In this document: one piece after another, positions 1 to 64,000 of the stretch
How positions within the stretch are numbered: position 1 is the stretch's first letter
Layout of the letters: each line of letters starts with the position of its first letter
Assembly (NCBI GenBank): GCA_951406725.2
Contig: OX597823.1
Span: forward strand, 104,718,001 to 104,782,000
Reading direction: 5' to 3'
DNA: 64,000 nucleotides
Source: Octopus vulgaris
Taxonomy: Eukaryota
Notes under the pieces: model-generated
Database searches by the model: none
What the model was told of the DNA's origin: nothing
The model's input: the letters and a program-made list of their open reading frames with translations, nothing else
Made by a program: the position numbers and the translations under genes

Positions 1-190
1 GTGCCGGTGGCACGTAAAAAACACACACTACGCTCACGGAGTGGTTGGCGTTAGGAAAGGCATCCAGCTGTAGAAACACTGCCAAATCAGACTAGAGCCT
101 GGTGCAGCCTCCATGGCTTACCAGACCCCAGTTGAACCGTTCAACCTATGCTAACATGGAAAACGGACGTTAAATGATGATGATGATGAC
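1..190 (+). mobile_element. RTE LINE 3' end (or RTE-tailed SINE) with (GAT)n tail
   Basis: Matches the 3' UTR of the full LINE at 26641-26870 (ggttggcgttaggaagggcatccagc...ggacgttaaa(tga)n). Other copies: 9603-9985(-), 10340-10793(+), 12812-13030(-), 34193-34468(-), 34785-34980(-), 37303-37703(+), 39003-39270(+), 39660-39915(+), 45500-45830(-), 51930-52038(+), 58272-58490(-), 59870-60282(+). Confidence 0.85.
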
Positions 191-634
191 ATTGTGGAAG
201 CAGCATGTTAGCAATTTAAAACAAACACATACACCCAAGTCACTTTTGTTTTTACATTATGATAGTAATACACACCATAAAGTGTTTAAAAAAATGATGT
301 CTCTTATATAATTCCACAGCTTTTGGCAGTTTATAATATTACCATGAACTAAAACAAAAGTGAATATCACACTATACATGTGCTTTTGAATGGCTGTCAT
401 CAATCTTCCATTATAGATAGATATTATTTTTATTAAATATAGGAATCATAAAATCTATATTTTACCATTATGCAATATAAAGATATGTAATTTGTTATAC
501 ACAATGTTTGTTGCACAATATATTAGAGGATACTGTTTTACAAGCTTCCTTCAGTTGCCATGCTGGAGCTCCACCTTGAATAATTTGGTCAGTCAAATCA
601 ATACCAATGATTATTTTGTATCAAGTATTTATTC

Positions 635-868
635 TTATTTCTTTATTGTCCACAAGGGGCTAAACACAGAGAGGACAAACAAGGACAGACAAAGGGATTA
701 AGTTGATTACATCGACCCCAGTGCATAACTGGTACTTAATTTATCGACTCTGAAAGGATGAAAGGCAAAGTCGACCGTAGCGGAATTTGAACTCAGAACG
801 TAACGGCAGACGAAATACCGCTAAGCATTTCGCCCGGCATGCTAACGTTTCTGCCAGCTCACCACCTT
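635..868 (-). mobile_element. tRNA-derived SINE, family A
   Basis: Reverse complement of 1246-1460. A/B-box-like head (gagctggcagaa..gagttcaaattcc); body gtcgactttgcctttcatcctttc resembles the MetaSINE central domain (from memory). Confidence 0.85.
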
Positions 869-1245
869 CATCTGCTACTATTCTTTTACTCCGATGTAAG
901 TACAATAACTGGACATGCTTCCGTAAAAAATTACAAATTAGTGAGTATAATTTTCTAGGGGTTGTTGATATCAACTGATTCCCTTCCTTACCCCATATTT
1001 TGTACACTTTTGCTTATGATTTTTATTGTTATATTTAGTGTTAGTCCATAGTGAGATAGAATATGTAAGATTCCTAAGAGTTGGTACTTTAGAACAGAGA
1101 AATCCACTCTTTTGTGACAAATCTAGACACTATTTTTCTCAAAGTTATTCCAGACTCATAGAACACATTTTTCTACATATGTATACTTACTTCTTCAACT
1201 TATTTCATTCCTTTAAGTAACTTGATTCATATAAGTCATTCCTCC

Positions 1246-1460
1246 GAAGGCGGTGAGCTGGCAGAAACGTTAGCACGCCGGGCAAAATGCTTAGCCTTTA
1301 CGTTCTGAGTTCAAACTCCACCGAGGTCGACTTTGCCTTTCATCCTTTCAGGGTCGATAAATTAAGTACCAGTTACGCACTGGGGTCGATGTAATCGACT
1401 TAATCCCTTTGTCTGTCCCTGTTTGTCCCCTCTATGTTTAGCCCCTTGTGGGCAGTAAAA
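1246..1460 (+). mobile_element. tRNA-derived SINE, family A, with 10-bp TSD
   Basis: TSD tcattcctcc at 1236-1245 and 1461-1470. Other copies: 17425-17635(+), 18025-18155(-), 44232-44455(-), 47919-48152(+; 15-bp TSD ggtattcatttattg), 56733-57345(+, nested). Confidence 0.9.
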
Positions 1461-1690
1461 TCATTCCTCCACCAAAGTCACCAATCACATGGGTTATTCC
1501 TCTACTGAAGAAATCAATCACAATTTAATTATTTCACCACAAAAGTAACCAATCACAATTCAGTCTTTACTCCACCAATGCAACCAATCAGAATTTAATC
1601 CTTCCTCATTTAAAACAACCAATCACTTCAGCCTTACTCAATCAAGTAATCAATTACAATTCAGTCATTCTCCAACCAATCACAACTGCC
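1461..1690 (+). repeat. Degenerate ~35-bp tandem array, each unit carrying a CCAAT-like motif
   Basis: (c/t)caat(c/t)a at 1481, 1514, 1549, 1584, 1619, 1650, 1676. Confidence 0.7.
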
Positions 1691-2766
1691 ACGGCTCTCA
1701 TGTTAAACCACCCCAACCCTTATTTCAAATATTTCAAAAGCTGCACTGTTAAAGCTTATTCAGTTCTTCTTGTGTTTTTCTTGTCACTCAAGTCACTCCT
1801 CACTGAACAGAGCTGTGATCAAAATCTTTCCATCCATGGCCACTCATTCCTCTCTAGATACATTGTGTAATATATGCTACCCTCTTGAAAATGACAGAGT
1901 GAAATTTAAATGAGATTTGGCTGCTAATCCTTTTAACAAGTTAACCATACAATAAAGGCTCCTTTGAAATGTTTCTCCCTAGAACAGTACATATCAATTA
2001 TCCCTAACTGCTTTTGATGACAATTCTGTGAAACTAAATCTAGTCTTCAGACAATGGTGTTTTAAACCGTGTGGCTCCAAACCAAGTTTCATTTCCTTAT
2101 TCTCTTGTCTGCTTCTTCTATCTCTTCATGATTATTTGCTCTTCCAACCCATCTACTATTAAAGCCATCATATATAATCATTCTCAACAAAAACTATTTT
2201 TTCCTCACAACAAATAATGGACTTCTTTCCTGTATTCTTTGAACAGACTTCACATGACTGATGTCATTTCCATTCCCACCTTAATTTCTTTGCTTTTTGT
2301 TCTTGTATGCTCATGATGGAATAAATTATTGAGGAACCTAAGTTACAGCTTATCCATCTCTGTCATCTTTGACCTAAGGTGCAGATACTTGAATCTGCAT
2401 ACTTTCTGTTGTTATATTATTTTAACTTTAGTTTTTCTCAGATATTTTGTACTTTTTTAACATTTTCTTTTATTCTACCAGATATCTTTCAATGTACCAT
2501 CATTATATATCATTTTCCCATTCAATTTCATTTCCTCATTACCAAATTTCACCACTTCTTTATTCCCTCATCATCATTATTGTTGTCATTGTTCTTGTTG
2601 TTGTTATAATTCTCAATAAGTGTGATCCATGGTAGAAATAGTACAGTCCCAGATAAAAAAAAAAGTACATCTGTTTAAATTTTGAGTTCAAATCACACTA
2701 AGTCAATTTAGTCTTTTATTCTTCTGAGGTTGATAAAATAAATAACTGGGTTTCATTCAATTGACT

Positions 2767-2826
<60 letters not shown>

Positions 2827-2983
2827 ATATTTATCTTTGTGACATTGATTAAAATACCTGTAGTCATCATCATCATTATCATTATTGTCATTGCCATCAT
2901 CGTTATCATCATTGGCATCATCTTTGTTGTTGTTCTGACAGTTATTACTAGATATCAAGTTGCATCCTGCAACTTTAGGCATC

Positions 2984-3560
2984 TAGCATCTTTCTTACGG
3001 TCATTGCTGTGCCAAGCCAATAGGCATTCTGTAGAATCAGGAAATTCATCTCAATGTCCAACTTCATCAACAAAATATTCAAACTTCTTATAACCATTCC
3101 TAAGACTCCTACTACAAAAGGGATAATGGTTACTTTATGACAATTCTGGATTCTTTGAAGTTTGTATTTTAGATTCAGGTAGTTTCCTATTTTCTCACAT
3201 TTTTTGAATACCAGTGAGCAAGCAACATCAATTAAGCAACACATTCATTTCTCTTTATCGAATATGACAATATCTGGGCAAGAATACTTTATTTGCCTGT
3301 CCGTTTGAAGTTTCATATCCCATAGTTCCTTTACATGGTCATTTTCAAAGATGTGCTCTGTTTTATGGTCATACTGTTTTTCCATACTTTGATATCCATA
3401 ATATTTTTACGGATTTGCTAATGTGACATTGTAGCAATTTTGTCATGTTTTGAAATTTCTTATAAACTCTCTGAGCAAGCATTTTGCATTCAGAGACTGT
3501 ATGTGTCACCATTTCTTCTTCTTCATCCCATATTCTATATTCAACAAAGATGTCTTCCAT
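2984..3560 (-). mobile_element. Decayed R4/Dong-like non-LTR retrotransposon 3' part (CCHC finger + restriction-like endonuclease)
   Basis: Fragments EEEEMVTHTVSECKMLAQ (zinc knuckle) and CCLIDVAC..EKIGNYLNL..IIPFVVGVLG (RLE domain). Confidence 0.75.
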
Positions 3561-4205
3561 AAATATGATTCAGTAAAGAAATCATTTGTGTCCATGAGTT
3601 GAGCGGTGATGAGCAAGCAAACCAGCGGAGATTGTGGCTCGTTGATTTTTGTTGTTGTCACTTAAAGCATGCAGAACCCATGCTCCATACTTCTGAACCT
3701 TTCCCATCGAGTAAAGATGCTTCTCTATAGCAGTGTGGGAGCATTCCATTTTCTCTGCCAGTTCCATTGTTGTTTGATGAGAATTTTTGTGCAAAAGTTG
3801 GTTTAATTGCTCTTCATCAAACTCAACTGGACGGCCAGAATGAGGTGCATCTTTGAGGTCAAAATTTCCATTTTTGAACTTGGTATACCAATCATTAACA
3901 GTTTCATCTATGGCACCCTCTCCATACACAGCACAAATGTCGCAAGAAGCTTTTGTGGCCTTAAAACCTTGATTAAAAGCAAAAAGGAGGTGTTTAAAAT
4001 GCTCATTTTTCTTAACTTGACATTCCATTTTAATGATCTGAAAATAAAAAAAATTAACTAAAATTAACTAGAAAAAAAACCAAAACAAAATAGATTCGAA
4101 AATGATTCAAAAATAGAATTCACAAAAAAAACAGATTCCAAAATTTAAACATTCGATAGATTCCAAAATTTTAAAAAATGGCAGGAACTTAGTTGCCAAC
4201 CCAAT
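3561..4205 (-). mobile_element. Truncated mariner transposon (TIR + transposase N-terminal HTH, ORF 3582-4028)
   Basis: ORF has mariner motifs WYTKFKNG..LKDAPHSGRP and WVLHAL (WVPHEL-like); TIR-like attgggttggcaactaagt at the right end beside a TA run. Confidence 0.9.
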
Positions 4206-4354
4206 TAAATATATATATATATATTCATATATATATATACACACACACATATATACATACACACACACACACACATATACATATACATTTATATATAGGT
4301 AGATACATATGTGCGTGTATTGTGTGCATATATCAATGACTAATGCATCTAGAC

Positions 4355-5790
4355 ACATTTTCAGTGACGTGACTGGTATCATCGGGTGTTTCGGGTCTTT
4401 CAACATCATACATCTTCCTCCAGGTGACCAGCTGGGGATGATCAGGCCCCAGCCTGTGTCCAGATGGTCAACTAGCTACCTCATGGCTCTCCTCTTTTGA
4501 TCCACACCCATGATGCTGATTACTACCTTGTGCCAGCGTGATGTTAATGTTCCCAAAGAGACCCTCTTCCCAGGATCATGTGGCCCCTCCTTGTCTATGC
4601 AGTCCCCTTCTCAACAGTAGAAACCTTAGAGAGGAGGGTCAGCAACCACCTCCGGAGATGGCTTGGTGTACCACACTACTGGTGGTACGGCAGATGGCCT
4701 TCCTCCTTCTCACTCCTCTGATGCCCAAACTACTGAAGGCTCTGGTCAGAGAATGGGCTACTAAACACCTGCATCCAACCTCCACTGGGAGATACCTCAC
4801 TCTCCAGCCAGCCTGCTGGCAGTCACTGACCAGACCTGCGTACTTGGAGAGTTTTCTCTCAAAAGTTTCTTCTAGGCGATCTTCCCATGGGACAGTCAGC
4901 TCCAGCAGCATCCCTTGCTTGGTGGACTAGACATGAGGACAATGTCTGGTCACAGGGTGGTGACCACGATGTGGTCGGGGAACTTCAGCTGAGGCTCAAG
5001 ATCCACTGGTAGCTGCCAGTCTCTTGCAGATGTTAGGATGCCTGCCGATGATTTTCTGGCAGGGGCTGGCTGTTCCCCAGCTCTGACAAAGGTGATGGTT
5101 TTCTTGGAGGGTTGGAACTGCTTTGTCCACACAAGTCCTGTGCTGATGGCTTCAGCGATGGTCTTAAGGAATTGGTCATGCCTCCAGTGGTACTGTCCTT
5201 CTCCAAGTGTCCCTGTGCAGCAGCTGAGGATGTGTTCCAGGGTTCCTCACTTGGAACACAGTGCACATATTGGTGTCTCTGCTATGTCCTATGTGTGCAG
5301 GTTTGATGGGCTTGGAAGTACATAGTACACTGCCTAGATGAGGAATTTAATGTGGTGGGGCTCAGCTTTCTACAGCTCAGCCCAGGTCACTTTCTCTCAA
5401 CTGCATTCTCCCATCTTGTCCAAGCTCCCTGTTGCTTCATTCCCACTGCCTTGCACGTTCTTATTCCTTCCACTGCAGCTCTCGCCTCCTCCTGAACAAA
5501 GCTCCTTGGTAAACAAAGCCATCTCCGGAGGTGGTTGCTGACCCTCCTCTCTAAGGTCTCTACTGTTGAGAAGGGGACTGCATAGACAAGGAGGGGCCAC
5601 AGGATCCTGGGAAGAGGGTCTCTTTGGGGACATTAACATCACACTGGCACAAGGTAGTAATCAGCATCAACACAGGGTGCACTATCTCTGTGACACTATT
5701 CTCCCTAGACATGAACATGCTTACCAAGTCTGCTGAGCCAGAGTGCAGAGGGCCCCTATTGAAATCCGGACAAAGGCAACCACACCCGTT
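4355..5790 (-). mobile_element. HERO-like RLE non-LTR retrotransposon, 5'-truncated and rearranged
   Basis: LLELTVPWE..ERKLSKY..GW..PVEVGCR (RLE), TLEHILSSC..WRHDQ (zinc knuckle) and LERRVSNHLRRWL on minus; RT segment [17 protein letters not shown] on plus at ~5615-5790. Confidence 0.8.
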
Positions 5791-6311
5791 AGTGTGTTCA
5801 TATATATATACATATATATACACATACACATACATACATGCATATATATTTGATGTATATATGTATGTATATATATATGTATATATATATATATTCACAT
5901 ACACTCACGCTCATACATACACATACCCACTTATGTACATCTATGCATGTGCATACATATATATATATATACATTATGTGGATGATAATATTTTAAAAAC
6001 AAAAGTGTTTCATATTTAATTTCATATATAGAATTGTGTGTGTGTGTGTATGTGTGTGTGCACATGCACACGAGAGAGAAAGAGAGAGAGAGAGAAAAAG
6101 AGAGAGAGAGAAATAGAGAGAGAGAGAGAGAGAGAGAGAAACTGATAAATTCAATCCAACTTACAATAAAAATTCGGAGTTAATCAGCGTCTTTGGAGCA
6201 ATGTATTAAAATGCTGTCACCTGCTTTAGCATCTCTCACTGCCACCCACTCCCACTCTCTCTGTTGCTTTACTCTTCTTTCCCTACAGTGTGATAGGACA
6301 CTTTGCATTAT

Positions 6312-6669
6312 TTTACTCTTTTACTTGTTTCAGTCATTTGACTGTGGTCATGCTGGAGCACTACCTTTTAGTCAAATAAATGGACTTCAGGACTTATTCT
6401 TTGTTTCTTTGAAAGCCTAGTATTTATTCTATTGGCCTCTTTTCCTGAACTGCTAAGTTACGGGGATGTAAACGCACCAACATCAGTTGTCAAGCAATGG
6501 TAGGGGAACAAACACATACAATGGGCTTCTTTTCCGTTTCCATCTACCAAATCCATTCACAAGGCTTTGGTCAGAAAATACTTGCCCAAGGTGCTATGCA
6601 GTGGGACTGAACCTGGAACTATGTGATTGGGAGGCAAGCTTCTTACCACATAGCCATTCCTGCTCCTAT
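6312..6669 (-). mobile_element. tRNA-derived SINE, family B
   Basis: Reverse complement of the 61629-62020 family. Confidence 0.85.
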
Positions 6670-6769
6670 ATAAGATAAATTTTCTATGTGTGCTTAAGTT
6701 ATGAAACAATTGTTGTGATATAAGAATTTTCAATGTTTAAATAAGTTTTATCATACTATATTTCATTCA

Positions 6770-7959
6770 TTATTTATTTGTACATCGGACAAACGGGACG
6801 CCGCTTGGCTGACCGGTTCACGGAACACCTTCGTGACATCCACCTTGCGAACGACACACCGGTCTCACGCCATTTCCGCTCCACCGGTCACTCCTTGCAA
6901 CACCTATCTGTGTTCGGTTTGTCCTTACACAGAGGCCATCCGGATTCCCGTTTGCGCCGTGAACAGGAATTAATCTTCTCTCTTCGCTCTTATACGCCAT
7001 TTGGTCTCAACTCCCCCCTCCTCATCTAACCCCCTCTCACCCCTCCTCACCTATCCTTTCCCCCCGACCCCTACTTCTTCAGTCCTTCATCCTTTCACCC
7101 CTACTCCCCTTCCCTTCTTCCCTCTTTCTCCCTCCCTCCTTCCCTCTTCCCCTTCCCTCTGCTCCCTCACTCCCCCTCTCCCTCTTTCCTCCTTCCTCCC
7201 CCTCCTCCCCTTCCTTCTCCTCCTCCTCTTCTCCCCCATCCTCTCCTCTTCCCCCCTCTTCTCCCCTCTTCTCCCCCTCTCCTCCTCCCCCCTTCACCCC
7301 CTCTTCTCCTCACTACACCACACGACTTCACACATCACATCATATATGATGTGCCATACTAATACGTACTAATACATACTAATACATACTAATACATACA
7401 CCAACCCTATACATACACACGTCCAGACCCATCATACGCACTTATACTCTCTCATACACACACACACACACACTTATACATACTAATACGTACTAATACA
7501 TACTAATACATACTAATACATACACCAACCCCATACATACGCACGTCCACACCAATCCTACACACTAATACTCTCTCATACACACACACACACACACCCT
7601 TATACATACACCAACCCTATACATACACACGTCCAGACCCCTCCTACGCACTATTAGCTGGTCCTTCAACCATATTATCAACCCTATTATCTCCCCTTAT
7701 TTCGCTCTCGCGTCTCATGTTTGATCTTTGACCTCTGGCCGAAATCAGATCGCCATGTTGATTCGTTAGCTACTGCACGCATTTTTTTCTCTCCTTCTTT
7801 CTGTGTTTTTTTTCTCTCTGTGTATCTTTCTGTTGAAGAGCGTAGGCTCGAAACGTTAAAGACTTGTTTTATTTATATTTCCTGAGCGCCATACTAATAC
7901 AATTGTTCGTTTGTTTTCCACCTGCCTTCGTCTTTTGTCTATTTTCATAAAGCTTCCCG

Positions 7960-7961
<2 letters not shown>
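6770..7961 (+). mobile_element. Penelope-like element 3' end: GIY-YIG endonuclease C-terminus (6778-7029) + pseudo-LTR with hammerhead, ending in (TA)n
   Basis: YIGQTGRRLADRFTEHLRDI..PVSRHF..RLRREQELIF..PFGLN is the typical PLE GIY-YIG; HHR at 7825; second pLTR copy at 49805-49966. Confidence 0.88.
7825..7862 (+). ncRNA. Minimal type I hammerhead ribozyme fold (core variant CUGUUGA)
   Basis: UCUUU-CUGUUGA-A-GAGC-guag-GCUC-GAAA-CG-UU-AAAGA; palindromic stem III (ACGU). Confidence 0.75.
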
Positions 7962-8010
<49 letters not shown>

Positions 8011-8284
8011 TATAGGAGGAAAGTAAGAAAAATAAATGAAAATGCACATTGTAAATCAAAAAAAGTAAAGGCTCTTTATGAAAAGTAACAAAAGATATAT
8101 ACAATTAGATGAACTGAGGAAGGAATAAAAGTATTAAAAGTCATTATTGTGAAATTATTAAAGAGATTCAAGCATACTGGTTTCGTAAGTTACTAATCAT
8201 TGCTTTGAATGCACACCATGTGTAGTTTCTATTTTCTTTTTGTAACATATTTCTATTATATATATATATATATATATCTATATA

Positions 8285-9581
8285 CGAGGGTGAGTCAAAA
8301 ATTATATGCCCTCTTGCTTTTCAATGTATTTACACGAAAGCGGGTGATAAACAAGTATGTCCTTTTTTCTATACAATCTCCTTCTTTTTCGACGCACTTG
8401 CACAAGAGATCCACAAGCTTGCGTATTCCCTCCTAGAAGAAGGTTTTCAGTTGGACGTGCAACCATTTATACACCGCTTCCTTCACATCTTCATTCATAG
8501 GAAATCAACATCCTCATAAACCATCTTTGAGCAGTCCAAAGATATAATAGTCAGAAGGAGTGAGATCTGGGCTGTAGGCAGGGTGTTCCAGCACCTCAAA
8601 ACCCAATTGATTAATGGTTTCAATGCTCTGGGTGGCTGTGTGTGGCTGTGCATTGTCATGCAGCAACAAAACTTTCTTCAACAACAAGCTTTGGCGTTTG
8701 GTGGAAAGTGCTGGCTTTAGTTTGTCAGCTAGCAAGGCACTGTACTTTGCACTGTTGATCGTACACTTCTTTTCCAAGTAGCCTTCCAGTATAGGCCCTT
8801 TGAGTCCCAAAAATGGTTAGTGTCACCTTTCCCATGGAAGACTGAGTCTTGAATTTCTTTGTCACTGGTGAGCCAGAATGTTTCCACTCCATACTCTGTC
8901 TTTTGGATTCTGCTTCATAATGATGGACCCGCTTTTCATCTCCTACGACTATTCTGCTTAAAAATTCCTTGCCCTCATTGTTGTAGCGATCAAGTAAGCG
9001 TTGGCAGACTTCAAGACGTTTGTGCTTGTGCTCTGCAGTAAGCTCTCTTGGCACCCATCTTGCACAGACTTTATAGAAGCTGAGCTCATCATGGATGATT
9101 TGATAGGCAGAGCTGTGACTAATCTGCAGAAAAAAGCTACTTCATCAATGATAACTCGCCGGTTCACCATTACACTCTCTTGAGCTTGCTGAATCATCTC
9201 ATCAGTGGTGGAGGTTGACAGACACCCTGCTCACTCTTCATGCATCCGTTGACTTTTAAACTTCTTGATCCACTCATACACACTTATACACAGTAGTGCA
9301 CTGTCCCCATATTGTACTAAAAGCCTCCGATGAATTTCAGCACCTGACACACCTTCCGACCAGAGAAATTGGATCACTGTTCTTTGTTCTTTGGTGCACA
9401 TTGCAAGTGGAGCAGCCATTCTAACACTGTAAAGCCAGTACGAAAAATAGCGCGATCAGGATCAAGCACCAATCACATGACCACAATAGTACCAACTTTA
9501 AGCATGCATATGCAGAAGGCAGCATGACAATAATAAAGATATGTTATGGTAAAAGTGTGGGTAAATTTTGACTTCCCCTCA
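8285..9581 (-). mobile_element. Full-length but decayed mariner transposon (~1.3 kb)
   Basis: Imperfect TIRs (cgagggtgagtcaaaaatt / aattttgacttcccctca) with TA flanks; frameshifted transposase with GDEKRVHHY, HDNAQPH, YSPDLTPSDY motifs. Confidence 0.92.
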
Positions 9582-11290
9582 TATACACATGTGTGTGTGT
9601 ATATCATCATCATCATCATCATCGTTTAACATCCGCTTTCCATGCGAGCATGAGTTGGACAATTTTGACTGAGGTCTGGCGAACCAGATGGCTGCACCAG
9701 GCTCCAATCTTGATCTGGCACAGTTTCTACAGCTGGATGCCCTTCCTAACACCAACCACTCCAAGAGTGGCACGGGGGCCAGTCAGACAGTACTGGCAAC
9801 GACCTCGCTCAAATCTTTTTACACATGCCACCGGCACAGGTGCCAGTAAGACGACGCTGGTAAAAATCAAGCTTGAATGGTGCCCTTTTACGTGCCACTG
9901 GCAAGGAAGCCAGTTGGCTGCTCTGGCAAAGATCATGCTCGGATGGTGCACTTGGCACCCTTCTAGCATGGACACATGTGCCAGTAAGGCATATATTTAT
10001 GTATGCATACATTCATATTTCCTCTCAACCTTCTGCTCATCCTCTCTTGCTCCCTTTCTCTTTCCTTTATTCTCCAAAATTGTCTTTTCTCTCACTTTCT
10101 ATTTACATCATCAAATCTCATTACCACTTTTTGACTTTTCTCCAATAAAGATGTAATACACAAATTTTCCCCTCTTGTTCTATTTACATTAGTAGAACTT
10201 TGGAAATACACAAACATCTTTGGAAGGACAAAGTTTTTTTTTCACCAGTATTATCTATATTGATTCATGAAATGAAATATTTGGGTGAGTACTTCAACCC
10301 CCAAAAAAGACCTACACGTATATATTATCTACTGGCTGCATCCAAAGTACCTCGGATCGCAGGACGGCCTGCTGTGCTTACCTTGGATCATAGGGCAACC
10401 TGCTGTACTTGAGGAGACCTATTGAGTCAAGTACATCAACATCAAAAAATGAAATGGAAATTGCAGTTGTGATACCTGTGCCGGTGGCATGTAAAAAGCA
10501 CCATTCGAACGTGGCTGATGCCAGCCCCGCCTTGACTGGTTTCCGTGCCGGTGGCACGTAAAAAGCACCAACTGATTGTGGCCGTTGCTAGCCTCCCCTG
10601 GCGCCTGTGCTGGTGACACGTAAAAAGCACCCACTACACTCTCGGAGTGGTTGGCATTAGGAAGGGCATCCAGCTGTAGAAACACTGCCAGATCAGACTG
10701 GAGCTTAGTGCAGTCTCCATGGCTTACCAGACCCAGGTCAAACCGTCCAACCCATGCTAGCATGGAAAACAGACGTTAAATGATGATGATGATATAGAAT
10801 ATCTGGTATGTCTGAAAAAGTTGTTTTTTTGTGTATCTTAATGAACCAAAAAAACTTGAGAAAAATAAAGGAATGAAAGCTTAGGGCAGAAGATAAAATA
10901 AACTTTTTAAAATAAAATTATATGTATTTATGTCATGTTACTTAAAATTGATTACTTGTTCTGTAATACAATTACAACCTGTAACACCTGCTTAAAATAC
11001 AACAAATAAAAAAATTACACTTGTTGTAGAAAGTTGCTGAATAAAGTTAAATTTGTACCCATAAACAAGAAAAAAATACATTAACAAGTCCTCAGTTATA
11101 TATACTTTTACTCATATACATTAGTATTCAATGTATATCATATTTTAGCTGTTATGGTGCTTGTGCATACATATGTATAACGTATATACATATATGTGTG
11201 TTTGAATGTGTATGTGTGTGTATATATATATATGCATGCATGTGTATGTTTGTAGGTATGTATGAGTGTGTGTATATATATTTGTATATG

Positions 11291-11510
11291 CAGTAATCCC
11301 TCGCTATATCGTGGTTCACCTATCACAGTTTATTATTTAAGCTTATGTCAATTCCTCCATGGTGGTGTTTTGCATTTATGATACAATAAATATATACAAA
11401 TTATAAAAATAATTAAAAAAATACATTACAGTACTGATTCTGCTTCACAGATTTTCACCTATCATGGGGCATTTTGGAATGTAACACCCATGATAGTCGA
11501 GGGATTACTG
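11291..11510. mobile_element. Tc1/mariner-superfamily (pogo/Tigger-like) MITE
   Basis: Perfect 13-bp TIR cagtaatccctcg / cgagggattactg; TG and TA flanks. Confidence 0.8.
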
Positions 11511-11520
11511 TATATATGTA

Positions 11521-11564
<44 letters not shown>

Positions 11565-11579
11565 TACATACATACAGCA

Positions 11580-11731
11580 AGGCTGTGTGGTAAGAAGCTT
11601 GCTTCCCAACCACATGGTTCTGGATTCAGTCCCATTGCATCGCACCTTGGGCAAGTGGCTTCTACTATAGTTTTGGGCTGACCAAAGTCTTGTGAGTGGA
11701 TTTGGTAGACGGAAACTGAAAGAAAACCATC

Positions 11732-11766
<35 letters not shown>

Positions 11767-11998
11767 TGTGTGTGTATATGTGTGTATTTGTGTATGTGTG
11801 TTTGTTCCCCTACTATTGCTTGACAACCAATGTTGGTGTGTTTACGTCCCCATAAACTAGGGGTTTGGCAAAAAGAGACCGAAAGAATAATTACTAGGCT
11901 TACAAAGAATAAGACCTGGGGTTGAATTGTTTGATGAAAGGTGGTGCTCCAGCATGGCCTCAGTTAAAATGACTGAAACAAATAAAAGAATAAAAGAA
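11580..11998 (+). mobile_element. tRNA-derived SINE, family B (internal (TG)n)
   Basis: tRNA-like head ggctgtgtggtaagaag..ttcagtccc, accttgggcaag motif, internal microsatellite, aaaagaat tail. Other copies: 13548-13915(+), 23846-24037(+), 33158-33300(-), 44520-44750(-), 44815-44995(+), 45197-45495(+), 46270-46430(-), 48250-48400(-), 52040-52165(-). Confidence 0.88.
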
Positions 11999-12140
11999 GT
12001 ATACATATATATATATATATATATTTAAAATTAAGGATAAAATCTTTATAAGAAATTATCAGTAGTTAACGTGAAAAACCTTGTAAGAGAAAAAATCTGT
12101 AAATTTTTCCATTTTGAAAATATTTATTTATATTATATAG

Positions 12141-12281
12141 AGGGTACTATTATTCATAGGTACCGCACGCTAGGAGGGACTCTTGCAGTCAAAACTACTA
12201 AAATAAATTCGGTACAATTTGTTTATTTTAGTAGTTTTGACTGCAAAGTCCCTCCTAGCATGCAGTACCTATGAATAATAG

Positions 12282-12287
<6 letters not shown>
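12141..12287. repeat. Long inverted repeat (~67-bp arms, ~14-nt spacer)
   Basis: agggtactattattcataggtac...gtacctatgaataatagtaccct read directly. Confidence 0.9.
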
Positions 12288-12326
<39 letters not shown>

Positions 12327-13141
12327 GCAAGACTAGATAGGAAAAGGCATGGTTGAGGTACAAGTGTGGCTGTGGTGCTGATGTAATTTTAGCACAGACA
12401 TGGCTGAATGCTAAGATGTTAGCTTCTGAACCACAAGGTTCAGCTGAATGTGAATATCTTTTATACCCATGTGTGTTACAAACTATCCTGCAGCAAACTG
12501 CAGTTTCGGTCAGGGAGCAAATAAAAATTTTAATAATAATATAGGGTTAAGATTAATTAATTAATTGTTTAATAATTAATAATTCTACCAAGTAGTGAGT
12601 ACGTTAAAATAACCTTTTTAGGAGAATTACACAAAATATTCTATAAGTTTCTTTTTGCCTACATAAAAAAGTGTGTTATTGTCTCAGAAATACTTATGGT
12701 AGTTGAAATGACATTCATGTCTATTTCTAATTTCAGTACGTGGCAAAGCAATTAGCTGGCCCCTGATTATAATTATGCATATAATTATAGAATATTTTGT
12801 ATATATATATATCATCATCATCATCATCATCATCATTTAGCGTCCGTTCTCCATGCTAGCATGGGTTGGACGGTTCAACTGGGGTCTGTGAAGCTGGAAG
12901 GCTTCATCAGGCCCAGTCAGATCTGGCAGTGTTTCTACGGCTGGATGCCCTTCCTAACGCCAACCACTCCGTGAGTGTAGTGGGTGCTTTTTACGTGCCA
13001 CCCGCACAGGTGCCAGACAGAGCTGGCAAATATATATATATATGTATATTTGTATGTGTGTATATATATATATATATATGGATATACATATATAAATATA
13101 TACATATATATATGTGTGTGTATGTGTGTATGTGTGATTGA

Positions 13142-13173
<32 letters not shown>

Positions 13174-13416
13174 GTGTGTGTATGTATAGTCACCATATTT
13201 CCTTCCGTATTGGCTAACTCTGATGAGTATAAAGTTATATAATTGGATTGTTACCCAACACTCCATTGTATTTTTTATGTGAAACTGATTGGTAAGATCA
13301 GCCCTGATGGATATTTAATACTATACATTTTGGATAATATATATATATATATATATATAAGCTCAGTTCATAATGTTAGATGTATCTAAAATATATACAC
13401 ATGTATGTATCTATCC

Positions 13417-13470
<54 letters not shown>

Positions 13471-14990
13471 GTATACAATATTTGTATATATGTGCAAATG
13501 TATTTGTGACTCCTTGTCTTGACTTTGCTCAATATTTGTAAACAATAGGCACATGGTTCCAGGCTCAGTCCCACTGCATGGTACCTTGGGCAAGTGTCTT
13601 CTACTATAACCTCGGGCTGACCAAAGCTATCTGTGTAGATTTAGTAGATGGAAACTGAAAGAAGCTTGTCGTATATATATAAGTGTATGTGTGTGTGTGT
13701 GTGTGTATATGTTTGTGTGGCTGTATTTGTCCCCACCATCACTTGACAACCGATGTTGGTGTGTTTATGACTCTGTAACTAGGTAGTTCAGCAAAAAAAA
13801 CCAATAGAATAAGTACAAGGCTTACAAAGTCCTGGGGTTGTTTTGTTCGACTAAAGGTGGTGCTCCAGCATGGCCACAGTCAAATGACTGAAACAAACAA
13901 ATGAATAAAACAATAAACTTCTCTATCCCAAAGGCCGTATCATTCGTCTGCAATCTTCCATGTAAACATTTCCAACTAATACACTGTTTGTGTTTAAAGG
14001 ATTAAGGGGTGGGGGAGAAATATTTTCTTACTTGGAAACAGGTGTGGGTTGGGGACAAGAAGAGCATCTGTCTCAATAAATTTCCTCTTCCCTACACAAG
14101 CATGGAAAAGTGGATTTATACAAAGACTCTGTTTACATTTTCAATGTGGAGTTTTAGTTATTAATTCTTCATTGGTAGTTTGCAATTTTAAATATGCTGG
14201 GTGGGAAGACAAGCTGGACCACACCAATATTTGAGTTTTCATATATTTCATTTAACCCACATCATATATATTTACATGTGTTCATATAAATAAGTCAACA
14301 GAACTATGTTCATGAAACCATAGATATAATAGTTAGGAATCTTCTGTAATACAATATATTAGATCTTATAATGAAGCAGTTCATAGTTATTGAAGATAAA
14401 ATCAGTAGGAAGAGTTGAAACTACAGCATATAGACAAAGTGTGATTTGATACTATGATCAAGGTTGGTACCTTTTGTTGAAAACCACACAAGCATGTTAA
14501 ATAAGAAAATGGGAAAGAGGGCAAGAGACCAACTCACTGAGCAAAGAGACATAGTTTTGTATGGAATGCTGAATAGCTCTAATCTGAGATACAATTTGCC
14601 TGCTTTTTATAGCTGTAAGCCAAATTTCCCAGAACCTTTCACCAAGCTATTTGGTGGGAAAAACTTGCACACTTCATCTGAAATTTTCCACATCAACCAT
14701 TACAAGTCAGCTAATCCTAATTGGTCAAGCATATTCACATAGGCATTAATGCTCTTTACAATGATATGGTATGCTGTCCTACTTACTCCCTGTGAAATTC
14801 ATCACATTACCTGTAAGAATTTATCCCTTGCTGATTAGTCAAGCCATATTCACATTAATACCTTTTATGACGATGTAGTTGGTTGTGGCCCTGAGCTGGA
14901 AAAACTCGAGAGTGATAGTTTTAAATATTATCATCATCCGCTCAACAATCTTTGAATTTTTCTCATAACATTTGAAACTGGCTGAATTTA

Positions 14991-15376
14991 CATAAGCCAT
15001 TAACTTTTGCTCTTCAGTCTAAATTAGAGAAATATTCTCCAAGGGAAACTAGGAGCCTTGATTCTGTATTGCAGTTTACTGCCGACATCCATTATATTCA
15101 AGATTCTTATAATGATGCAGCTGATGCCTTATCCTGAGTTCATGTCATTTCTTTGTACTTTCTATTAATTTGGTAAGTATTCTTATGGACAAAGATTTGG
15201 ATGAAGAATTACAACTACTAAAAACACTCTGTGTCATCTTTAGAATTCTGTTTTGTTCCTGTCTCTGCTTCCATCATGCCCGTTGGGTAAGATATTTCTA
15301 CCGGTCATTAACGACCTTTTCTGTCTGCTAAACATAGCTACTCAATTTTTTTCTGCTCTTGACAATTTATCTCAGT
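14991..15376 (+). mobile_element. Gypsy LTR retrotransposon pol relic (RNase H C-terminus to integrase zinc-binding region)
   Basis: Manual translation HKPLTFALQSKLEKYSPRETRSLDSVLQFTADIHYIQDSYNDAADALS*, then DISTGH*RPFL; stops present. Confidence 0.75.
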
Positions 15377-15636
15377 CTATTGAAAGAATATAAAAAGCTT
15401 TCGTTCCTGCTCATACACCTGAGATAACTCCATATTCACACACAACAGCAGAATTACTTATACATATACAGACATTCTCAGTACACAAAACTATCGTTCC
15501 ATAAAAAGACGTAGCCACTATGTAAAATACTATGTATAGTACCTTATTTTTGTGCTATAACTACACATATTTTGGAGAATTTTGCACTCTGTATACATTG
15601 TGAAATATTTTTTCATATGGTTTATGTAATATTAGA

Positions 15637-15968
15637 TCATCATCATTTAACATCCATTTTCCATATTGACATGGGTTGGATGGCTTGACTGGAGTTGACA
15701 AACCAAAGGACTACACCAAACTCCACTATTGGTTTTGGCATGGTTTCTATGGCTGAATGCCCTTCCTAACACCAACCACTTTACAGAGTGGACTGGGTGC
15801 TTTATGTGGCACCAGCATCAGTGAGGTCACCAGGTAAATTGCAAGACAAAGATCCTTTGAGAGGGGAAGAGTACTAGCAGAGATGGCTTTGCGTCAGGTG
15901 ATGAGAGATTAGACTCTGACAGAGGGACAGAAACAGGCGTCTTGTAAAGGAGATACATGGTTACCACA

Positions 15969-16041
<73 letters not shown>

Positions 16042-17420
16042 AGAGTGAAAGAGAGTGAGGGTGGAAGAGAGCAAGAGTGAGAGACATGGTGGTGGAATGC
16101 CAGGTATAGGGATGAGAATATAAATTGGATGGTAGAGCCTTGCTAAGGGGGTTCATGTGAATTCAAAGAAGTGGGAAGTGGATAATGCAGTGAGTGGTGA
16201 CACCTGGGTATATTGAGTGAGGAGACAACAGTACAGCAATGATACACAGTGGGTAGGGCAGTGAGGACAGAATTGGGCTGCAGGAATGAGGGGGAAACAT
16301 AAACATAGTGTAAGTAAAAGAGGATATGAGTAGAAGAAGAGGAGAGACGTTTATTAGGGTACAAAGTGTGAAAAATGTTTATGTTACATCTGCGTAGAAC
16401 ACAGTGTTTCCAGATCTCAGTAAGATGGGTGGGTCTTCTCAAGAATCTCATATTCCCAGACATCTCAGTCTATTGTCATCTCTTTGGTGAGGCCCAACAT
16501 TCTGAGATCAGTCCTTACCACTTCATCCCAAGTCTTCCTAGGTTTCCCTCTTCCACAGTAGCCATATACATTAAGTGATCAGCACTTCTTTATACAGCTG
16601 TCCTCATTCATACGCATCACATGTCCAAACCAACGCAGTCTTCTCTCTTGCATGCTATGTCTGATTTCTCTTATGCCCAACTTTTCTCTCAGCCCATTTA
16701 CACTTTGTTGTACATGCACACTGATGGTGCATTTCCACTGGAGTAAACTAGCTTCATTCTTCTCTAGTTTACACATTTAGAACCTATGTTTTATTCCCAT
16801 AGAGTATAGCTGTTTGTACATTAGCATCATACAATCTGCCTTTCACTCTGAGAAAGAGTCCTCTGTTGCTAACAGAAGTAATAACTCTTTGAACCTCTTC
16901 CATTCTATTCTTATTCTTGCAACAATACATTTAGAACATCCTCCACCACTGCAAATTTGATCACTTAGGTAACAGAAACAAGTTAAGAGTGCCCCCTGGG
17001 CATTTGGGAGAGTCTAATTCCTGTGTGTCCTGAGTGTTTATTGCTCCCCCACAATAGCCACGTACAAAGATGACATTCTGTCAATCTACCTGTGATTCTG
17101 TTGCACTTCTTACATCTCCATATCTTGTAATGGGTGCAGCAAATGGAACTTCTTCCAACACCTTTCTTTCACTGAATTCATTAGTGTGTTCATGGTTGAC
17201 TCTCATCTACTAACACCACTGCTATACATGACTTGTACAGCTCTAACAAGCCACTCATCTACTCCTAACTTCCTAAGAGACCACTTGATAACAGAGTGAG
17301 GGACTCTGTCGAAAGTTTTCTCCAGGTTAACAAAAGCCAAATACAGTACAGTGACCAGATACTTCTCCTGTAGCTGTCTCACTAGGAAGATGGCATCTGT
17401 AGAACTCTTCCCAAGCACAA
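15637..17420 (-). mobile_element. Old decayed RTE LINE (3' UTR + RT/PHD/C-terminal fragments)
   Basis: STDAIFLVRQLQEKYL..AFVNLEKTFDRVP and QERRLRWFGHVMRM match the intact ORF; PHD relic near 17050-17170. Confidence 0.85.
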
Positions 17421-19077
17421 TTCTGGTGAGCTGGCAGAATTGTTAGCATGCTGAGCAAAATGATTAGCAGCCTTTTGTCTGTCTCCACATCCTGAGTTCA
17501 AATTCTGCTGAGGCTGACTTTGTCCTTCATCCTTTTGGAGTTGATTAAAATAAATACCAGTTGAACACTGGGGTGGATGTAACTGACTTCCCCACTCTCC
17601 CAAAATTGCTGGCCTTGTGCCAAAATTGGAAATCAGTATTCTTAGTCTTTCAAGTATTTCTTTTTTTAATGAATAGAGAAAAACAAAATAAAAAATTATT
17701 CCAAATCCTTTTAATGTCGACTTGTTTTGATTTATTTCCTTTTCTGTGAAATTCCCATTTCAATTTAAGATGACAAAGTGGAGAAGAAGGGGAATAAGGT
17801 CAATTATTTGTCTTATTCTTGGCTGTCTGTAATTTTACCAGACTCATACCCAGACCCGGACCATATTCTGTTTGAAATAGGAACCTTTATTTCTAAACTA
17901 ATATAGGTTTGTATAGGTTTGAATTGTGTATGGTGCTGTGTTTGTGTGGCCTGGAGATAGACATCTGGCGATGATCAGAGATTAAACTGATTGAGACAAA
18001 GCATAGATGCAAATATTGTTTCTAATTTAGGCGCAAAGCCAATGATTTTGTGGCAAAGGGATTAGTCAATATCAGCAATCCCAGAACTTGACTAATGTTA
18101 TATTTTATCAACACTGAAAGAATGAAAGCAAAGTTGACCTCCAGTAGATGTGAACAGAACAGCATAGATGTACATATATATACAAAAGAAAAACAGTATT
18201 TCATTTACAAAGATGAGATTAATCATATTGACAATTTGCATATTGTAAAATTTTCATCCTGATGATGACAACTATGATGATGATGATGATGATGCTGGGA
18301 ATGGTAGTGACAGTGATGATGATGATGGCGATGATGATGATGATAATGCTGGGAATGCTAGTGACATTGATGATAATGATGGCAATGATGATGATGATGA
18401 TGATGATGACAGTGATGGCAAAGATACTGCTGCGGACACCGCTAACAATGACAGCGCCACCACTGGCACTGACACCGATGACAATATCACTGCCACCACT
18501 GTCAAAGATGATGACGATGATAATAATGATAATGATGTTAGTGGTGGCGGTGGCGGCGGCGGTGGCGGTGGTGGTGATGACGATGATGCTGATGGTGGTG
18601 GTAGCTATAGCAATTTGAAGACAATGACAATGGCAACAAACAACGATGGTGATGGTGTTGATGAGGACAAGGATCGTGACACCAATGATAATAATGACAA
18701 TGATAATGGCTTCAAAGTTTATTCATTTATATGCATAAAATATTCACCCTGTAGGAAGGAACTCTATAAAACCAACATAAGTCTCTATTCTATGGATTTT
18801 TCCCCAATTCTATGATAACATTGTATTTGACAATATGCATCCATAACAATTCTAATGTCTATTTTTCCAGCTATGCTCTTACACAAAACTGTTAATCTGC
18901 ACTTAACAATAAATTTTTGCTCTGTTAAATATACATCTTCCATGGCTATAACTAGAATTGCCCATTCTTTCTCTGAAGCTAAGAAGCAATTTTCATTTTT
19001 GACTAGTGATTATGTGTGTGTGTGTGTGTGTATGCATATATATATATCTATATATATCTATATATGTATCTATATAT

Positions 19078-19108
<31 letters not shown>

Positions 19109-19112
19109 CATA

Positions 19113-20137
19113 CAGGTGTCGATAAATAAATTATCGTCTAAATTAATACAAGAATGAAAATAACACTGACATCTCATTTTAACAGATATATTTACTAGAA
19201 TTACATAAAAATATCTTGAAATATTAAAGAGTAAATTCATTCGATAAAATCGCCACTGGCTCCAACCACGGCCTCCAGATGACTTTGGAATTTCCTGAAA
19301 CTCTTCTGGATGGTCTCCTTGTTTAATATGGTGAATGCTGCCATAATCCTTGCCTTCAGTTCATCTTTAGTGTTGCAAGGAGTTTTGTTGGTCTCTTGCT
19401 CAACTGTGACCCACACATAATAATCAAAGGGTTTGCAGTCTGGAGAGTTAGGTGGTCAGATGATAGGGGTGATGTCACAGAAATTGTCTGACAGTCATGA
19501 CTGGGTTCTCCTGCTTGTGTGATATGGTGCAGAGTCCTGTTGCCAGACTTAGGGTCTTTCAACAGCCATTCTATTGAGCCAAGGCAGCATAACCTCCTCC
19601 AGGCACTTGCTGTAGGCTTCTGTGTTGAGGCTGAGGCCGAGTGAGAAGATGAATGAAGGCATAACGTCATCATCACTAGTGATCACTCCAAACACTATGA
19701 TGTTAACTAGATGCTTAATTTTTATCACTCATTGTACATGTTTTGGGGACATGGCTAGCCAGTGGTTGTTCTGTGTGTTCATCATCTGAGTTTGGCAGAA
19801 ATTTTTCTCATCTCAGAAAAACCAAAGTATGTTCCATTGCAGGGGATGCTTGAGTTTGTTCAAAAGCTTCGTAGTGTGGTCTTTCCACTTGTCTTTGATG
19901 ACTTGGGATAAAAATTGGCCCTTTCTCATCTTTGGCTTCCTGCACTACCTGCCTGATAAGAAACTCAGACACTCTGATGTCCCTGGCTATGGACCTGATT
20001 GACTTGGAAGGATCGTTGTCAATCATGGCCTGAATCTCACCAACAAATTCAGGAGTTCTTGTCTTATCAGAATGCTCAGAGTGAGTTTTCCAAGCTGCCT
20101 TACCTTTGTAATCACCATTAGACTCATCCATCTCTTT
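19113..20137 (-). mobile_element. Decayed Tc1/mariner-superfamily transposon (maT/DD37D-like), cut by a PLE
   Basis: TA-caggtgtcgataaataaatt end; HTH DPSKSIRSIARDI and a PNSPDCKPFDYYVW-like motif on minus. Confidence 0.7.
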
Positions 20138-20846
20138 CAGTTCTATATTTAAGATATGAGGAATTATGTACATTATTTACATTATTTACATCTGAAGGAT
20201 ATTTGTCCTCATCTTGTTTGTTGTTAACACAACGTTTCGGCTGAAATAACCTCCAGCAAATATCCCCTTTGAGTAAAACCACCAATAGAAGAGAATATGA
20301 CCAAGAACTGTGTGTACTACATCCCATGCAGGTGTAGTAGGTTATACAAAGGCGAAACATGTTTCCCCCTCAAAATAAGGGTAGACGAACATCGCAAAGC
20401 TGTGACACAGGGAGATATTGATAAATCGGGTATAGCTGATCATGTATGGAAAAATGGAGACCACCTCCACCTGTGGGGTGAAGTTAAAATAATAGACAGA
20501 GAGCACCACTGGAAAATACGAAAACTAAAAGAAGCAGCACATATGCTAGGGCACAACAACCTCCTAAGCAGACCGACTGCAGATATGAGTAGCATATAGG
20601 AACCGGTATTAAGGAAGGATAGAAAAATATTAGATTTATAAGACCTAAAATTCACTCCATAATTGCCCACGGGCAAATGGTGTAGTGGTTAAGTAGTTAA
20701 GAATGTGGTTAAGAATGCGGGCTACTAACCCCAAGATTCCGAGTTCGATTCCAAGCTGTGACCTGAACAATAATGGTGGTGGTGGTGGTGGTGGTGGTGG
20801 TGGTGGTGATGATGATGATGATGATCTCACTTAGGAATGAGAACCT
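20138..20846 (+). mobile_element. Penelope-like element: inverted partial pLTR (20138-20257) + GIY-YIG C-terminus (20297-20642) + start of pLTR with tRNA-like head
   Basis: VYYIPCRCSRLYKGET..RVDEHRK..SGIADHVW..RKLKEAAHM; inverted 5' pLTR is typical PLE architecture; same pLTR family as 41393-42269. Confidence 0.85.
20671..20764 (+). promoter_or_regulatory. tRNA-derived Pol III promoter-like segment within a PLE pLTR
   Basis: Box A-like tggtgtagtgg, anticodon-arm-like ggg-ctactaa-ccc, box B gagttcgattcc; no acceptor stem; copies at 41570-41642(-) and 41668-41741(+). Confidence 0.7.
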
Positions 20847-21360
20847 CTGAAGAAGGCTGTCATCAGCCAGGTTTTTCATTGTCCACCAAATCGCTCTCGC
20901 CAACCCTGAAGGGGAGCTGGGGCAATTGCTTTGTAGATGAATTCTCCTGGTTGACGATGGAGGGCATGACCCAGCCAATGTCTCATTAGGATGACTTGTC
21001 TTTCAGTCTTTGCGACTTTTTCAACTTAGATTAAGGCATGAAAAACAATTAAATTGAGGAAAAATTAAATGAAATGTCTTTTAAAAATATTTCTATAGTT
21101 TCCAAATACGAGGGACATTTTCCTTTTTTTCTCTCTGTTGCTGTCTCTCTTTTTTACTCATGTTTTTCTTTGTTTTTCTTGCTTTACTCAGACCCTCTGA
21201 TGTCTCTGGCAATGGACCTGACTGACTTGGAAGGATCGTTGAAAAAGTCATATAGACTGAAACTGGTACTAAAATGTTCTTCATGATAAAATTATTTTAG
21301 TATTTTCTACCTTGTCTTATTTTGCATAAATACATACATACATAGTACATACATACATAA

Positions 21361-21419
<59 letters not shown>

Positions 21420-21905
21420 TTTCTTCCACTACAAACTGGAGCGTTATCATAGACTTTTTAGAAACACATGGAAAATGCATGCATTGATAGACAAAGAAAA
21501 TCATTTAACCAATAAATAAATAAATAAATAAATAGATAGATAAATAAAAAGAATGGAGATTATTCTTAATGAGGAAATGCTTTTGGTAAATGTATAGATG
21601 TCATAACTGCCACTGCCAAACCTTGGAAGGTTGAAACGGAATTCATTATTTATTGATGAATACATCTGTTCATATTAAGTGAAGCATCTGACACCAGTGA
21701 GTAGGTTATGCAAATATTTATCTTCATCATATATGTAGAAGGAAACAAGCACATGAATTGCACTGTAGCATTTCTGGAACATTGGCACAGAATCTGCATT
21801 TCAGATGGGCTACGTGTACATGGGTAATGACCAGAAATGATACAAATTTACAGACTGATACCATTTAGAATAGTATTTGTATGTATAATACTTAATATGG
21901 ATATA

Positions 21906-22990
21906 TGAGGACCAGCTGAAAAGTCCATAGGCTGACCAAGATACTCTCTTGGAATGTGACAAAATGAGGTTTATTTTTCAACATAATCCCTTTTGTGCTC
22001 CACTTCTTCCATTGGTGTTGTAATGCTTGGATCCCATCGGTGAAGAAGCTTTCTTCCTCTTAGTCAAAAAAGTCGTCAACAGCAGATGTGACATCATCAT
22101 CACTGCAATACTAGCCAATTATTTTTTCATGTTGGGAGCAAAATTGATTGTCAGGTGGAGCCAAATTAGAAGAACAGGGATCATGTCCAACCATTTAAAA
22201 GCTACAGTCACACACAGCAGCCATTGAGTGCAAAGTCTTATGTGCCGGACCATTGTCCTGATGAAACAGGACCATCTTTTGTCAGCTTTCCAGGCTTTTT
22301 GGTTTTGACAGCTTTTCATAATTGCCTCTGCATGTTGGCACAGTACTCTCCATTGACGACGTGGTCCTTTTAAAGGTAGTCAATAAACAATGCCTTTTGC
22401 ATCCCCTAAACTGATGTTGGCACAAGTTGATGATGTGGTCCTTTTAAAGGTAGTCAATAAACAATGCCTTTTACATCCCCCCAAACTGATGTTGGCACAA
22501 GTTGATGATGTGGTCCTTTTAAAGGTAGTCAATAAACAATGCCTTTTGCATCCCCTAAACTGATGTTGGCACAAGTTGATGATGTGGTCCTTTTAAAGGT
22601 AGTCAATAAACAATGCCTTTTGCATCCCCTAAACTGATGTTGGCACAAGTTGATGATGTGGTCCTTTTAAAGGTAGTCAATAAACAATGCCTTTTTCATC
22701 ACCCAGAACTGAGGCAATTATCTTCCCTACTGATGAAATAACCTTGGCCTTCTTCGGAATAAGTGAGGAGAGGTGTTTTCTCTGCACGGATTGTCTCTTT
22801 GTCTCCGGCTTTAAGTGATAAAGCCAACCTACTATGAATAGAAATGGATTGCAAAGGCACAAAGAAAATGCAAGTTATGCAAGTCCAGAGACAGCTCCTT
22901 GCCCTCAATCCCAACAGACTGCCAGTGTCAGAGCCTTTTGAACATGCATCAGACTGATTGGTCACAGTCAGCCACACCGCATCCATCTTC
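21906..22990 (-). mobile_element. Decayed mariner transposon with an internal 74-75-bp tandem array (22333-22700)
   Basis: TA-tgaggaccagctgaaaagt end; KRQSVQRKH..PKKAKV..SVGKIIASV..DEKGIVY transposase motif; repeat anchors at 22376, 22450, 22525, 22599, 22673. Confidence 0.8.
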
Positions 22991-23051
22991 TCTTATGTGA
23001 TGTCCTTGATTTTAGTCAACAACGACTGACAAACTAATAATAATAATGATG

Positions 23052-23103
<52 letters not shown>

Positions 23104-23215
23104 TGATAATAATGATAATAATAATGATGTTGATGATGATGAAGAACTCCCCCGTCGAATATGACATGCATACATGGAAGATGGATGTTAAATGACGATG
23201 ATGATGATGATGATG

Positions 23216-23255
<40 letters not shown>

Positions 23256-23294
23256 GTATATATGATGATATATATATATATATATGTATATATA

Positions 23295-23529
23295 CAGGCC
23301 GGCCCAAAAGTAGGTTTACAGTTATCATGTAGGCACTTTAAATTTCTTTCAAAACATTTTATTACATTTAAATTTCTATTTTACAAACTGAAAAGGGAGC
23401 TTGACAAAATTAACTTAATTAGCATAGAATAATGATTTCATATGCTTTTATTATTAAAGTCTAAACTGTTAATATATGAATGAGAAAGAGCTAGTTGAAT
23501 AACTGTAAACCTACTTGTGGGCCACCCTA
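23295..23529. mobile_element. Tc1/mariner-type MITE
   Basis: ~30-bp imperfect TIRs caggccggcccaaaagtaggtttacagtta / taactgtaaacctacttgtgggccacccta within TA runs. Confidence 0.85.
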
Positions 23530-23541
23530 TATATATATATA

Positions 23542-23808
23542 TATCTGTAAATGTAATATGTGATAATTATTCGGTAGCCATGATAAACCTCCGAGTTTCA
23601 GATGCCGAGGTGGAAATCCACGCCACCATCTTTCCGATGGCTGGATAACTGAAAAGATGGCAGCATGGATTTCCACCTCAGCATCTGAAACTTGGACGTT
23701 TATCATGGCTACCGAATAATTGTCACATATTACATTTACAGATAAAATTCCTCTATTTACATAATATTGAGGTCTCTTTCTTTCTTTTGTTGTCTTACTG
23801 TTTTTTAT

Positions 23809-23811
<3 letters not shown>
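23542..23811 (+). mobile_element. Probable PLE pLTR with inverted upstream copy (~95-bp-arm hairpin, 23542-23744) and degenerate hammerhead (23644-23704)
   Basis: Arms read directly; right arm GAUAA-CUGAAAA-GAUG..CAUC-U-GAAA..UUAUC; flanked by (TA)n. Confidence 0.6.
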
Positions 23812-23846
<35 letters not shown>

Positions 23847-24345
23847 TGGTGTTGGTTTGTTCATATTCCTATAACTTAGCATTTCAGCAAAAGAAATCAA
23901 TAGAATACGTAACAGACTTTATTTAAAAGGAAAAAATTTGTACTGGAGTTAATTTGTTTGACTGAACCCGTAGAGATGGTGCTCAAGCATGGCCACAGGC
24001 CAATGACCGAAATAAGTAAAAGAAAGAAGATAAAAGAAAATCTGAGAAAGTTAACCTGTGATGGATCCATTTCTTATTGGATAAGAGATTTAACTTTCTT
24101 CCAATATCCAAAATCTATCGGAATCTTGATTGATTATATTTGGCAACAGATGTGTTTCATTTTTGACCCCTCTGAGATAACTGAGTAACTGATTGGTACC
24201 ATTCTCTTTGGTATATATATATATCTTTCAATATCACCTCATTCAGCCAAATTTAACTGGGTAACCTCCACTTAACTCTTAGAAATAGCAGTGAATTCTT
24301 GCACAAATCACACCCTACCATTTAGAAATGAAAGTAAACATTATT

Positions 24346-25231
24346 CAAGGTGACATCAAAATATCCCTGGACTAATTATGTTTCATATAAAAATTACTTA
24401 TTTACCTAAGTTTTATCATCATCTCCTTCGAAGTGGTCACCGTGCACAGCAATACACCAGTCCCAGTTTTCCTGCCACTTTTGGAATCCAGCCTGGAAGT
24501 CAATTTTCATAAGTGAATCAAAGACCTTCTGCAATTCACTCTGCATCTTGACAATGGTGTTAAAACAGTGACCTTTGAGCTGCATTTTCATCTCGTGGAA
24601 GAGTCCACAGGTGCTGAATCTGGCAAATAGGGCAGGTGTAGAAGTGATATCAGGTTGTTCTTGGCAAGAAACTCTTGAGTGAGGAGAGCTCAGTGAAACG
24701 ATGCCTTGTTGTCATGAAGAATCCAATTCTTTGCACTTCACAGAATCAGCTGCTTTTTCTGAATGTCTTCCCCCAAATGCCTCGAAATGTCACAGAACCC
24801 TCAATCGATGGTGCAGCCTGAGAGATGAATTCTCAATGCACAATATTGCGGGTGTTGGAAAAAAATGACAAGCAGGCTCTTGATTGACCTGTGACTCTGT
24901 CATGCACCTTTATCACTCAAAACATTGCATATGACCCATTGCCTCATCACTGTAAGCTTGCCAAAGCATGCTCAATGCCTCTGTAGCAGATGTCTCAAAA
25001 TTTCACATTGGCTCTTTGTTTCAGCTTCCTGTCCATGGCAAAAATCGCAGACTGCAGTACACATGTGATCGCAAAAACACAAATTTCACAACTTGTGAAG
25101 TAAACAAAGCAATGTCACTCAGTACACTGCCTCATGGAGATCTCTGCGAGCTCTCACTGCACATGCAACCATGTACCACCATCTGTAGGCATACTATAGA
25201 ACTAGTCTGGGAACTTTTTGATACCACCCCA
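24346..25231 (-). mobile_element. Internally deleted mariner transposon
   Basis: Imperfect TIRs; C-terminal motif MKMQLKGHCF..FQKWQENWDWCIAVHGDHFEGD (24406-24591). Confidence 0.8.
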
Positions 25232-25592
25232 TATACAATTTTACTTTGACTGGAATGATTACTGAGTAATCCTCCAGTTCAAAGCAAAATGTGATTTTAT
25301 TATAACAACATAAAAACAAGCATTAATATACACACATACACCTATTTACATACCAATCAATTTGTACATTAACAGGTAGCATTCTGAGACACGTTCCTAC
25401 TTTATTACAGCTACCAGAATAGACACAATTTGTGACACAGCTCCATATATTATATATCTAACATGAAATTGGTAAAGTGTATTCCTCTATTTTAAAATAT
25501 AATTAAATTCTAATTTATTTTAATATATTCTCTGCGCATTTTCAACTTCATTTCTTCTATTTCTCTAATTGTTTGCATTAATAACAATTTTT

Positions 25593-25667
<75 letters not shown>

Positions 25668-25894
25668 CTTCTAATATAGGATAAATTTTTTTTTCAAAAA
25701 GTTTCAAAGTGGTAGCATATTAAAATACCTTTAAACAATTATAAACAAGGGCAAAAGAAAAATGACTTCTATGCCAATATGCTGAGAATAGACTTTAAAT
25801 TGTCAATCACCACATTACAATATACATTCACCATGAATACACATTGTGCTGAAATTGAGGAAGGCAAGTTAACAAATTTTTTTAAATTTGTTAT

Positions 25895-25951
25895 CTCTAT
25901 ATTGAATCAATTTCGGGATTAATCCTACGGATTTTTCCCTCTTCAGTAGAA
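25895..25951 (-). ncRNA. Type I hammerhead ribozyme with canonical core
   Basis: UUCUA-CUGAAGA-GGGA(aaaauccguaggauuaa)UCCC-GAAA-UUG-auu-CAA-U-A-UAGAG; predicted AUA cleavage after position 25900. Confidence 0.82.
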
Positions 25952-26873
25952 AATACGATAAGAAATAAATAAAATACTTACAAGCACCCATGGAGAAAAA
26001 GCATAAGTACATTAGTACCGCAGTTATATCTAAATGTAAAATCCTTTAGCAAGCCTCAGCACATGTGTGACTGGTCACAGACCACAACTATTTAGCGGTT
26101 ACCAGTCCCGAAGTGTGCTGAGGCTTGCTAAAGCATTTTGTGAGGTACTCATTGACCCAATTTGCTGACTTTTCTGATGGCATGCAGGTGTCGATGAATG
26201 GTTGAATGACCAAATCCAAGCTTCTCTGCTAGTTCATCAATAATATGATGGGATTTTGTTCCACCAGGGTTTACTGAACATCCTGGTCAAGCTCTATAGA
26301 TCTTTCAGGAAGAAGCTTGTCTTCTAAGCTGTAGTTTCTGGCTAGGAATTTCTGGAAGCACCATTGACACTGGCTTACGCTTATAACTCATTAGTTCAAC
26401 ATTCCGTAAATATGACGAATATGCTCTTTGGTCATTTCCATTATAGCTTTGAAAAAATAACTGTTAAAATCGAACTGCACTCTTCAAAACTTGCACTAAG
26501 AATAAGGACAAGTTAAAATTTCTACCTGCTTTTATAGCAAGTTGATGCAGGTAGTTTACTCTGTCCCTTTCGGACTTTTACTTCATGCAATTGAAAAACC
26601 CACATTATTTATGGGATGACCCAATATATATATATATATATCATCATCGTTTAACGTCCGCTTTCCGCGCTAGCACGGGTTGGACGGTTTGACCGGGTCT
26701 GGGAAGCCAGGGGCCGCTCCAGGCTCCAGTCTGAATCTGGCAGAGTTTCTACGGCTGGATGCCCTTCCTAACGCCAACCACTCCGTGAGTGGATTGGGTG
26801 CTTTTTACGTGCCACCTGCACAGGGGCCGGAGGGTCCGGCATCGTCACGATCGGATTCGAGCATTTTAACGTG

Positions 26874-29800
26874 TCAGCGGCACGGGGGCAACGAGGTCCG
26901 GGGTACTTTGGGGATCGGGGTATTTTGGGGATCCAGGGTACTTTGGGGATCCGGGGTACTTTGGGGATCCGGGGTACTTAGAATGGGTAGGGGGGTACTT
27001 AGAATGGGTAGGGGGGTACTTAGAATGGGTAGGGGGTATGTGGAATTGCTGCAGAAAGCAGCCCGGGTCTTTGTAGTCACAGCATATCTCCAGAGATCTC
27101 GGTCCTTCGCCATTGCCTCAGTGAGGCCCAATGCTCTGAGGTCATGCTTGACCACCTCATCCCATGTCTTCCTGGGTCTACCTCTCCCCCTGATACCTTC
27201 AACTGTTTGGGAGTGGCACTTCTTCACACATCTCTCTTCATCCATCCGCAGCACATGACCATACCATCGCAAGCGTCGCTCTTGCACACCACATCTGATG
27301 CTTCTTATATCCAGCATTTCTCTCAGGATACTTACACTCTGTTTTGCGTGCACACTGACACTACACATCCAGCGGATCATGCTAGCTTCATTTCTTTCAA
27401 GTCTACGCATGTCTTCTGCAGTCACAGCCCATGTTTCATTACCGTGAAGCATGGCAGTTCGCACACATGCATCATATAATCTACCTTTTGCTCTGAGGGA
27501 GAGGCCTTTTGTTGCCAGTAGGGGTAGGAGCTTTCTGAACTTTGCCCAGGCTATTCGTATTCTAGTGGTGATACTCTCTGTGCATCCACCTCCGCTACTA
27601 ACTTGGTCTCCCAGGTAGCGGAAACTATCAACTACTTCTAGTTTCTCTCCCTGGAGTGTGATGGAATCTGTTTTCTGAGTGTCTGTTGTGTCTATTGTCC
27701 CTGTGCATCTGCCGCACATGTAAGCTATCTTATCTGTTAATTTCCCTTTAATGTTGCTGCACCTCTTATGTGTCCATAACTTACATTGGGTGCATCTTAT
27801 GGAGTTTCTACCTGTACCTTTCCTACAGGTTGAGCAGGGCCACCTACCCGAGGGGATGTGTGTTGAGTACCTCTTGCTGCTTACTAATACTTTGGTCTTT
27901 GCTACATTTATTCTAAGGCCCTTTGATTCCAACCCTTGCTTCCATACCCGAAATTTCTCTTCTAGTTCCGGTAGTGATTCTGCTATGAGAGCTAGGTCAT
28001 CGGCATAGAGGAGCTCCCAGGGGCATCCCATTTTGAATTCCTCTGTTATTGCTTGAAGGACTATGATGAACAAAAGGGGACTGAGGGCTGAGCCCTGGTG
28101 CACACCTACTTCTACTCGGAATTCTTCACTATATTCGTTGCCAATCCTAACCTTGCTAACAGCCTCTCTGTATAGAGCCTGTACAGCCCTTATTAGCCAT
28201 TCTTCAATCTCCAGTTTCCGCATCGACCACCAGATAAGGGAACGGGGAACCCTGTCAAAGGCTTTCTCCAAGTCTACAAAAGCTATGTAGAGGGGTTTAT
28301 CTTTAGCTAGGTACTTCTCCTGCAGTTGTCGGACCAGGAATATAGCATCAGTGGTGCTTCTACCTGGTACAAAACCGAACTGCATTTCATCTAAACAAAT
28401 TCTCTCCCTAATGAGATTGGTTATGACCTTCTCTGAGACCTTCATCACCTGGTCCAACAGTTTGATACCTCTGTAGTTATTTCTATCTAGAGCATCACCC
28501 TTACCCTTGTAGCAGTTGACTATGGTACTGCTGCACCAGTCATTGGGTATGGCTCCATTGTGAACTACCTGGTTTACAATGCGGGTGACTATGGCATGGC
28601 CCACATAGCCAGCTGTTTTAAGCATCTCAGCAGTGATTCCTGATAGGCCAGGGGCTTTGCCTGGTTTCATATCCTTAATTGCCTTATCTACAAGGGAGCT
28701 GTCTATTCGGGTAGCTGGTCCCTCTACTGGGTCAACATTTGGCAGGCTCTCCTCCTCCCATTCATTCTCCTCATTTAGCAGTCTTTCATAATGGCTTCTC
28801 CAAGCCTCTTTCTTTTCACTAGTAGTAAAAGCAAGTGCCCCATCATCCATGCGGACACATTTCTCTCCTATAACATCGCTATTTTCTCTGACACACTGTC
28901 TGGCAATCCGAAATACTTCAGCTCTTTGATCCTCGCGACGCTGGACATTGGCAAACTTCTTCTTTTCTGCTACATCTTTGGCAATGTATACCTGCCGCCC
29001 AGCCTCCCTTTTGGCTATCTGGTACAGTTCCCTGCTGCCCCCATCCTTCCAGGCTTTCCAGGCCCGTCTCTTTTCACAGATGGCTTTATCTACTGCACTA
29101 TTCCACCACCACGTAATTCTAGGTCTGGAAGGGACTTTGCACCATCCACAAACTTGGTCTGTGGCACTCAACAAGCTGTCCCGTAGGAATTCCCAGCTAC
29201 CTTCTATGTCTGACGTCTGAAGCTCCTCTTCCCTCTCATCAAATTTCTTGATGAGTATGTCCCTAAATTTCTGACCATGCGAAGGGTTCTTTAGCCTCCA
29301 AATCCTTCTTTTCTGGATTGGTTTGTTTCTTGGAGTCCTTCTGGCCTCAAGCTTAAAGTCACTGATGATTAGTCTATGCTGAGGGATACATTCTTCACCC
29401 GGGAGGGTCTTTGTATTCAAGAGCAACCCTGCATCCCGTTGTCTGGTGAGGATGAAGTCTATTTGGCTAGCGGAGTCTCCTGACTGATAAGTTATAAGGT
29501 GGCAGACTGGCTTCTTGAAGTTAGTGTTGCAGATTGAAAGGTTACATGCATCACAGAATTCCAGTAGTCTAGTTCCCTCATCATTTCTGGTGCCAATACC
29601 ATATCCACCATGTACCCCAGTGAAGATACCCGATTCCCGCCCAACATGCCCGTTAAAATCTCCACCTACAAAGATGAGGTCCTTGTTACTAGTCTTTGAA
29701 GTAGCCTGCAGAAGGGTATCATAAAAGTTGTCCTTCTGATCATTTGGTAGTCCCGCTTGTGGGGCATAGGCTGAGATAATCATAGCTGTGCCACTCTGTA

Positions 29801-30200
29801 GGACCAACCTGAGCTTAAGCACTCTATCACAAACCCTGACAACCTCTATGACCTTATCCACCCATTCCTCCGCAAGGAGAATGCCTACACCCCCTACACC
29901 TTCCGCGTTACCTTGCCAGTAGAGTTTGTATCTAAGTGCCTTGCCCGTGAGGACCCTAGCCGAAGCATCTCTCCATCTTACCTCTTGTATGCAGCATACA
30001 TCAACCTGTCTTCTCTCTAGCATCTCTACAATCTCACTAGACTTGCCTGTCAATGTACCAACATTGATAGTGCCAACTCTGAAAACTGGGAAGGAGATGT
30101 GGGGGACAGGGGGGATTCGGCGCCTGAGAAGAGGAGGGTTGTAGTGGTGGTGATAGTTTTCGTGGTATTTTTCTTTTGATCTCTCTTCCAACCTGACCAC
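26874..30200 (-). CDS. RTE LINE polyprotein: APE endonuclease + reverse transcriptase + PHD finger (1108 aa, non-AUG start)
   Basis: EN motifs GTINVGTL, IQEVRW, SAYAPQ, GDFNGH, QIDFIL; RT motifs QFGF, FVDLEKAFD, GVHQGSALSPLLF, YADD; C4-H-C3 CSTC..CTQC..HKRC..CGRC; C-terminal RRLRWYGHVLRM..RGRGRPRKTW. Confidence 0.95.
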   Translation of the reverse strand: MVRLEERSKEKYHENYHHHYNPPLLRRRIPPVPHISFPVFRVGTINVGTLTGKSSEIVEMLERRQVDVCCIQEVRWRDASARVLTGKALRYKLYWQGNAEGVGGVGILLAEEWVDKVIEVVRVCDRVLKLRLVLQSGTAMIISAYAPQAGLPNDQKDNFYDTLLQATSKTSNKDLIFVGGDFNGHVGRESGIFTGVHGGYGIGTRNDEGTRLLEFCDACNLSICNTNFKKPVCHLITYQSGDSASQIDFILTRQRDAGLLLNTKTLPGEECIPQHRLIISDFKLEARRTPRNKPIQKRRIWRLKNPSHGQKFRDILIKKFDEREEELQTSDIEGSWEFLRDSLLSATDQVCGWCKVPSRPRITWWWNSAVDKAICEKRRAWKAWKDGGSRELYQIAKREAGRQVYIAKDVAEKKKFANVQRREDQRAEVFRIARQCVRENSDVIGEKCVRMDDGALAFTTSEKKEAWRSHYERLLNEENEWEEESLPNVDPVEGPATRIDSSLVDKAIKDMKPGKAPGLSGITAEMLKTAGYVGHAIVTRIVNQVVHNGAIPNDWCSSTIVNCYKGKGDALDRNNYRGIKLLDQVMKVSEKVITNLIRERICLDEMQFGFVPGRSTTDAIFLVRQLQEKYLAKDKPLYIAFVDLEKAFDRVPRSLIWWSMRKLEIEEWLIRAVQALYREAVSKVRIGNEYSEEFRVEVGVHQGSALSPLLFIIVLQAITEEFKMGCPWELLYADDLALIAESLPELEEKFRVWKQGLESKGLRINVAKTKVLVSSKRYSTHIPSGRWPCSTCRKGTGRNSIRCTQCKLWTHKRCSNIKGKLTDKIAYMCGRCTGTIDTTDTQKTDSITLQGEKLEVVDSFRYLGDQVSSGGGCTESITTRIRIAWAKFRKLLPLLATKGLSLRAKGRLYDACVRTAMLHGNETWAVTAEDMRRLERNEASMIRWMCSVSVHAKQSVSILREMLDIRSIRCGVQERRLRWYGHVLRMDEERCVKKCHSQTVEGIRGRGRPRKTWDEVVKHDLRALGLTEAMAKDRDLWRYAVTTKTRAAFCSNSTYPLPILSTPLPILSTPLPILSTPDPQSTPDPQSTLDPQNTPIPKVPRTSLPPCR
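26899..27040. repeat. In-frame 18-bp (x~4) and 21-bp (x3) tandem repeats at the LINE ORF end
   Basis: ggggtactttggggatcc and ggggtacttagaatgggtagg units; encode PQSTPD and PILSTPL repeats. Confidence 0.9.
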
Positions 30201-30427
30201 GCCGTGGGCAGGAGCTGGTGTTAGCAGTGGACATTTGTTATCGTCACTGAGTAACGTAATTAGGTAGAGGAAAGAAATACAGATATTCTAGAGTTGAGTT
30301 GGGGAGGGGGGGTCCAGTTGAGGCGGGTAATATAGGGGAGCAACCAGTGGGGAAGGTTGGGGTAAGGAGGAACGATGGCAGGAAGGGTTGGTGTAGGTTC
30401 CTAAGAAATAAAAACGTAGGATATTAC

Positions 30428-30980
30428 GAGGCGGGAGGGTACTAAAGGGGATGGTCGGATTGACGAGGCGGGAGGGTACTAAAAGGGGATGGTCGGATTG
30501 AGGCAGTGTCAGGAGGAAGCGTAAGATCGGTGGGCAGTTGATGAGCTATGGCGCTAGCAGCTTGTCTTAAGCATATGAGGAGAAGGGTACTAAAAGGGGA
30601 TGGTCGGATTGACGAGGCGGGAGGGTACTAAAAGGGGATGGTCGGATTGAGGCAGTGTCAGGAGGAAGCGTAAGATCGGTGGGCAGTTGATGAGCTATGG
30701 CGCTAGCAGCTTGTCTTAAGCATATGAGGAGAAGTGGTAGTGGGGGGAGGAGGAGGGAGTAGGGCGTACCCAGTGTAGATGAGTAAGGCGTATCCGGTGT
30801 AGATGGAGAGAACGGGGTATACTGGTATTGGTGGTGGGGGGGGTGAGAACAGTGTTCAACGGTATTGGTGGTGGGGGTGAGAACAGTGTTCAACGGTATT
30901 GGTGGTGGGGGTGAGAACAGTGTTCAACGGTATTGGTGGTGGGGGTGAGAACAGTGTTCAACGGTATTGGTGGTGGGGGT
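30428..30980. repeat. Nested tandem repeats in the LINE 5' UTR: ~149-bp duplication with internal subrepeats, then a 34-bp unit x~4
   Basis: aggcagtgtcagg at 30501 and 30650; ggtattggtggtgggggtgagaacagtgttcaac repeated across 30823-30980. Confidence 0.9.
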
Positions 30981-30994
30981 GGGGGGGCGGGCGC

Positions 30995-31800
30995 ACCGTC
31001 AATGGCTGAAAGATGGGAAAAAGATGGGATTACGGCTTGAGGCAGCCTACGGTTAAATATTGTAGAGAGAGAGATAGGAAGATAAATCAAGTTATGGCGA
31101 AGGCTTGAAAGTAGCCTAAAAAAGGTTAAATTTTCGTAACAGTGTATGAATAAACGTAGTAACAACGAATAAAAAAAATATAGTAAGATAAATTTTTAAG
31201 AACTTGCTGCGGTCATCGAGCGGGAGTTGAAATTGAAGAAGAAAGTAAGTTGAACTGGGAATTTAAATTGCAGAATCGTAATAGTAATAGTAATGGCGGT
31301 TTTCAAGTTTTAGCATATGAAGAAGAAGAGGAGGAAAAAGAAGACCGTCAATGGCTGAAAGATGGGAAAAAGATGGGATTACGGCTTGAGGCAGCCTACG
31401 GTTAAATATTGTAGAGAGAGAGATAGGAAGATAAATCAAGTTATGGCGAAGGCTTGAAAGTAGCCTAAAAAAGGTTAAATTTTCGTAACAGTGTATGAAT
31501 AAACGTAGTAACAACGAATAAAAAAAAATATAGTAAGATAAATTTTTAAGAACTTGCTGCGGTCATCGAGCGGGAGTTGAAATTGAAGAAGAAAGTAAGT
31601 TGAACTGGGAATTTAAATTGCAGAATCGTAATAGTAATAGTAATGGCGGTTTTCAAGTTTTAGCATATGAAGAAGAAGAGGAGGAAAAAGAAGACCGTCA
31701 ATGGCTGAAAGATGGGAAAAAGATGGGATTACGGCTTGAGGCAGCCTACGGTTAAATATTGTAGAGAGAGAGATAGGAAGATAAATCAAGTTATGGCGAA
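30995..31800 (-). repeat. ~350-bp near-identical tandem monomers (2.3 copies) at the LINE 5' end
   Basis: accgtcaatggctgaaag at 30995, 31344, 31694. Confidence 0.92.
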
Positions 31801-32445
31801 TATAAAATTAAATAAGGGTAGAAATTGATATTAATCAATTAAAACCAGTGGCCTTGCATATTTTTTTTTTAAATCCGAAGATTAAAATTTTTTTACATAC
31901 AAAATTTAGAGGACTGACCACTAAATTTTGTATATAAACCGAATGCTTTTATTTCATATTTTGTATGTATATACAGATATTTAATGCTTTGCATGGTACT
32001 GTAGTACAATTGTGGTCCTTAGTTTTGCTACTATATTGCTAATAATGGGTTCTATATATTGATTTACTAGTATTAGTGTTATTAATAATAAGAATAATGA
32101 TATTGGTAGCATTAGTGGTAATGATAATGGTAATGATGTTAACATTAATGACATTTTGTAAATTAATATGAATTAATATAATGTACTCTTGACTCTGTAT
32201 ATCTGCATTTGGGTATTAATATGTGTATGTTTTCTACATTGTAATATCACAATATTAAGTTGAAAAACTGTAACATTGAATATGGAACATATGTATGTTT
32301 ATTGATTTATATTATTTATATTATTATGTATATGTATATGTATAAGAGTATGAGTATATGCACTCATATGTATATGTATATGATTTATTATGGGTATGTA
32401 CCCACACTTATATAAGTGTATATGTAATTTGGTTTGTATTTCATA

Positions 32446-32572
32446 ATCTCCGAAGAGGCCCAAGGATATTTTTGTAAATGTCTCATTTATAACTACATAT
32501 TGACCTACCACAAATGGCTAATATAAGTAAAATGAGACATACTTATCTGCATGGCCGAAACAGCTGTAAGAT
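32446..32572 (+). ncRNA. Hammerhead ribozyme fold with ~90-nt extended stem II, in an AT-rich probable PLE pLTR (~31850-32980)
   Basis: AUCU-CCGAAGA-GGCC..(augucucauuu/aaaugagacau hairpin)..GGCC-GAAA-CAGCUG-U-A-AGAU; palindromic stem III; U4C core variant. Confidence 0.72.
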
Positions 32573-32980
32573 GTAGTTTATATTTATATTTATATTTATT
32601 TATATTTATATTCTCTTATACATATTGTACTTATTGGATCATATTACTCCTTTATGTACACTCCTTTATGTACACTGTTTTGTTCTATATTATTATGTTT
32701 GACCTTAAAGTTTCTTATGTGGTGATTTAATAAAGTATGTGATTGGGTATTATCTGGTAGTTGATATTTGATTTGGATGTATTTCTCCATTTTCTTATTT
32801 TGTATTATGAATTTGTGGTAAAACACTTTACCTTTGCCCATATAATACAGTAAATGAATTAATTGCATCGCAATTCTTAACATTTATGTATTAACTTTGT
32901 TGGGTACTTCACTAGCAGTATATTGGATATATGTTATCCCATGGAGGGTTGCATTTACAACCCCTATTTCAATTTGTATG

Positions 32981-33070
<90 letters not shown>

Positions 33071-33109
33071 TATATACACACACATGCACACACACACACA
33101 CATACACAT

Positions 33110-33148
<39 letters not shown>

Positions 33149-33799
33149 TATATACACAATGGGCTTCTTTCAATTTCCAGTTATGAAATCCACTTACAAG
33201 GCTTTGGTTGGCTTTGGGGCTATAGTGGAAGACACCTGATATTGCACAAGAGGACTGAACCTAAGACCACATGATTGGGAAGCAAGCTTCTTGACCACAC
33301 CACCATCAGAGTAACAATTAGTCTGAATAACAATTTCCAACAGCTAGAGGAAAATGAGATGTGTAGAAGGCATGGATTAGATTTGAACACAAAATGTATG
33401 TGAGTTGATACTCAATATTTGCTGCTCGAAGTTTTGGGTGGTAGACTTGAGCTGTTACCTGGTCTAACACTGCTACTTGATCCTTGGTGTTTCTAACAGA
33501 GTCAACTCTGTTAAAAGCATTCAGACTTGGTGGCCTATTTGAAGGCAGCCTACGAGTTAAGTGTTTCTTCCTCGTTTATCCCCATTAATATTGGAATCAA
33601 AGGATCACTGGTACTTTCTTACCTCTTCTGTCAAAACCATAAAGGTAAAAAAAAAGAAGAATTCTATTATTCTTTTACTAGTTTGGTAGAGAGAGATCGA
33701 TATGACAAAAATTGGACAGCTCCAGTCTGGTACTTGTGTTATTGATTTCCATTTGTCAAACAGAGAAGTAACGAGACCTAAAGGAACAGAACTTAAGCA

Positions 33800-33893
<94 letters not shown>

Positions 33894-33903
33894 CTCACAC
33901 ACA

Positions 33904-33939
<36 letters not shown>

Positions 33940-34046
33940 TTTATACATACATGTATATGTATATGTTTATATAAAATCATGCACATGTATATACATGCAC
34001 ACACACAAATGTGTGTGTGTAATATATATGTACATACATACATACA

Positions 34047-34077
<31 letters not shown>

Positions 34078-34085
34078 GTACGTAC

Positions 34086-34117
<32 letters not shown>

Positions 34118-34128
34118 CTATCTATATA

Positions 34129-34195
<67 letters not shown>

Positions 34196-34465
34196 TCATC
34201 ATTGTTTAACGTCCGTTTTCCATGCTAGCATGGGTCGGATGGTTCGACTGGGGTCTGGGAAGCCAGAAGGCTGTACCAGGCTCCAGTCTGATCTGGCAGT
34301 GTTTCTACAGCTGGATGCCCTTCCTAACGTCAACCACTCCATGAGTGTAGCGGGTGCTTTTTATGTGCCACCAGCACAGGTATCACAACTACAATTTCCA
34401 TTTTATTTTTATTTTGATGTTGATGTACTTAACTCAATAGGTCTCCTCAAGCACAGCAGGTCACC

Positions 34466-34540
<75 letters not shown>

Positions 34541-37500
34541 TCACATATATATATATATATATATATATATACTCACATATATATATGATCAAACAGACTC
34601 CAAAGATCCTGGTGTTGGTCTGCATTGGCAAGACCTATAATATGTAGTAAAATTGATAAAAAGACTACAGTTAACTTGTGATAAGGAGTGGAAAACCCAA
34701 TGTTTCAGACAGTGTCCTTCTTCATCAAAAATTAGTAAAGGAGAGAAATAAATGAATGACAGCCGAGTTTTACATCCTCCTCCTCATCCCCAGTTAACAT
34801 CCATGTTTCATGCTGGCATGGGTTGAATAATTTGACAGGATTCATGTAGCCTGAGAGCTGCATTGGTCTCCAATGTCTGCTTTCATAAAGTCTCAATGGC
34901 TGGTTGTCCATCCTAACATGAACCAATTTACAGAGTTTTCTGGGTGACTTTTGTGGCACCAGCACTACTGAGGTCACCTAGTAATTCAGAAGATCATATT
35001 GGTATGGTCACGTGATACATATGCATAATAACAGCTCGTAAAAAAAGTACCAATTGTTAAATATAGATAGAACTCCTGGAAGGAGACCCAGGAAGATGTG
35101 GGATGAATAAGGAAGTTTTACCTCAGGTAGCCTCACAGAAAAGATCACAAATGATTGAGATTTGTTGTGCCCCAGAAGACTCATCCATCTCAGAAGGTCC
35201 TAAAAGTACATTGTTAATGTCTATTCCTCCACATTCAATCTGTACCTGTTAAACCTTCCCAGCAACTCATTTTCATGAACTCCCTTCACCTTTCTAACTA
35301 CGTTGCTATTTCCTCAGCTGTTGTAATTTCATGAGAGCAAAACAGCACATCTTCTTTTCTCCTTTTGTGCTACAAGTAATCCCTCTTCTTAGAACCACTT
35401 CTTTTACCACCCATCCTGCACTCTCAATATCATCCCTTATCACTTTATTCCCACTGAATGCCCCTTTCTTCTGAACAACCTCTCATATCTGTCATCAAGG
35501 CCCGTTTTTGTAAGCTATGACAGCAACTGTTATGTACCTCCTTTAATCTCTGCCTCTGTCACTGTGCATCTGCTCTCTCCTCTACATTTCACTACATCTC
35601 CCTATTTCTCATTTTTTTGTTATATATGTATTACCATCAGTCACTTCCTCCTCCATGATCCACTCCTTGTTGCCTTACATGCCCTCAAATCACCATTGCC
35701 CATGCTTTCAACAATGTTCACAATTCATTGCTTTTACACTCTTGCAATCCTGCCTACATCTAGTCCTCTTTGATTCTCTGCACCTATTCTGTCTCAGCCC
35801 ACCTTCTTGTACCTTGGAAGTACACTCTGATACTTCATTTCCTCCATCTGTTCTCCCTTTCCAGCTGGGTTAGCCATGTATATCTACTACTCTAACACAC
35901 CTGTCCCCATCTCACTTTCATAATTTATCCTCTGAATACCGGGCACAAAGCTGCCTCACTCAATACTGCAACCCTATTCTGTCAAGAGTTCTTACACACA
36001 ATGGGATTCCTCACAGTTTCCATCAAACAAATTCTACATTGATCAATCCATGGATACTGTAGAAGATATTGTCTTTAAAAATAGCCTATAAGACTGAACT
36101 TGGAACCACATGGCTGCGAAGTAAACGATTTCAACCAAATACTCATGCCTGCACATGGAAAATATATTACACAATCCCAGAATCTGCTTCCAATTCAATG
36201 TCTCTTAGTAAACTATATTAATTCTTCAAATACTTTGCTTGCAATAATTGAGAGTAAAGTACTTAAATGTGCTTTCCAATATGGTAAACTGGTTATGTAA
36301 TATTGATCTGTCGAAACATTAAAGCTGTTTAGTGTTTATAAGATAACTTGAGACTCACTTGATTTCCTTTGAGAAATGTAGAAACACTCCTCCTCCTCCT
36401 CCTCCACCACCACCACCACCACCTCCTCCTCCTCCTCCTCCTCCTCAAACCCCTCGGCCTCCACCTCCTCAACCTCCACCTCCTCAACCTCCACCCCCTC
36501 CTCCCATCTTCCCCCCTCCTCCTCTTCTCACCACCATTGAAATTGCTGGCCTTGTGCTAAAATTCGAAACCATTATTATGGAGTTGAGCAAGAAGAAACT
36601 GTTTGGATTAAAATTAACCTATAGTAGTGAGCATTAGGACAAAATTAGCCTATGGGTGGCCCAGCTTTGCACATAGGACCCAGGGTGATTTACTGAAACA
36701 ATTTTTTGGGGAAAAAGTGCATTTTATGTGCCATCAAAAATGGTCTATGAAGTATAAAAACATGCTTAGGTAGTGTTGAGACTAGTTGTGTAAGAACTAT
36801 AACTGATGCGGCTAATGGATATTTTGTCATATAAGTGAAAAAGGTTTAAGAAACATTCTTTCTATATGAAGATAAGTAATATAGTGATAAACATTTCATA
36901 TAAAGCATTTATGATAAGAAGTAAAATAATTATTTAATATTTCATCTTTCATAATCATATTATGCATATCTGAATATGTTATATGTGACACAGACTCCAT
37001 CTAGTCTTCTGCAACAATATAATATTCTTCTGATATTTTCTTTTTGATGTATGCTTCTTTTGCACTGAAGAGAATGGTAATATGTAATTAATTTAATCAT
37101 AGTTGTAATTAAATCAATTTTTAATTTTTCCATGTTTCTTACATGTTGGTGTTACCATTCAAAAAGGTCGTATGCATGGATTAAAATTTTATAAAACTTT
37201 TAACACCTTCTCTTCTCCATCTTTAATTGTTTGTTGAGTTTATGCAGGATATGTGTTCTATAAATACTCATAACACACCTTATACTTATATATAAATATA
37301 CTGAGAAGACCTACTGAGTCAAGTACGTCAACATCAAAATAAAAATCAAATGGAAATTGTAGTTAAGACAACCGTGCCGGTGACACGTAAAAAGCACCAT
37401 CCGAACGTGGCAGATGCCAGCGCCACCTGACTGGCATCCATGTTGGTGACACGTAAAATGCACCCACCGATCATGGCCGTTTGCCAGCCTCCTCAGGCAC

Positions 37501-38158
37501 CTGTGCCGGTGGCACGTAAAAAACACCCACTACAGTCACAGAGTGGTTGGCATTAGGAAGGGCATCAAGCTGTAGAAACACTGCCAAATCAGACTAGAGC
37601 TTGGTGCAGCCTCCATGGCTTACCAGACCCCGGTCGAACCATCCAACCCATGCTAGCATGGAAATCGGACGTTAAATGATGATGATGATGATGATGATGA
37701 TGATATTATGTAGGTAGTTAAAGCACATCAAATTATTCCATTATTACAATCCAATATGTAGTATCAGGGGCTGCTGTATACGTATTAAAATTGAGTGTTA
37801 TGGAAATATTATTTGCAGAGTTATTGTATAACAAAACAAGAAATTGGAAATTTTTCGTTTTTTTTTGGGGGTGGGTATGATTTATTTGCCATTACACCAT
37901 TACACGTGTTTCATTTGTTAATAGAAATTGCAAAGGTTTACATGTCAGATACACATGTAATGAATTCCTTATAAAAAATTCTTGAGACAAAGAAATAAAA
38001 TAATGTATTATTATATTTCTCTGTCTGAAGAATTTCTAAATGGAAATTTCTTATATGTCTATCTAACATGTAAAATTTTGTAAATCCTATTAGTAAACAA
38101 AATACATCTAATGGGGAAATAAATAATATAGAAAAAAGATATTTCCAATTTCCTGCCT

Positions 38159-38221
<63 letters not shown>

Positions 38222-38288
38222 TAGATAGATAGCTATATATATATATATATATATATATAAATATATATGTATGTGTGCGTGTATATAT

Positions 38289-38378
<90 letters not shown>

Positions 38379-39924
38379 GTATCTGAGGGGAAAACAATTT
38401 TTCGATAAAAGAGAAGCCAATTCAAAGGTGAGGTGTAGAGTATGATAATTTTAGTGCAATTATCCTTCGGTTACCTTACAACTGCTGGTTTCACCATTAA
38501 CTGTCCTTCATGTAATAATCTTGGTACTTGCTCCTAATACATTGATTGCTGAGATAACAATGAAGCAAAGAAAATTTTCAAACAATTCCTTTTTGAATTA
38601 TCTACAGCATGTCTCTGTTGTCCATGAAATGTTCTATTCTGTCCCTGTGTATAGTTCTATATTTCAAGTAAATAAAACTTTAACAGTGACATGTTTATCA
38701 TAATCCTTATGTTCATTTATCTTGTATATAACCAGCATGGGTCTGGAAAAATTATGAATTTCACCTGCACACATTTAATTTACATGCATCGTGCCATGTA
38801 GTCTATTTACACAGTGAATGCATATTTATTAACTAAATGCAAACATATGAATTGATATATATATATACATAAACATATACATCCTGTATCCTTTCACCTT
38901 TATCGACCACATTATTGGGAATTGTTATAAATCATTGGCTACAAAGTGCTTGCTATTCTTTGCTGATGACACCCTTCCTTTCTATCTTGTCTCAAATCAT
39001 ATTACGTGCCACCGGCATGTAAAATGCACCAACCGATCATGGCTGGTACCTGCCTCCCCTGGCATCTGTGCTGGTGGCACGTAAAAAGCACCCACTACAC
39101 TCACGGAATGAGTGGCGTTAGGAAGGGCATCCAGCAGTAGAAACACTGTCAGATCAGACTGGAGCCAGGTGCAGCCTCCTGGCTTCCCAGATCCCAGTCA
39201 AACCGTCCAACCCATGCTAGCATGAAAAACGGACGTTAAACGATGATAATGATGATGATGATGATGATAATCTTCCTATCACTATAGAGGGCTTCTGAGT
39301 GTCCTTTCACGATCTCGTTAGTACCACCTGACCAGCTGTCATCTGTGAAACTTGAAGCATGTCCATCCCAGGGGAACTTGTGCTGTTGGCATTCTGTGAT
39401 CCCATCGTTCATTGCCTTATTTTAGATATGTTCTTGCAATGATATTCACAGCATGAATGTTTTCACAGCCCTTTATGATACAGCCAATCAAAGTTCTTTG
39501 CCCTTTGTAGCAGCTTATGTCTCATTTGCATGCAAGAGTGCAGATAGGATGGTGCCAATGAAGAGACTACCACATAGGGTCTTGTCTGACTTTGCTGAAA
39601 TGTTGCAAAGAATAAGGGCAGAACAGAAGGGATTTACCTCAATAATACATATATGTGCTTGAGAAAACTCACCAAGCCAAATGAAATTGTAGTTGAGGTC
39701 GATGACAGTGTCATGTAACTGGCACTTGTACTGGTGGCACATAAAAGCACCCATTGCACTCTTGGATTGATTGGCTTTTAGGAAGGGCATCCAGTGATAG
39801 AAGACCATGCCAAATCAGACTGGAACTTGGTGCAGCTCTCCAGCTTACCAGTTCCAATCAAACCGTCTAACCCATGCCAGCATGGAAAGCACACACTAAA
39901 TGATGATGACGATGCATATGAAAG

Positions 39925-39974
<50 letters not shown>

Positions 39975-40832
39975 ATATAGCATCATCCTCACCACTAAAT
40001 TTGACCTATATTTGAACTAGACTCTGATACAAATCCAACCTGTCATGTCTATATTTATAAACATTCCAGTATGAACCCTAAACACAGAAAATCTATAATG
40101 TATTCTGAATATTTGCAAGAAAAAAATTCCTCGACTAACAGAATGTGATTTATCTGCTACATGAGCTTCCATACACATTGAACTTCTGTGCATGCATGCT
40201 CGAATGAACCTAAGTAATAAGTTATAAGCAAACAACAATACCTTACATTAAATATACACAATTCAGTACAGCCTATATTTTTTGTCAAACCAAAAAATTG
40301 TCTTTACCATTCTTTCCATTCCACCCCCAACTTATAAACTATACTCTCTTTCTCTCCTTCTCTATGCCTCCCTATACAACCACTTCTCTTTTCTTCCTGC
40401 AAAATCATTTGCACCATTCTACATTGCATTGACATCGTTCTGCCTATCAGATGATTCCACCGTTTTTTCCCCTGAAGAAGAAAAAAGTCTAAACCATATT
40501 TAAGGTTTGAAACATCAAACTGAGTCACAGTCTGATGAATGCAAGTAAGCCAAGAAGTCAAAGACATTCTCTACCTTTTCTATGTAAACACACACACACA
40601 CACGTACACACACACACACACGCACGCACACACACACACATACACACACACACATACACAGGCTCGCTGACAAACACCTACACACACAAACACATGTACA
40701 CACACAAACACGTGTACACATGCACACACACACACACTCAAACACATATATATCCATATCTATCAGTATACATACTAACACACATATAAAAATATAGATT
40801 CACATATGCTTACATATATATATGTTTACATG

Positions 40833-40877
<45 letters not shown>

Positions 40878-41447
40878 GTACATGTGTGTGTGTATTCCTA
40901 GACATATATATACACATATATAAAGTCTTCTCTTTGCGTCTGTTGGACTTATAGGAGGAGGGTGTTGCTGATCTCTGCGATCACACACCCCACGAGCCAC
41001 CATATGTTGATACCTGACATTATTCTGGGGATTCAGACTTTTATTGTTCTTCTGTCTATGTAGGATGGGTACATTATGAGCTGGTTAGTTTTACTGATTC
41101 CCACCGAATCCATCATGGCCAGCTCTTCTGTTTTAAAAAGGACAGAAATGGTACCAAAACTTTGGGTCCTTTGAATGAATTTGACATTCTCTCGGATTGA
41201 TCTCAGTGGCATTTCCACTTGAAAGTGGGAAGGTTGTTCTGCCCTCCGAAACTCCACCAAAATGCACCTATACATTACTGTTCTTCTTTCAATTTCTACC
41301 TCCACTTTGGCTGGGATTGCAAGGTTTTTTTCTCTTTTTATGAGTTTGTAGGCCTGGTCTAACATCTCTTTTTTGTTGGAGATGTCTATCTCCATTATTT
41401 ACATTATTTACAGTTGACGGATGTTTGTCCTCATCTTGTTTGTTGTT

Positions 41448-41493
41448 AACACAATGTTTCAGCTGATATACCCTCCAACCTTCTTCAGGTGTC
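41448..41493 (-). ncRNA. Hammerhead fold, mutated copy
   Basis: GACAC-CUGAAGA-A-GGUUG..CAGCU-GAAA-CAUU-GUGUU; stem III CG>CA change. Confidence 0.6.
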
Positions 41494-41742
41494 TTGGGGA
41501 AATTTCGAACCTGGGTTCTCATTCCTAAGGCATTTTTTGATGTTGTTATTATTATTATTATTATTTTCCAGGTCACTGCCTGGAATCAAGCTCGGAATCT
41601 TGGGGTTAGTAGCCCACGCTCTTAACCACTATGCCATATGCCTGTGGGCAGTTATGGAGTGAATTACGGGCATATGGTATGGTGGTTAAGAGCACGGGCT
41701 ACTAACCCTAAGATTCCGAGATCGATTCCAGGCAGTGACCTG

Positions 41743-41786
<44 letters not shown>

Positions 41787-41787
<1 letters not shown>

Positions 41788-42067
41788 TAGAATGTGGAAT
41801 CTGAAAACAGAAACAATTCCTATCATAGTAGGTGCATTAGGCATGATAAAAAAGTATTCAGACAAATACATAACAAAAACAACCAGGACTTACAAACACA
41901 TATAACATACAGAAAATTGCACTACTAGGCACTGCACACATCCTACGCAGAACACTTTCCATACAATAACCATCAGAGCATCACAACAAATCACAGCACA
42001 TACCCAAGGCACACAGAGCTGCGCTCGGTAGTGAAGTGAAAGCACGCTATAAAAATAAAACTACTGA
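41787..42067 (+). mobile_element. R4/Dong-like LINE 3' end inserted in the (AAT)n of the PLE pLTR
   Basis: MWNLKTETIPIIVGALGMIKK..IQKIALLGTAHILRRTLSIQ*; (AAT)n on both sides; near-identical to 55250-55525. Confidence 0.85.
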
Positions 42068-42144
42068 ATAATAATAATAATAATAATAATAACAACATCG
42101 AAAAATACCTTAGGAATGAGAACCCAGGTTCGAGATTTCCCCAA

Positions 42145-42190
42145 GACACCTGATGAAGGCTGGAGGGTATATCAGCTGAAACGTTGTGTT
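42145..42190 (+). ncRNA. Minimal type I hammerhead ribozyme fold
   Basis: GACAC-CUGAUGA-A-GGCUG(gaggguauau)CAGCU-GAAA-CG-UU-GUGUU; palindromic stem III; predicted cleavage after 42185. Confidence 0.78.
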
Positions 42191-43054
42191 AACAACAAAC
42201 ATGATGAGGACAAATATCCGTCAACTCTAAATAATGTACATAATTCCTCATCTCTTAAATATAGAACTGGATGTCTGTCTCATAGTACTTTTGTTGGCAT
42301 TTTGCAGCTGCTGATGCAAAAGTACTTGTTCTGCTCTCACTGTTGATGGTGGTGGTAGAATAATTCATCTTGTTACTACTAATGCTACTTCCAAATACAC
42401 CCACCTCTCTCTCTGTTGCTGGTGTTGATGTTGGTATTGGTTGTGTTCTCATTGATGTTTTTGTTGTCATTATTCATTCTGTTATTGTCTTCTCTTATGC
42501 TTCTCTGCTCCTCAATCCGTGTTGTCGGAGTTGTTATTTTCTGTGGTGATATCAGTTATCAAAGCATTTTCCTCATTTTTTCTGTTTGGGAAGTTGGCAG
42601 TTATATTTTCCTCGTCTATTCGACTATCAAGTGATTGTGTGCGCTCCATTGTGTCACCTTTCTCTGTCATAATACTTCTTTGTTCTTTGCAGTTAATTTT
42701 ATCATTGTCCATAGGGTCTGTGGTGCTTTTGGATTCGTTATAAATTTTGTCCTCAAAATTGATACTTGTGTCAGTGAAAATTAAGTTTCCATGACTTTTC
42801 CTGCTGTTACAAACTGGTTTGTTTTGCGTTAGAAGGTTATGCCTCTCCACACCATTTTTCGTTTGCAAATGTGTAAACATTTCGCAAATACTAATATTTG
42901 GACTCAAGGCCCAAGTATTATTTAACTCTTTTACTGGGGACAAAGACTATCGTCTTATGCTCCCTTTTAAACAATAATATCAATGAAAACAGTAGTTTTG
43001 ATAACAAAAATGCCTGTCAAGCTTCCACTGACGTTCTAGCCTTCCAACCAGAAG

Positions 43055-43094
<40 letters not shown>

Positions 43095-43115
<21 letters not shown>

Positions 43116-43850
43116 TAGTCAATGTGAGAGGTATAGAGAAAATAGCAAAATACCAAGACCTGGCCATTTAACTACAGAGACTTTGGAAAGTGTGGGTAAA
43201 ATGTATTGCTGTAGTTATAGGTGCATAAAGATTTGAACAGATGGACAGGGGTAATCAGTATAAAACTTAGTTTAGTGCAGCTCCAGAAAACAGTATTATT
43301 AGGGACTACTAGGATACTTAGGAGTTGTTCTTGACAACTAAGATTACTTGATGTAGCCTGATGTTGGGGATTTTTCCAACAGTCTAATCCGTTGTGTGTA
43401 GTTGGACTAATAATAATAATGATAATAGCCACTCTCCAACAGAAGGAACCTAAAGAATGGATCTGCATCGATGCAGCTATACTTGCAGACCAAAATATTG
43501 TTAAGACAGAGGATGAGAAAACTGGGAAGTACCAAAGACTTAGGATTGGAAGTGATGAGAACTCATAGAACCTCATAAGTGAGTGTGGTACTTACTGTAA
43601 TTGGTGGCATATGAGATCAATAAAAAAAAAACAAAAAACAAAAAATAAAAAAACAATATTCTGGCATCAAAAGCTGCAAATACCAAACTTCTTAGGGCGT
43701 ATCCAGATGGCAGCAATTCTTGGAACAAGCCATGTATTGAAAAAAGAGTTGTGTCTCTAAGCTGTGAGATGGGAGCTGAGACATGACATAGACATAGATA
43801 TATGAAGAGAAATTAAGCGAATAGAAAAACTAAAAATAATAATAATAATT
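43095..43850 (+). mobile_element. Two older R4/Dong-like RLE 3' fragments separated by (AAT)n
   Basis: EKIAKYQDL..LQKTVLLGTTRIL and EDEKTGKYQRL..QMAAILGTSHVLKK motifs. Confidence 0.7.
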
Positions 43851-45223
43851 ATACTTTCAGCTATAGGTGCCAGACCTGAAATTTCGGGAGAGTAGTTATG
43901 TCAATTCCATTGACTCTAGAGCTCAACTGGTGCTTATGCCTACCCCTGCTCCCACATATATATATAATTAATTTGTTTATTGAGTAATAAAATTAGGAAT
44001 TAGAGCATATGAGTGAAGAGGATCTGAATTTATTCATCCATGTGGAAACAACTGTTACCACAACTATCTCTGACATTATTCCAACCAATGATAAATTATT
44101 ATAATTATATTATTAGGTTTTGGGAAATGATATAAAACAGATGACAAAAGTTAATTATGTATAAATTAGTCATATCAATCAGCAAATTGTATTTTATGCA
44201 TTTTTGTTTCTATACTAATATTAGTCTTTTTTTTTCTTTACTACCCACAAGGGGCTACACATAGAGGGGACAAACAAAGACAAACAAAGGGATTAAGTCG
44301 ATTACATCAACCCCAGTATGTATCTGGTACTAATTTTATCAACCCCGAAAGGATGAAAGGCAAAGCTGACCCCAGCAGTATTTGAACTCAGAACGTAATG
44401 GCAGACGAAATACGGCTACGCATTTCGCCCGGCGTGCTAACGGTTCTGCCAGCCCTTTATTAGTCTTTGTGAACAAAAGTTCACTCGACCCTCTTTAAGC
44501 CCCCAAATATCTTTTGTCCTTTATCTCTTTTACTTGTTTCAGTTATTAGACTGAGGCCATACTGGGGTGCTGCCTTGAAGAAATTTTAGTTGAATATATT
44601 GACCTCAATATTTATGTTTTGAAAAAGCTTGGTACTTATTCTATCAGTCTCTTTTGCTGAACTGTTAAGTTATAGGAATGTAAACACACCAGCACTGATT
44701 GCCAAGCTGTGGTAGGAGGACAAACACAGACTCAAAGACACACACACACACAAACATGCACATACACAAAGATTTTCAGTCAATGCAAAACAACTGCAAC
44801 TCAGTAGTCAATCTTAGTGGGGCTTTGTGTTAAGAAGCTTGCTTCCCAACCACATGGTCTCAGGTTCAGTTCCACTGCATGGTACCTTGGGCAAATGTCT
44901 TCTACTATAGCCTTGAGTTGACTGAAGCCTTGTGAGTGGATTTGGTTGAGGGAAACTGAAAGAATCCCGTTGTATATGTGTGTGTGTCTGTGCTTGTAAA
45001 TGTGGGATGAGGCAAAAGTGGGACAACATCCTCTTGTTAACAGTAGTCAATGAAGCAGTCGTTCATTACATAAATCCCTTACTGCTTATAGCAATGTGCT
45101 GTACCTCTCACTGGTCCCTATTTACAGTGAGGAGTCAATGAGGTAACTTGTACATGGTCACATGACTTTCTAGAACATTCAACCAAATCTCACACAATGT
45201 GGCTGTGTGGTAAGAAGCTTGCT

Positions 45224-45359
45224 CAGGTAAACAGCAATTGGTGGGCGTTGCTGTTGCCCTCATTATTATCATGTCATCAATCATTCCATCTCATTATGTC
45301 CGTGTCCAGCCCGCAGCTTCCTTTCTTTGTAAGGCCCTTGTGGCTAATTAAAGGAATAA
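45224..45359 (+). mobile_element. 136-bp retroposed fragment inserted in a family B SINE head
   Basis: 12-bp TSD aagaagcttgct at 45212-45223 and 45360-45371; tail cccttgtggctaattaaaggaataa resembles the family A tail. Confidence 0.75.
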
Positions 45360-48300
45360 AAGAAGCTTGCTTCCCAACTACATGGTTCCAGGTTCAGTCC
45401 TACTGCATGGCACCTTGGGCAAGTGTCATCTACTGTCACCCCAAGCCAACCAAAGACTTGTGATTGGATTTGATAGATGGAAACTGAAAAAAGACTGCCA
45501 TCATCATCATCATTATTTAACATCCGTTTTCCATGCTGGCATGGGTCGGACAGTTTGACAGAACTGGCAAGCCAGGAGGCTCCACCAAGCTCCAATCTGA
45601 TTTGGCAAGGTTTCTACAATTGGTTATCCTTCCTAATGCCAACCACTCTGAGAGTGTAGTGGGTGCTTTTTACGTGCCACCAGCATGGCAACCTGTCAGG
45701 TGGCGCAGGCATTGGTCATGCTCGAATGGTGCTTTTTATGTGACACCAACATGGGTTCCAGTCAGTTGGCACTGGCATCGACCATGCTCAAATGGTACAT
45801 TTTGCATGCCACTGCTGATGATGATGGTGATGAAGCAGCAAGCTTGTCGATCTCACCAGTCTAGGAATCCCCTTTCTACTTCATGGTGGTTGAAATATAG
45901 TCTGCTGGTACTACAAATTCGAAATTAATGCTGACAGTTTAACTTGAGGCTTTAATTCATCTGAAATATTATGATCTTGAATGTAATTAAAAGTTATGAG
46001 ATAATTTGCTTAAAATAAACATACTTCATTAGATCATTGTTTCCTAATTTTGAATGCTAATGCACACAGCACACAGTAGTGTGACAAGAATGTGCATGTG
46101 GGGTGTGCATATATGTACACATACATAAATACATAATTACACATACAAACACCCACACATGCATATATATGTATACAGATACACATAAATATGTATGTGT
46201 GTGTGTGTGTGTGTATGTATGTATATCCTACCCATGTGTACATATGTATGTACCCCCTGCTCCACACATGATGGGCTTTTTTAGAGTTTCTGTCTACCGA
46301 CTTCATTTCCAAGACATTGTTCAGCCTGAGGTTATAGCAGAAGACACTTGCCCAATGTACCATACAGTGGCATTGAACCCAAAGTTGCATCGTTACAAAG
46401 CGAACTTCTTAACATGCAGCCATGCTTGTCCCTGTCTTAGATATTTTGCCTCACAATTTGACTGTTATTTCTAGCAGATCGAGTGATCACATAGGGTTTT
46501 CCTCATTTACTTATCTCCCCTGTTGATGTCTATAGATGTGGAAGAAATAAAAATTGAGATGCTTATAGCTTTTTCCAAGAACATTAGCAGTATGAAATAT
46601 GTGAAATTATTAAAGTCAAGACTAGAAACTGGGCCACAGAGTCATTTTGCTATGAGATTATTTTTACATTCAGCTAGGCTGCACTGTAAACTTATCTCAC
46701 ACAACTAAATTATTGAGTACATTTCTGATTGAATGTTTTTGTGTAGTTTTGTTTTTGCTTTCGATTAGGATGCTTTCAAAGATTGCCATTGGATGTATAT
46801 TAGTAGAAAGAAGGAGAAGGCGGAGGAGGAGGAGGAGAAAAAGAAAAGAAATGGATGTAGAAGAAGAAAGAGAAGAAAATGGATCGTTAATCAGAGAGAA
46901 AGTGTAAACTTAATTTGTATTTATCAGAGAAAACGTGTGCAATAATTTTGAGCTGAAAGGAAGAATCTGTAATGTCAGTAATATTGTGTATGAAAAGATA
47001 TGAACTAAATTTAAAGAACTATTGCAGAGACAAAACTGCATATTTCTATTGCTTTTTTGTTATTTCCTATTTCTGTGACTAACATTATGAATACAAATCA
47101 AGTTCCTGTTATGCTGCAAATCGGTAATTTACTTTTGACTATTCTAATTCCTGGTTTAGAAGTAAATTTATTTTGATGTTATGTTTTTGATGTTTTTTGG
47201 AGGAAAGCCTAAGTACCACATAATCCCATTTTGTGGCAGAATCATTAAAGCATTAGACAAAATGCCTTATTGGGTATTATTTAGTTTTGGTTCTTTCTGT
47301 TATGAGTTCAAACCCTGCTGATGTCTACAAAAACAACAGCAACAAACCTCACCATTTATGTTTTTTTCCTGCAAGCTTCAAATTATGACTATTAAAAGTA
47401 AATATAAAGGTCTGGAAAGGTTTGATCACTTCATGGCACTGTCCTCTACTCTTCTGAATATGGCATAACAAAAACGAACTCACCAAAATATAGGGTTAGT
47501 TACCACCTTGTAAATTATTGATGCTGAGGATTAGCTCCAGATCAGCCCTTATTCAGCAGTCTTATGATCAAAAGTATTCCTGCCATGACTATTCTGCAGG
47601 AACTGCATTATTTGATGAGTTCCAGGGTCAGTTGGATGGATGGTACTCCATTTGTTAGACAACGAGGATTCAGTTTTTAGATTATGCAATCAACTGAATA
47701 ACCTATTCCTACCTTAATGTGTAACTGGCTGAGTATTCCACTGACATATGTATCCTGAATGTAATTCTCAGACAGGATCAGCATGAGACTACATGTGACA
47801 AGACTGTACCTTCAAATTGCAAATGTTATCCATCTGACAGCAGGACCATCTTAGCAGCAGTATAGCACCCACTTCCTGGGCAAATCAATGCTTTGAACCC
47901 TATGGTATTCATTTATTGCAAGGCGGTGAGCTGGCAGAAACGTTAGCACGCTGGACGGAATGCTTAGCGGTATTTCATCTGCCATTATGTTCTGAGTTCA
48001 AATTCCGCTGAGGTTGACTTTGCCTTTCATCCTTTTGGGGTCGATTAAATAAGTACCAGTTACGCACTGGGGTAGATGTAATTGACTTAATCTGTTTGTC
48101 TGTCCTTGTTTGTCCCCTCTGTGTGTAGCCCCTTGTGGGTAGTAAAGAAATAGGTATTCATTTATTGACAGCAAGCCACATTATATATATTTCAGATTTG
48201 GGTTCCTTGATCTGTGAGGTTCCTGAGCAACTGTCTGATAGGTTTTCATAGGGTTTCCATCTACCTAATTTCACCCACAAGATATGGGTCAGCCTGAGGC

Positions 48301-48719
48301 TATAGAAAACGATATTTACCCAAGATGCTACCAAGAAGAATGAAGCTCAGAGTCTCATGGATGCAAAGCAAAATTCTTAATCCTCCAGCCATACTGCTAC
48401 CTCTGAGATTAATTAAGTATTAAAATATTTCTAGAAAGTATCCGAAATGGAAATAGAATTGTAAAAACAGAACAGGTGACCATTATAAATATTTCTGTAA
48501 CTAAAAAAGCAAATAACATTATTATGTTATCCTTTTACTGGTACCTACTATTTGGCTTTGGCCATGCTGGGGCATTATCTTTTGTTTAAGATTCATGCTA
48601 GAGTCCGTCAGGTTCATTTAAGCAATAATATATATATGTATGCATGTTTGCATGTGTGTGTGTGTGTATGCGTGTGTATGTAGTATATATGTATTTGTTT
48701 GTGTGTGTATGTATATATT

Positions 48720-48790
<71 letters not shown>

Positions 48791-48896
48791 CTATCTATGT
48801 ATACATGCTTGCAGTACATGTGTGTTGCCTCCAGGAAACATGATTTACATAAGGACTTGTGTCAAAGACAACAAAAGTAAAACAGAAATCTATTGA

Positions 48897-49262
48897 TATC
48901 AGTAAAGAACTTCTTCTCTAGTTCTGGTAGGGATTCAGCTATAAGAACAAGGTCGTCAGCATAGAGGAGCTCCCAGGGGCAGCCTGTCTTAAATTCCTCC
49001 GTTATTTCCCGGAGGACTATGATGAACAAGAAGGGGCTGAGGACTGGATTCTTTGCTGTACTCATTGCCAACCCTCGCCTTACTGACAACGTCCCTGTAC
49101 ATAGCTTGTACAGCTCTCACCAACTACTCATCTGTCCCTAGTTTCCACATTGGCCACCAGATAAGGGATTGGGGGACCCTATCAAAGGCTTTCTCCATGT
49201 CAACCAAAGGGGTTTATTTTTGGCTATGTATTTGTATTTCTCCTGCAGCTGCCTTACCAGAA
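48897..49262 (-). mobile_element. RTE RT fragment
   Basis: LSPFLFIIVL..GCPWELLYADDL matches the intact ORF; frameshifted. Confidence 0.88.
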
Positions 49263-49684
49263 ATATACAAAATAAAAAGAAAAGAAAACAACTATAAGAA
49301 GTGAAATGGTCAAAATTGAGAAGAAGAGGAAACAAAAGGTTAGATATCTGGGAGTGGAAGGGAGGTGGACTTGCAAGGAGTGAAGAAGAGAGGAGAGGGA
49401 GAAAGAGAGAGAGGGAGATGGGAGTTTAAGATGGTAGCCATTAGGGGAACATAGTGGTTGGAGTTAAATGGGTGGCTTACTATTTAACAGTAAAACTACA
49501 GTCATGCACCTACGTGCACATGCATATGATCACTGTGTGCCAATAGTATCCCTACAGTATATATAATATATAATATATAATATATATATAATAATAATAT
49601 ATATATATATAATAATAATAATAATATATAATTATAATATCACTGTTTGAGTTGCCTAATAGTGGTTTTATCTCTAATTTAATT

Positions 49685-49722
<38 letters not shown>

Positions 49723-49758
49723 CATAAATATAAATCATATATATATATATCATATATC

Positions 49759-49803
<45 letters not shown>

Positions 49804-49804
49804 C

Positions 49805-49961
49805 TCTTGTTTCTGTACTTGCTTTTTTCTGTGTATTTTTCTGTTGAAGAGCGTAGGCTCGAAACGTAAATGACTTTTTCTATTCCTGAGTGCTATACTA
49901 ATACATTTGTTTGTTTGTACTCCACCTGCTTTCGTCCTGTGTTTATTTTCGTAAACTTTCC

Positions 49962-49966
<5 letters not shown>
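49805..49966 (+). mobile_element. Solo PLE pLTR end with hammerhead (49836-49873) in (TA)n
   Basis: ctgttgaagagcgtaggctcgaaacgt identical to 7830-7856; downstream similar to 7860-7960. Confidence 0.8.
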
Positions 49967-50007
<41 letters not shown>

Positions 50008-50011
<4 letters not shown>

Positions 50012-51220
50012 TCCGTTGGATGTGTAATGTCAGTGTTCATAGTCGACAGAGTGTAAGTACCTTGAGAGAAAAGTTGGACCTAAGAGGAATCAGATGTTGT
50101 GTGCAAGAGAGACGATTGCGCTGGTATGGTCATGTGGTGAGAATGGATGAAGATAGGTGTGTGAAAAAGTGCCACACCCTGGCAGTTGAGGGGACCTGTG
50201 GAAGAGGTAGACCCAGGAAAACCTGGGTCGAGGTGGTGAAGCACGACCTTCGAACTCTAGGTCTCACCAAGGAAATGACCAGAGACCAAGACCTATGGAA
50301 GTATGCTGTGCGTGAGAAGACCCGGCAAGACCAGTGAGAACAATCAAAATCAAATCATATATCAGAAAGCAGGGGTTAAGTGACCCATCCGTTCGTGTCC
50401 GCTGTCAGCCCTGTCTGGCACCCGTGCCGGTGATACGTAAAAGCACCATTCGCTCATGGCCGTTTGCCAGCTCTGCCTGGCCCCGTGTCGGTGGCACGTA
50501 AAAGCACCATCCGTTCGTGTTCGTTGCCAGCCTCGCCTGGCCCCGTGCCGGTGACACGTAAAAGCACCGTCCGTTCGTGGCCGTTTGCCAGCTCTGTCTG
50601 GCCCCGTGTCGGTGGCACGTAAAAGCACCATCCGTTCGTGGCTGTTTGCCAGCTCTGTCTGGCCCCGTGTCAGTGGCACGTAAAAGCACCGTCCGTCCGT
50701 TGCCAGCCTCGCCTGGCCCCCGTGCCAGTGACACGTAAAAGCACCGTCCGCTCGTGGCCGTTTGCCAGCTCTGTCTGGCAACCGTGTCGGTGGCACGTAA
50801 AAGCACCATCCGTTCGCGTCCGTTGCCAGCCTCGGCTGGCCCCCGTGCCGGTGACACGTAAAAGCACCGTCCATTCGTGGCCGGTTGCCAGCTCTGTCTG
50901 GCCCCGTGTCGGTGGCACGTAAAAGCACCATCCGTTCGTGTCTGTTGCCAGCATCGCCTGGCCCCGTGCCGGTGACACGTAAAAGCACCATCCGTTCGTG
51001 GCCGTTCGCCAGCTCTGTCTGGCACCTGTGCAGGTGGCACGTAAAAAACACCCACTACACTCGCGGAGTGGTTGGCGTTAGGAAGGGCATCCAGCCGTAG
51101 AAACACTGCCAGATCTGACTGGGCCTGACGAAGCCTTCCAGCTTCACAGACCCCAGTTGACCCGTCCAACCCATGCTAGCATGGAAAGCGGACGCTAAAC
51201 GATGATGATGATGATGATGA
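50008..51220 (+). mobile_element. 5'-truncated RTE (ORF C-terminus to 50337) with a ~60-bp tandem array (x11) in the 3' UTR
   Basis: MLRWMCNVSV..RRLRWYGHVVRM..EKTRQDQ*; cgtaaaa anchor recurs about every 60 bp from 50436 to 51040; (GAT)n tail. Confidence 0.92.
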
Positions 51221-51319
51221 TAAATAGATATGTGTATTTTTCCCTTGTTAACATTTAACACAGAAAAAATAGATAAATAGTTACCAGGGTAGCAAAAAAT
51301 CACACAAGTAAACTCCATT

Positions 51320-51657
51320 TATGTGTGTGTATGTATGCGTGTATGCGTGTGTGAGTGTGTGTGTGATTGCACATGTGCATGTGTGTGTGTGTGTATGAGT
51401 GTGTGAGTGTGTGTGCATGTATGAGTGTGTGAGTGTGTATGTATTTATAGTATATTGAACATGTGCATGTGTGTGTGTATGAGTGTGTGTATGTATAAGT
51501 GTGTGAGTGTGTATGTGTATATATGAATGTGTGAGTGTGTGTGTGTACGTGTGAGTGTGTGCATGTGTGTGTGATTGCACATGTGCATGTGTGTGTGTGT
51601 GTATGAGTGTGTGAGTGTGTGTGCATGTATGAGTGTGTGAGTGTGTATGTATTTATA

Positions 51658-51693
<36 letters not shown>

Positions 51694-52978
51694 TTTTTGG
51701 ATTTGGTTTGCAAGATTCTTTATATGAGTTCTTGTGTCGAAGCATATTCTGTTGTGTCTGGGGAGAGTCATTTTCTTTTTCTGCCTTATTATGTAACACA
51801 CTCACCGGTAAAATTTCCATTTATAATATATATATATATATATATACACAACAGACTTCTTTCAGTTATCATCTACTAAATGCAATTGTAGGAACTAAGG
51901 AATCAAGCTACAGAAATTAAACAAAATAGACTTTGGAACCTGGTGTAGCCCCTGACCTTGTTTGTCCCTGTTAAATTGTCCAACCTATGCCAGCATGGAA
52001 AATGGATGTTAAATGTTGTTGATGATGATGATGATGATAAGATCCATTCACAAAGCTTTAATTAGCCTGAGCGTATAGCAGAAGCCACTTGGCCAAGGTG
52101 TCACAGAGGGAAACTGAACCTGGAACCATGTGGTTGGGAAGTTAAGTTCTCAGCACATGGCCACAAGACAGCTGAATGTGATTTAAAGCAGATTTAGCTG
52201 CTATTTCTTGTAAATAGTGTGACTAAGTAGCCACTCACCTCATTAGCATATATGCAAAAGGTCTGAAAATGACAGCATCATTATGTATGGATATGTATGT
52301 GTGTGAGTGTGTGCATGTGTGTATGTGTGTGTGTGATTGCACATGTGCATGTGTGTGTGTATGAGTGTGTGAGTGTGTGAGTGTGTGTGTATGTATGAGT
52401 GTGTGAGTGTGCATGTATGTATATGTATGTGTGAGTGTGTGCATGTGTGTGTGTGTGTGATTGCACATGTGCATGTGTGTGTGTATGAGCGCGTGAGTGT
52501 GTGTGTGTATGTATGAGTGTATGAGTGTGTATGTGTGTATATGAGTGTGTGAGTGTGTGTGTATGTATGCGTGTATGTATGTATGTGTGTGTGAGTGTGC
52601 ATGCGTGTATGTGTGTGTGATTGCACATGTGCATGTGTGTGTGTGTATGAGTGTGTGTATGTATGAGTGTGTGAGTGTGTATGTGTATATATGAATGTGT
52701 AAGTGTGTGTGTGTGTGTGTATGTGTGTGTATATGTGTGATTGTGTACATGTGTGTGTGTGTGATTGCACATGTGCATGTGTGTCTGTGTGTATGAGTGT
52801 GTGAGTGTGTGTGCATGTATGAGTGTGTGAGTGTGTATGTGTGTATATGACTGTGTGAGTGTGTGTGTATGTGTGTGAGTGTGTACATGTGTGTGAGCGT
52901 GCATGTGCATATGTGTGTGAGATTGCACATGTGCATGCGTGTGTGTATGTATGAGTGTGTGAGTGTGTGTATGAGTGT

Positions 52979-53014
<36 letters not shown>

Positions 53015-53027
53015 GCGTGCGTGTACA
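51320..53027. repeat. Two compound (TG)n/(TGAG)n satellite blocks (51320-51660, 52285-53027) with recurring gattgcacatgtgcat
   Basis: Read directly. Confidence 0.85.
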
Positions 53028-53370
53028 CCTTGATCCAGTGCAGTGAGATGCTGTGTTCTCAAGTTTGACTTCCCCAATCTTTCATGTGTCCTTCCTTTAA
53101 CTGTAATTAACTAATGATGCATGTTCAGCCAGCATGCACGTGTTATTAATTAGCATTACCTGTCCAAACGAACACAATACTATCAAGCAATCGCATCCCA
53201 TCCCATCTCATCCATCTTGTTCTCGTTTATTCTTAAAATAATATTGGCCTCACCACAACCACCATCACCATTGCCCTCATCATCGTCATCATTACCACCA
53301 CCATGACCATGACCATGGGCACCATGACCATAATGATAACGACCACCACCACCACCACCACCATCATCAC

Positions 53371-53405
<35 letters not shown>

Positions 53406-54301
53406 GTACCACAAGCTTCATCATCATCATCATCACCAACACTATTACCATATCTCCACCCCTCATCATTGATACCAAACATCAGCAGGAGAGCGCTATC
53501 ATCGTCAACATCATCTCCATCGTGATCACCCATCTCTGTAATTGTCATCACCAATATCTCTGTCATCATGACCTTCACCTACTGTAACCACCACCACCAC
53601 CACCACCACCACCACCACCATCATCATCATCATCTACTATGTGTGTAAAACAAGCATTCTTCCCCTAATCTTGATTATCTAAATTACTACACGAGAATTT
53701 ACAATGGGATTTTATGATTGGCTGCTCTTTCTATCATCAATAATAATTACTTTATTCCAAACCTGGTAAAAAGCAGGACCACAAATCTGCAGGAGAGAGA
53801 GAGACATATGAATTTGGAGAATCAGCCTTTTACATGCTAACCATCTTATCAACTCCAGTAGGGGGTGGGAGACGAAGACAACCTTAAGGTTAATTCCATC
53901 TTTCATCATTTGCACAGAATTCCTCTGGCTCAAGTAATTTTATATTTATGATGGTGATGATGATGATGATGATGATAACAGTAATAATAAGAATAATGAT
54001 AATCATAATAATAATAATGTCATGTACTGTTTATCTTGATGTGAGGTCACCATGTCACGTACATACGGTTGTGATGCATGTGCCTGGTTTAGTGATGGGT
54101 AGTCATGATGGGTATACTGGGCTTTGTATATTTTACCCCAGTATCCCTTTGACAGTATGCATTGCTCTCTCACTCAATAATAATAATAGTAATGATAATA
54201 ATAATAATAATAATAATAAGGCACACAGAGCTGCGCTCGGTAGTGAAGTGAAAGCACGATATAAAAATATACTACTGAATAATAATAATAATAATAATAA
54301 T

Positions 54302-54852
54302 AAATGTCCTGATGCAGTACCAGACAGTGGCTCTCATGGCTTCTGATCTTAACTGATTGCAAGTGTTATCATGTACATTGTTTTGTCTTGGTATAAAAGA
54401 TGGCCTACAGCAAATATTCTGCTCAATACCACAGATTTGCTTGTCAGTTGTTTGACCATAACCAGTTAAGCATGTCCCTCAGCGGCTGACGATATGTGCA
54501 TCTCTGATCCCGAGCAGAAGTAGTGGTGGAGCATCATAGCCATGTGTTGAGAGGGATTCTTTGGGGTTTGGATAATTCACCTTTGGTGATATGGGTGTTT
54601 CGTTCAACATCCTTAATCCTTATTCAAGGACCTTTTGAGTGGGATGGGCTACTCGACCTGAAGAAAATTCTAACTGGACCCCACCTACAAGGTCATGTGC
54701 TGTTTATCTTGATATGAAATCATGTCGCGCACATATGGTTGTGATGCATGTGCCTAGTGTACCCTTATCAGACGGGTAGTCATGATGGGTATACTGGGCT
54801 TTGTATATTTTACCCCGGTGTCACTTTGATGGCATGCACTGCTCTCTCACTC

Positions 54853-54853
<1 letters not shown>
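54302..54853 (+). mobile_element. Unclassified ~550-bp repeat embedded in (AAT)n
   Basis: Partial copy sharing the right end at 54019-54175; both flanked by (AAT)n; no recognisable ORF. Confidence 0.55.
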
Positions 54854-54911
<58 letters not shown>

Positions 54912-54928
54912 GCAGAATAATAATGATG

Positions 54929-54983
<55 letters not shown>

Positions 54984-55002
54984 TAATAATAATCATTATT
55001 AT

Positions 55003-55525
55003 TATTCAGTAGTTTTATTTTTATAGTGTGCTTTCACTTCACTACTGAGCGCAGCTCTGTGTGCCTTGGTTTGTTGTGATGTTCTGATGGTTACTATTGA
55101 AAGTGTTCTGCAGATATAGTTGTCAGAGATCATGAAGAAAAAAAATGCTTTCTAATTGATGTATCAATACCGGCAGATGACAACGTGTCTCTAAAAGAAA
55201 TGGAGAAACTTTCAAAATACAAAGACCTTGGAAATAGAGGTAACCAGAATGTGGAATCTAAAAACAGAAACAATTCCTATCATAGTAGGTGCATTAGGCA
55301 TGATAAAACAATATTCAGACAAATACATAACAAAAACACCAGGACTTACAAACACATATAACATACAGAAAATTGCACTACTAGGCACTGCACACATCCT
55401 AACGCAGAACACTTTCCATACAGTAACCATCAGAGCATCACAACAAATCACAGCACATACCTAAGGCACACAGAGCTGCGCTCGGTAGTGAAGTGAAAGC
55501 ACGCTATAAAAATAAAACTACTGAC
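55003..55525 (+). mobile_element. R4/Dong-like LINE 3' end (55110-55525) preceded by an inverted copy of its own 3' terminus (55003-55110)
   Basis: LIDVSIPADDNVSLKEMEKLSKYKDL..IVGALG RLE motifs; (AAT)n and (ATT)n flanks. Confidence 0.82.
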
Positions 55526-55590
<65 letters not shown>

Positions 55591-55659
55591 TTAATGATAA
55601 TAATAATGGCAGAATCATTAGCATGCCAGGCAAAATACTTAGGTCTATTTTTGCCTTTT

Positions 55660-55950
55660 CATCACAGACTGCAACTTTTTGGTATCTTCATATTTCAGAA
55701 CTAACTTTAACATTCGTTTGCTTGTTGCAAAGTGGGAAGAATGTTCCATGGTCAGAGTTTTCAATGAGAGTCAAGATTGCATTAACCTCTGCCTTCTTTT
55801 CTTGGAAGGTGTATTCGGCCAATGCCTTCTTTTCAATGATGCACATGAGGCATTGTCATCAGTTTTTGGATTTTGACATCAACTTTGTTGATCACAGAGA
55901 TGGACCAGTTAATAAAAGTGAAACTGTCTGCAATTACAGGCATAGCTAAT
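55660..55950 (-). mobile_element. Decayed R4/Dong-like post-RT fragment
   Basis: SFTFINWSISVINKVDVKIQKLMTMPHVHH..HLPRKEGRG resembles the INW..D.K.RK.LT..HP..LYLPRKEGGRGL motif. Confidence 0.6.
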
Positions 55951-56163
55951 GTGTTTATGGCCCCTAAACAAGGGATGCTTTCTGATAATTTTCATTCTAT
56001 CAGTGTTATTACCCACTTCTTGTAAAAAAAAAATGTTTCTACTCTAATGATTGTTTCCTCCTCACTCCTTCACCACCAGCACCACCAGCACCACCACCAC
56101 CAGCACCACCACTGCCACCACCACCAATGCCACCAGCACCAATGCCACCAGCACCAATGCCAC

Positions 56164-56195
<32 letters not shown>

Positions 56196-56732
56196 CCACC
56201 ACCACTAGCATCATCACCAGCACCAGCACCACCACCACCACCACCACTAGCATCATCACCAGCACCAGCACCGCCGCCGCCGCCACCACCACCACTAGCA
56301 CCCCTCCCCCACCATCTTCTACTTTTTCTTCTCCATCCTCCTCCACTTCTACCTCTGCTCTGCCTCCTCTCCCATCTCCCCCCTTCACTCTAAACCAAAT
56401 TTATTGTTAACCCTTTTTCTGTGGAAATCAGATACACCCCCTCAGAGTTTCGTTGTCTCCTTAACAGCAGAAAGCAGTTTCATATACCAATCTTTCTTTT
56501 GTTGAGGAATGTCATGTTCAATACTATTTTTTGCCAAGAAATATCAAATTTATTATGAGGCAATGTGACTTGCAGAAATTACCAATTCTAATTAGAATAA
56601 CTACGAAGTTTAATTTTGCAGTCAAATGGTTAAAAAGTAATTGTTCGTTTCATCTGTGATTACAACATTGGCAATGATATGGTAACGATATCAGTTTTTT
56701 GGAAGTACAAGTAGGAATGTTTATTAGGGAGG

Positions 56733-57345
56733 GGCAACAGCTGACAGAATTGTCAGCAGATGGGTGAAATGCTTAGTGGTATTTTGTCTGCTGCTACATT
56801 GTGAGTTCAAATTCCGCTGAGGTCGACTTTGCCTTTCATCCTTTCAGGGTCGATTAAATAAGTACCAGTTACGCACTGGGGTCGATATAATCGACTTAAT
56901 CCGTTTGTCTGTCCTTGTTTGTCCTCTCTTTGTTTAGCCCCTTTTGGGTAGTAAAGAAATAGGTATTTTGTCTGCTGTTATGTTCTGAGTTCAAATTCTG
57001 CCGAGGTCGACTTTGCCTTTCATCCTTTCGGGGTCGATTAAATAAGTACCAGTTACGCACTGGGGTCAATGTAATTGACTTAATCCCCTTGTCTGTCCTT
57101 GTTTGTCCCCTCTATGTTTAGCCCCTTGTGGGCAATAAAGACATAAAAATTGTCAGTAGATCATACAAAATGTTTAGTGATATTTCTTCTGACTTTACGT
57201 TTTGAATTCAAATGCCACTGCGATCAACTTAGCCAGCCATCCTTTTGGAGTTGATGAAATAAAATACCAGTCATATCATGCAGTTGACGTAATTGACTTA
57301 CTCCTCTCCCCTAAAATAGCTGCCCTTGTGCCAAAATTTCAAACC
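56733..57345 (+). mobile_element. Three nested family A SINEs
   Basis: Direct repeats aattgtcag(c/t)agat (56748, 57148) and ggtattttgtctgctg (56778, 56962). Confidence 0.82.
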
Positions 57346-57928
57346 ATTTGTTAGAAATGGGCTGAACAGAAGGATAATAGAATCAATCACTTCTGTTCCT
57401 GATGAAATATGGTATAAAAATTACAAAAATTACAAAAGAGAAAAACGAAATGAAAAAATAAACAAAACAAAAAAAAATTTCCAAAATTCCATGCCATTTA
57501 TCTTCCTGGCTTTTGTTTATGTAGATACCAGGGAAGGTGAAGGAATAACACAGAATAAAGAAGCTAAAACAAAGAATCTAGTTACTGGGAAGGAAAAGAT
57601 GCTGCTGTGTTTTCCCCCACCACCACCACCACTTTCACCACCGCCGCCGCCGCCGCCGACACCACCACCACCGCCACCACCTCCCTATTTTCACTTTCCT
57701 TTGAGCTCCACCAAAACTTGCTCAGAGCTTAGCCAAAAACTTCCTTTTTGACTTGATTACTGATCTGTCATGCTACACCTCACCTCATCCAGCACTCCAA
57801 CTCCCACCTCTTTATTCTATCGACTGACCCTACCTCTGTAGCCTTAATACATAAAGCCAACAGTATCTTAACTGACACCCATTATCTTCATAATGATTTA
57901 TGATAGCATCTGAAAAATCTCACTTGAG

Positions 57929-57963
<35 letters not shown>

Positions 57964-58309
57964 GAAAAGAGAGAGAGAGAAAAAGAGAAAAAGAATGTAT
58001 ATGTAATTGTGTTCAATGTTTTGCAAAATGTAAATGTTGGAATGTCTGGATGAAGCAAATAAATTACAATGGCCAAGAATATTCTGGCCACAAGAAAGAT
58101 GAACTTGAAGTTTCTCTATTTTCATTGTCCCTCCAAAATCAATCCCATTCTGATTCACTAAAAGGAAAACCAATCCTTCCCTGTGTGATTGAATGACTGG
58201 GAGAAATAATTACCCAGGGTACTATCTGCATAAGAAATGCACAGTTAAGTGGAAGCTGGCATAATTAATGTAATCATCATCATCATCATCCTCATCATCA
58301 TCATCATCG

Positions 58310-58343
<34 letters not shown>

Positions 58344-58539
58344 TTAAAATCTATTTTCCTCGCTGGCATGGGTTGAACGGTTTGACAGGGGCTAGCTAGG
58401 CAGCAGACTGCATCAGGCTTCACTGACTGTTTCCGCATGGATTTTATGGCAGGATGTCCTTCCTAACACCAACCACTTTATACAGTAGACAGCCTTACAT
58501 TCAATACTGATGCAGAATTGAGAACTTGGTTGAAATCAG

Positions 58540-58660
58540 GTGATTTCTACCAATGAGGTATTGAAAATCTTGTTGAACGTTGGGAAGAAGTTGTAAACAA
58601 CAAGGGTGAATACGTTATTGATTAAGTGAGGCAAGAGAGGCAACTTCATAATCAAAATTA
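58540..58660 (+). mobile_element. Mariner transposase C-terminal fragment
   Basis: GIENLVERWEEVVNNKGEYVID*. Confidence 0.75.
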
Positions 58661-58998
58661 ATGAAAAACTGGAAGGGCTCGTGGGAAAGAGTGAGTCTGA
58701 TCTTTGACAGACATGTTTTAGCATTATTAAACCTCCTCAGCCGAAAGAAAATGCTTTTACAGTTTTTACTTATCAGATTATAGAAACCTGAGAGACACAA
58801 TGACTTAAAATGGCTGAATATTGATAAGCAAAGATGTTACATGAATTACTGATTAAGATAAGATTTATGGAATAATCTCTTCATTAAAGATATATGAGCA
58901 AAGAAAATATTTCTTATGGTTAGAACTGTATGTCATTTGATTAAATATTATGCATGAATCATCCCATTGTGGTATTTTGGGTAGACCCAGCAGTTCTT

Positions 58999-59120
58999 TG
59001 ATCAAAGGCATTTAAGACAAACAGATCTGTGATCAAAGTCATTCAAGCCAAACCGACTTATGACCAAAGGCATTCAAATGAAACAGACCAATGATCAAAG
59101 ACATCAAAGCCACACAAGCC
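58999..59120. repeat. 31-bp tandem repeat x4
   Basis: tga(t/c)caaag at 58999, 59030, 59061, 59092. Confidence 0.85.
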
Positions 59121-61144
59121 TAAGGTACTGAAACTGTGGCAATGTCATTTTTATTTCCCATACTATGGATTTCACAATCCAAGTTGTCTTTCCTCTTCTT
59201 AAGACAGTGGGGATTATATTAAGTGATTATATTATATCACTGAGGTGGTGGGGGCGGTGTGCATTGATGTCTTCAAGAGGTAGGCCCCGAAACGGCATGC
59301 ATTCTCTCCTGATGACCCCATGTACTTGCTGGCTTCCGGTATGCAGAGTTTTTGACTGGTAGCACTTGCATGTGCAAGTTGTTTGCAAGACAGTAATTTT
59401 CAGCCATTTTTAATCCAAGCACCCTAAATAGAGTGTTGATTGGGCTACAATGGCCATAACACATTATCAGTAGTTTACAAATTGTATTTAAAAAAGTGAA
59501 TATTAAAACTGTTTTAATTTTGAAACAAGTATGTGTTTTACACTTTGTTTCAAAGGAATATGCATACACTAGTATGGTGTATTAAAAACGTTCAAATTTT
59601 CAAGATATCCTGGTATTTTCCAACTTACCTGAAAAACACATGGCACACACCTGGGCACCTAATGTAGCACACAATTGCTCAGCATTACAATGACTGATAA
59701 TATTTGTTTAGATAGTTGCATAACCTCTTAGTGGTTCATTCTTTGGCTGGTGGTTGTAGGAGTTTGTGTGTTTCTGAGTTTCAAAAATGGGATTCAATCT
59801 ACAAATTAATTACCAGCAGGTGATCTATGATTGAAAGGTCAAAGAGCAAGCCAAAGACAGAGTATCATATCCCAGCTTCGCCTTACTGGCACTTGTGCCC
59901 CGTGTTAAGTAGGATGCTAGAGCATCATCTGAGTGTGATTGTTGCCAGAGCAGCTAAGTGGCTTCCATGCCGGTGGTATGTAGAAGGCACCATGGGATCA
60001 TTACCAGCATCGCCTTACTGGCACCTGTGCCATTGGCATGTGTAAAAAAAAAAAAAATTCGAGTGAGCTCATTGCAGTACCGCCCGACTGGACCCTGTGC
60101 TGGTGACATGTAAAAGCACCCACTACACTCTCGGAGTGGTTGGCGTTAGGAAGGGCATCCAGCTGTAGAAACTCTGCCAGATCAAGACTGGAGCCTGGTG
60201 CAGCCATCTGGTTCGCCAGCCTACAGTCAAACTCCAACCCATGCTAGCATGGAAAGCGGACGTTAAACGATGATGATGATGAAATAAAAGACAGAGCATG
60301 TCACAACAGTATTAAAGTGGACACATACTACAAGTAAAGAAGTTGTCTTCTCATAGTCATCTCTTCTATGAACTATATTTCCTAATGAAATACATGTTGT
60401 GCTTCAATTAATTTTGAATATAATCAAGAATTTGCAGGGAATTAGTCAAACAACTAGCTTTTTCATTATTAAAGCTAATGTTTGGAACATAACAAAAAGG
60501 TTCTGAGATAAAAATTATGATGGATGGGTTTAATTTAAATATCAATACTTTTAAACAGGCAGCAGCTTTGTATTGTAGAACCCAAAGTAGTTTCATGCAT
60601 ATTAGCATCAAAAGGGTTAAACATTTCATCATGAACATTAATATTTCAACTTCATACAATCAGTTTGTGAATGTTCATTCGTTACAGGATTCTTCTTCAA
60701 TAAGTGACTTTTTAAAAATCTGACAAAAGATGTAAAAACCATTAATATCACTTATACTTCTTTTGCATGGTAGAGTAGCTGGTAAAATATTTTATTCCAG
60801 TTTTATACATTATCTTTAACATACAGAATTACAAAAACAGAAAAACTTTTTTTAAACATTAAATGAATGAATATGCTCCTGTTAATATGTTTTTAATATT
60901 TATAACATAATGAAGAAAACTAATTGACTGACTGGCAGATATTTCGTAAAAAGTGCATCACATTACAAATTTACAGATGTGAGGTTTCCTCTCATTATGT
61001 CTGCTGTTACAACAATGGCTTCTGCTTTTTTTTGTTAACTAAATCGTTTTATAACCTCTCTACACAGGTCCACACACTATGGCAATAACTACTGCTTTAC
61101 TGAACAAGCTATATATATATTCTCTCTACTTAGATCCATAAAAG

Positions 61145-61448
61145 GGTAAAGAGTAAAGACCTCCTTCAGTAATTAATAACCATGGGATTGCACCTAGAAA
61201 TTTCCCCTCTAAAGCACAAGTCTGGTGAAGGTTGTTTATGGAAGACCAGCAGTCACCCATGCATACCAGCCTGCCTTCTCCATGCCACCAGTGTTATCCA
61301 AGGGAAAAGCAAAGGCCGATACAGCTTGGCATTAATGATGTCGCAACTCATTTCTACAGCTGAATGATCTGGAGCAATGTGAAATAAAGTGTCTTGCTCA
61401 AGAGCGCAACACACAGCCTGGTTCAAGAATTGAACTCACCACCTCACT
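61145..61448 (-). mobile_element. tRNA-derived SINE, family C
   Basis: Minus strand shows B-box-like gtgagttcaattc, a tcttgagcaagacacttt motif and a ttaccc-type tail. Confidence 0.6.
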
Positions 61449-61628
61449 ATCATCTAAATTAGCTAGCTACATAACATCTTCATTCAGGTCCAACTGACTC
61501 ACTTGTCTCCTCATTTTGTCTCACCTCCACCACCCTACATTAGACATTTTTATCAGTCTTTCCTCATCACAACTGATTTCTTCTGGAATTCTTTCCTTGC
61601 ACACACTTTTCCTATAAACGTAAACATA

Positions 61629-62020
61629 GGCGCAGGTGTGGCTGTGTGGTAAGAAGCTTGCTTCCCAACCACATGGTTCTGGATTCAGTCCCACTGCATG
61701 GCACCTTGGGTAAGTATCTTCTACTATAGCCTAGGATTGACCAAAGCCTTGTGAGAGGATTTGGTATATGGAAACTGAAAGAAGCCTGTCATATGTATAT
61801 ATGTGTTTGTGTGTGTGTTTGTTCCCCATCATTGCTTGACAACCTGTGCTAGTGTTTACATGCCCGTAACTTAGCATTTCAGCAAAAGAAACTGATAGAA
61901 TAGGTACTAGGCTTTAAAAAAAATAAGTCCTGTGGTTGAATTGTTTGACTAAAATCCTTCGAAGTGGTGCTCCAGCATGGCTGCAGTCAAATGATCAAAA
62001 CCAGTAAAAGAATAAAAGAA
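61629..62020 (+). mobile_element. tRNA-derived SINE, family B, full length
   Basis: ggcgcaggtgtggctgtgtggtaagaag head through the aaaagaat tail. Confidence 0.88.
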
Positions 62021-62712
62021 TACTGAATATCAACTCCATAAATTTCACTAGTTTGACAGTGTGACCTGCAAAGGTCATGGTGACTCCCTCATTTCCTTTG
62101 ACTAACTTATAAAAAACATAGCCTCACGGATGAGCTATTGAAATACTGGTTCATAAAACCATGAGTTGCTATTTACCATTATCATGAATGCCTTTATGTA
62201 GAAGTCTTGAAAGCAGCTGTCATTGTGGAGAAATAGACTTTAAGGAATTCTTCTAACTGCAAAAAAAGCCTTTGATAAAACTCTTCAAACAGAGAAGAAA
62301 TGGATTTAATATATAAAAAATGCAAAATAAAAAGAAGAAACACCCACACAAAAACACTTACGAGAAACTGGAATGGGTTAGTTTATAAGAAAAGTACTTT
62401 GTTGCTCACACTCGTTGGTTATGTTGCAAATATGCAGATTATTCTAGCAGGAAACATTTTCAAAGGATTTCTGAGAAAAATGCATATGTCAGCATTTTAA
62501 GTTTTCCAAAATAAATGTACCAGTCATCATCAGACATGAAATATAACAGTGCCAAGCAATGGCACGGCATATTTCTATGTAAAACCACTTTCCAGAATAT
62601 TACAGAATTCGTTTCCAACAAATCTAAGTTGTATGATTACTTATGATATTTTCATCATCTTTTCAAAATCAAGCCAAAGAAAAATGAAAGAAAAATAGAA
62701 AAATACTAATCA

Positions 62713-63010
62713 ATATTCTGTTGTGTCTGGAGAGAGTCATTTTGTTTTTGTGCCTTATAATGTAACACACTCACTGGTAAAATTTCCACTTATTTCTTAT
62801 TTTTATTTTCCTAAAATTTTCGTTGCATCTTGCAACCTTTTCAATAGTCTTGACTATTGAAAAATAAGAAATAAGTGGAAATTTTACTGGTGAGTGTGTT
62901 ACATTATAAGGCACATAGAAAAAAAAAAATGACTCTCCCCTCACACAACAGAATATGCTTCAACACACAAACTCATATAAAGAATCTTGCAAACCAAATA
63001 CAAAAACGAA
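62713..63010. repeat. Inverted-repeat element (arms 62713-62792 / 62860-62956), same family as 51691-51822
   Basis: atattctgttgtgt..ggtaaaatttccacttatttcttatttt mirrored; inner palindrome ttttcaatagtc/gactattgaaaa. Confidence 0.75.
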
Positions 63011-63051
63011 ACTAATCTATATATTTTGGCTGCAAAAGGAAGGACAGTTTA

Positions 63052-63090
<39 letters not shown>

Positions 63091-64000
63091 ATCTAAATGA
63101 GAAGAAGAAACAGTAAATATGGAACAAGAAAATATATTGAAGAGTATATTGGCAAGGTCATTAATGTTGCAAGAGAGAGTGAGAAAGCTTTCAGCCCTTT
63201 TGTTAGGTTCCTATAATATTGAGAAGTGCGTCAAACAAAGTGTAATGGCATATGCTTAGATCTTCAGATGATCGAGTGATAGATAATTGCAAAGCATACT
63301 GGATAATTAGCTGAAGGGAACACACTTTAGAGTGTCTACACATTACTGATGAAGTAACCCTCTGCAAGGCTTATGCTTTACCCTTCAATGACTCTGTTCC
63401 TAATAGCTGCAAATAAGGGCAATGATAAGGTACAAATCATTGATGTGATTAGTACAAGCATAACTCTAACAGGTCTTTTGTTCTTGTTTTTTTTTTATGT
63501 TGCAGATCATCCTTGATTGTATAGACCAGTAATCAAAGCTGTTCCATCCTTGATCATCCATGATTGTTTCACTTTATTTTTTCTTAGATTTGATATATCT
63601 AGAAAATACATTATCCAATATGTCTTTCATTTTTCAAGATGATAGAACATGATTTAGAAGAGTTTAGCTACTATTTCTAGCAGATCGAGCAACATCTCTG
63701 AACCATTTTTTGCTGATGGGTCCCTTTGATTCATATTATACTCAACTGGACCTCCATAACCATTCATTGCATATATAAAAAAATTCTACTGTGTTTTTTA
63801 TAATTAAATATTATTAGGAATTGTATGACAAAATGAACCCTCTTATCTGAACCCACAAGGAGTCAAATGGACCCTGGTTGAGGACCACTGATCTAGGGAC
63901 TCCCTAGTTAGTCTGTCAATTGATTTATTAGGTTGTAGTCTTTTTATTAGGTTTATTTATTACTAGCAGTATTGCCCGGCATTGCTTGGGTTTGTTTCGA

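Follow-up and report, generated by a model that had tools for sequence, protein, structure and literature searches.

The window analysed here is a 64,000-nt stretch of the Octopus vulgaris genome (GCA_951406725.2, contig OX597823.1, 104,718,001 to 104,782,000 of the forward strand), and all coordinates without a locus name refer to positions in it. At 20138-20868 lies a copy of a Penelope family with an endonuclease; the copy is decayed and truncated at its 5' end. Its parts are as follows.

20138..20257, minus strand: inverted pseudo-LTR arm, truncated 5' and representing the 3' part of the repeat, 88% match to the family repeat
20256..20641, plus strand: 5'-truncated end of the Penelope ORF with its GIY-YIG domain, 94.7% match to the family majority
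20642..20670, plus strand: spacer of 29 nt, the last 14 nt able to pair with the first bases of the head
20671..20767, plus strand: tRNA(Arg)-like head, with box A at 20678-20688 and box B at 20743-20752
20768..20829, plus strand: triplet tract, (TAA)n in the family, drifted to GGT/GAT in this copy
20830..20868, plus strand: beginning of the repeat's coding part, with ATG at 20837-20839, and a hammerhead disrupted by a deletion

A first-pass annotation of 20138-20846 had read the end of a GIY-YIG frame, about 30 bp, a tRNA-like segment, a triplet tract and cttaggaatgagaacc in this order. We find the same order, with a spacer of 29 nt and with cttaggaatgagaacc at 20830-20845 after the tract. 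The coding piece represents the last 380 nt of the GIY-YIG-bearing ORF; it ends with the family stop (TAA, 20639-20641) and carries a premature TAG at 20597-20599. It matches the PF01541 (GIY-YIG) part of the protein P0069 at 38% with an E value of 2e-18, and a Pfam search with the piece alone gave no match. The genome has 4772 candidate relatives of this piece, of which 150 were scored. The head copy at 20671 has a private duplication after box A, and the GAAAC of the hammerhead is absent, lost to the deletion. The end of the spacer and the start of the head (20657-20680) form an imperfect hairpin with a CACG loop, an apparent relic of an inverted junction that may record the capture of the head.

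A second locus, at 41394-42269, consists of two arms of the same repeat placed back to back.

41394..41665, minus strand: left arm, comprising spacer, head, triplet tract and degenerate hammerhead
41666..41745, plus strand: head of the right arm, starting 2 nt before the head's first G (41668)
41784..42068, plus strand: 3' fragment of an unrelated LINE inside the triplet tract, foreign to the element, with C-terminal coding remnants; 96.8% match to 55241-55552
42095..42269, plus strand: rest of the right arm, with ATG (42116-42118), hammerhead and repeat end; the frame is open across the hammerhead
42145-42190, plus strand: intact minimal type I hammerhead by descriptor match (stem I, stem II, palindromic AACGTT), with the cut predicted after 42185

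Here the earlier reading, in which the order of the first locus recurred at 41393-42269 and continued into a hammerhead, stands in part. The repeat does recur and the hammerhead of the plus-strand arm is intact, but the spacer ttcactccataactgcccac belongs to the minus-strand arm; the plus-strand arm starts 2 nt before its head and has its triplet tract split by the LINE fragment of ~300 bp. This fragment and its counterpart at 55241-55552 resemble R4/Dong C-termini. LINE fragments of this kind break up several head copies elsewhere in the genome. The window also holds an intact LINE ORF of 1137 codons on the minus strand (26874-30287) whose product has AP endonuclease and RT domains plus a weak, sub-threshold match to a PHD finger (E 0.0004) directly behind the RT, a near-perfect 160-bp hairpin at 12134-12294 that is perhaps a miniature inverted-repeat element, and a tandem array of ~61-bp units at 50385-51026.

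Related loci define an element of about 2.9 kb with the order head, (TAA)n, ATG, minimal hammerhead, ORF of ~830 codons (RT, then GIY-YIG), 29-nt spacer and head again. In the per-column family majority, whose ORF combines two overlapping segments of 266 and 569 codons, the ATG lies just past the triplet tract and opens a frame that crosses the hammerhead and continues into the ORF; in related loci the 5' end of the ORF is joined directly to the upstream repeat. The 569-aa frame of a locus found via an outward walk through related loci (L031) matches PF00078 with an E value of 2.7e-06, below the gathering score, and the C-terminal part of the ORF aligns with the PF01541 region of P0069. Homologues number 2980. 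One ORF with an RT followed by a C-terminal GIY-YIG domain is the layout of EN+ Penelope-like elements, and a placement of the family in the Penelope/Poseidon clade would be based on this domain order. Partial-tandem pseudo-LTRs are seen in the maps of L471 and L475, of which L471 is complete (ORF end, spacer, head, repeat, full ORF, spacer, head, repeat), and both window loci have inverted 5' arms. The 3' ends of 70 copies fall mainly at repeat positions 140-159 (37 copies) and 170-176 (27 copies), two classes about 30 nt apart, as in the optional 30-40-bp tail known from such elements. Most genomic copies are solo repeats of ~270 nt with the head at the start, often with an inverted arm as well, and many ORF-linked repeats hold just 80-480 nt of ORF; 13 of 30 junction loci end at ORF positions 207-267. 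The copies mostly diverge from the family majority by about 5-15%, and no young, intact one was seen among those examined. A search of the genome with a distant protein for sister families devoid of the head gave the head-bearing family itself in all 30 loci retrieved.

The head is a regular part of this element. Among 71 distinct ORF ends with enough downstream DNA, drawn from 110 loci picked by ORF sequence only and leaving out copies that miss the ORF end itself, 67 are followed by the head, as are 29 of the 33 that bear the RT. Three of the four exceptions keep part of the head and the fourth is deleted through it. Because of these 67 ORF ends and the two heads in tandem in L471, we regard the head as part of the element and not as a SINE insertion; a chance SINE insertion into the copy at 20138-20868 is ruled out by the same count. 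In the other direction, we took the first 90 of 2931 exact matches to a head motif, all on one contig, C1, with two rows being the arms of one insertion; of these 90 head copies, 76 have the repeat tail within 700 nt and 86 the triplet tract within 60 nt. None of the 90 joins the head to a different shared body. By eye, the 14 without a repeat tail share no alternative body either, as an independent SINE with another body would require; in several of them a LINE fragment interrupts the triplet tract. When 70 copies were picked by the 3' part of the repeat, 31 had the head and the remaining 39 end within the repeat or triplet tract; all seven that reach the spacer or ORF pass through the head, and no spacer-to-repeat join lacking the head was found among them. 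The claim of the first-pass annotation that the tRNA head belongs to the element is thus borne out, and neither of the observations it had named as contrary, pseudo-LTRs mostly without the tRNA segment or independent SINE occurrence, was made.

By sequence the head is tRNA-derived, yet it does not form a foldable tRNA. It is identical to the host tRNA-Arg(TCG) in 47 of 71 columns, with a local score of 61 against 26.8 +/- 4.1 in shuffles, and it keeps the invariant bases of the A and B boxes. The comparison drew on ten tRNA-like sequences of the host that cover six amino-acid types (63 candidates scored, 34 matches); Arg is the closest among these, which makes an Arg origin provisional. ARAGORN found no tRNA in the window, a search of Rfam returned neither a tRNA nor a hammerhead match, and an acceptor stem is absent; on these grounds we rejected a functional tRNA, or RNase P processing of one, at the head. 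ARAGORN also reported none in 45 of 80 metagenome Penelope loci, a result to be read with its failure to detect the present head. Seven tRNA-Cys-like genes or pseudogenes are clustered within 3 kb at another locus of the genome (L266, G000 C12:25267077-25270148). A 22-letter motif of the head occurs exactly 2931 times in the 2.8-Gb genome and its reversed control not once; it is therefore not a chance match. Dividing the exact matches by 16/81 gives roughly 15,000 head-bearing arms. tRNA-derived retroposons of octopus were reportedly described by Ohshima and Okada in 1994. Taken together, this is an old and abundant Penelope family whose repeat opens with what is probably a captured tRNA promoter, and the feature is real.

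The positions at which copies begin bear on the function of the head. Counted from the head's first G, 52 of the 90 head copies end at -12 to +5, 19 further upstream and 19 at +6 to +28; among the 19 reaching upstream, 13 enter the ORF, spread to -776. The rate of ends is 0.069 per nt at the head start versus 0.0045 upstream, a 15-fold pile-up. The 52 piled-up ends comprise 26 with an inverted arm ending elsewhere, 11 with an inverted arm reaching within 12 nt of the head start, 14 with plain flank and no element sequence upstream, and one direct junction; inverted arms are thus present at 37 of them. One of the 11 (L214) scores better as a direct junction. Six direct junctions, five of them distinct, start at -6/-7 (L158 and L166, which are identical, L163, L240, L213 and L214), and three start elsewhere (L150, L154, L217). 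L158 and L166, both on G000 C3, join ORF position 234 to the head and possibly represent a small internally deleted subfamily. In 48 loci with the repeat joined to the ORF start, a set found partly with a query that begins at the head, the head is present in 14; ten reach its first ten bases, where eight stop and two run into the spacer. Three of the 14 plain copies have repeats of 10-12 nt that bracket head and repeat together. In three RNA-seq runs of one study, 369, 297 and 314 reads lose homology at -7 with an inverted-head overhang; these breaks are genomic junctions within host RNA, so they enlarge the sample of this boundary without measuring a start site.

Pol III type 2 promoters start transcription a short distance before box A. 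The copy ends at -6/-7 are most simply read as marking a fixed RNA 5' end at about this position, which is 13-14 nt ahead of box A and where such an internal promoter would start. In the spacer of the first locus, we infer this end to lie at 20664-20665 (-7/-6 from the head). Many of the inverted arms probably arose by fold-back at the junction hairpin, a mechanism that could not have produced the plain and direct ends. Two other sources of the boundary were rejected. RT stalling at a structure in the spacer is disfavoured by the weak folding of the spacer alone (-7 kcal/mol), and RNase P processing by junctions that keep bases to -6/-7, with no stop at +1.

The sense strand of the family majority is free of T4 runs, over 910 nt (median depth 46) and 1972 nt (median depth 61). 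In the ORF, codon-aware shuffles predict 2.8-3.1 T4 runs where none is observed (P 0.027-0.037), and near-terminator patterns are likewise absent where 5.3 would be expected (P 0.007); T3 runs show no depletion there (13 versus 16.3 expected, P 0.15). The LINE ORF at 26874-30287, used as a control, has seven T4 runs with 6.2 expected. As a further control, 36 distinct stop-free stretches of at least 400 codons from the 80 metagenome Penelope loci contain 261 T4 runs (223 expected); 35 of the 36 have T4 and none is free of near-terminators. The one T4-free stretch, where about 0.5 would be expected by chance, is in a metagenome contig (L364, 2200-4560) that is the closest Penelope relative found (48% in the best segment). 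It lacks T4 over ~2.1 kb of ORF and has a T-rich repeat, a hammerhead at 4522 and no tRNA head. Among 17 control hammerhead sites, T4 occurs within 150 nt upstream in 11, and both A and B boxes occur upstream in none. As a sign of Pol III the absence of T4 is suggestive: the test was chosen after inspection of the sequence, it compares a majority sequence with single copies, and the absence is possibly a lineage trait.

The first-pass annotation went on to propose that each pseudo-LTR could be its own short Pol III ribozyme transcription unit. Our data do not support this as worded. The repeat of the family majority has no T4 terminator and its ATG frame runs through the hammerhead into the ORF; it thus resembles a promoter for the RNA of the element more than a short ribozyme gene complete in itself. 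The hammerhead at 42145-42190 conforms to the minimal type by motif, and its cleavage is a prediction; among 70 copies, only 3 start at the position of this cut, which also led us to reject hammerhead-cut RNA as the main template. The short copies would be better explained as reverse transcripts from the 5' end of the element's own RNA. They occur dispersed, as single or back-to-back units, and in this and in their starts they depart from SM-alpha-type repeats and non-LTR retrozymes.

We therefore consider it probable, though well short of certain, that this is an autonomous Penelope family in which the tRNA(Arg)-derived head of the pseudo-LTR serves as an internal Pol III promoter and of which the first locus is a decayed copy. 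The promoter role is likely, and transcription of the full length by Pol III possible; from the boxes, copy ends and T-runs we infer its use of the head. More tentatively, the whole 2.9-kb RNA could be made by Pol III, the Pol II promoter having been swapped for the tRNA promoter, T-runs purged from the 830-codon ORF, the RNA translated without a cap and SINE-like copies made from its 5' end. Pol III would start 6-7 nt before the head of the upstream repeat and, meeting no T4 terminator, run into the ORF. The RT would start internally ~120-155 nt after the ATG, near the 3' end of the repeat, as in an anole element (PMC11167929), and copying back to the RNA 5' end would yield SINE-like solo copies. 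A start at the downstream repeat of a tandem transcript would yield ORF-bearing copies, smoothly truncated. The hammerhead would need a partner or a protein to cut and would not be required for template making.

No sequencing run listed as containing the element is registered as RNA. In three unstranded RNA-seq runs, 68-72% of element reads continue into unrelated sequence, and the matches listed show no pile-up of starts. Contigs of four runs with four organism codes hold the ORF end, spacer, head start and repeat; among the matches listed, one piece (X18 record 24) bridges the ORF end to the head. Pol III RNA is uncapped, so translation is unexplained if Pol III makes the whole RNA, and this keeps alive two readings in which Pol II is involved, both of which we consider unlikely. 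The head may drive Pol III synthesis of template RNA only, mostly short, while protein comes from Pol II read-through of copies embedded in host transcripts or from an unrecognised Pol II promoter. This would solve the cap problem and fit both the embedding of most element reads in other sequence and the many copies with just 80-480 nt of ORF, but it does not predict the lack of T4 and near-terminators across the whole ORF, and ORF-bearing copies need a long template too. Alternatively, and with about the same small probability, the head may be an old SINE or tRNA fragment carried in a master repeat, with a Pol II internal promoter as in Drosophila Penelope and a pile-up produced by fold-back at the spacer-head hairpin. 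The D. virilis Penelope repeat does have a TATA-less Inr/DPE internal promoter (PMC2377424), an Inr-like TCACTCC lies in the present spacer at about -17, the relative L364 is T4-free yet head-less, and the junction hairpin could prime the fold-back suggested by the inverted arms on 37 of 52 piled-up ends. Against it, the arm comes within 12 nt of the head start in just 11 of the 52, another 14 lack an inverted arm altogether, direct junctions also fall at -6/-7, and only 3 of the 90 ends lie at -13 to -30, near the Inr-like motif.

A separate question is whether the short copies are an independent SINE lineage mobilised by Penelope, one of which the coding element gained at its 3' end. Solo copies outnumber ORF-linked ones, 71 of the 90 end at or after -12, and three of the 14 plain copies have the repeats of 10-12 nt around head plus repeat. 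By size (~270 nt), number (2931 exact matches) and tRNA identity (47/71), solo copies also fall within the SINEBase definition as applied here (<1 kb, interspersed, 100 or more copies, tRNA identity of 60% or higher over 60 nt). They do not behave as a non-autonomous lineage apart from a partner, since the head is present in RT-bearing copies and variants at two sites are common to both classes (G/T 44 vs 26, A/A 17 vs 4 and A/T 18 vs 8 in 166 solo vs 81 ORF-linked copies), as expected if both stem from the same masters. Solo copies also carry spacer bases upstream of the head, and the head stands upstream of the ORF start in 14 of the 48 junction loci and in the tandem L471. We regard this origin as improbable, the least favoured of the readings considered, and retain an autonomous element with a head that probably acts as its promoter.

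Much of this architecture is familiar. Hammerheads, tandem and inverted repeats and tails are described in Penelope elements (PMC8557442), and retrozymes have been presented as Penelope derivatives (bioRxiv 10.64898/2026.07.22.740005). The family shares with EN+ Penelope/Poseidon elements, as reported for D. virilis Penelope (PMC2377424), Anolis Poseidon PAc (PMC11167929) and in a structural summary (PMC8557442), a single RT-then-GIY-YIG ORF, partial tandems, inverted 5' arms, 3' end classes ~30 nt apart, a start codon upstream of the hammerhead cut and, if our reading is right, a promoter and start site inside the repeat. In PAc the start codon lies 26 nt before the cut, internal RT initiation was demonstrated in vitro and uncut RNA was used (PMC11167929). 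The characterised D. virilis promoter is LINE-like and internal, TATA-less, with Inr/DPE in the repeat and an intron (PMC2377424), whereas the present repeat opens with an A/B-box head and (TAA)n and has no sense-strand T4. The ribozyme resembles the hammerheads of PLE repeats (Cervera and De la Pena 2014, PMC4209133) in its type I core, extra base before stem II, 5-bp stem I and palindromic minimal stem III; it has the dimer-type architecture described there and seldom defines copy ends. A tRNA head or Pol III promoter is not mentioned in the sections of that report considered here.

A Pol III-type promoter followed by a type I hammerhead is found in Schistosoma SM-alpha and Sj-alpha (PMC6765202, PMC8490949). 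Those repeats are described as non-coding, usually tandem and released by self-cleavage, whereas the present unit is the terminal repeat of a coding element. A small-RNA-derived Pol III promoter within a terminal repeat is known from the TRIMp3 elements Cassandra, Helenus and Ajax (Kojima 2024, PMC10886601), which are non-autonomous LTR elements of 311-1263 bp; the present element is autonomous, ~2.9 kb long and non-LTR. The autonomous partners of TRIMp3 are argued to need Pol II, Pol III being weakly processive (PMC10886601). In being short, numerous and tRNA-like at 60% or more over 60 nt, solo copies resemble tRNA-derived SINEs (SINEBase, PMC3531059); unlike these, they are the repeat of an autonomous element, have inverted arms and would rely on the RT of a Penelope element instead of that of a LINE. 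A and B boxes are an indication only of Pol III transcription (PMC3531059). An annotation of octopus repeats lists Penelope and SINE families, and its relevant sections note no link between them (PMC13282606). We found no coding Penelope element with a tRNA head in the literature searched, mostly at the level of titles and abstracts. What is known, then, are the hammerheads, tandems and tails; the tRNA-headed repeat of a coding Penelope element and the pile-up at the head start are new here.

By current definitions, Pol II transcribes autonomous retrotransposons and Pol III transcribes SINEs (PMC3531059, PMC10886601). This divide would be blurred by a protein-coding element driven from a tRNA promoter. 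Such an element would let a SINE-like family descend directly from an autonomous one, and it would offer a natural test of how long, and how translatable, Pol III transcripts can be. Even if Pol III makes the template only, the family shows that genomic copies can reveal the 5' end of a Penelope RNA and that apparent tRNA-SINEs of this genome, thousands in number with ~15,000 head-bearing arms, are ends of Penelope elements.

Follow-up and report, generated by a model that had tools for sequence, protein, structure and literature searches.

An insertion at positions 41393..42269 of a 64,000-nucleotide stretch of Octopus vulgaris DNA (contig OX597823.1, assembly GCA_951406725.2; hereafter the window) carries tRNA-like heads, (AAT)n tracts and hammerhead motifs, and raises the question of which kind of element produced it. 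The original prediction took it for a SINE-like retrozyme, a short Pol III RNA processed by its own ribozyme and moved in trans by the enzymes of a Penelope-like element (PLE). Here we ask whether such a unit stands on its own or belongs to a larger element.

Two inverted arms within one target site duplication

The 12-bp target site duplication (TSD) said to bound the insertion is present (41381..41392 and 42270..42281, + strand), though with one mismatch (11/12 bases identical). TSDs of 9-13 bp also flank 12 of 23 two-armed copies of the family and none of the 23 swapped-flank controls. The two divergent arms, each with a tRNA-like head, (AAT)n and a hammerhead, were found where they had been placed: a tail-less left arm (41393..41665, - strand) and a tailed right arm (41666..42269, + strand), which are 94% complementary between 41394-41565 and 42073-42244 and 84% complementary between 41534-41645 and 41666-41777, and which differ at one variable site, body position 65. 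Measured against the A-box and B-box consensus, the left head (41569..41643, - strand) has kept its A box and has a damaged B box, and the right head (41668..41742, + strand), best matched by tRNA-Arg, is degenerate at the A-box position (41675-41685) and carries a fitting B-box motif within 41718-41729. The tail, about 25-31 nt long in the family, is confined to the right arm (42245..42269, + strand); exactly one arm is tailed in 78 of 92 two-armed family copies.

The heads lie back to back nearly as far apart as estimated (about 25 bp), with 24 bases between their +1 positions at 41643 (- strand) and 41668 (+ strand). The stretch is no spacer, as 22 of the 24 bases (41644..41665, - strand) are part of the element's own 3' UTR, correspond to the sequence between ORF stop and head in long copies, and belong to the left arm. 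That the unit begins at the head thus holds for the right arm, which starts at -2, and fails for the left, which starts at -22. The two arms do fold, and they would form a long duplex if the locus were transcribed from outside. A long hairpin as the function of the locus was nevertheless rejected, inversion being the family's normal insertion form. Nor does the layout call for a design of divergent Pol III units, since back-to-back arms with a one-sided tail are the published insertion pattern of PLEs, for which the available text of PMC3846280 and PMC8557442 describes an inverted arm, a one-sided tail and a pLTR (end repeat) with the first codons of the ORF.

The right arm is twice as long as the left because the 5'-truncated 3' end of a LINE (41784..42066, + strand; stop codon 41967-41969) has inserted into it. 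This would have been a later insertion into the arm's (AAT)n tract, of which a 5' part (41743..41783, + strand) and a 3' part (42067..42092, + strand) remain. The fragment matches window 55241-55552 over 280 bp at 97% identity and belongs to a non-LTR family that sits in (AAT)n tracts, nearly all of the 30 loci examined ending in (AAT)n. A 602-aa relative has RVT_1 and zf-RVT matches, and we take the family to be probably of the R4/Dong type. Further 3' fragments of this LINE lie at window 55115-55552, 54983-55111 and 54218-54303, one pair of them in inverted orientation. With 97-98% identity among its copies this LINE family is the younger one, and open frames of 602 aa are found at L284 and L285. 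The window also holds, at 43105-43330 and directly after an (AAT)n tract, a decayed 3' end from another LINE whose C-terminal motif is similar, at 26874-30287 (- strand) a 1137-aa open frame that by eye resembles an RTE-like LINE with APE and RT, and at 3582-4067 and 8725-9141 (both - strand) what are presumably mariner-like transposase fragments.

Several defects make the copy at 41393..42269 likely inert: its right arm is interrupted and has a degenerate A box, and on the left both the B box and the palindrome are damaged. It is an ordinary insertion in its family.

The repeat as the end of a coding retrotransposon

The insertion had been described as ORF-less and free of PLE coding sequence, a description that does not survive translation of its arms. 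The right arm holds the first 51 codons of a PLE ORF as an open frame starting from an ATG at 42116 (42116..42268, + strand), the left arm holds the first 43 (41394..41522, - strand), and L156 and L162, two copies close to full length, show the repeat body passing into the ORF without a break in frame. The N-terminal peptide resembles the start of a full-length homolog of 847 aa (P0009), with E values of 5e-5 over 22 residues and 9e-31 over the next 165. A second family copy at window 20140-20860, made up of an inverted tailed arm, a GIY-YIG-like 3' ORF, a 3' UTR, a head and part of the body, links the head to a coding element within the window itself, and in a search with the frame of this copy the head directly followed the GIY-YIG-like frame at 25 of 30 loci. 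It begins 29 nt past the ORF stop codon, with the RT further upstream.

A PLE-type RT is indicated by an RVT_1 match on the element's ORF, which has 148 homologs; sea-urchin and lizard proteins are 39-45% identical, and over the RT query the identity to P0044, a protein of Anolis, is 40%. The GIY-YIG call rests on an alignment by eye of the C-terminal domain (motif VYSIPCSC..LYKGET) with the C-termini of the homologs. Other hallmarks of PLEs are present, namely an ORF start within the pLTR, copies in partial tandem or inverted arrangement, a one-sided tail and a TSD, and the element runs in the order ORF (RT, GIY-YIG-like domain), stop codon, 29 nt, tRNA-derived head, (AAT)n, ORF start with hammerhead, and tail. 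Because the head comes after the GIY-YIG-like frame and the body is in frame with the ORF, we conclude from these sequence relationships that the unit is the pLTR of an autonomous PLE, and that the insertion is a head-to-head pair of such end repeats from a Penelope/Poseidon-type retrotransposon rather than a separate SINE; the Penelope/Poseidon assignment is based on similarity. By its defining features the element belongs to the PLEs and is neither a SINE nor a retrozyme, although its short copies behave as products of SINE size that Pol III likely started.

Exact 20-mers from the tail occur 6543 times in the 2.8-Gb genome, those from the head 3917 times and those from positions -27..-8 upstream of the head 951 times (reversed controls, 0). 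The family is old, its copies deviating from the column majority by a median of 5.5%. A metagenome scan with a single protein query gave no match, and a genome search for a second Poseidon family, intended as an inside control, returned mostly the same family, judged from shared places. Loci L321-L326 represent a young second PLE family with many near-identical open frames of 750-780 aa, often in head-to-head pairs.

A tRNA-derived head at which most copies begin

In good family heads 47-51 of 73 bases match the tRNA-Arg of the host (z about 5-7.5), and in the window's own heads 43-46 of 73 do (z 5-6); the panel consisted of genuine host tRNAs of six isotypes only, and a tRNA-Arg parent is provisional. 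The heads keep their A and B boxes at tRNA spacing, the two motifs lying 44 nt apart, and have lost the cloverleaf. ARAGORN reports no tRNA in the window or in 60 family loci, Rfam no tRNA or hammerhead in the window or in 10 family loci (E<=1), and minimum free energy folding yields no significant z-score and neither a hammerhead nor a cloverleaf. A tRNA-derived head with both boxes at the 5' end of the copies, the SINE-like trait of the unit, is nonetheless what the family displays.

Whether copies start preferentially at the head, the check proposed with the original prediction, was examined on contig C1 in 91 exact head matches out of the first 92 listed, with upstream extent measured against natural long copies and with the likely segmental duplicates L076/L077 and L087/L090 retained. 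They do: 76 of these 91 heads end at -26..+23, within 55 nt of the anchor, where 19% would be expected from the truncation rate of the 15 longer copies (1 per 263 nt; binomial 2e-40), and head 20-mers far outnumber upstream ones in the genome. Among the 78 copies in this sample that reach +8, 57 end at -17..+8. The commonest starts are +1 and +2 (14 of the 76 short copies among the matches listed), and the 5' ends scatter over about 40 nt rather than falling on a single base, the -22 of the window's left arm being upstream of the peak. TSDs of 10-14 bp adjoin starts at -20..+19 in 6 of 21 single-arm copies (a count without a control, four copies having no located 3' end). Clustered starts and TSD-bounded single arms together mark the head as a real RNA 5' end or a strong stop.

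One way to account for such a boundary is that an element read by Pol II carries the head in its 3' UTR as an old SINE-like passenger, with copies ended by the palindrome before the head or by a nearby Pol II start. Fold-back junctions at this short palindrome are real: a loose pattern flags 16 of the 76 short copies and inflates some negative positions. Palindromes and TATA/Inr-like motifs at the 5' side of Adineta pLTRs, with self-priming invoked, are described in the available text of PMC3846280, and the clustering of ends at the pLTR edge may be generic to PLEs. However, 60 of the 76 short copies are free of the fold-back pattern, TSD-bounded single arms start at the head, +1/+2 are the most frequent starts, and A and B boxes have been kept at tRNA spacing in heads whose cloverleaf is gone, all of which argue against a passenger. 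At L099, L139, L074 and L312 the region of the pre-head palindrome shows multi-jump junctions in which short pieces of the head are inverted or doubled, and these suggest fold-back priming at the RNA's 5' end.

Alternatively, the short copies could themselves be source genes: the PLE end would have given rise to a self-transcribed Pol III SINE or retrozyme, which the protein of the PLE mobilises in trans. Short copies with a head are about 4-5 times as numerous as long ones, they combine A/B boxes with PLE 3' ends and no T4, some of them are single TSD-bounded units, and a precedent for a Pol III promoter coupled to a hammerhead is given by the schistosome element Sm-alpha in the available text of PMC6765202. 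Yet short and long heads show no fixed difference and no diagnostic bases: long copies carry a G/A head variant at 38:28 and short copies at 82:40 (p=0.21), and three columns that differ at p<0.02 do so in error rate only, which we attribute to locus selection. Moreover, the unit forms the end of the autonomous element itself and codes for the N-terminus of its protein. Direct or tandem repeats, from which circles could be excised, occur in only 3 of the 91 head-anchored loci listed (L067, L074, L137), and inverted arms in 60. The template of the anole relative Poseidon_Ac requires the first 172 nt of the ORF, according to the available part of PMC11167929, whereas the short copies stop at about 128-153. 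We therefore hold self-transcribed short source genes to be improbable.

Two conventional classes were tried for the short copies and rejected. A tRNA-derived SINE would be a non-coding lineage with a head of its own; here the head sits on an autonomous element, the body is coding and diagnostic bases are missing. A non-LTR retrozyme would form tandem monomers that hammerheads cut into circular RNAs, where this family forms mainly inverted arms.

The arms of one insertion agree at the G/A variant in 25 of 29 pairs (p=4e-4), indicating that both derive from one source. Copies have their 3' ends at body 149-155 and 180. At body position 150 (window 42239 and its mirror), A on one arm is paired with C on the other in 38 of 58 insertions with both arms, and untailed arms often end in an extra repeat unit, which together suggest slippage at the inner RT start.

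A minimal hammerhead inside the coding sequence

The hammerhead consists of stem I, CUGAUGA, stem II, GAAA and an ACGU palindrome that replaces stem III, with a predicted cut after U 42185. The right minimal type I motif (42145..42190, + strand) has an intact core, and its predicted site between 42185 and 42186 is the one originally named; the left (41448..41493, - strand) is mutated in its ACGU dimer palindrome. Core and palindrome are intact in 91 of 327 family copies. Stems I and II pair in 97.7% of cells across 12 close copies, compared with 19-56% when slid, and no covariation was found among these 12.

To the question of whether the motif acts, 5' ends within the body are pertinent. The sample comprised 90 of the first 100 listed tail matches, leaving out the last two and eight near already sampled loci; 47 of them extend to the (AAT)n side and 43 stop within the body. 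Nine of these 5' ends fall at body 97-104, just past the predicted cut between 96 and 97, and none at 81-96. A cluster of 10 copies at body 135-136 proved to be a repeat-unit artefact and was removed together with 2 ends at position 12; with these 12 ends gone, the chance of any 8-nt window holding 9 of 31 ends is 0.003. The position of the cluster, immediately past the predicted cut, suggests in vivo hammerhead cleavage of a minority of templates, and it bears on the anole RNA-seq, in which the available text of PMC11167929 reports no cut ends. Cutting would also remove the ATG, which lies 70 nt upstream.

Headed copies span the cut site and were thus copied from uncut RNA, a further point against a retrozyme source. 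Given this and the variants that short and long copies share, the short copies are likely run-off products of the 5' end of the autonomous RNA and not a ribozyme-processed SINE. Mobilisation by the PLE RT/GIY-YIG protein accordingly stands as proposed, while its action in trans on a separate ORF-less SINE is not supported, the head being on an autonomous element, the polymorphism shared and the RNA uncut.

Terminator runs and the polymerase that reads the element

Over the 2.7-kb sense strand no T4 site is common to more than 11% of copies and 14 T3 sites are shared, in a scan projected on the natural copy L162 with coverage down to 3 copies (3-9 in the N-terminal part). Twenty long loci contain 19 T4 in 35,031 nt, or 0.54/kb, and 24 open frames contain 10 T4 runs against 37-39 expected from codon controls, the copies not being independent of each other. 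At the same 22-24% T, the second PLE family of this genome has 8-10 T4 and 2-3 T5 per 2.3-kb ORF, and the (AAT)n LINE, as a control, has 3-4 T4 per 1.8 kb. Outside the octopus, 72 Penelope-like ORFs (from 80 metagenome loci, eight, mostly short matches and one with a large insert, having been omitted) have a median of 4.34 T4/kb; none is at zero and one is below 0.54. A single T4 is found in 6 of the 72, none of these six with an A/B box in the available flank; L400, L426 and L439, with one T4 run each and no A/B box in the available flank, temper the T4 argument. No B box was found within 400 nt behind the 72 ORFs, many of which have little flank.

The chance of observing no T4 alongside 14 shared T3 sites in one lineage is about 0.01-0.03 (Markov estimate 0.010-0.018; 0.02 for one 569-codon frame, from a decayed copy that itself has 3 T4). 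At the level of sequence, this lack of T4 suggests that Pol III could read the whole element, since a short RNA alone gives no reason for clearing terminators from the ORF, and a Pol III start at the head appears plausible. With a passenger head and Pol II, by contrast, the T4 lack would be chance, which the modest p value and the six outside ORFs nearly as poor in T4 would allow, and a capped mRNA would solve translation; the abundance of T4 and T5 in the PLE control of the same genome speaks against it, and we regard this reading on balance as unlikely. For its part, a Pol III RNA without a cap would be poorly translated; read-through transcripts made by Pol II or an A-rich leader are possible routes around this.

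Three raw RNA-seq runs and one contig set were compared with L156. Reads are equal on both strands, the libraries being unstranded, their depth falls from the repeat into the ORF as genomic copy numbers do, and 76-82% of matching reads run on into unrelated sequence. No pile-up of starts at the head was seen on L156 in this unstranded material, which is unsuited to Pol III starts. The pattern fits passive inclusion in other transcripts.

A proposed run-off model for the short copies

To rationalise these observations, we propose that head-to-head end repeats of a PLE carry in their tRNA-derived head what is probably the element's own Pol III promoter, as judged from the sequence features above, and that the short copies are run-off products. 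In a tandem unit, Pol III would start a few bases upstream of the head and could read through the ORF, in which T4 is lacking. The element's protein would bind near the ORF start and reverse transcription would begin internally, about 128 or 153 nt into the ORF; by analogy with the anole relative, the 3' ends at body 149-155 and 180 would be the RT start sites. Priming at the 5'-most site would run off the RNA 5' end after about 270-290 nt to give short, SINE-like arms, priming at a downstream unit would give longer copies, and the hammerhead would likely cleave no more than a minority of the templates. Staggered nicks, one in each target strand, may serve as primers for the two arms, both copied from a common source, and an inverted pair with its TSD would result once the two cDNA ends are joined. 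The wider evolutionary claim, that a PLE swapped a Pol II for a tRNA-derived Pol III promoter, lost its terminators over 2.7 kb and by internal priming sheds thousands of SINE-like copies in cis, we put forward more tentatively, as a possibility that falls somewhat short of an even chance.

Discussion

Many features of the octopus element recur in the EN+ PLEs Poseidon_Ac of Anolis and Pen2a of Adineta, for which the available text of PMC11167929 and PMC3846280, respectively, records an ORF with RT and C-terminal GIY-YIG (a GIY-YIG-like domain in the octopus), a pLTR that includes the ORF start, a hammerhead overlapping the N-terminus, an inverted 5' arm, a one-sided tail of ~30 nt and TSDs of 9-13 bp. 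For Poseidon_Ac the same excerpts of PMC11167929 report that RT starts in vitro within the first 120 nt of the ORF, that both target strands are extended, and that ribozyme mutants still insert. Unlike both elements as described there, the octopus element has at the start of its pLTR a tRNA-derived head with A and B boxes, followed by (AAT)n; about 80% of the heads mark the 5' end of a copy, and the sense strand is without T4. None of the titles and abstracts listed from the Penelope literature describes a tRNA-headed PLE, and 'tRNA' has 0 matches in the available text of PMC3846280 and PMC4209133. The unusual feature here is a PLE pLTR with a tRNA-derived head at which most copies begin, the PLE class itself being known.

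Among non-coding elements, the schistosome Sm-alpha and Sj-alpha (PMC6765202 and PMC2770079, as far as their text was available) share with the octopus repeat a tRNA-related Pol III promoter followed by a hammerhead, and a high copy number. In these a canonical hammerhead cuts tandem transcripts into monomers, and an autonomous element that shares their head is not known from that text, whereas the octopus head sits on a coding element and most copies come from uncut RNA. Metazoan non-LTR retrozymes likewise have type I hammerheads and a proposed dependence on PLE machinery; in the available part of PMC7761336 they are tandem non-coding repeats that yield circles, in contrast to the minimal hammerhead within coding sequence and the mostly inverted pairs of the octopus. 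The TRIMp3 elements Cassandra, Helenus and Ajax place a small-RNA-derived Pol III promoter inside a terminal repeat, as here, and are non-autonomous LTR elements, unlike the octopus PLE (PMC10886601, excerpts). The octopus SINE OR2 is listed as a CORE SINE in the consulted portion of PMC4758252.

On the accepted view Pol II (or Pol I) transcribes coding retrotransposons and Pol III serves short non-coding parasites, a rule set out explicitly in the available text of PMC10886601, where the TRIMp3 author reasons that autonomous partners must use Pol II, Pol III being weakly processive. The octopus PLE, if read by Pol III, would be a counter-example to that argument; it would break the rule and raise the question of how an uncapped RNA is translated. 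If the model is true, clusters of copy starts would map both a transcription start and hammerhead cleavage in vivo, and a SINE-like swarm could arise without a separate SINE gene, its short copies being likely to be filed as SINEs by annotation pipelines. It would also open a direct route from a PLE to SINEs that join a tRNA head to a hammerhead, such as Sm-alpha.
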